Source of the DNA: Aminobacteriaceae bacterium
Lineage (GTDB): Bacteria > Synergistota > Synergistia > Synergistales > Aminobacteriaceae
DNA length: 29,769 nt
Reading direction: 5' to 3'
NCBI GenBank assembly: GCA_041678025.1
Contig: JBAYOX010000001.1
Span: 1-29,769, forward strand
The notes beneath the pieces were generated by a model. That model did no database searches. It saw nothing but the letters and a program-made list of their open reading frames with translations, and was not told the DNA's origin. Shown in pieces: positions 1 through 29,769 of this stretch. The first letter of the stretch is position 1, and each line of letters opens with the position of its first letter. The position numbers and the translations under genes are program-made.

Positions 1-1
1 T

Positions 2-493
2 CCGCACGGCAGGGCCTCCGACAGACTCTTTAGAATCGGGGACATAGTCACGGTTGATTTCGGAGCAACTGTCGACGGATATATGTCCGACATCACGAGA
101 AACTTCTCCTTGGGGCCTCTGTCGAAGAGAGGACAGGAGATCGAGTCCGCCCTTCTTGAGGCAGCGGACGCTGCGGTGGCTGCGATTTGCCCCGGCGCGG
201 AGGGGAGATACGTGGACTCGGTTGCCCGCGACATACTGATCGAGAAGGGGTGGGGCAAGTATTTCAACCACAGCCTCGGCCACGGACTTGGGCTTGAGGT
301 ACATGAGACGCCCCGTGTCTCCCCGACGTCGAAGGACATGCTTCAAGAAGGGGACGTGATAACTATCGAGCCCGGCGTCTACATCGAGGGGTGGGGCGGA
401 ATGAGGATAGAGGATGACTACCTAGTCACCGCATCCGGAGCAGTGTGCATCTCCGGCGGCAAGGGGAGGAGAACAGCCGTCGTTCCACTTTGA
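2..493 (+). CDS. Xaa-Pro aminopeptidase/dipeptidase (M24B), C-terminal part; 5' end lies outside the window
   Basis: The frame is open from base 2 (PHGRASDR...GDIVTVDFGATVDGYMSDITR). It carries the pita-bread metal ligands D-F-G, S-D, HSLGHGLGLEVHE, TIEPG and RIEDD. Confidence 0.93.
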   Translation, partial: PHGRASDRLFRIGDIVTVDFGATVDGYMSDITRNFSLGPLSKRGQEIESALLEAADAAVAAICPGAEGRYVDSVARDILIEKGWGKYFNHSLGHGLGLEVHETPRVSPTSKDMLQEGDVITIEPGVYIEGWGGMRIEDDYLVTASGAVCISGGKGRRTAVVPL

Positions 494-502
494 CGCGATG
501 GG

Positions 503-530
503 TTGTGTTTTCCCGCCAGTAGCATATAAT
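503..530 (+). promoter_or_regulatory. Putative sigma70-type promoter for rubredoxin
   Basis: TTGTGT(503-508)-16 bp-TATAAT(525-530), upstream of the RBS and the ATG at 569. Confidence 0.55.
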
Positions 531-568
531 ATGCCGAAATGATCCTGAAACAAGAAGGGGGAACTGTC

Positions 569-730
569 ATGAAGAAGTACGTTTGCACCGTCTGCGGTTA
601 TGTCTACGATCCTGCGGAGGGAGATCCGGACAACGGAGTGGCGCCCGGCACGTCTTTTGAGGATGTCCCCGAGGATTGGCTTTGCCCGGTCTGTGCGGTG
701 GCGAAGGATATGTTCGAGCCGGAGGAGTAA
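569..730 (+). CDS. rub: Rubredoxin (53 aa)
   Basis: [15 protein letters not shown]...GT.FED.PEDW.CPVC has two CxxC motifs at C6/C9 and C39/C42. RBS GAAGGGGG precedes the ATG at 569, so the track start at 539 is probably too early. Confidence 0.96.
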
Positions 731-748
731 GCCGCTCTAACGAACAGG

Positions 749-788
749 AAAAAAAGGGAGGGGGCGCGCACCCCTCCCTCGCTTTTTT
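749..788. terminator. Bidirectional intrinsic terminator between the convergent rubredoxin and hypothetical genes
   Basis: A7 tract, stem AGGGAGGGG(755-763)/CCCCTCCCT(771-779), then a T6 tract at 783-788. Confidence 0.85.
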
Positions 789-1251
789 ACTTGGAGCGGA
801 TTATTAAAAGAGCTGCCTCTTCCAGCTCCTCCCTGTTCAGCGAACGGGACTCCAGCGTGAGGGTCACGTCCGAATCCACCGCGACTACCAACGAGCTCCC
901 AAGGTCCGGGGTCGTCTCGAAGACCGACCTCATGCCGTCGAGCTCGAACACCTCGTAGGTCGCGCCGAAGCCGATCGGCCGGTCGTCGCAACTGGTCCCC
1001 ACGGGAGCGCTAACAAGCGGCCCCGCTCCCGGGCCGGACATGAGAGTGACCTCCAGTACTCCCCCGGACGGGTTTCTGTACGTGCGCGACAGCCACTCCC
1101 CGAAGTTCCCCGATGGGGCCTCCAGAGGCGTTGTCCGAAGGGTGGTTGCGTAATAGCCCGGTATCTCCGGGAGCGCTGCGTGAGCAAGAGCGCCCCCTCC
1201 AACGAGAACTGCCAGCGCGGCAAGCCCGGCGACTAGCCGTAGTCTTCTCAT
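787..1251 (-). CDS. Hypothetical exported protein (154 aa) with an N-terminal signal peptide
   Basis: ATG with a purine-rich RBS (GGGGGAGAG on the minus strand). The N-terminus MRRLRLVAGLAALAVLVGGGALAHA is basic then hydrophobic with an AxA site. I recognise no family motif. Confidence 0.75.
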   Translation of the reverse strand: MRRLRLVAGLAALAVLVGGGALAHAALPEIPGYYATTLRTTPLEAPSGNFGEWLSRTYRNPSGGVLEVTLMSGPGAGPLVSAPVGTSCDDRPIGFGATYEVFELDGMRSVFETTPDLGSSLVVAVDSDVTLTLESRSLNREELEEAALLIIRSK

Positions 1252-1302
1252 AATCTCTCCCCCTTGCAGTGGTATCCTTCTTATCTCTACATTTTACCCC
1301 AT

Positions 1303-1332
1303 TTGCCCACTCTTTCCGTCCAAGGGTATAAT
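1303..1332 (+). promoter_or_regulatory. Putative sigma70 promoter for miaB-comEA-comEC
   Basis: TTGCCC(1303-1308)-18 bp-TATAAT(1327-1332). RBS GGGAGG precedes the TTG start at 1369. Confidence 0.55.
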
Positions 1333-1368
1333 GGTCTCGGATAGTTTTTTACTTCGGGAGGTTTTTCC

Positions 1369-2700
1369 TTGCACAAGTTCTCACTCAAAGTTTACGGATG
1401 CCAGATGAACGTCTACGACGGAGACAAGATAAAGACCGCGCTGGTCGGAAGCGGATGGAGAGAGAGCTCCGAGGACGAGGCCGATCTCGTGATACTAAAC
1501 GGGTGCAGCATTCGCGACAAGGCTGAACAGAAGGTCTGGAGCGACCTCGGACGCTTCGCCGTGCGCTGGAAAAAGGAGAGGAGGCCGCTCGTCGCGGTTA
1601 CAGGATGCGTCGCACAGAGGGTGGGGCGCAAAATGGCGGCGCGCTTCCCATGGGTTCGCTTCGTGTCGGGGCCCAGGCATATCGGGGCGGTCCCTGAGGG
1701 CCTCTCCCTCCTGTTTGAAGAGGAAGTGGGTCCGGTCTTTCTGATGGACGATGACCCGAGGGCCTTCGTCGACCTGCCCGGCGCACCGACGGAGAGGGTC
1801 AACCGCTGGAGGGCGTTCGTGACGATAGCCCACGGATGCGACAACTTCTGCTCATACTGCATCGTCCCCTACGTAAGAGGTCGCTTTGTCTCTCGCCCCC
1901 CGGAGGAGATACTGGACGAGGTGAGGGAGCTCGTCGCCGACGGAGTGCTTGAGGTCACCCTGCTGGGGCAGAACGTAAACAGCTACGGGAGTGATTTTTC
2001 AAACGGCTACAGATTTTCCTCCCTTCTGCGGGATGTGGCGGTCGGGACTGGGGTGCGCCTGCTGCGCTTCGTCACGTCCCACCCCCGCGACTTCACTCCC
2101 GACATAGCCGATGTGATGGCAGAGCACTCGGACGTTCTCTGCCCCTCGGTCAATCTGCCAATACAGTCGGGAAGCGACAGGGTGCTGAAGATGATGAACC
2201 GGGGTTACGACCTTGAGCGCTACAGGGCCGCCGTAGCCTCGATACGAGACCGCCTGCCGGACGCCGGGCTGACGACGGACCTGATAGTCGGGCATCCGGG
2301 GGAGACGGATGAGGATTTTCAGCGCTCCATGGACGCGCTAGAGGAGTTCCGCTTCGACCTGGTGCACTCCGCCGCATACTCCCCAAGGGAGGGGACTGCT
2401 GCCGCCGCAAGAGAGGACCAGATTCCCCGCGAGGTGAAGATGAGCCGACTGAACGAGGTCAACAACCTTCAGGCGAGGGTAGCGGGCGAGATAAACAGAT
2501 CGCTGGTAGGCCGCAGGTTCAGGATACTGCTGGACGACGTTGCGCCCAGGGGGCACGGACTGCTGCAGGGAAGGACTCCTTCGGACAAGGTTGTCCTCAT
2601 CGAGGGCGGCGAGGAGCTTCTGGGACGTTTCGCCACGGTGGAGATAACGAACGGGGAGAGCTGGCGTCTTGACGGGCGTCCGATCTCATTCTCGGACTGA
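1369..2700 (+). CDS. miaB: tRNA-2-methylthio-N6-dimethylallyladenosine synthase MiaB
   Basis: UPF0004 N-terminus (YGCQMNVYD, NGCSIRDKAEQK, GCVAQ), radical-SAM CDNFCSYC, LPIQSGSDRVLKMMNRGY, and a C-terminal TRAM-like region (GRTPSDKVV). Confidence 0.95.
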   Translation: MHKFSLKVYGCQMNVYDGDKIKTALVGSGWRESSEDEADLVILNGCSIRDKAEQKVWSDLGRFAVRWKKERRPLVAVTGCVAQRVGRKMAARFPWVRFVSGPRHIGAVPEGLSLLFEEEVGPVFLMDDDPRAFVDLPGAPTERVNRWRAFVTIAHGCDNFCSYCIVPYVRGRFVSRPPEEILDEVRELVADGVLEVTLLGQNVNSYGSDFSNGYRFSSLLRDVAVGTGVRLLRFVTSHPRDFTPDIADVMAEHSDVLCPSVNLPIQSGSDRVLKMMNRGYDLERYRAAVASIRDRLPDAGLTTDLIVGHPGETDEDFQRSMDALEEFRFDLVHSAAYSPREGTAAAAREDQIPREVKMSRLNEVNNLQARVAGEINRSLVGRRFRILLDDVAPRGHGLLQGRTPSDKVVLIEGGEELLGRFATVEITNGESWRLDGRPISFSD

Positions 2701-2718
2701 GGCGGGTGTTTTCATCAT

Positions 2719-3444
2719 ATGATGGACGGCGGGATAAAAGACAAGCTCAATCGTTACGCCGGGTTCGGCTTCTTCGCTATCGGAGTCGCCTGCTTCCTTC
2801 TGGCGGGCCTGCTGGTCTACATGTTCTCCGGGAGGTTCGTTAACACGCCCTCCGGATCTGTGGCCGGGCCTGCTCTCACCCTTAATAGCAGGCAGAGCGA
2901 GCAGAAGACGCCCGCGTCCCCGATCGTCGACTCGGCGGGAGGAGAAGCGCTTGCGGAGCGCCAGGAGGAGAGAACCTGGGTGCTCTATATCACAGGCGAG
3001 GTCAGGTCTCCCGGTGTGTACAACCTCCCGTCGGGCAGCAGGGTCTTTCATCTCGTCGAGGCGGCCGGAGGGATGGGGCCGCAGGCCGACCCGGTGCGGA
3101 TAAACATGGCCTCGCCTCTCGCGGACGGAGTGCACGTCCACGTCCCCTCAATACGCTCCGACGGCCAGGGAGCTGATATTCCATATGTGCCCCAGTCGTC
3201 GGTCATCACACTGCCTCCAGGCATCTCCCACTCGTCGACCGGTCAGGGCGTCAGAATAAATGTGAACTCCGCGTCCGCGTCGGAGCTTGAAGCCCTTCCG
3301 GGGGTCGGCCCTGCGACGGCCAGAGCGATAATCGAGCACAGGGAGAGAGTGGGCCCGTTCCGCACCGTCGAGGCCCTGATGGATGTGAAGGGAATAGGCC
3401 CCAAGAAGCTGGAGGGCATGAGGAAAATGGTTGCGGTTCAATGA
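2719..3444 (+). CDS. comEA: Competence DNA receptor ComEA (TM anchor, SLBB domain, helix-hairpin-helix)
   Basis: An N-terminal hydrophobic anchor, then VLYITGEVRSPGVYNLPSGSRV...GG (SLBB) and RINVNSASASELEALPGVGPATARAII...VKGIGPK (HhH). It lies directly upstream of comEC. Confidence 0.92.
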   Translation: MMDGGIKDKLNRYAGFGFFAIGVACFLLAGLLVYMFSGRFVNTPSGSVAGPALTLNSRQSEQKTPASPIVDSAGGEALAERQEERTWVLYITGEVRSPGVYNLPSGSRVFHLVEAAGGMGPQADPVRINMASPLADGVHVHVPSIRSDGQGADIPYVPQSSVITLPPGISHSSTGQGVRINVNSASASELEALPGVGPATARAIIEHRERVGPFRTVEALMDVKGIGPKKLEGMRKMVAVQ

Positions 3445-4940
3445 GTGATGGGGACCGGGCGATCCGCCACCGGGACGACGTGTCCGCAATCCCGTTCTTC
3501 CCCCGCGAGGGGTTGGCGCGCGCTCCGCTTCTCTTTGTTCTCGCGGGCCTGTCCGTTTCGCTGGCCGCGACCAATCGCGGAGTCCCGCCGACCGTCTCCT
3601 CTCTCCTCGCCCCGCTGACCGTCGTCGGGCTCGTCCTCGTCCTCTCGGAGCATCGCCCTCTCCGCCTCTCTTCGTATACGGCGGGGGTGGCTCTGCTCTC
3701 ATTTATCGCGGCGTTGGTCTGCTGCCTTAGGCTCGCATACCTCCCGCCACTCCCTTCGGGGGCGCTTAACGAGAGGGGCACGGTCGTCCTTGAGCGCTCG
3801 TGGGGCGCGAGACGAGCGGTGATCGTCGAAGCCTCGTCCGGAAGGTACATGCTCAAGCTCCAGCCAAACCGTCACGTGCTGGAGGGCGACGCCCTGACCT
3901 TCTCCGGCGTGGCCCGCCACATCTCCCCGAGGGACGCCTCGTCCTTTCGCGAGGATTACTACTGGAGCGCGCGAGGTGCGGATATCGAGGTCGTGCCGGA
4001 AAAGGTCTCGAAGAGGGATGGGCCCATCTCACTCGCCCGGTGGAGGACCATGTTGCGCAGAAGGATGCTGCTGACACTGCCGCCTCGCACGAGGGGGTAC
4101 CTTCTGGCCGCAGTTCTCGGCGTAAGGGACCCGGATCTGAACGAGGCGCACAGGCGGTGGGGGACATCGCACCTTCTGGCAGTGTCCGGCTTCCACGTCG
4201 GCCTGGTGGCCTTCGGAGTGTGGAAGCTGCTCTTGTCCCAGCGGGGCAGGGTCTTTATTTCGCGTCGCTGGGCATCCGTCGCAGCCAGCCTCGTCCTGTG
4301 GGGGTACGCCCTTATGGCCGGTGGAGCTCCAGGAGCACTTCGCGCCGCACTGATGCTGCAGGTCCTGCTGCTGAGCGACGTCTTAGGACGAAGAGGGAAC
4401 CCCGTGAACTCCGTGTCGTTCGCCGCGCTGGTTCTACTCCTGTGGCGTCCCGCCTGGTTCTTCGACGTCGGATGGCGTCTCTCCGTGATGGCCGCCATGC
4501 TGCTCGCGTCTCTCTCTCAGCGCAGCTTCACCCTGTGGGCTCTTCCTCTGTCGAGCATGCTCGTCTGGTTAGCGGCCTTCCCCCAGGTGACGGCGGTCTT
4601 CGGAAGCGTGCCGACGGCGGGGCTGCTGCTCAATCTTATAGCTCTGCCTCTCTTCTCGGCCCTCTACCCTGTGGCCTTCTTCTTCTCTCTCCCTCTTCTG
4701 CTGGGGATGCCAGGGGGAGGCTTGCTCGCCTCCGCCGCAGAGGGGCTGTTCACCCTGTGGGAGGTGTGCGCCGATTTCCTCGCCGGCCTTGTGCCGTGGG
4801 GCGTGGAGTGGTCTCCTGTTGTAGCGCTGCTGGGCGGCGCTCTGTTCATCCTGACCGTGGCGGGGGGCGTCCACCCCTTTCGAGGAAGGACCATCGCAGG
4901 GGCGGGAGTCTTTCTGCTGACAGCAGTCCTTATCCTGTGA
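3441..4940 (+). CDS. comEC: ComEC/Rec2 competence channel protein (499 aa) without a C-terminal metallo-beta-lactamase domain
   Basis: Signature GTSHLLAVSGFHVG, plus LRAALM and GWRLS, and many TM segments. It overlaps the comEA stop by ATGA. Confidence 0.9.
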   Translation: MSDGDRAIRHRDDVSAIPFFPREGLARAPLLFVLAGLSVSLAATNRGVPPTVSSLLAPLTVVGLVLVLSEHRPLRLSSYTAGVALLSFIAALVCCLRLAYLPPLPSGALNERGTVVLERSWGARRAVIVEASSGRYMLKLQPNRHVLEGDALTFSGVARHISPRDASSFREDYYWSARGADIEVVPEKVSKRDGPISLARWRTMLRRRMLLTLPPRTRGYLLAAVLGVRDPDLNEAHRRWGTSHLLAVSGFHVGLVAFGVWKLLLSQRGRVFISRRWASVAASLVLWGYALMAGGAPGALRAALMLQVLLLSDVLGRRGNPVNSVSFAALVLLLWRPAWFFDVGWRLSVMAAMLLASLSQRSFTLWALPLSSMLVWLAAFPQVTAVFGSVPTAGLLLNLIALPLFSALYPVAFFFSLPLLLGMPGGGLLASAAEGLFTLWEVCADFLAGLVPWGVEWSPVVALLGGALFILTVAGGVHPFRGRTIAGAGVFLLTAVLIL

Positions 4941-4959
4941 CCGCGCCCCCACGTCAAGA

Positions 4960-4968
4960 TGGTATAAT
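4960..4968 (+). promoter_or_regulatory. Extended -10 promoter element upstream of coaX
   Basis: TGGTATAAT (TGn-TATAAT) in the comEC-coaX gap; no clear -35. Confidence 0.55.
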
Positions 4969-5007
4969 ATTTCGTTGTCCCAAGTCTGTTTGATCATGGA
5001 GGCAGAG

Positions 5008-5775
5008 ATGCTGCTCGTAATCGACGTCGGTAACACCACCACGGTTATTGGAATTTTCGAGGGCGAGAATCTGAAAAAGCACTGGCGGCTGATGTCCGAG
5101 CGCCATACATCCGACGAGCTGGGTATCTACCTGCTGAACCTTCTCTCGATATCCGGCATGAGGGCGGGCGGGCTCGAGGGCGCAATCTTCTCAAGCGTCG
5201 TCCCGTCGCTCGACAACGCCCTGTGTGAGGGGCTGGAGGAGTATCTGAACGTGCGCCCTCTGAAGGTGACCGCCGACATCGACCTCGGGGTGGAGATAGC
5301 CTACTCGCCAAGGCACGAGGTCGGGGCGGACAGGCTGGTGAACTCCGTGGCGGGGAAGGCCCGTTACGGTGCTCCTCTGATAGTGGTCGACTTCGGCACT
5401 GCAATAACACTTGACATCCTGAACGAGGACGGCGCGTACATAGGTGGCGCGATCGCCCCCGGACTGGTGACTGGCATGGAGGCCTTGTTCGGAAGGACAG
5501 CCAAGCTGCCCCAGGTCTCGCTCGTCCCCCCGAAGAGCGTTATAGGCAACAACACGATAGGGTCGATTCAGACGGGGATAATGTTCGGCAACGCAGGCCT
5601 GGTGGACTCGCTGGTCAGAAGGGCGTGGAGCGAGATGGGAACGGAGACGCAGGTGGTGGCCACGGGAGGGCACTCTCAGGAGATCGCCTCCCTGTCCTCG
5701 ACAATAACGCACGTGGATCAGTGGCTCGCTCTCGAGGGGCTGAGGATAATCTACGACAGGAACCAGGGTAGGTGA
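5008..5775 (+). CDS. coaX: Type III pantothenate kinase (255 aa)
   Basis: LLVIDVGNT, VGADRLVN, IVVDFGTAITLD, GGAIAPG, VATGG. RBS GGAGG(4998-5002) supports the ATG at 5008. Confidence 0.95.
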   Translation: MLLVIDVGNTTTVIGIFEGENLKKHWRLMSERHTSDELGIYLLNLLSISGMRAGGLEGAIFSSVVPSLDNALCEGLEEYLNVRPLKVTADIDLGVEIAYSPRHEVGADRLVNSVAGKARYGAPLIVVDFGTAITLDILNEDGAYIGGAIAPGLVTGMEALFGRTAKLPQVSLVPPKSVIGNNTIGSIQTGIMFGNAGLVDSLVRRAWSEMGTETQVVATGGHSQEIASLSSTITHVDQWLALEGLRIIYDRNQGR

Positions 5776-6815
5776 CCGGGGCGCGCCGTTTTTTCATCGG
5801 GGGGCTGAGCCTAGCCAACCAAATTCTTCTGGCACCCCTGGCAGGAGTAACCATTCCGTCGTTGCGCCTCCTCTTCACGAGGCTGGGCGCAGGGGCGACT
5901 CACACCGAGATGATAAGCTGCGCCGGTCTGCTCGCCGCAGCGGGTGCTCGTCGAGGCTCCGCGACGAGCAAGACGGAGCGGATGCTGTCGCTTCTGGCCG
6001 GTGAGGCGCCCGTGGTGCTTCAACTCTTCGCAGGGGATGCGGACACCCTCTTCAGCGGGGCCGTCCTCGCCCTTGAGGAGCAGCGAGCCTTCTCCGCTCT
6101 TGGGATAAACATGGCCTGCCCGATGCCCAAGGTGCTGAAGAAGGGGGCGGGCTCTCGGCTTCTTGACAGGCCGGAGATCGCTTTCGAGATGGTCCGGAGG
6201 CTGGTCGGGCTTGGACTACCAGTCTGGCCCAAGATAAGAAAGTGCCCCCCCTCCGCGCCTCTCTCCACCGAGGCCTTCTGCGAAGGGCTTCTTCAGGCGG
6301 GGGCCGCCACAGTCACAGTGCACGGCCGCACCCCGGCTCAGAGGTACGAGGGGGAGGCTGACGCATCGCTGCCCGTCCGTCTGGCCGAGCTCTTCCCGGA
6401 CAGGATCTGCGCCAGCGGGGACGTCTTCTCGACCGAACGGGCCGCCGAGTACCTCGATGGCGGCTGCGCAGCTGTGATGCTGGCCAGGGGTGCGATAGCG
6501 GATCCGTTTCTGCTGCCTCGGACGCTGGCGCATATGGGATTTGGCGTGTCCGAGGAGCTGTTGAACCCCTCTTTGGAGTTGCAGCTTGCGATGTTGATAG
6601 ATTTTGGCGACAGCGTGTGTTCCGAGGCCGGTCCTCGCATCGCCTCGCTGATGGTGAAGCGGCTCCTGTCGGGGCTGTTCAAGGGACAGCCCGGGGTGGG
6701 GGCGCTCAGGCGCGCCGCCGCGACACTCCTCTCATGGTACGACCTGAGGAATATGATAAAAGATTGCGGTGGGTATTTTGAAAGGAGAGAGTTTCATAGT
6801 GGATGCGCAGAATGA
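5772..6815 (+). CDS. dusB: tRNA-dihydrouridine synthase (DusB-like)
   Basis: LAPLAGVT, QLFAGD, INMACP (catalytic Cys), KIR, VHGRT, SGDV, MLARGA. Located between coaX and lysS, as in Firmicutes. Confidence 0.9.
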   Translation: MTGARRFFIGGLSLANQILLAPLAGVTIPSLRLLFTRLGAGATHTEMISCAGLLAAAGARRGSATSKTERMLSLLAGEAPVVLQLFAGDADTLFSGAVLALEEQRAFSALGINMACPMPKVLKKGAGSRLLDRPEIAFEMVRRLVGLGLPVWPKIRKCPPSAPLSTEAFCEGLLQAGAATVTVHGRTPAQRYEGEADASLPVRLAELFPDRICASGDVFSTERAAEYLDGGCAAVMLARGAIADPFLLPRTLAHMGFGVSEELLNPSLELQLAMLIDFGDSVCSEAGPRIASLMVKRLLSGLFKGQPGVGALRRAAATLLSWYDLRNMIKDCGGYFERREFHSGCAE

Positions 6816-8376
6816 AAGAGAAGTCCTTAACTCTTCCGGCGCGGAGGCTGATGAGGTCTTCGGAGACGAGATTGTCCGCCAGCGCATGGACAAGCTTGAG
6901 CGGCTTCTTTCCGAGGAGGGGTACAACCCCTTCCTTCACGAGAAGTGGGAGTGGAAGCATCATCTTGACTACGTCCGAAAGAGCTTCGAACACCTTGCAG
7001 TGGACGAGATCGACGAGTCGGCGGAGATAGTCACGGCAGGCAGGGTGATGACACTGCGCAGGCACGGCAAAGCGATGTTCGCCAACCTGGCCGACGATAC
7101 CGACACACTTCAGCTCTACCTTCAGCTGAACGCCATGGGGGAGGAGGACTACACATTCGCCAAGAAGTGGGTCGACACGGGCGACTGGGTCGGCGTAGTT
7201 GGACACCCCTTCAGGACGCAGCGCGGAGAGCTCACCCTACACGTCAGAAAGCTCGTCCTGCTGAGCAAGGCCCTCCGTCCTCTTCCCGAGAAGTGGCACG
7301 GACTCAAGGACACCGAGCTTCGCTACCGCCGCCGTTACACGGACCTCATAGCGAACCCGGACGTCCGCGAGACCTTTCGCAAGCGCTCCAAGATAATAGC
7401 CTCCATACGCAAGACGCTCGAGGATCACGGTACGCTGGAGGTTGAGACGCCGATTCTATCGGTCCTGGCGGGTGGGGCCAACGCCCGGCCTTTCAAGACC
7501 TTTCACAACACTCTCGGGATGGAGATGTACCTGCGCATCGCCACCGAGCTCTATCTGAAGCGTCTGATAGTCGGCATGTTCGGCAGGGTCTACGAGATGG
7601 GCAAGAACTTCCGCAACGAGGGGCTCAGCCCGATGCACAACCCGGAGTTCACCGCCATGGAGGTCTACTGGGCCTACGCCGACTACGAGGACATGATGGC
7701 CCTTACCGAGGAGATCATCAGGGACGCCGCCGCATCGGTGCGCGGTCCGGACAGCTCGGGCCCGGTGCGCTACCAGGATGTGGACCTCGATTTCACGAAG
7801 CCGTTCAAGAGGGGGTCTATGCTGGACCTGGTGAGGGAGTACACTGGCATCGACTTCAGGGAGATCAAGGACGACGAGGAGGCGCGCCGGGTCGCCAGAG
7901 AGCGGGGAGTCGAGCTTAGGGGGGGAGAGAGCCGCTTTCTGGTGCTCAACCTGATGTTCGAGACATTCGTGGAGGAGAAGCTGATTCAGCCGACCTTCGT
8001 CACCGGGCATCCGACGGAGATATCCCCGCTGGCAAAGCGCGACCCCTCCGATCCCGACTACACCCACCGCTTCGAGCTGTTCATCTGCGGCAAGGAGGTC
8101 GCGAACGCCTTCAGCGAGCTCAACGACCCAATCGACCAGAGGGCGCGCTTCGAGGACCAGCTCAAGAAAAAGGAGGAGGGGGACGACGAGGCGCACGACT
8201 TCGACGAGGACTTCATAAACGCCATAGAGTCCGGCCTGCCGCCGACGGGTGGTCTGGGCATCGGGGTTGATCGCTTGGTCATGTTCCTGACGGACTCGAG
8301 ATCCATCCGCGACGTGCTGCTCTTCCCGACTATGAAGCCATTGCCCTCGAAGGACAGAGAGGCCTCGGAGGAGTAG
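6799..8376 (+). CDS. lysS: Lysyl-tRNA synthetase, class II (525 aa)
   Basis: OB-fold [34 protein letters not shown], motif 2 FRNEG..HNPEFT, motif 3 [24 protein letters not shown](6782-6787) supports the GTG at 6799. Confidence 0.97.
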
Positions 8377-8385
8377 AGACACCAG

Positions 8386-10413
8386 ATGGAGAGCGATTTG
8401 GCGCGTGTGCCGGAGGAGGCGCGCTCGCGGGCTGAATACCTGAGGGGGGAGATTTTGAGGCACGGAAGGCTTTACTATGTCCTCGACGCCCCCGAGATAC
8501 CGGACGACGAGTACGACGCCCTCTTTGCCGAGCTTGTGGGGCTGGAGGGGCTCTATCCGCCCCTTCGCACGCCCGATTCGCCGACCCGGAGGGTCGGAGG
8601 CAGGGCCGCGGATGGGTTCGTAAAGGTACCTCTGACAGAGCCGATGCTGAGCCTCGACAACGCCCTCGACATGGGTGGCCTGTCAGCATTCCTGGCCAGG
8701 ACGGCCCCATTCGCGGGTGAGGAGGGGTACGTGTGCGAGCTCAAGATCGACGGGCTCGCCGTCTCCCTTCTGTACGAGGATGGCATCTTCGTCCGAGGGA
8801 CGACAAGGGGAGACGGACGCATCGGAGAGGATGTTACTGCCAACCTCCGCACCATCAGGAACCTGCCCATACGCCTCTCGGGGGACTACCCGCACTCTTT
8901 GGAGGTGAGGGGGGAGGTCCTGATCCTGCGCAGCGACTTCGCCGAGCTGAACGATCTGCGCGAGGAGAGAGGGGAGCCGCTGTTCGCCAACCCGCGCAAC
9001 GCCGCAGCCGGCAGCCTCAGGCAGCTCGACCCGGCGGTGGTCGCGGAGAGACGCCTTTCAATCTACACCTACTCGATACTGAGTCCGGAATCCCTCGGGC
9101 TGGACAGCCAGAGGGACGTCCTGGCCCGACTCGTTGATGTTGGGTTTCCGGTACAGCCCGCCTGGGACAGCTGCTCTGCGGACGGGGTCGCAGATTTCGT
9201 CGAGGAGTGGAGGGAGAGGCGCTTCGAGCTCCCCTACGCGACTGACGGAGTGGTCGTCAAGCTGAACTCCCTAGCGTCGTGGGGCGAGCTGGGCAGCACG
9301 TCGCATGCCCCGCGCTGGGCGGTCGCCTTCAAGTACCCCCCCGAGGAGAGGATAACCCGCGTCGAGGAAATAGCAGTATCCGTCGGGCGCACAGGCGCAC
9401 TCACCCCTGTGGCGACCCTCTCCCCTGTGACATTGTCGGGCACGGTGGTGCGCAGGGCGAGCCTTCACAACGAGGACGAGCTCCGCCGCAAGGACGTGCG
9501 CATAGGCGACCTGGTGCGAGTCAGAAAGGCCGGGGAGATAATCCCGGAGATACTTGGGCCGATCGTGGAGGAGAGGACCGGTACGGAGCGCGAGTTCATC
9601 ATGCCGGACAGATGCCCGGCGTGCGGCGGGCCCGTCGCCCGGTTGGAGGGGGAGGTCGCGCTTCGCTGTCAGAACCGCTCGTCATGTCCGGCGCAGCTTA
9701 AAGAGGGAATACTCCACTTCGCCTCGCGCAACGGCATGGACATCCGCGGACTGGGCGAGAGGATAGTCGACCAGCTGGTGGAGAGGGGGATCGTGTTCTC
9801 TCTGGCGGACCTGTACGACCTGAAACACGAAGTCCTGGTTTCTCTCGACAGGATGGGGGAGAAGTCGGCTCAAAATCTCATCGACGGGATAGAAAGATCC
9901 AAGGAACGACCGTTCTCAAGCCTTCTGTCGGCCCTCGGGATTCGCTTCACCGGGGTCCGCGGTGCCGAGATACTCGCCAACGCCTTCCGCGACATGCCGA
10001 CGCTGAGCATGGCGTCAGTGGAGAAGCTCGCCTCGGTCGAAGGTGTCGGTCCTGTGATGGCCGCGGCCATACGTTCGTTCTTCGATCAGCCGGAGAACCG
10101 GAAACTGGTGGAGCGATTAGTCGAGTCAGGAGTAAAGGGGGCCTCGGCCGCGCCTGAAGGTACTCAGGCGGACGAGCATGGTCCCAAGCCGCTTGAGGGA
10201 ATGCGGCTGGTCTTCACCGGAGAGATGAGGTCGATGACGCGACAGGAGGCGGAGGAGCTTGCAAGAAGGCTTGGTGCCACCTGTACCTCTAGTGTATCGG
10301 GCAGGACGACTTACGTGGTTGCCGGAGAGAACGCCGGAGGCAAGCTGGACAGGGCCCGCTCCTTGGGTGTAGCGGTGTTGAACGAGCAGGAGTTCCTGCG
10401 CATGACGGAGTAG
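8386..10413 (+). CDS. ligA: NAD-dependent DNA ligase
   Basis: PMLSLDN, ELKIDG (adenylated Lys), FANPRNAAAGSLRQLD, Zn finger CPAC..C..C, HhH repeats and BRCT VFTG..SSVSGRT. Confidence 0.97.
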   Translation: MESDLARVPEEARSRAEYLRGEILRHGRLYYVLDAPEIPDDEYDALFAELVGLEGLYPPLRTPDSPTRRVGGRAADGFVKVPLTEPMLSLDNALDMGGLSAFLARTAPFAGEEGYVCELKIDGLAVSLLYEDGIFVRGTTRGDGRIGEDVTANLRTIRNLPIRLSGDYPHSLEVRGEVLILRSDFAELNDLREERGEPLFANPRNAAAGSLRQLDPAVVAERRLSIYTYSILSPESLGLDSQRDVLARLVDVGFPVQPAWDSCSADGVADFVEEWRERRFELPYATDGVVVKLNSLASWGELGSTSHAPRWAVAFKYPPEERITRVEEIAVSVGRTGALTPVATLSPVTLSGTVVRRASLHNEDELRRKDVRIGDLVRVRKAGEIIPEILGPIVEERTGTEREFIMPDRCPACGGPVARLEGEVALRCQNRSSCPAQLKEGILHFASRNGMDIRGLGERIVDQLVERGIVFSLADLYDLKHEVLVSLDRMGEKSAQNLIDGIERSKERPFSSLLSALGIRFTGVRGAEILANAFRDMPTLSMASVEKLASVEGVGPVMAAAIRSFFDQPENRKLVERLVESGVKGASAAPEGTQADEHGPKPLEGMRLVFTGEMRSMTRQEAEELARRLGATCTSSVSGRTTYVVAGENAGGKLDRARSLGVAVLNEQEFLRMTE

Positions 10414-10469
10414 TGGAGAGAAATATAAATAGTAAATCAATCAGTCGCTCGATCGGGAGGTTGTACTGC

Positions 10470-10802
10470 ATGACGCTCAAAAAGACAGAGATCGGCGCGC
10501 CGGAGCTGGAGCTGGCCGCGCGCGTCGCGGAGACCGCAAGGATCTCAGTGGATGATGAAGAGGTCCGGGACCTCGCTGAGTATATTAACGAGTTCCTTGG
10601 CTATGCGGACGCGCTCGCTGGTGCGCCGGAGGAGGCGGGACTGCCCGATCCTTCGGCCGTAGAGGGGTATGAGGCGCGGGAGGATGTCGCGGAGCGGTCG
10701 GACGTAGGAGACTCAGTGCTTCAGGCCGCGCCGCGAAGAATAGGCTCCTTCTTCGTGGTGCCTAGGATACTGGGTGCCCAGGATGAGGAGGCCTCGATAT
10801 GA
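10470..10802 (+). CDS. gatC: Asp/Glu-tRNA amidotransferase subunit C (110 aa)
   Basis: ARI...L..I..FL pattern, REDV and C-terminal AAP...SFFVVPRIL. RBS GGGAGG(10455-10460). It overlaps the gatA start by ATGA. Confidence 0.85.
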   Translation: MTLKKTEIGAPELELAARVAETARISVDDEEVRDLAEYINEFLGYADALAGAPEEAGLPDPSAVEGYEAREDVAERSDVGDSVLQAAPRRIGSFFVVPRILGAQDEEASI

Positions 10803-12253
10803 ACCTCTCCTCCATGACCGCTGCGAAGATAGCGTCCGATGTGAGAGGCGGCGCACTTTTAGCCTCTGATGCTGCGGCGGCATTTCTCAAGCTCTCGGAT
10901 GAGCTGGAGCCTGCGCTCAACGCCCTTCTTCATATAGATAAGGGCAGGGTTGAAAAGGCCGATGGCGCACGGAGGGGAGATCTCTCCGGCGTCCCGGTGC
11001 TTATGGACGACGGCCTCTGTGTGCGTGGCATGCCGACTACATGCGCATCCAGAATGCTCGAGGGGTGGGTTGCACCGTACGACTCGGCGGCTGTGGAGCT
11101 GCTTGAGGCGTCAGGGGCGGTGATATGCGGCAAGTGCAATATGGACGAGTTCTCCGTCGGCTGTTCGACGGAGTCATCAGCCTTCGGAGCTGCCTCGAAC
11201 CCGCACGACACGGAGAGAACGCCAGGGGGATCGGCAGGGGGGTGCGCCGCCGCAGTTGCGGCCGGGTATGCCCCTCTGGCCTTCGCCTCCGACACGGGAG
11301 GCTCCCTGCTGCAGCCGGCCTCCTTCTGCGGCGTATACGGCCTCAGACCGACCTACGGACTGGTTAGCCGCTGGGGGGCGACCTCGCTCGCTCCGTCCAT
11401 GGACCAGCTTGGAGTGTTCTCCCGCACCGTGGAGGACGCGGCAATCGCCCTGTCCGTCGTGTCCAGGCCCGACCCTAGGGACGAGACGTCCGACAGGAGG
11501 GAGCGCCCCGACTATGTGGCATCCTGCAGGAGCGCCGCCGGAGAGGGCAACCTGGCGGGGAAGAGGATCGCCATCGTAACGGAGGTTAAGAGCGAATCCC
11601 TCTCCTCGGATGTCGCCGAGGCGTTCGAGAGGGTTGTGAGCCTGTGCGGCAAGGAGGGGGCGGAGATTATCGAGCTCTCCCTCCCTGTGTCGTTCACCTA
11701 CTCAATGCCATGTTTCCAGATGCTCCTTGCGGCGGAGGCGGGTTCTAGCCTCGCCAGGTTCGATGGCATCCGCTACGGACTCTCCGCCGAAGCCGACTCC
11801 CTCGCCGCTCTCTACCTCAATAGCAGGGCTGCGGGGTTCGGTATGGAGGCGAAGAGGACGATAGCCGCCGGCACTTACATTCTCGGCTCCGAGCGATACG
11901 AGGACTGCTACCTCAGGGCCTCGTCGGTCAGGAGCATGATCGCCCGCGAGTTCGCCGATGCCTTCATGAAGTGCGACCTGATAGTGCTTCCGACGACGCC
12001 CTCGGTCGCGTTCAGAAAGGGAGAGTACGACGGCGATCCTTTCGGCATGTGCAGGTCGCAGGCCTTCACCATACAGGCGAGCCTCGCCAGCCTGCCCTCC
12101 CTCACTATGAATGGCGCGGACAGGGCCGGTCTGCCCGCAGGAGTCCAGTTCATCGCCCCAAAATGGGGGGAGGCTGGCCTTCTGGCCGCGGCGTCCGTGA
12201 TAGAACGCTCCATAGGCCCGGCACAGATTGCGACACAGGAGAGGGGGCGCTGA
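10799..12253 (+). CDS. gatA: Asp/Glu-tRNA amidotransferase subunit A with a degenerate glutaminase active site
   Basis: Amidase-signature fold (TTCASRML, GKCNMDEF, PGGSAGG, SDTGGS, QPASFCG, ARFDGIRYG) lying between gatC and gatB. The catalytic Lys position reads Asp (MDDG instead of xKDN). Confidence 0.9.
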   Translation: MNLSSMTAAKIASDVRGGALLASDAAAAFLKLSDELEPALNALLHIDKGRVEKADGARRGDLSGVPVLMDDGLCVRGMPTTCASRMLEGWVAPYDSAAVELLEASGAVICGKCNMDEFSVGCSTESSAFGAASNPHDTERTPGGSAGGCAAAVAAGYAPLAFASDTGGSLLQPASFCGVYGLRPTYGLVSRWGATSLAPSMDQLGVFSRTVEDAAIALSVVSRPDPRDETSDRRERPDYVASCRSAAGEGNLAGKRIAIVTEVKSESLSSDVAEAFERVVSLCGKEGAEIIELSLPVSFTYSMPCFQMLLAAEAGSSLARFDGIRYGLSAEADSLAALYLNSRAAGFGMEAKRTIAAGTYILGSERYEDCYLRASSVRSMIAREFADAFMKCDLIVLPTTPSVAFRKGEYDGDPFGMCRSQAFTIQASLASLPSLTMNGADRAGLPAGVQFIAPKWGEAGLLAAASVIERSIGPAQIATQERGR

Positions 12254-12255
12254 TC

Positions 12256-13743
12256 ATGGGTCAAATCTACGAGCCGGTCATCGGCCTTGAGATTCACGTA
12301 CAGCTGGCGACCGAGTCAAAGCTCTTCTGCTCCTGCTCGACGGACTACATCGGAGCGGAGCCGAACAGCAACACCTGCCCGATATGCCTGGGACTGCCGG
12401 GGGCCCTGCCGTCGCTCAACGCCAAGGCTGTGGAGCTCGCCGTAAAGGCCGCCCTTGGTCTCTCATGCACGGTGAGGGACGGGACTATCTTCCACAGGAA
12501 ACACTACTTCTACGCCGACCTCCCCAAGGCTTACCAGATAAGCCAGTATGACCGCCCCGTCGCTGAGGGGGGAGAGCTGTTCATACCCGGTGACGGCGGA
12601 TCGCCGAAGAGGATCGGCATCACGCGTCTTCATCTGGAGGAGGACGCTGGAAAGCTGGTGCACTCGACCGCTGACGGCAGGCTGGAGGGGGCGGAGGAGT
12701 CCTACGCGGACTACAACCGCGGAGGGGTTCCGCTGGCGGAGATTGTCTCCGACCCGGACATCGGTTCGCCTCGCGAGGCCAGAGAGTACGTCTCGGCGCT
12801 TCGCAGGCTGGTCCGCTACCTGGGCGTGTCGGACGGTGATATGGACAGAGGCTCCATGCGCGTCGACGCCAACATCTCCATCACCAGAAAGAGCGCCGAG
12901 ACTGGTGAGGTCATCCAGAGGGGGGAGCGGGCGGAGATTAAGAACATGAACTCCCTGCGCTCCGTCGAGCGGGCCCTCGAGTACGAGATCCGCAGGCAGA
13001 CCGCGGTGCTCGAACGGGGAGAGGTGCTTGTGCGCGAGACCCGTCACTGGAACGACGTCGAGGGGGTAACGACCTCTATGAGAAGCAAGGAGGCGGCGCT
13101 TGACTACCGCTGTATGCCCGACCCGGACCTGGGTCCGGTCAGAGTGACGGAGGAGATGCTTGCGGCTATCGAAAGCTCGTTTCCCGAGCTGCCCTGGGCC
13201 AAGGAGGCCCGCTTCATCAGCGAGTACTCGCTGAACGAGGTCGATTCGGCCATACTTGTAGAGACTCCCGATCTCGCCGAATACTACGAGGAGTGCATCC
13301 GCTCAGGGGCGTCGCCCGTGCGGGCATCCAACTGGGTCCGCACCGAGGTGCTACGCGTCCTGAACGAGCGAGGAGGCTCGATAGACTCTCTTCCCGTAGG
13401 TCCGGGCGCGTTGGGTGAGCTGATTCGCATGGTGGACGAAGGAAAACTCTCCACCACCGCGGCGAAGGAGGTCTACGGGGAGATGACCGACGGTGGCCTG
13501 CCGCTTGAGGAGGCGCTGAAAAAGTGCGGTGCCGGTGAGGAGCTGTCGCAGGAGTCGCTGGCAGAGGTAGTCCGCAAGGTCATGGACGCAAACCCCGACG
13601 TGCTTACAGAGATACTGGACGACAGGGACGCGAAGGGTAAGAAGAGGAAGTTCCTGTGCGGCCTCGTCATGAGAGAGACGCGCGGTCAGGCGAATTCGGC
13701 TGCCGTCGAGGGACTGATCGACTCGCTCCTACAGGGGCGCTGA
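12256..13743 (+). CDS. gatB: Asp/Glu-tRNA amidotransferase subunit B (495 aa)
   Basis: YEPVIGLEIHVQL, CPICLGLPGALP, RKHYFY.DLPKAYQISQ, HLEEDAGK, DYNRGGVPLAEIVS, GSMRVDANIS, EIKNMNS, and a C-terminal YqeY-like domain. The real start is the ATG at 12256, not 11971. Confidence 0.96.
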   Translation: MGQIYEPVIGLEIHVQLATESKLFCSCSTDYIGAEPNSNTCPICLGLPGALPSLNAKAVELAVKAALGLSCTVRDGTIFHRKHYFYADLPKAYQISQYDRPVAEGGELFIPGDGGSPKRIGITRLHLEEDAGKLVHSTADGRLEGAEESYADYNRGGVPLAEIVSDPDIGSPREAREYVSALRRLVRYLGVSDGDMDRGSMRVDANISITRKSAETGEVIQRGERAEIKNMNSLRSVERALEYEIRRQTAVLERGEVLVRETRHWNDVEGVTTSMRSKEAALDYRCMPDPDLGPVRVTEEMLAAIESSFPELPWAKEARFISEYSLNEVDSAILVETPDLAEYYEECIRSGASPVRASNWVRTEVLRVLNERGGSIDSLPVGPGALGELIRMVDEGKLSTTAAKEVYGEMTDGGLPLEEALKKCGAGEELSQESLAEVVRKVMDANPDVLTEILDDRDAKGKKRKFLCGLVMRETRGQANSAAVEGLIDSLLQGR

Positions 13744-13775
13744 GGGACGCCGTCCTCTCTTTTCAAATTATTTTA

Positions 13776-13804
13776 TTGACTTACGTAAGAGCTGTTAGTA
13801 AGAT
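13776..13804 (+). promoter_or_regulatory. sigma70 promoter for the EF-G2 gene
   Basis: TTGACT(13776-13781)-17 bp-TAAGAT(13799-13804) in an AT-rich gap, with RBS GGAGGAGG downstream. Confidence 0.8.
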
Positions 13805-13862
13805 ATCTTGGTTGCCCTGCGCGAAGCAGGGAAGGAACAAACGCCGGAGGAGGTAGTAGGCA

Positions 13863-15944
13863 ATGGGAACCCGTCAGCCTGAGAACACACGAAGTTTTGC
13901 CTTGGCGGCACACGGAGGAGCTGGGAAGACCAGCCTCGTGGAGGCCATGCTTTTCAACTGTGGAGGCACGAACAGACTGGGAAAGACCGAGGATGGCAAC
14001 ACGGTCAGCGACTTCTCCCAGGAGGAGCAGAAGAGACAGATCTCCATCAACACATCACTGCTCACGATGGAGAGAGGAGGGAAGACCCTCTTCGCGCTCG
14101 ACACCCCTGGATTTGCTGACTTTGTGGGTGAGATGCGCTCTGCGCTCAGCGTGGCTGACTCTCTTATTATAGTTGTCAACGGTGCCAGCGGCATCGAAGT
14201 CCAGACCGACAAGGCCTGGGAGACGGGAGAGGAGTTCGCCCTGCCCACGTCATTCTACATCTCCAAGCTGGATCGCGAGAACTCGGACTTCGAAAAGGTC
14301 CTGGCGGATATCAAGGCGGACTACAGCGACAAGGCCGTGCCGGTGCTCCTTCCGATAGGCAAAGAGTCCTCCTTCACGGGCGTCGTCGACGTCCTGAGAC
14401 AGAAGGCCTACGTCTACGAGCCCAACGGCTCGGGCAAGTTCGAGGAGGGAGATGTTCCTGCCGACATGGCGGACTCTGTCTCATCCGCGAGAGAAGCCCT
14501 GATAGAGAATGTGGTCGAGGCCGACGACGACCTGATGATGCGCTACCTTGACGGGGAGACGGTCTCCGACGAGGAGCTCGTCCCCGTTATGAGGAAGGCG
14601 ATAGGACAGCGTTTGCTACTGCCCGTCTTCCCCGGTGCATCCACCCTGAATATTGGCGTACAACAGATGCTCGACTTCATAGTCGAGTACTTCCCGTCGC
14701 CGCTTGGCTCACGCGCGCGCCTGGCCAAGGTGGACGGAGAGGATGCGGAGATTGCTCCTGACGCGTCGGCACCATTTACCGCCAACTGCTTCAAGGTCAT
14801 GGTCGACCCGTTCGTTGGCAAGCTCTCCTTCATCAGAGTGAACTCGGGTTCCCTAACAACGGACAACAATATCTACAACGTCAACAAGCAGGAGGACGAG
14901 CGCATAAGCTCCTTCAAGTTCATGACCGGAAAAGAGGGAAAGGACGTCAAGGAGATAATCGTCGGAGATATACTGTCGCTGCCGAAGCTTCAGAGCGTCC
15001 AGGTCGGGGATACCCTTGGAGTCAAGGGCTCAAAGACCATCTTCCCGCCGGTCGAGTTCCCCAAGCCGGTCTACAGCGTCGCCATCACTGCAAAGAGCCG
15101 TGCCGACGAGGACAAGCTTGGCAACGCCATCAACAAGACGCTTGAGGAGGACCTGAGCCTCAGCTACGAGAAGAACCCCGAGACCAACGACAGCGTGCTC
15201 TCCGGGATGGGAGACATGCACATCGACATAGTCCTGGCCAAGATGAAGGAGCGCTACGGGGTCGACCTGGACACCAAGACACCGCAGGTCCCGTACAGAG
15301 AGACCATTCGCAAGACAGCGGAGGCTCAAGGCAAGCATAAGAAGCAGACCGGTGGACACGGCCAGTACGGAGATGTCCATATCAGGTACACGCCGATGGA
15401 GAGGGGTTCGGGATTCGAGTTCGAGGACAGCATCGTCGGAGGCGCCATCCCCAAGGGGTTCATACCGGCGGTCGAGAAGGGGCTGCGCGAGAACATGATC
15501 AAGGGGCCCCTGGCGGGCTTTCCCGTCGTAGACTTCAAGGCCACTCTATTCTTCGGTTCCTACCATGATGTAGACAGCTCGGAGATGTCGTTCAAGCTCG
15601 CAGCGAGGCTTTCCTTCAGAAAGGGAATCATGGAGGCCGGTCCCATCCTGCTTGAGCCGATAATGAACGTCGAGGTCACAGTCCCGGAGGACTACCTGGG
15701 CGACGTCATGGGCGACTTCAACAGCAGACGCGGTCGCATCCTCGGAATAGACAGCAAGGGGCACCAGCAGATAGTAAAGGCGCAGGCCCCTCTGGCGGAG
15801 ATGTTCCGCTACGCCATAATACTACGATCGATGACCTCGGGCAGGGGCACCTTCACCATGGAGTACGACCACTACGAAGAGGTCCCGGCGGAGATCTCCA
15901 AGAAGGTCATAGCCGCCCACAAGGAGGAGGAAGAGGAGGAGTAG
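13863..15944 (+). CDS. fusA2: Elongation factor G paralog (EF-G2/FusA2 type)
   Basis: Full EF-G length (693 aa) with domain IV KKQTGGHGQYG, HDVDSSE and domain V LLEPIM. The G motifs diverge (AHGGAGKT, RQISI, DTPGF, SKLD), and the gene is outside the str operon. Confidence 0.9.
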   Translation: MGTRQPENTRSFALAAHGGAGKTSLVEAMLFNCGGTNRLGKTEDGNTVSDFSQEEQKRQISINTSLLTMERGGKTLFALDTPGFADFVGEMRSALSVADSLIIVVNGASGIEVQTDKAWETGEEFALPTSFYISKLDRENSDFEKVLADIKADYSDKAVPVLLPIGKESSFTGVVDVLRQKAYVYEPNGSGKFEEGDVPADMADSVSSAREALIENVVEADDDLMMRYLDGETVSDEELVPVMRKAIGQRLLLPVFPGASTLNIGVQQMLDFIVEYFPSPLGSRARLAKVDGEDAEIAPDASAPFTANCFKVMVDPFVGKLSFIRVNSGSLTTDNNIYNVNKQEDERISSFKFMTGKEGKDVKEIIVGDILSLPKLQSVQVGDTLGVKGSKTIFPPVEFPKPVYSVAITAKSRADEDKLGNAINKTLEEDLSLSYEKNPETNDSVLSGMGDMHIDIVLAKMKERYGVDLDTKTPQVPYRETIRKTAEAQGKHKKQTGGHGQYGDVHIRYTPMERGSGFEFEDSIVGGAIPKGFIPAVEKGLRENMIKGPLAGFPVVDFKATLFFGSYHDVDSSEMSFKLAARLSFRKGIMEAGPILLEPIMNVEVTVPEDYLGDVMGDFNSRRGRILGIDSKGHQQIVKAQAPLAEMFRYAIILRSMTSGRGTFTMEYDHYEEVPAEISKKVIAAHKEEEEEE

Positions 15945-15975
15945 CCTTTCTCGTCTCTTAATCAGGATGATAACG

Positions 15976-16010
15976 AAAGAGAGCCCCGCGCACGCGAGGC
16001 TCTCTTTTTT
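15976..16010. terminator. Bidirectional intrinsic terminator between fusA2 and the convergent binding-protein gene
   Basis: AAAGAGAGCC-C-CGC/GCG-A-GGCTCTCTTT stem followed by a T tract. Confidence 0.85.
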
Positions 16011-16028
16011 CACGTGATAATAAATACC

Positions 16029-17210
16029 TTAGAAGTTGTCCTGTGGCGCCCACATCTCAAGGAAGTTCAGCTTCTGATCCTTCCAGACCATCATCGCGGC
16101 CGGCTTGTTCAGCGGGTTGTGCGTCTCCTTGTCGACCGTGAGGGAGAAGTGAACCAGGCGTAGGTCCTTTGTCTCCTCCAGCGCATCCCTGATAGCAACC
16201 GGGTCGTCGGTGCCCGCTCTTCTGATAGCGTCCGCTACCCAGGTGATGAGGTCGTAGGCGTAAGCCACGTTGCTGGGCTCCGTCACCGGTCTGCCGTACT
16301 CCTTCTCGAAGCGGGAGAAGAGCAGAATCATCTGCGGGTTGAGCAGGTCCATGTTATAGACCCAGTAGCTGCCCTCCATGGCGTCCCCTGCTATCTCTTG
16401 CATGCTCGGGCTGAAGCCGTCTCCTCCGATGAAGGCGGGGAACCAGTCAAGTTCCGCAGCCTGCTTCATGATAAGGCCCATCTCCTTGTAAAGGAGAGGA
16501 AGTGCGACGCCCTCGGCCCCGGAGGCCTTCATCTCGGTCAGCAGCGCCCTGAAGTCGACATCTCCGCTGCGGAATCCCCAGATTCCCTTGAGCTCCCCTC
16601 CGAGTTCCTCGTAGCGTGAAACGAAGAACTCCTTGAGACCCTCGGAGTAGTCGCTCCCCACGTCGGTGATGACCGCCGCGGACTTGATGTTCAACTTGTT
16701 GAAAAAATAGTCGGCCATGACCTTGCCCTGGTAGGGGTCTGTGTAGCTGAGGCGGAATGCGAAGGGGCGAACCTTGTTCGTCTCCGGATCCACGGTGACC
16801 GTCGGGTTGGTAGCAGAGGTCCCTATCTGCGCGACCTTGCCGTTCTCGACCACGGATGCCGTGGCCAGGTTCAGACCGCTGTAGTTCGTCCCGCCGATGA
16901 CGCATACCTTGTCCTCGTAGACGAGCCTGCGGGCCGCATTTATAGCGTCCTCCTGGCGCCCCCGGACGTCGTAGCAGATGAGTTCCAGCGGACGGCCGAG
17001 CACACCGCCTGCCTCGTTGAACTCCTTCACTGCCAGCATCGCGCCCTCTTTTTCATGCTGCCCCCACGTAGAACCGTCTCCGGTGAGTATCGCTAGATAG
17101 CCGATCTTTATCGGCTCGCCCTCCGGAACGGCGGCGAACGATGAAGCGGACATCAACACCAACAGCGCAGCGGCGACCATGAATACCTTACTGTTCAAAA
17201 CTCTCCTCAT
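16029..17210 (-). CDS. Branched-chain/amide-type ABC substrate-binding protein (LivJ-like), orphan
   Basis: Signal peptide, IKIGYLAILTG, GGVLGRPLELICYD, FRLSYTDPYQG, DYSEGL, AYDLITWVADAIRRAG. RBS GAGGAGG. No LivHMGF genes adjacent. Confidence 0.88.
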   Translation of the reverse strand: MRRVLNSKVFMVAAALLVLMSASSFAAVPEGEPIKIGYLAILTGDGSTWGQHEKEGAMLAVKEFNEAGGVLGRPLELICYDVRGRQEDAINAARRLVYEDKVCVIGGTNYSGLNLATASVVENGKVAQIGTSATNPTVTVDPETNKVRPFAFRLSYTDPYQGKVMADYFFNKLNIKSAAVITDVGSDYSEGLKEFFVSRYEELGGELKGIWGFRSGDVDFRALLTEMKASGAEGVALPLLYKEMGLIMKQAAELDWFPAFIGGDGFSPSMQEIAGDAMEGSYWVYNMDLLNPQMILLFSRFEKEYGRPVTEPSNVAYAYDLITWVADAIRRAGTDDPVAIRDALEETKDLRLVHFSLTVDKETHNPLNKPAAMMVWKDQKLNFLEMWAPQDNF

Positions 17211-17255
17211 GTACTTCTCTACCTCCTCGTCTGGTGTTTGAAAAATGTTTGGTCA

Positions 17256-17284
17256 ATTCTAACGGGAGGTTATGTCAATGTCAA
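17256..17284 (-). promoter_or_regulatory. Near-consensus sigma70 promoter for the LivJ-like gene
   Basis: Minus strand TTGACA(17284-17279)-17 bp-TAGAAT(17261-17256). Confidence 0.8.
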
Positions 17285-17295
17285 ATCAGAAGTTG

Positions 17296-18474
17296 TCACG
17301 GCTGTTCGAATGTTCCTCGCGCTAATATTTCACCATTTTCCATAAGGAGACGCCCTTTTGCTAACACAGATTTGGGTTTGAGATGGCCGTCAAGGATCAG
17401 GATATCTGCGTCCTTTCCGGACTGTATTCTCCCTTTACTCGTCAGCTTCAAATGATCAGCCGGGTTGGACGTAATGAACGAAATGACAGTCTGAGCCGGA
17501 AGATCACCTTGCCGCAACATTTCCATCGCTGCTCCAAGAACTGAATCAAGAGGGCTGACTTTCAAGCCCGTCATTTCTCCTTGTTTGTTGAAAGACGGCA
17601 TAGATCCGTTTCCGTCGGAGCTAAAAGTGATATTCTTAGTCTCAACGCCGCCTTTAATAAGACGTGATACTGCGTCGCCTGTTGATAATTCTAAAAGCGA
17701 ATTTTCTCCAGAAGACGCGGTTATATCGAGGTAGCCGCCTGCAACGCCAAAAGCGACGGACTCCTCCATGAGGGAATTGCACCTTGAAATGTGAGTGGGG
17801 GCAAACTGTGTGATGGGAATATCCGTACCTTTAATGGCGTCCAGGAGAGGGGTCAATCCAGAGGTTTCACTTCCCATATGGACGCACAAGCAGCCCGCCT
17901 TGCCCGTCAGGATCCCTCCTGCCCTTACATCCGAGACTGCCCGCCGTATCTCTTCTTTAGAAGGATGCGAACTCCTGTGGTCCGATACGGCGAGCTTCAG
18001 ACCTAAGACCTTGTCTATTAGGCAAAGATCTCTCTTTACATCTCCCGTAAAAGTGGCGGAGGGCAGACTGTAGCTTCCAGTAAGGATCCAGGTGGAGATG
18101 CCCTCCTCTTCCAGCCCTCTTGCTTTCATTAATAGTTCCTCGAGCGCGCGGCAGGTTCCGTCAGTCCCCAGCATACCTACGGCTGAGGTCACCCCCGCCC
18201 TCACAAATGAAGACAGTTGTAAAGGAGGTGTTCGGTTGGCTGGCCCTCCTTCGCCTCCCGCTCCGTTGAAGTGGACGTGTCTGTCTATAACGCCTGGCAT
18301 GGTTAGATCCCCGCAGGCATCCAAAATGCGTAGATCCCCGGAGAGTGTCGAAAGAACGCTACGGTCGGTCTTTCCTGCGGCAGATACAGAAATGATTTTT
18401 CCAGCGATTATCAGAATATCGCTGAGACCTTTCGGTTCAGGGGAGTACAGATCAGCATTTTCGATTAAAAGCAT
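17296..18474 (-). CDS. iadA: Isoaspartyl (beta-aspartyl) dipeptidase (392 aa)
   Basis: PGVIDRHVHFNGAGGEGGP..RTP, GMLGTDG, TGSY, GLKLAVSDHR (carbamylated Lys), VHMG, PTHI, SSDGNGSMP.F: all IadA metal ligands are present. RBS AAGGAGAG supports the ATG at 18474. Confidence 0.93.
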   Translation of the reverse strand: MLLIENADLYSPEPKGLSDILIIAGKIISVSAAGKTDRSVLSTLSGDLRILDACGDLTMPGVIDRHVHFNGAGGEGGPANRTPPLQLSSFVRAGVTSAVGMLGTDGTCRALEELLMKARGLEEEGISTWILTGSYSLPSATFTGDVKRDLCLIDKVLGLKLAVSDHRSSHPSKEEIRRAVSDVRAGGILTGKAGCLCVHMGSETSGLTPLLDAIKGTDIPITQFAPTHISRCNSLMEESVAFGVAGGYLDITASSGENSLLELSTGDAVSRLIKGGVETKNITFSSDGNGSMPSFNKQGEMTGLKVSPLDSVLGAAMEMLRQGDLPAQTVISFITSNPADHLKLTSKGRIQSGKDADILILDGHLKPKSVLAKGRLLMENGEILARGTFEQP

Positions 18475-18552
18475 TAGAAAACTCTCCTTTTCTGAAGTCG
18501 TAGATGTGGCAAATAGATCGTTCTTTCGCGGCTGTTCTGCAATAGAAGGGAG

Positions 18553-18582
18553 AAAAAAGGTCCTCCGTATAGCCGGAGGACC
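18553..18582 (-). terminator. Intrinsic terminator/attenuator between the NhaC-family gene and iadA
   Basis: Perfect 9-bp stem GGTCCTCCG/CGGAGGACC with a 6-nt loop, followed on the minus strand by T6, starting 7 nt after the transporter stop. Confidence 0.75.
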
Positions 18583-18589
18583 AACCATA

Positions 18590-19996
18590 TTACACTGTTT
18601 TCTTCAGGTCAGAAGGCCATATCGCTATGCCGGTGAATCCGTAGAACCAGGCGGTTAGGAAGCCAAAGTAGCAAAGGATGGCCCATGGGGCATACTCGAA
18701 GACAGAAACATCAAGAACAGTAGACATATAGATGCCTGCCGCCGACCAGGGTATGAGTGGAACAACTACTGTACCCGAGTCCTCAAGCGTCCTTGAGAGC
18801 ACTCTCCTGGAGATATTCATTTCATCGGCTAGATCCTTGTACATGGTCCCTGGTACTATCTCGCTCAGATATGAGTTCCCCGTGCCGAGGCCGGTGAGTA
18901 TTCCAGTGACGGATGATGAGAAGACGAACCGTCCCTTGCTACTCCCAATGAACCGGTCCTTAAGGGAGGAGCAGATTGTGCGGAAGGTTCCTGTATACTC
19001 CAATTCACCAGCGAAGATATAGGCAAAAAATACCACCACGACTGAGCTGGTCATAAAAGACAAGCCCCCTCTGCTCAAAAGACTGTCTATTGCCGTAACG
19101 CCTGTGGTTATCTTAGGGCCCGACGCCATGGCTTTGGCTATTGAGGAGATATCGTAGCCTTGCATCATTGCTAGAGGTATGGCGAGAGCGATTGCGATCC
19201 ATAGTACCGGGAGGGTGGGGTAGCGCATGTAGGCCAGCACTAGTACAACGAGGGGAGGAATAAGGACAATGGGTGTAACTTTGAAGGTATTGGAAATGCC
19301 TTCAATTATTACGTTCACAGACGAAAAGTCGATCTCTCCGGAAGAGCTCGACCCAACGTACCAGTAGAGCCCGAGGCTCAGTATGAACGCGGGAACCGTA
19401 GTCCAGAGCATAGATCTAATATGGTCCATTATATCCACTTCCGCAACCGCCGCAGCCAGGACAGTTGTGTCTGAAATCGGGCTTATCTTATCGCCGAAAT
19501 ATGCCCCCCCAACAATTGCTCCGGCCGCTGCAGCGAGAGGTACTCCCAGTCCTTGGGCTATGCCCATTAAGGCAACTCCGAAGGTGGCTGCTGTCCCCCA
19601 CGAAGTTCCCGTGAGAGTGGACGACAGCGAGCAGATAACAAACGCAGCCATGAGGAATGTCTTCGGAGTCAGTAGTTGAAGGCCTGCATAAATCAGATAC
19701 GGGATGGTTCCTGAGACCATCCATGCCGCGATAAGAGGCCCTACGGTCAAGAGTATCATAATTGCACCGGTCGCACGTCCTATCATAGGAACGACACCTT
19801 TTTCGAAGAGTTCATTCCATGAATAATTGTAATGGTACACGTAAACGGTCGTTGTGAACATGCCAATGAACATAAGCAACAGGGCAACGTCGAAACCCAT
19901 TACAAGTCGACCCAGTACAATGATAAACAAAATGGCACCAAAAACCAGTATGGCTCCTCCAAGAGAAATATTCTTGTGCGTCTTTTCTGTAGGCAC
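18590..19996 (-). CDS. NhaC-family (Na+/H+ antiporter-like) transporter; substrate probably an amino acid or small peptide
   Basis: GTSWGTAATFG, GAYFGDKISPISDTTVLA, LSRTLED.GT...PLIPW, and about 12 TM segments. GTG start with RBS AGGAGGAG. Confidence 0.88.
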   Translation of the reverse strand: MPTEKTHKNISLGGAILVFGAILFIIVLGRLVMGFDVALLLMFIGMFTTTVYVYHYNYSWNELFEKGVVPMIGRATGAIMILLTVGPLIAAWMVSGTIPYLIYAGLQLLTPKTFLMAAFVICSLSSTLTGTSWGTAATFGVALMGIAQGLGVPLAAAAGAIVGGAYFGDKISPISDTTVLAAAVAEVDIMDHIRSMLWTTVPAFILSLGLYWYVGSSSSGEIDFSSVNVIIEGISNTFKVTPIVLIPPLVVLVLAYMRYPTLPVLWIAIALAIPLAMMQGYDISSIAKAMASGPKITTGVTAIDSLLSRGGLSFMTSSVVVVFFAYIFAGELEYTGTFRTICSSLKDRFIGSSKGRFVFSSSVTGILTGLGTGNSYLSEIVPGTMYKDLADEMNISRRVLSRTLEDSGTVVVPLIPWSAAGIYMSTVLDVSVFEYAPWAILCYFGFLTAWFYGFTGIAIWPSDLKKTV

Positions 19997-20101
19997 TTTA
20001 CACTCCTCCTTGTTTTGTTTTTCAATTATGAAGCAAACGGAAACAACTTCTCATTCTTTCCGTAAACGCCCTTTAATAATGCCGCCGCTCTCCCTCCCCA
20101 T

Positions 20102-20155
20102 ATTATTGGATTCATTATTGGATACGTCATTGAATATAATAGCTCCATGAATTCA
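20102..20155. promoter_or_regulatory. Operator-like direct repeats overlapping the NhaC promoter
   Basis: TGGATTCA(20107), TGGATACG(20119) and TGAATATA(20131) at a 12-bp period, plus the palindrome TGAATTCA(20148). A related TGTATCCA/GGTATACT pair lies at 20296/20308. Confidence 0.55.
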
Positions 20156-20165
20156 GCGTTGTCAA
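20136..20165 (-). promoter_or_regulatory. sigma70 promoter for the NhaC-iadA side
   Basis: Minus strand TTGACA(20165-20160)-18 bp-TATTAT(20141-20136). Confidence 0.65.
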
Positions 20166-20267
20166 GTGTTAGGTCTAAACAAAATACACCTAAATAAGCA
20201 CCTATAAAGAAGAATGAAGCCCCTCAGAGCTTTGAACCAACGAATATATAAATTTATGAAAGTGCTA

Positions 20268-20296
20268 TTGACTTTGTTTTTTTCGCGCTATAGAAT
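20268..20296 (+). promoter_or_regulatory. sigma70 promoter for the peptide ABC operon
   Basis: TTGACT(20268-20273)-17 bp-TAGAAT(20291-20296). Confidence 0.8.
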
Positions 20297-20363
20297 GTAT
20301 CCATAATGGTATACTTTATTCCGCGCGACGAAAATTTATCAATAGAAAAGGGAGGAATGTATT

Positions 20364-21983
20364 GTGAGGAAAGGACTCGCCGCAGTACTAGGAATCGCTC
20401 TGCTGCTCTCATTGTTGGGAGTTGCCGCGTTAGCAGCGTCATGTGAGCTCGTGATCGGAATGCCGGGGGATGTTCACTCGATGGATCCCTATACGCTTAA
20501 CGAAACAATTAACAACGCGCTCAACAACCATATTTTCGACACGCTGATCGAGACGGATAACAGTCTCCAACCCAGGCCGGGTCTCGCCGAGAGTTGGGAG
20601 ATTTCGGAGGATTCCCGTACTTGGATTTTTCACCTCAGAAAGGGAGTGACCTTCCATAATGGCAACCCTTTCACCGCTGACGACGTCATTTATTCCTTCG
20701 ACCGCTCCAAGGATAGGGAGGTCGGTGCCGCCTTCGTGTACGTGCTATCAACAGTTGAGGATTACGAGAAGATCGACGACTATACGCTGAAGGTGACCTG
20801 CAAGTCGCCCAACGCCCTGTTATTGGCGCACTTCAAGGATTTGCTGATTCTGAACAAGGCGCACTGCGAAGGCCGGGGGAACGACTGGATTGCGCTGAAT
20901 CCCAACGGTACAGGCCGCTACAAGCTGGTCGAGCACGTGCGCGGCGACAGGCTCGTGTTCGAACGCAATCCTTCTTTCTGGGGGGAGCAGCCGAAAGCCG
21001 AAAAGGTCACGTTCAAGCCTATCACCAACGAGGGAACCAGGACTGCCAATATGCTCTCGGGCGCGGTCGACCTCGTTGTCGATGTCCCCGTGCGCGACGT
21101 AGAGATGCTGGAGAACAACAAAAATGTCGCCGTCATCTCCCAGCCAGGGCTGCGCGCCATCTATCTCAACTTGGCAGGTTGGAGCGACATGCCGTCGAAG
21201 GATGCGAAGATGCAGCTGAAGTCCCCGGACGGAAGCAATCCATTCAAGGATATCCGCGTCCGCGAGGCGATGTACCGCGCCATCAACATCGGCGAGATCG
21301 TCGATAAGATTATGAACGGCTTCGCGAAGCCGATGGGTACCTACTCCCCCGAAGGTTATAACGGCTTCAATCCCGATGTGAAACGTTTGGACTATGACCC
21401 CGCGCTCGCTGAGAAGCTACTTGACGAGGCTGGATACAAGCGCCAAAGTGACGGTTATCGCTTCGAAGTCACCCTTGATGCTCCCAACGATCGTTACATC
21501 AACGACGGCCCCGTAGCCACGGCAATCGCGGGCTACTTCGAGAAGGTCGGCATAAAGGTAAATCCGAACCTAATGTCCCGTTCGGTCTTCTTCTCCTACA
21601 TTTCCACGTCCAACAGCGCCGGGGACAACACGCACCTTTGCATGACCGGCTGGTCTGATTCCGGAGGTGAGAGCGCCCTGATCGGCCTCGACATGCTCTA
21701 CAGCATCACCCAAAACGGCGAGGTTAAACCGGGGTACGGCGGAGTCAATAGGGGTTACTACTGCAATCCTGAGGTTGATCGGTTGATCGATGAAGCCATT
21801 GCCACTGGAGATCCAGCGCAGCGTGGCGAAATTATGAAGAAAGCCTGGCAGCTGGCCGCCGACGATGTCTCATACATCCCCCTGTACTTCGAGGTGGATC
21901 TGTACGCTCACGGCAAAAAGATTACCTACACGCCCCGCAAGGACAAGTACGTTTTTGCCTGGGATGTATCCTTTAACGACTAA
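20364..21983 (+). CDS. Peptide/dipeptide ABC transporter substrate-binding protein (family 5, DppA/OppA-like)
   Basis: Signal peptide, IFDTLIE, PGLAESWEISED..TWIFHLRKGVTFHNG.PFTADDVIYSF, NGTGRYKL, DIRVREAM..AIN. GTG start with RBS GGGAGG. Confidence 0.92.
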   Translation: MRKGLAAVLGIALLLSLLGVAALAASCELVIGMPGDVHSMDPYTLNETINNALNNHIFDTLIETDNSLQPRPGLAESWEISEDSRTWIFHLRKGVTFHNGNPFTADDVIYSFDRSKDREVGAAFVYVLSTVEDYEKIDDYTLKVTCKSPNALLLAHFKDLLILNKAHCEGRGNDWIALNPNGTGRYKLVEHVRGDRLVFERNPSFWGEQPKAEKVTFKPITNEGTRTANMLSGAVDLVVDVPVRDVEMLENNKNVAVISQPGLRAIYLNLAGWSDMPSKDAKMQLKSPDGSNPFKDIRVREAMYRAINIGEIVDKIMNGFAKPMGTYSPEGYNGFNPDVKRLDYDPALAEKLLDEAGYKRQSDGYRFEVTLDAPNDRYINDGPVATAIAGYFEKVGIKVNPNLMSRSVFFSYISTSNSAGDNTHLCMTGWSDSGGESALIGLDMLYSITQNGEVKPGYGGVNRGYYCNPEVDRLIDEAIATGDPAQRGEIMKKAWQLAADDVSYIPLYFEVDLYAHGKKITYTPRKDKYVFAWDVSFND

Positions 21984-22045
21984 GGCAGAGCAGCAAGGAC
22001 GTTACTTGCGTCTCTGATCTAACGCAGGGAATTTATGAAAAAAGA

Positions 22046-22079
22046 GCGGCGGACTCAGCCCCAAAGGAAGGTCCGCCGC
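22046..22079. other. Stem-loop between the binding-protein and permease genes (mRNA stabiliser, or minus-strand terminator)
   Basis: GCGGCGGAC(22046-22054)/GTCCGCCGC(22071-22079), preceded by an A6 tract. This position is typical for differential stability in ABC operons. Confidence 0.55.
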
Positions 22080-22109
22080 ATTCTGTACCATCGGTATGGA
22101 GGTGGAACT

Positions 22110-23072
22110 GTGTTTTGCTTCATCGTCAAGAGAATGTCTCAGCTCGTCCTTGTCCTGTTCGCCGTCTCGCTTATTATCTTCCTTTTCACCAGTGTCATGG
22201 GGAATCCGGTCTATCTCATGGTCAAGGAGAACGCTCCCGCTGCGGATATCCAGGCGGTCACAGCTGCTCTCGGACTGGACAAGCCGCTCCCCGTGCAGTA
22301 CGGTATTTTTGTCAAAAACGCGCTCCAGGGGAATTTCGGCAAGTCTTACATGAACCACCTTCCAGCCCTCGGCCTCATAGTCGAACGCTTTCCAGCCACG
22401 CTTGAAATTGTAGTCGTTGCGCTGCTTCTGTCGGCGCTCATTGGGATTCCCTGCGGAGTTGTCTCTGGCGCGTACCCGAAGAGTCGCTTCAGCCGGGGGA
22501 TCATGGCCTTTTCGATCGCTGGCATCTCTATGCCCTCCTTTTGGGTAGGCATGGTGCTTATCTACTTCTTCAGCCTCTATCTCGGGGTGCTCCCTGTCTC
22601 TGGAAGGGGGGACATCGGGACGTTACTAGGAATCAGGACCAGCCTTGCTACGCTTAACGGTTGGCAGCATATCATCCTCCCATCAGTCACGCTGGCGCTG
22701 GGGACGCTCGCTACCATCATTCGTCTGACTCGGTCGGGGATGCAGGAGAACATGAAGCAGGACTATGTACGCTTCGCTAAATCCAAGGGCGTGACGAGAC
22801 ATAGCGTACTCTTCGGTCACGCGCTGAAGAATACGTTAATCCCTGTGGTCACCATCTTCGGCATGCAGATGGGAACGCTCATCGCCTTTACCACCATCAC
22901 AGAAACAATTTTCGCGTGGCCAGGCATGGGGAAGCTGTTAATTGACTCGATCAACAGCCTGGACCGACCAATTATCGCGGCGTATATTCTCTTCGTGGCG
23001 GTGATGTTCGTTTTCATCAACTTCATCGTGGATATTCTCTACGTCTTCATAGATCCGCGGATCGATCTGTAG
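22110..23072 (+). CDS. Peptide ABC permease (DppB/OppB-like, 320 aa)
   Basis: LGLDKPLPVQY, RFPATLE, SMPSFWVG, EAA loop QDYVRFAKSKG, TETIFAWPGMG. RBS GGAGGTGG supports the GTG at 22110. Confidence 0.92.
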   Translation: MFCFIVKRMSQLVLVLFAVSLIIFLFTSVMGNPVYLMVKENAPAADIQAVTAALGLDKPLPVQYGIFVKNALQGNFGKSYMNHLPALGLIVERFPATLEIVVVALLLSALIGIPCGVVSGAYPKSRFSRGIMAFSIAGISMPSFWVGMVLIYFFSLYLGVLPVSGRGDIGTLLGIRTSLATLNGWQHIILPSVTLALGTLATIIRLTRSGMQENMKQDYVRFAKSKGVTRHSVLFGHALKNTLIPVVTIFGMQMGTLIAFTTITETIFAWPGMGKLLIDSINSLDRPIIAAYILFVAVMFVFINFIVDILYVFIDPRIDL

Positions 23073-23091
23073 TGAAGGGAGGCAGCGTATA

Positions 23092-23991
23092 ATGACAGTT
23101 ACCGCGCGCTCTGGCCGCTGGAGTGCCTTTCTGCAATCGGAGTTTTTTCATAACTACAAGCGATCTCTCTCCGCCGTAGTCGGCTCCATTCTCGTCCTCT
23201 TCGTTCTTCTGGTCGCCATATTCGGACCCCTGTGGACGGTACAGAACCCTTATAATATCGCGTCCCTCGAACTGCGGGACGCCTATAAGCCCCCTGCCTG
23301 GGTCGAGGACGGGGAGTCACGTTTCTTTCTTGGGACCGATCAGCAGGGGCGCGATATGCTCAGCGCCATCGTTTACGGTAGCAGGGTCTCTCTTGTCATA
23401 GGCGTGGCCGGAACTTTGCTGGCTAGCGCGATCGGTATCGTCCTCGGACTTGTAGCCGGTTTCTTCGGCGGCCGTGCCGACTCGATCATCATGCGGATCG
23501 CGGACATTCAGCTCTCCTTTCCGACCATGTTAATTGCGCTCTTCCTGATGTCCGTTCTCGGTAGGGGAGTGGTCAATATTCTCATTTCACTTACACTGGT
23601 GGGATGGGTCCGCTTCGCCAGGACGGTTCGTGGTGAGACACTCTCGGTCAAGAAGCGCGAGTATGTCGAGGCCGCAAGGGTCATTGGCCTTCCAAACGTC
23701 CGGATTCTCTTCAAGCACGTTCTGCCCAACGTCTTCGCCTCGATCATCGTTCTCGCTACGATTCAGGTGGGCAACTTCATCCTCACTGAGGCCACTCTCA
23801 GCTTTCTTGGGCTGGGCGTCCCCATCACGCGCCCTTCGCTGGGCATGCTCTGCAACAACGGCTTTACGGTGCTCTACAGCGGACTTTGGTGGGTCTCTAT
23901 CTTGCCCGGACTCTACATCATGATCATCGTATTCGGCATAAACCTTCTGGGCGATTTCCTGAGGGACGAACTGAATCCGAAGCTCAAGTAA
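23092..23991 (+). CDS. Peptide ABC permease (DppC/OppC-like)
   Basis: FLGTDQQGRD, YGSRVSL, EYVEAARVIG, EATLSFLGLG, NLLGDFLRD.LNPK. Confidence 0.92.
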   Translation: MTVTARSGRWSAFLQSEFFHNYKRSLSAVVGSILVLFVLLVAIFGPLWTVQNPYNIASLELRDAYKPPAWVEDGESRFFLGTDQQGRDMLSAIVYGSRVSLVIGVAGTLLASAIGIVLGLVAGFFGGRADSIIMRIADIQLSFPTMLIALFLMSVLGRGVVNILISLTLVGWVRFARTVRGETLSVKKREYVEAARVIGLPNVRILFKHVLPNVFASIIVLATIQVGNFILTEATLSFLGLGVPITRPSLGMLCNNGFTVLYSGLWWVSILPGLYIMIIVFGINLLGDFLRDELNPKLK

Positions 23992-24005
23992 GGGGGACGG
24001 ACGGA

Positions 24006-25031
24006 ATGAACGACACGCTACTTGAAGTTAAAAATTTGCGTACCTACTTTCATACATTTAAAGGGATCGTCAAGGCGGTCGATGATGTCTCCTTCTCCGT
24101 TGAACGCGGCGAGATCCTAGCCATTGTTGGCGAATCGGGGGGCGGAAAGTCCGTCACGGGCTTTTCTATCATCCGACTGATCGAAGAGCCTGGTGTCATC
24201 GAGTCCGGAGAAATTCTCCTTGAGGGGCGCGACGTGATGGAGCTCACCGAGCGTGAGGTGGACCGTCTTCGAGGGAAGGAGATCTCCATGATCTTTCAAG
24301 ATCCTATGACCTCGCTGAATCCTGTGTACACCATAGGGCGGCAGATAGAAGAGAGTCTGATCCTCCACACAAAGCTGAACAGGGAGGAGCGTCGCGCGGC
24401 TTGTCTCGACCTGCTGCGATCGGTCGGTATTTCCAACCCTGAGAGCCGCCTGAAGGCATACCCTCACCAGCTCAGTGGCGGTATGCGACAGCGGGTGGTC
24501 ATCGCGATCGCGCTGGCCGCAGATCCCAAACTGATCATTGCCGACGAACCCACCACGGCGCTCGACGTAACGATACAGGCTCAGATACTACGCCTGATGG
24601 CCAACCTTGTAAGGGCGAAAAACCGATCGATGATCCTTGTCACCCACGACCTCGCCGTGGTCTCGGAAATGGCCGACCGAATCAACGTGATGTACTGCGG
24701 CAAAATCGTCGAGACAGGCTCCGCGCGGAAGGTCATCGACGAGAGCATGCATCCGTACACGAAGGGGTTGATCGATTCTATTCCCAACCTGGAACGCGAC
24801 AGGATGCGGCTGAGCACCATCAAGGGCATCGTCCCCAACATGTTCGAGTTGCCCGAAGGGTGCAACTTCGCCCCCCGCTGCTCATGTGCCACGGAGTTCT
24901 GTTTAAGAAACGAGCCTCAACAGAGGGAAGTTGAGCCGGGGCACTTTGTCGCCTGTCACTTTCCGTTGAGAAGCGGAACGTACGGCCTTTCGGAGCAAAC
25001 CTGCGGACGAAGCGGAGGTGTCTGCTCATGA
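24006..25031 (+). CDS. Peptide ABC ATPase (DppD/OppD-like, 341 aa)
   Basis: Walker A GESGGGKS, MIFQDPMTSLNP, YPHQLSGGMRQR, ADEPTTALD, HPYT, and a C-terminal Cys cluster. Start at the ATG 24006. Confidence 0.93.
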   Translation: MNDTLLEVKNLRTYFHTFKGIVKAVDDVSFSVERGEILAIVGESGGGKSVTGFSIIRLIEEPGVIESGEILLEGRDVMELTEREVDRLRGKEISMIFQDPMTSLNPVYTIGRQIEESLILHTKLNREERRAACLDLLRSVGISNPESRLKAYPHQLSGGMRQRVVIAIALAADPKLIIADEPTTALDVTIQAQILRLMANLVRAKNRSMILVTHDLAVVSEMADRINVMYCGKIVETGSARKVIDESMHPYTKGLIDSIPNLERDRMRLSTIKGIVPNMFELPEGCNFAPRCSCATEFCLRNEPQQREVEPGHFVACHFPLRSGTYGLSEQTCGRSGGVCS

Positions 25032-26026
25032 CGCAACTGCTGGAAGTGACCAACCTGGAACAGCGATTCGACCTAAATACGGATTTATTGAGTAAACTCG
25101 TTTTTGAAAAGGGACGCATCATAAAAAAGGAGCGTCTTGTGAAGGCCGTCAACGGCGTTAGCTTCTCTGTCGACAGGAGAGAAGTCTTTAGTATCGTGGG
25201 TGAATCCGGGTGCGGAAAGTCGACCGTCGCCCGCACGGTGGTGAAGCTCATCGAGCCGAAGGGAGGGAGGATTCGTTACGAAGGCGAGGATATAACTGAA
25301 CTTTCCCGAACAGAGATGTTGCCATTTCGGAAACGGATGCAGATGATCTTTCAAGATCCCTATGCCTCACTGAATCCGAGGCAGCGGGTGATGGACATCC
25401 TTGTAGAGCCGATAATCTTCCACGGAATCACGCGGTCGTCGGATGAGGCGCGTGAGAAAGCACTTGAAATTCTAAACAGGGTCGGAATCCGTCCGGAGCA
25501 GGCGTCGCGTTATCCGCACCAGTTCAGCGGAGGGCAGCGGCAGAGGATAGGTATTGCACGCGCGCTCGCTGTAGAGCCGGAGTTCATCATCGCCGACGAG
25601 CCAGTATCCGCGCTTGACGTCTCTATACAGGCTCAGATTCTGAATCTGCTGATGGATCTGAAAGAGGAATTCTCTTTCTCGTACCTCTTCATCGCTCACG
25701 ACCTCTCTGTGGTGAAGCACATCAGCGACACTGTTGCGGTGATGTACCTCGGGAGAATAGTGGAGAAGGGCAGCAAGGCGCATATCTATGGAAATCCGCT
25801 GCACCCTTATACGCTCGCCCTCTTCTCGGCGATTCCCCGTATTTCGGGGACGAAGATGCGCACCGGGCGCAACCTGGAGGGGGAGATTCCAAGCGCGATC
25901 GACCTTCCGCCGGGGTGTTGCTTTCATACGCGTTGCCCGAAGGTGCTCCCGGTCTGTAAGGAGGTTGTTCCGGAGGAGCGGGAGATAGAACAGGGACATT
26001 TCATTTCGTGCCACTTGTTTACATAA
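25028..26026 (+). CDS. Peptide ABC ATPase (DppF/OppF-like)
   Basis: GESGCGKS, QMIFQDPYASLNPR, YPHQFSGGQRQR, ADEPVSALDVSIQAQ, HPYT, GCCFHTRCP. It overlaps the previous stop by ATGA. Confidence 0.93.
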   Translation: MTQLLEVTNLEQRFDLNTDLLSKLVFEKGRIIKKERLVKAVNGVSFSVDRREVFSIVGESGCGKSTVARTVVKLIEPKGGRIRYEGEDITELSRTEMLPFRKRMQMIFQDPYASLNPRQRVMDILVEPIIFHGITRSSDEAREKALEILNRVGIRPEQASRYPHQFSGGQRQRIGIARALAVEPEFIIADEPVSALDVSIQAQILNLLMDLKEEFSFSYLFIAHDLSVVKHISDTVAVMYLGRIVEKGSKAHIYGNPLHPYTLALFSAIPRISGTKMRTGRNLEGEIPSAIDLPPGCCFHTRCPKVLPVCKEVVPEEREIEQGHFISCHLFT

Positions 26027-26089
26027 ACGGACGAGCCCGAGCGGTTCAACCGGCCTCGATGCTGTACCAACGATAAAGGACGTGTATTC

Positions 26090-27277
26090 ATGAAAGACCG
26101 CATCAAACAAAGGGCGGACGAGTTGAAGACGGATCTATTGCGCCTGAGCCACGACATCCACGAACACCCGGAGACTTCTTTCGAGGAATTTCGGGCCGTC
26201 GCATGGCAGAAGGAGATGCTCGAAAAGTATGGATTCAAAGTGGAGGCGCCTTTCTGCGGTATGGAGACCGCCTTCCGCGCGGTGAAAAAGAGCGGAAAAC
26301 CAGGACCCGTGGTCGCTTTTCTCTCCGAGTACGACGCGCTAAACGAGTTGGGACACGCCTGTGGGCACAACGTCATCGCGGCGTCGAGCGTCGGCGCGGG
26401 GCTCGCGCTCGCATCCGTCCTCGAAGAGGCGGGCGGCGAGGTGCAGGTCGTCGGAACGCCTGCGGAGGAGGGCGGCGGCGGCAAGGTCCTCATGGTGGAG
26501 GGGGGCGCTTTTAACGGAGTTGACTTCGCCCTTATGATGCACCCTAGTACTAAGAACATCATAGGGCGCGGAGGGCTTGCGGCTCAGGGCGTGCGTGTGG
26601 AGTACAGAGGACAGGCGTCGCACTCCGCAACACCGGACAAGGGGATCAACGCACTCACCTCGCTCATCGCCCTTTTCAACGGGATCGACACGCTACGGCA
26701 AGTCTGGCCGAATTCGGCGAAGATTAACGGCATCATCACAAAGGGGGGGAGTGCGTCCAACATTATTCCCGAGCTGGCCGAGGCGCTCTTCACCGTCCGT
26801 GCCTCCACGAAAAAGGAGCTACTCGCGATGTTCGCCGATCTGCAGCGCACGGCGAACTCGGCGGCACTCCTCACAGGGGCGAAAGTGATCGTAGAGGGGG
26901 AGCCTGTTTATGCGGAGCGCTACCCTAACTCTGTCATGGGCGAGGCTTTCAAGAGAAATATGGAGACGCTGGGCGAGCGGATGGAGTATCCCGACCCCAA
27001 TGAGCGCGTCGGCTCGTCCGACGTGGGGAATGTCTCGCTCGAAATTCCGACCATCCACGAGTATCTAGCTATCGCCGACCCCTCCGTGGCGGGGCATACA
27101 TCCGAGTTCCGAGAGGCATCTCTGTCGCCGAGGAGCGACGACGTCGTGCTCCTCGCGGCAAAGGGGCTCGCGCTCACGGGCTGGGATCTGCTGACCGATG
27201 AAACACTTCGCGAGGCAGCGAAGGCTGAGTATCAGGAAAAGGTAGCACCGCACAAAGGTTTAAAAATATTTCCTTGA
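26090..27277 (+). CDS. M20-family amidohydrolase (Acy1-like subfamily that includes AbgB, HmrA and PM20D2)
   Basis: IHEHPE..FEE, EYDAL..LGHACGHN, GTPAEEGGGGK, MMHP, SHSA, GSSDVGNVS..IP.IH, GHT.EF. Confidence 0.88.
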   Translation: MKDRIKQRADELKTDLLRLSHDIHEHPETSFEEFRAVAWQKEMLEKYGFKVEAPFCGMETAFRAVKKSGKPGPVVAFLSEYDALNELGHACGHNVIAASSVGAGLALASVLEEAGGEVQVVGTPAEEGGGGKVLMVEGGAFNGVDFALMMHPSTKNIIGRGGLAAQGVRVEYRGQASHSATPDKGINALTSLIALFNGIDTLRQVWPNSAKINGIITKGGSASNIIPELAEALFTVRASTKKELLAMFADLQRTANSAALLTGAKVIVEGEPVYAERYPNSVMGEAFKRNMETLGERMEYPDPNERVGSSDVGNVSLEIPTIHEYLAIADPSVAGHTSEFREASLSPRSDDVVLLAAKGLALTGWDLLTDETLREAAKAEYQEKVAPHKGLKIFP

Positions 27278-27358
27278 GTTTTGTAAAGTAAATAGTCTTT
27301 TGTTTTGAACCTGTTTACTGTGCTTTTCCTCATATTTTGACAGAGTTTGTCGGACCTC

Positions 27359-27396
27359 CGTTGCTGCTTCGCTTGCAGACAAGCGAAGCAGCAACG
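27359..27396. repeat. Perfect 17-bp inverted repeat with a 4-nt loop
   Basis: CGTTGCTGCTTCGCTTG-CAGA-CAAGCGAAGCAGCAACG, 81 bp after the M20 stop, with no strong U tract on either strand. Confidence 0.85.
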
Positions 27397-27558
27397 TTAT
27401 TGAGTGTGCTTGTTGCCCGCTTTTTATAGCCGATTAAACCAAGAGGGGCCGCCCCCCATTCTGGAAGGAATGCCTCTTCCCGTTGGTCTAGAAACGCTTG
27501 TTATTCATTGAGCCTACAAAGCTTTGGATTTAGGGTAAGTGCGTTCCCCTAAAATGTC

Positions 27559-27567
27559 TGTTAAAAT
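27559..27567 (+). promoter_or_regulatory. Possible extended -10 promoter for the GntR gene
   Basis: TGTTAAAAT; it lies within a TAAAATGT direct repeat (27550 and 27562, period 12). Confidence 0.4.
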
Positions 27568-27605
27568 GTAACGATATGATTTTTCATGAACTCAAGAGGT
27601 GATCT

Positions 27606-28286
27606 GTGACTGTGGCATCATTATCGGCAACTGACAAAGCATTCAAGGAGATTGTCCAGCTTATTGCAGTCCATCGGTTTTCTCCCGGCGAGCGTCTTCT
27701 GGAAACTGCTCTTGCGAAAGAGTTGGGCATGAGCAGGACTCCTGTACGGGAAGCACTGGGGAGACTTGCGTCGACAGGTTTTCTCGTCAAAGCGAAAGGA
27801 TCGAGAGGGTACCAGATTCCTCTTCTTACACCGAAGGATATCGAGGTAGTATTCTTCATGCGGGGTATCCTGGAGAGCAAAGCGGCCATGCTATGCGCCC
27901 GGTCGCCTGCAACAGAGCTTATATGCGAGCTCCGGAGGATCAACAGCAGAGAAGAAGAGACCTTCAAAGCGAACGTCAAAGGGGAATATGCGGAACTGAA
28001 CGAGAAATTCCATATTTTACTGGCCGATTCGTCGGACAACCCCTATCTAGCCATGTATATTCGGCAGCTTTACTGGAGGTCGAACTTGTACATATTATTT
28101 TTTATGAGTTTTTACTGTCTGGATTCAGATTACGACACCGGTCGCCTGAGCTATATGGAGCACAGGAAGATAATCGACGCAGTAGAATCTGGCGACAGTA
28201 AAGGTGCCGAGAATGCTATGAAAGAGCATATTGTCAGTAGCTACAATAGCCTTCTTTTCCCTAAGAATCCACTTGAAGGAATCTAG
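27606..28286 (+). CDS. GntR-family transcriptional regulator (FCD C-terminal domain)
   Basis: wHTH PGERLLETALAKELGMSRTPVREAL..L and FCD residues LNEKFH, EHRKII.A...GD...AE.AMKEHI. GTG start with RBS AAGAGGT. Confidence 0.92.
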   Translation: MTVASLSATDKAFKEIVQLIAVHRFSPGERLLETALAKELGMSRTPVREALGRLASTGFLVKAKGSRGYQIPLLTPKDIEVVFFMRGILESKAAMLCARSPATELICELRRINSREEETFKANVKGEYAELNEKFHILLADSSDNPYLAMYIRQLYWRSNLYILFFMSFYCLDSDYDTGRLSYMEHRKIIDAVESGDSKGAENAMKEHIVSSYNSLLFPKNPLEGI

Positions 28287-28374
28287 TAATCGCAATTAGC
28301 CGGCATCTTAAGTGCAGAGGCCGCGTATTGATTGCAAGACACGGATCGTACGAGCTATTCTTAATGCCAAAATA

Positions 28375-28418
28375 AAAAGACAACACACGGGGCGAGGATG
28401 CACCGTGTGTTGTCTTTT
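28375..28418. terminator. Bidirectional terminator between gntR and the convergent oxidoreductase gene
   Basis: 16-bp inverted repeat AAAAGACAACACACGG/CCGTGTGTTGTCTTTT. Confidence 0.85.
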
Positions 28419-28425
28419 ATCAGCA

Positions 28426-29769
28426 TCAGTTATGCAGGAGCGTGGTTGCCACCGGGTTTGAGTGGATCCTTCCGCCGTATGGCATCGCCGCTTCGGCCAG
28501 AAGGGCGCACAGGCTTGTTCCGGTCTTTTCCGTCAGAGGGCCTCTGTGCACCGTCAGGCGTCGTCCCTCAAGGTTGGTCATGTCTCCATCCTTCTCGATC
28601 CACGGAATAAGAGGGATAAGTACGTCGGCCCTCTCGCCGAGGTTTGTTAGCTTAGACGAGAGCACTGCATAACTCCTGCCGTCCAGATCCGCTGCGCTGA
28701 ACCCCGCTTCCTCCGGCGACGTGTCGATGAAGAGCAGTGTTCCGCCTTTTTTGGACTCTACGCGCAGTTCATTCGCGTCAACGACGTTCTTCCCAGCCGA
28801 AAGTATTGCGGCGCTGCTCGCTCCCTTGAAGAGAAGGAGGTAATCGCCTTTCAGCGACGCCGCAACGTCGAACGTCTCCTCCGCTGGAGACTCCCCTCCG
28901 ATAAGTGTCAGAGGCTTCTTCGCCCGCGCGAGGATGTTGGCGGTGTTCCCGAGCTCCTCGGGGGAGACTCCGGTACCCTCAAGGTGAGAGTCCTTTACCT
29001 CCAACCCCTTAATAGCCGACGCAAGGGCCTGGAGGACCTGCGACATCTTTCCCTTCTCAGGTTTCAATATCAGCGCGTCTCCCTTGTCAAGCAGGCCGGG
29101 GGTGCGGCCAATGTACACCAGCGGGCTCTTCTTGTGTCGGACGGCCCTGCGAAGCCATGATGTGAGCACCGGCTGGTCTTCGTCGGTGTTCGTCCCGATT
29201 AGCAGGAATGCGTCGCTCTCCCCGTGGCGGAAGACACCGTCGGGGGAGACGCCGTTCAGGCTTGAGTAGGCACCTCTCTTCAGTCCCTCGCGCCCTGTGG
29301 CCTCCTGAAGGTGGGTCGCAAGCTCCGAGTCTACCGTCATGGCGAACCGCGCCTTTGGAGCGCGCAGTTCAGCATATTCTAAGAGCGCGCGCACCTCCTG
29401 TTCGGTGAGAGAGGGGCCGAGCACGAAGGTCGCGCCCTCTCCCGAAGCGAGGCTGTCGAACTTGCCCACGGCCTCGCTCATCAGGGCGTGAGTGCCCTTC
29501 ACGGCAGGCTCGAAGCCGCCGTCCAGCGCGACATCCTTGAATGCGTAGCGCCCCTTCACGCAGCAGTCGCCACCGGTGGGAGCCTCGGGGTTGTCCCTGT
29601 CCGTGGTCACGCGCACAATGCGGGATCTGTTACGATCAAGGTTCAGTTTCAGCTCGCATCCGACTGGGCAGAGCAGGCATGTGGTCTTGATGATCTGCGG
29701 TTCTTCCAGGTGCGGCCAACGGTCGACCCGGTTCTCTATCAGCGCGCCGACGGGGCATACCTGGGTGCA
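28426..29769 (-). CDS. NuoG/FdhA-like Fe-S protein with a molybdopterin-oxidoreductase fold, C-terminal 447 aa (5' end outside the window)
   Basis: The frame is open from the window end. It shows a ferredoxin tail CTQVCPVGAL, then CLLCPVGC...CCVKGRY (Mo/W-bisPGD-type 4Fe-4S), LLIGTNTDEDQPV, and ADVLIPLIPWIEKDGDMTNLEGR (cf. AD.vLP...w.Ek.Gt.tN.EgR). No catalytic Cys/Sec motif is visible. Confidence 0.8.
   Translation of the reverse strand, partial: CTQVCPVGALIENRVDRWPHLEEPQIIKTTCLLCPVGCELKLNLDRNRSRIVRVTTDRDNPEAPTGGDCCVKGRYAFKDVALDGGFEPAVKGTHALMSEAVGKFDSLASGEGATFVLGPSLTEQEVRALLEYAELRAPKARFAMTVDSELATHLQEATGREGLKRGAYSSLNGVSPDGVFRHGESDAFLLIGTNTDEDQPVLTSWLRRAVRHKKSPLVYIGRTPGLLDKGDALILKPEKGKMSQVLQALASAIKGLEVKDSHLEGTGVSPEELGNTANILARAKKPLTLIGGESPAEETFDVAASLKGDYLLLFKGASSAAILSAGKNVVDANELRVESKKGGTLLFIDTSPEEAGFSAADLDGRSYAVLSSKLTNLGERADVLIPLIPWIEKDGDMTNLEGRRLTVHRGPLTEKTGTSLCALLAEAAMPYGGRIHSNPVATTLLHN

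Follow-up and report, generated by a model that had tools for sequence, protein, structure and literature searches.

Our analysis concerns a gatCAB operon of an uncultured member of the Synergistota from landfill and wastewater sources. It lies in a window (the whole stretch of DNA analysed, 29,769 nt of contig JBAYOX010000001.1, assembly GCA_041678025.1, Aminobacteriaceae bacterium) to whose positions all coordinates refer. In the textbook description of GatCAB, an ammonia tunnel connects a glutaminase with a tRNA-dependent kinase/transamidase, and in the operon described here it is the glutaminase site that appears to be lost. The features are as follows.

10470..10802, + strand: gatC, 110 aa from the ATG at 10470 (TIGR00135, 38.3 bits, E = 1.3e-9)
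10799..12253, + strand: gatA orthologue, 484 aa, glutaminase site predicted to be destroyed, called pseudo-GatA below (profiles, alignments, AF2 model)
11006..11008, + strand: GAC, the codon of Asp70, aligned with the catalytic Lys (S. aureus K79) (alignments, codon check, independent runs)
11231..11236, + strand: Ser145 (the cis-Ser, kept) and Ala146 (canonically Ser) of GGSAGGC (alignments, codon check)
11303..11311, + strand: Ser169 (the nucleophile, kept), followed by Leu170-Leu171 in place of Ile-Arg of GSIRQP (alignments, codon check)
11858..11860, + strand: Thr354, replacing the Arg that binds the glutamine carboxylate (S. aureus R358, yeast R334) (alignments, codon check)
12059..12061, + strand: Gln421, replacing the glutamine-binding Asp (S. 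aureus D425, yeast D418) (alignments, codon check)
12256..13743, + strand: gatB, 495 aa (NF004012, 578 bits; TIGR00133, 508 bits), motifs present, predicted from its sequence to be catalytically intact

The ATG of gatC at 10470 is preceded by a GGGAGG Shine-Dalgarno sequence, and the mechanical ORF start is at 10413. The gatC product scores below the TIGR00135 cut-off of 47.1 bits, and Pfam GatC is matched by its orthologues, as in L062. As the first-pass annotation had stated, the gatC stop and the gatA start share an ATGA overlap, and gatA is an intact reading frame with zero stops or frameshifts. Pseudo-GatA scores 424.6 bits against TIGR00132, under the curated cut-off of 481.1, but this family is still its best match, about 200 bits ahead of other amidase families. 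Its orthology to GatA is backed by the ligA-gatCAB-fusA synteny, in which it lies between gatC and gatB, and by the congruence of the GatA and GatB trees.

Site equivalences were taken from HMMER alignments to the solved GatA chains 3h0l_A and 4wj3_A and were identical when pseudo-GatA was aligned to 26 canonical Synergistota GatA. The substitutions that had been listed in the first pass proved correct at every codon: VLMDDG stands opposite (I/V)xxKDN, placing Asp70 at the catalytic Lys; Ser145 (TCG at 11231) and Ser169 (TCC at 11303) are encoded as claimed, and so are C305, F306, T354 and Q421. The motif changes are likewise real (GGSAGGC for GGSSGGS, GSLLQP for GSIRQP, KRTI for KRRI, MCRSQ for MYLSD). 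Compared to the 26 canonical relatives, the changes read K70D, S146A, R171L, Y307Q, R354T, Y418C and D421Q, and 24 of 125 near-invariant GatA columns are altered. The Ser-cisSer-Lys triad is therefore incomplete, with Asp70 in place of Lys beside the two retained serines. The Arg and Asp with known roles in glutamine binding (R358/R334 and D425/D418; PMC4027206) are replaced in all four species that share this GatA, the Arg by T, M or V and the Asp by Q or L. All four species retain Ser145, Ser169, Asp71 and the oxyanion loop TGGS. A different Lys in the triad position would have spoken against a dead site, and no substitute conserved Lys was found across the GatA proteins of this clade. The AF2 model (pLDDT 93) has the amidase-signature fold and superimposes on A. 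aeolicus 3h0l_A with a TM score of 0.93 and an rmsd of 1.4 Å (Foldseek E = 1.5e-52). Thus, the glutaminase site is predicted to be destroyed within an otherwise recognizable GatA, which, as part of the ammonia-fed reading developed below, has probably lost the ability to bind and hydrolyse glutamine.

The first-pass annotation had named a sequencing error at 11006-11008 as a way in which it could be wrong. A contig from an independent landfill run (X3) spans 10470-11758 and a contig from a wastewater run (X5) spans 10780-11152, both with 0 differences, and a contig from an RNA-library run (X18; 10793-11131) has no variant at the codon in question. Since the same codon is found in independent assemblies and the substitutions recur in three other species, a sequencing error is excluded. 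The GatA changes are common to four species of one genus, which are 63-69% identical, and 31 clade-specific residues are fixed in 4/4 of them. The loss is not spread clade-wide through Synergistota, as had been considered, but is confined to this four-species subclade, with independent losses elsewhere. A second gatA was found in none of the four genomes (G000, G002, G005, G006); this and the other gene absences reported here rest on metagenome bins, of which G000 is 84.5% complete. An amidase gene on contig C186, truncated where the contig ends, had been a candidate for a second GatA but encodes an amidase of generic type (best families PRK08137 and PRK06828).

The altered gatA is kept under strong purifying selection and is not decaying. 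In the pair L012/L013, its dN/dS is 0.07-0.11 at a dS of 0.29-0.40, which resembles the 0.08-0.10 of canonical gatA pairs; distant pairs were left out because their dS exceeded 1 and was saturated. The dN/dS of gatB is about 0.1-0.2. It could be argued that the operon is functionless and decaying, or an assembly artefact: asnS and glnS make it formally dispensable, the bin is 84.5% complete and the stem branch of GatA is very long. We consider this highly improbable, because four species and independent assemblies all show uninterrupted reading frames, dN/dS is low at an unsaturated dS, and what looks like a gatB frameshift in L012 is a gap of 10 N in the scaffold. The combination of relaxed selection with asnS and glnS had been put forward as a refutation; both genes are present, yet selection is not relaxed. 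In the GatA tree, the stem of the clade measures 0.70 compared to 0.034 for its sister, and in the GatB tree 0.25 compared to 0.10, from which it follows that the burst of substitutions was specific to GatA.

The kinase/transamidase core of GatB is, as judged from its residues, intact. Of 121 near-invariant columns it matches 113, the 5 changes that it has are conservative ones, and the LEIH, HLEED and EIVS motifs reported earlier are all present. The scores against TIGR00133 (cut-off 314.8) and NF004012 are both above the cut-offs. Prediction of a complex of GatB(1-400), GatC and GatA gave a score of 0.93, compared to 0.87 for a control in which GatB was replaced, and was counted neither for nor against assembly.

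In sum, we propose that pseudo-GatA probably serves as a scaffold or tunnel subunit in an amidotransferase that makes Asn-tRNA with free ammonia. In our model, the gatA orthologue has turned into a pseudo-glutaminase that would be kept because GatB needs GatA and GatC as structural partners, and it may in addition form the mouth of the ammonia tunnel. The three subunits would still assemble. The single bacterial-type AspRS would charge tRNA(Asn) to give Asp-tRNA(Asn), which the complex would still phosphorylate and then amidate to Asn-tRNA(Asn) with cytoplasmic ammonia or ammonium rather than with nitrogen derived from glutamine. The ammonia-fed reading had already been suggested in the first pass and stands in part: the predicted loss of the site, the intact and coupled operon under purifying selection, the intact GatB and the ammonia-rich habitats (landfill, wastewater, bioreactor and biogas runs carry the organism) agree with it, and ammonia as the donor is its conditional element. 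To our knowledge, GatCAB has been seen to use ammonia only in vitro, at millimolar NH4+.

The gene content of the genus is consistent with such a role. All members of the genus carry asnS, glnS and a single bacterial-type aspS. Searches for asnA came up empty throughout the genus, as did those for asnB in the subclade with the altered GatA, and with this equipment GatCAB would serve tRNA-dependent Asn synthesis. The gene at 7021-8334 had been a candidate for an archaeal-type non-discriminating AspRS, but its product is LysRS. Amidotransferase substrates are identified by U1-A72 in the substrate tRNA, as opposed to G1-C72 in tRNA(Asp), and tRNA(Asn) has U1-A72 and tRNA(Asp) G1-C72 here, which is permissive only. 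Glutamine synthetase was not found in 4/4 genomes with the altered GatA (84.5, 94, 97 and 98% complete) and is present in the five other genus members. Its absence, together with triad losses in genomes without a detected AsnRS (see below), additionally supports the ammonia-fed reading. Loss of glutamine synthetase is not a sufficient cause, since in one genome (G018) no glutamine synthetase was found and GatA is canonical; as genus g19 has lost the triad with glutamine synthetase kept, the link is neither necessary nor sufficient. A genome-wide decay of glutaminases was also rejected: GuaA and PyrG of the subclade keep their glutaminase Cys, so glutamine still donates nitrogen in these cells.

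Loss of the GatA triad is, by the aligned residues, a recurrent and independent event in Synergistota. Two independent lineages have a larger triad loss (K to A, S to A and S to D in one; K to S and S to P in the other). In genus g19 (G026, G174 and G175; 97-100% complete), where the Lys is replaced by Ser and the cis-Ser by Pro, gatA has a dN/dS of 0.09-0.12 and AsnRS was not found in any of the three genomes, and therefore, the triad-less GatCAB must still make Asn-tRNA there. AsnRS was also not found in G017, whose GatA is triad-less. These cases bear on the idea that the complex is kept for a role without amidation, in which kinase activity or binding by GatB clears or sequesters mischarged Asp-tRNA(Asn), or in which the complex is a structural part of a transamidosome-like particle. 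With AsnRS and GlnRS present, GatCAB is indeed not strictly needed for decoding in the genus. We nevertheless judge such a role to be quite unlikely, because nearly every near-invariant residue of GatB, those of the metal and ATP motifs among them, has been retained, and because amidation must persist in g19 and G017, which have no detected AsnRS beside their triad-less GatA.

Another imaginable source of nitrogen, likewise raised in the first pass, is a separate glutaminase, asparaginase or deaminase whose NH3 would reach the tunnel or GatB, with GatA as no more than a docking platform. Amino-acid fermenters are rich in deaminases, and the generic amidase on C186 has an intact triad. In none of the lineages does the operon have such a gene linked to it, however, and G005 and G006 lack the stand-alone amidase, so that it cannot be a consistent partner, which makes this explanation decidedly improbable.

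The residues that were kept raise the question of whether the donor site has acquired a new function: Ser145, Ser169, the oxyanion loop and Asp71, together with the newly conserved residues, would also fit a new activity. Here, Ser145 and Ser169, with Asp70 or a new Cys (C122, C149, C164 or C370), would free ammonia from an amide other than Gln or Asn and feed it to the tunnel. That 31 clade-specific residues are fixed under purifying selection agrees with this, and in genus g3 a sister-type GatA keeps the triad and has changes only in the glutamine-binding residues (Y to H, Y to R, D to N), indicating that the donor site can shift. Furthermore, some relatives of GatA have come to act on other amides, for example AtzE and biuret hydrolase (6c62 is among the fold matches of our model). 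On the other hand, we know of no studied amidase-signature enzyme in which loss of the Lys is not severely disabling, and the larger triad loss in two lineages argues that catalysis itself became dispensable. The operon also shows no candidate substrate or linked gene for a new activity. We therefore regard a new donor activity as unlikely. Similarly speculative is the notion that the remodelled pocket (Asp70; C122, C149, C164, C370) might be a selective intake port for ammonia or ammonium, a gating sensor for the tunnel, or a catalytic site for another nitrogen donor; the repeated triad loss would then mark a natural class of ammonia-dependent amidotransferases in which Asn-tRNA synthesis is uncoupled from glutamine.

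The ammonia-fed complex that we favor shares its operon, three subunits, GatA fold and GatB motifs with canonical GatCAB (S. aureus 2DF4/2F2A, A. aeolicus 3H0L, P. aeruginosa 4WJ3), but these have the Lys and the glutamine-binding Arg, Asp and Tyr, whereas the complex described here has Asp and the other replacements, and a GatA below the TIGR00132 cut-off. The same logic, by which a synthetase reaction continues without its glutaminase function when ammonia is abundant, is seen in AsnA (compared to AsnB) and in NH3-dependent NadE, which are ammonia-dependent counterparts of glutamine amidotransferases. AsnA and NadE, however, are without any glutaminase domain; here, the putatively dead subunit is retained under selection. 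NH4Cl can serve as the donor for tRNA-dependent amidotransferases in vitro: yeast GatFAB runs on 20 mM NH4Cl, and N-terminal deletions of GatF decrease the glutaminase activity and increase the NH4Cl-dependent activity (PMC4027206). Free ammonium thus can feed the GatB step when the GatA site is bypassed or impaired, as we propose here, although in yeast GatFAB this is a laboratory condition or an engineered mutant, whereas here it would be a natural, selected state. Synthesis of Asn on tRNA beside AsnRS and GlnRS is described for Thermus thermophilus, Deinococcus radiodurans and Bdellovibrio bacteriovorus (PMC2330236, PMC4206432). The subclade resembles them in having AsnRS, GlnRS and GatCAB with no AsnA or AsnB found, and Bdellovibrio in having a single bacterial-type AspRS, but their GatCABs have an active glutaminase and use glutamine, whereas here the glutaminase is predicted to be dead and no glutamine synthetase was found. 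AtzE-AtzG, a vestigial complex (PDB 6C62), and Tse8, a GatA-derived protein with another role (PMC12283126), are GatA-related amidase-signature proteins, some of which pair with a GatC-like peptide. Unlike pseudo-GatA, which is the gatCAB orthologue itself and has a broken triad, these are paralogues that stand apart from gatCAB, have intact triads and act on new substrates. Our literature search found no description of a catalytically dead GatA and nothing relevant on glutamine synthetase in Synergistota.

If our model is correct, the GatB half of the enzyme would run on environmental ammonia in vivo, the structural role of GatA would be separable from its catalysis, and the nitrogen economy of amino-acid fermenters, cells that live in high ammonia and here have no detected glutamine synthetase, would be tied to the route of Asn-tRNA synthesis. 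Annotation pipelines label all such proteins GatA, which leads metabolic models to include a need for glutamine that the cell may not have. The repeated independent losses provide a ready comparative set, with four species here, three in g19, two in the g3 sister line and the canonical sisters. Low-scoring gatA matches in the survey of the phylum were for the most part not degenerate genes but fragments at contig ends.

The gatA gene of the window stands between gatC and gatB in the following gene order:

6769-8376, + strand, lysS
8386-10413, + strand, ligA
10470-10802, + strand, gatC
10799-12253, + strand, gatA (484 aa)
12256-13743, + strand, gatB
13863-15944, + strand, fusA

As the first-pass annotation had read them, gatA is free of frameshifts and stops (an uninterrupted 484-aa open reading frame) and coupled to gatC, the gatC stop and the gatA start overlapping as ATGA, and GatB keeps the motifs LEIH, HLEED, and EIVS; GatB profile scores (508 to 578 bits) exceed the cutoff. 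The region 3' of fusA (16029-21983) encodes a branched-chain amino acid binding protein, a beta-aspartyl peptidase (iadA), an NhaC/ArcD-type antiporter, and a peptide ABC binding protein, genes that fit the lifestyle of a peptide/amino acid fermenter.

All GatA codons singled out in that annotation were recovered, i.e., Asp70 (GAC, 11006), Ser145 (11231), Ser169 (11303), C305/F306, T354, and Q421. In HMMER alignments with solved GatA chains, Asp70 falls on the catalytic Lys of Aquifex aeolicus (A. aeolicus; 3h0l_A; E = 7.8e-105) and P. aeruginosa (4wj3_A), and GGSSGGS, GSIRQP, KRRI, and MYLSD are replaced by GGSAGGC, GSLLQP, KRTI, and MCRSQ, respectively. On TIGR00132, the protein reaches 424.6 bits, below the curated cutoff of 481.1 and about 200 bits above the score of every other amidase family, and its AlphaFold model (pLDDT 93) superimposes on A. 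aeolicus GatA with a TM score of 0.93. The window protein is a GatA by descent and fold; judged by the catalytic features that define the family, it is predicted to be no glutaminase, and "pseudo-GatA within GatCAB" describes it best. A literature search found no paper on a naturally glutaminase-dead GatA. New here are the cases in Synergistota, their recurrence, their association with the loss of glutamine synthetase, and the lineage of genus g19, which lacks AsnRS.

Decay or artefact as an explanation of this gene is largely excluded. A sequencing error at 11006-11008, which had been thought unlikely from the outset to explain all the substitutions, is excluded: independent contigs from a landfill run and a wastewater run show 0 differences across the region, and none of the runs compared carries a variant at these positions. 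Among the matches listed, all runs are landfill, wastewater, sludge, bioreactor, or biogas metagenomes. The Asp70 codon is also spanned by a contig from an RNA library, a weak hint that the gene is transcribed. A second gatA, also considered earlier, was sought in the window's own bin, G000 (1.88 Mb, 286 contigs, 84.5% complete), which has one gatB and a single gatA-like gene, apart from a generic amidase-signature amidase on contig C186 (L002, 1444-2322). The latter keeps the Lys but falls in other amidase families and was rejected as a GatA; its gene is cut by the contig end and sits downstream of genes resembling a Sir2-type deacetylase and a malic enzyme.

Whether the Lys is lost clade-wide in Synergistota, a question posed at the outset, was addressed with GatA orthologues from 40 relatives, the genomes being bins and related genomes non-independent observations. 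The loss holds for one clade within the window genus; the other members of the family and order sampled are canonical. The exchange of Lys for Asp with its companion changes occurs in exactly four genomes of the genus (G000, G002, G005, and G006; 63 to 69% identity to the window protein) and likewise in an ENA contig (P0002, L062), and the four other genus members having gatA carry the canonical residues. In G003 (82% complete), neither a gatA orthologue nor aspS was found, only a generic amidase, probably a matter of incompleteness. Of 125 GatA columns near-invariant in 26 canonical sequences, 24 differ in three or four of the dead sequences, and the new residue is the same in nearly every case; a total of 31 residues specific to the clade have become fixed in each of the four. 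No new conserved Lys that could substitute for K70 is found among these sequences. In GatB, 113 of 121 near-invariant columns are retained, and its five changes are conservative.

Maximum-likelihood trees group the dead clade next to its canonical congeners as their sister (support 100/94 for GatA and 93/96 for GatB), and its stem measures 0.70 changes per site in GatA versus 0.034 in the sister (GatB, 0.25 versus 0.10). The dN/dS analysis suggested at the outset gave 0.07 to 0.11 for the closest dead gatA pair (L012/L013; dS 0.29 to 0.40), a range that cannot be told apart from that of canonical congeneric pairs (0.08 to 0.10). An apparent gatB frameshift in L012 was rejected as a scaffold gap. 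In sum, the burst of change was specific to GatA, and constraint was then restored; therefore, the gene is functional, but by prediction not as a glutaminase. The main rival to the ammonia-fed model proposed below would give the conserved, remodeled pocket a new donor or another role. In that pocket, both serines are kept, and Asp70 and several new cysteines were gained; we consider this reading rather unlikely.

As to the role of GatCAB, AsnRS and GlnRS are present in 9/9 genomes of the genus and a single bacterial-type AspRS in 8/9; AsnA was found in 0/9, and AsnB exceeded the cutoff only in the two largest genomes, neither of which belongs to the dead clade. The genus resembles Thermus, Deinococcus, and Bdellovibrio in its gene set for tRNA-dependent asparagine synthesis, which Bdellovibrio performs with one AspRS (PMC2330236, PMC4206432). 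tRNA(Asn) carries the pair U1-A72 and tRNA(Asp) the pair G1-C72, a pattern compatible with recognition by GatCAB.

A search for glutamine synthetase (PF00120) yielded nothing in the four dead-GatA genomes (84.5, 94, 97, and 98% complete), and the enzyme is present in the remaining five genus members; in G000, tblastn with a congener's two synthetase types was negative as well. These absences are read from metagenome bins and call for caution, even with four genomes in agreement. In three canonical relatives (G008:C32, G004:C58, and G010:C37), gatCAB shares its contig with a gene for a 705-aa type III-like glutamine synthetase, about 40 kb away. The dead clade still uses glutamine, given that its GuaA and PyrG retain the glutaminase Cys. 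A similar picture is seen in the neighboring genus g3, where the synthetase is absent from three small genomes (G070, G073, and G066) and present in 7/7 canonical ones; GatA of the three (L073, L075, and L076) keeps the Ser-cisSer-Lys triad and has altered Gln-binding residues (Y307->H, Y418->R, D421->N, and S164->T), so that its amide-donor specificity may be altered. The link between synthetase loss and altered GatA is not a rule: G018 (L080, genus g11, 98% complete) is a counterexample with a canonical GatA, and glutamine synthetase, AsnRS, and GlnRS were all not found in it.

A switch to ammonia is plausible because the habitats are ammonia rich and glutamine synthetase has been lost. GatB would phosphorylate Asp-tRNA(Asn), with free ammonia then serving for its amidation. 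GatA and GatC would be retained as partners in folding and assembly, with GatA possibly still the tunnel entrance; we favor this model, with some reserve, as the probable one. GatA requires GatC for folding and for binding GatB (PMC2330236), NH4Cl works as a donor in vitro, and in yeast GatFAB, NH4Cl-dependent transamidation rose when the glutaminase side was weakened (PMC4027206). That another enzyme supplies the ammonia to GatCAB appears improbable to us.

Screening of homologues and genomes brought to light other triad losses within Synergistota. In a second, independent loss, P0026 (L060/L061) and P0121 (L078/L079), 78% identical and sister to the g3 variants, have K->A, cisSer->A, nucleophile Ser->Asp, and D421->K, share the ligA-gatCAB synteny with an intact, full-length gatB, and show a gatA dN/dS of 0.15 to 0.19; the genome they come from lies outside the representative set. 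In a third independent loss, all three species of g19 (L087, L089, and L090; G026, G174, and G175; 1.2 to 1.6 Mb, 97 to 100% complete), a genus that belongs in Synergistaceae going by its relatives' names, have K->S, cisSer->Pro, and Ser->Phe at the next Ser, with Gln-binding residues retained and a dN/dS of 0.09 to 0.12 at dS 0.24 to 0.42. In G017 (L088, genus g10, 90% complete), a 23-residue deletion takes out the cis-Ser loop, another of 10 residues lies around Y418, and D421N is present, all in an unbroken reading frame. AsnRS was found neither in the three g19 genomes nor in G017; GatCAB is their sole visible route to Asn-tRNA(Asn), and therefore, a complex with a broken triad must still amidate. 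These lineages provide the strongest argument that dead-GatA complexes use a nitrogen source other than glutamine hydrolyzed by GatA. Retention of GatCAB for a nonamidating role is likewise an improbable reading.

Two single Synergistaceae-like homologues carry K->T (P0233) and K->D with cisSer->Gly (P0280). In G212 (genus g49), in which AsnRS was not found, a frameshift right after GGSSGGS divides gatA into two open reading frames (L097, 1028-2520), and downstream of the break are Y307->N and D421->T; either this gene is a pseudogene or the assembly is in error here.
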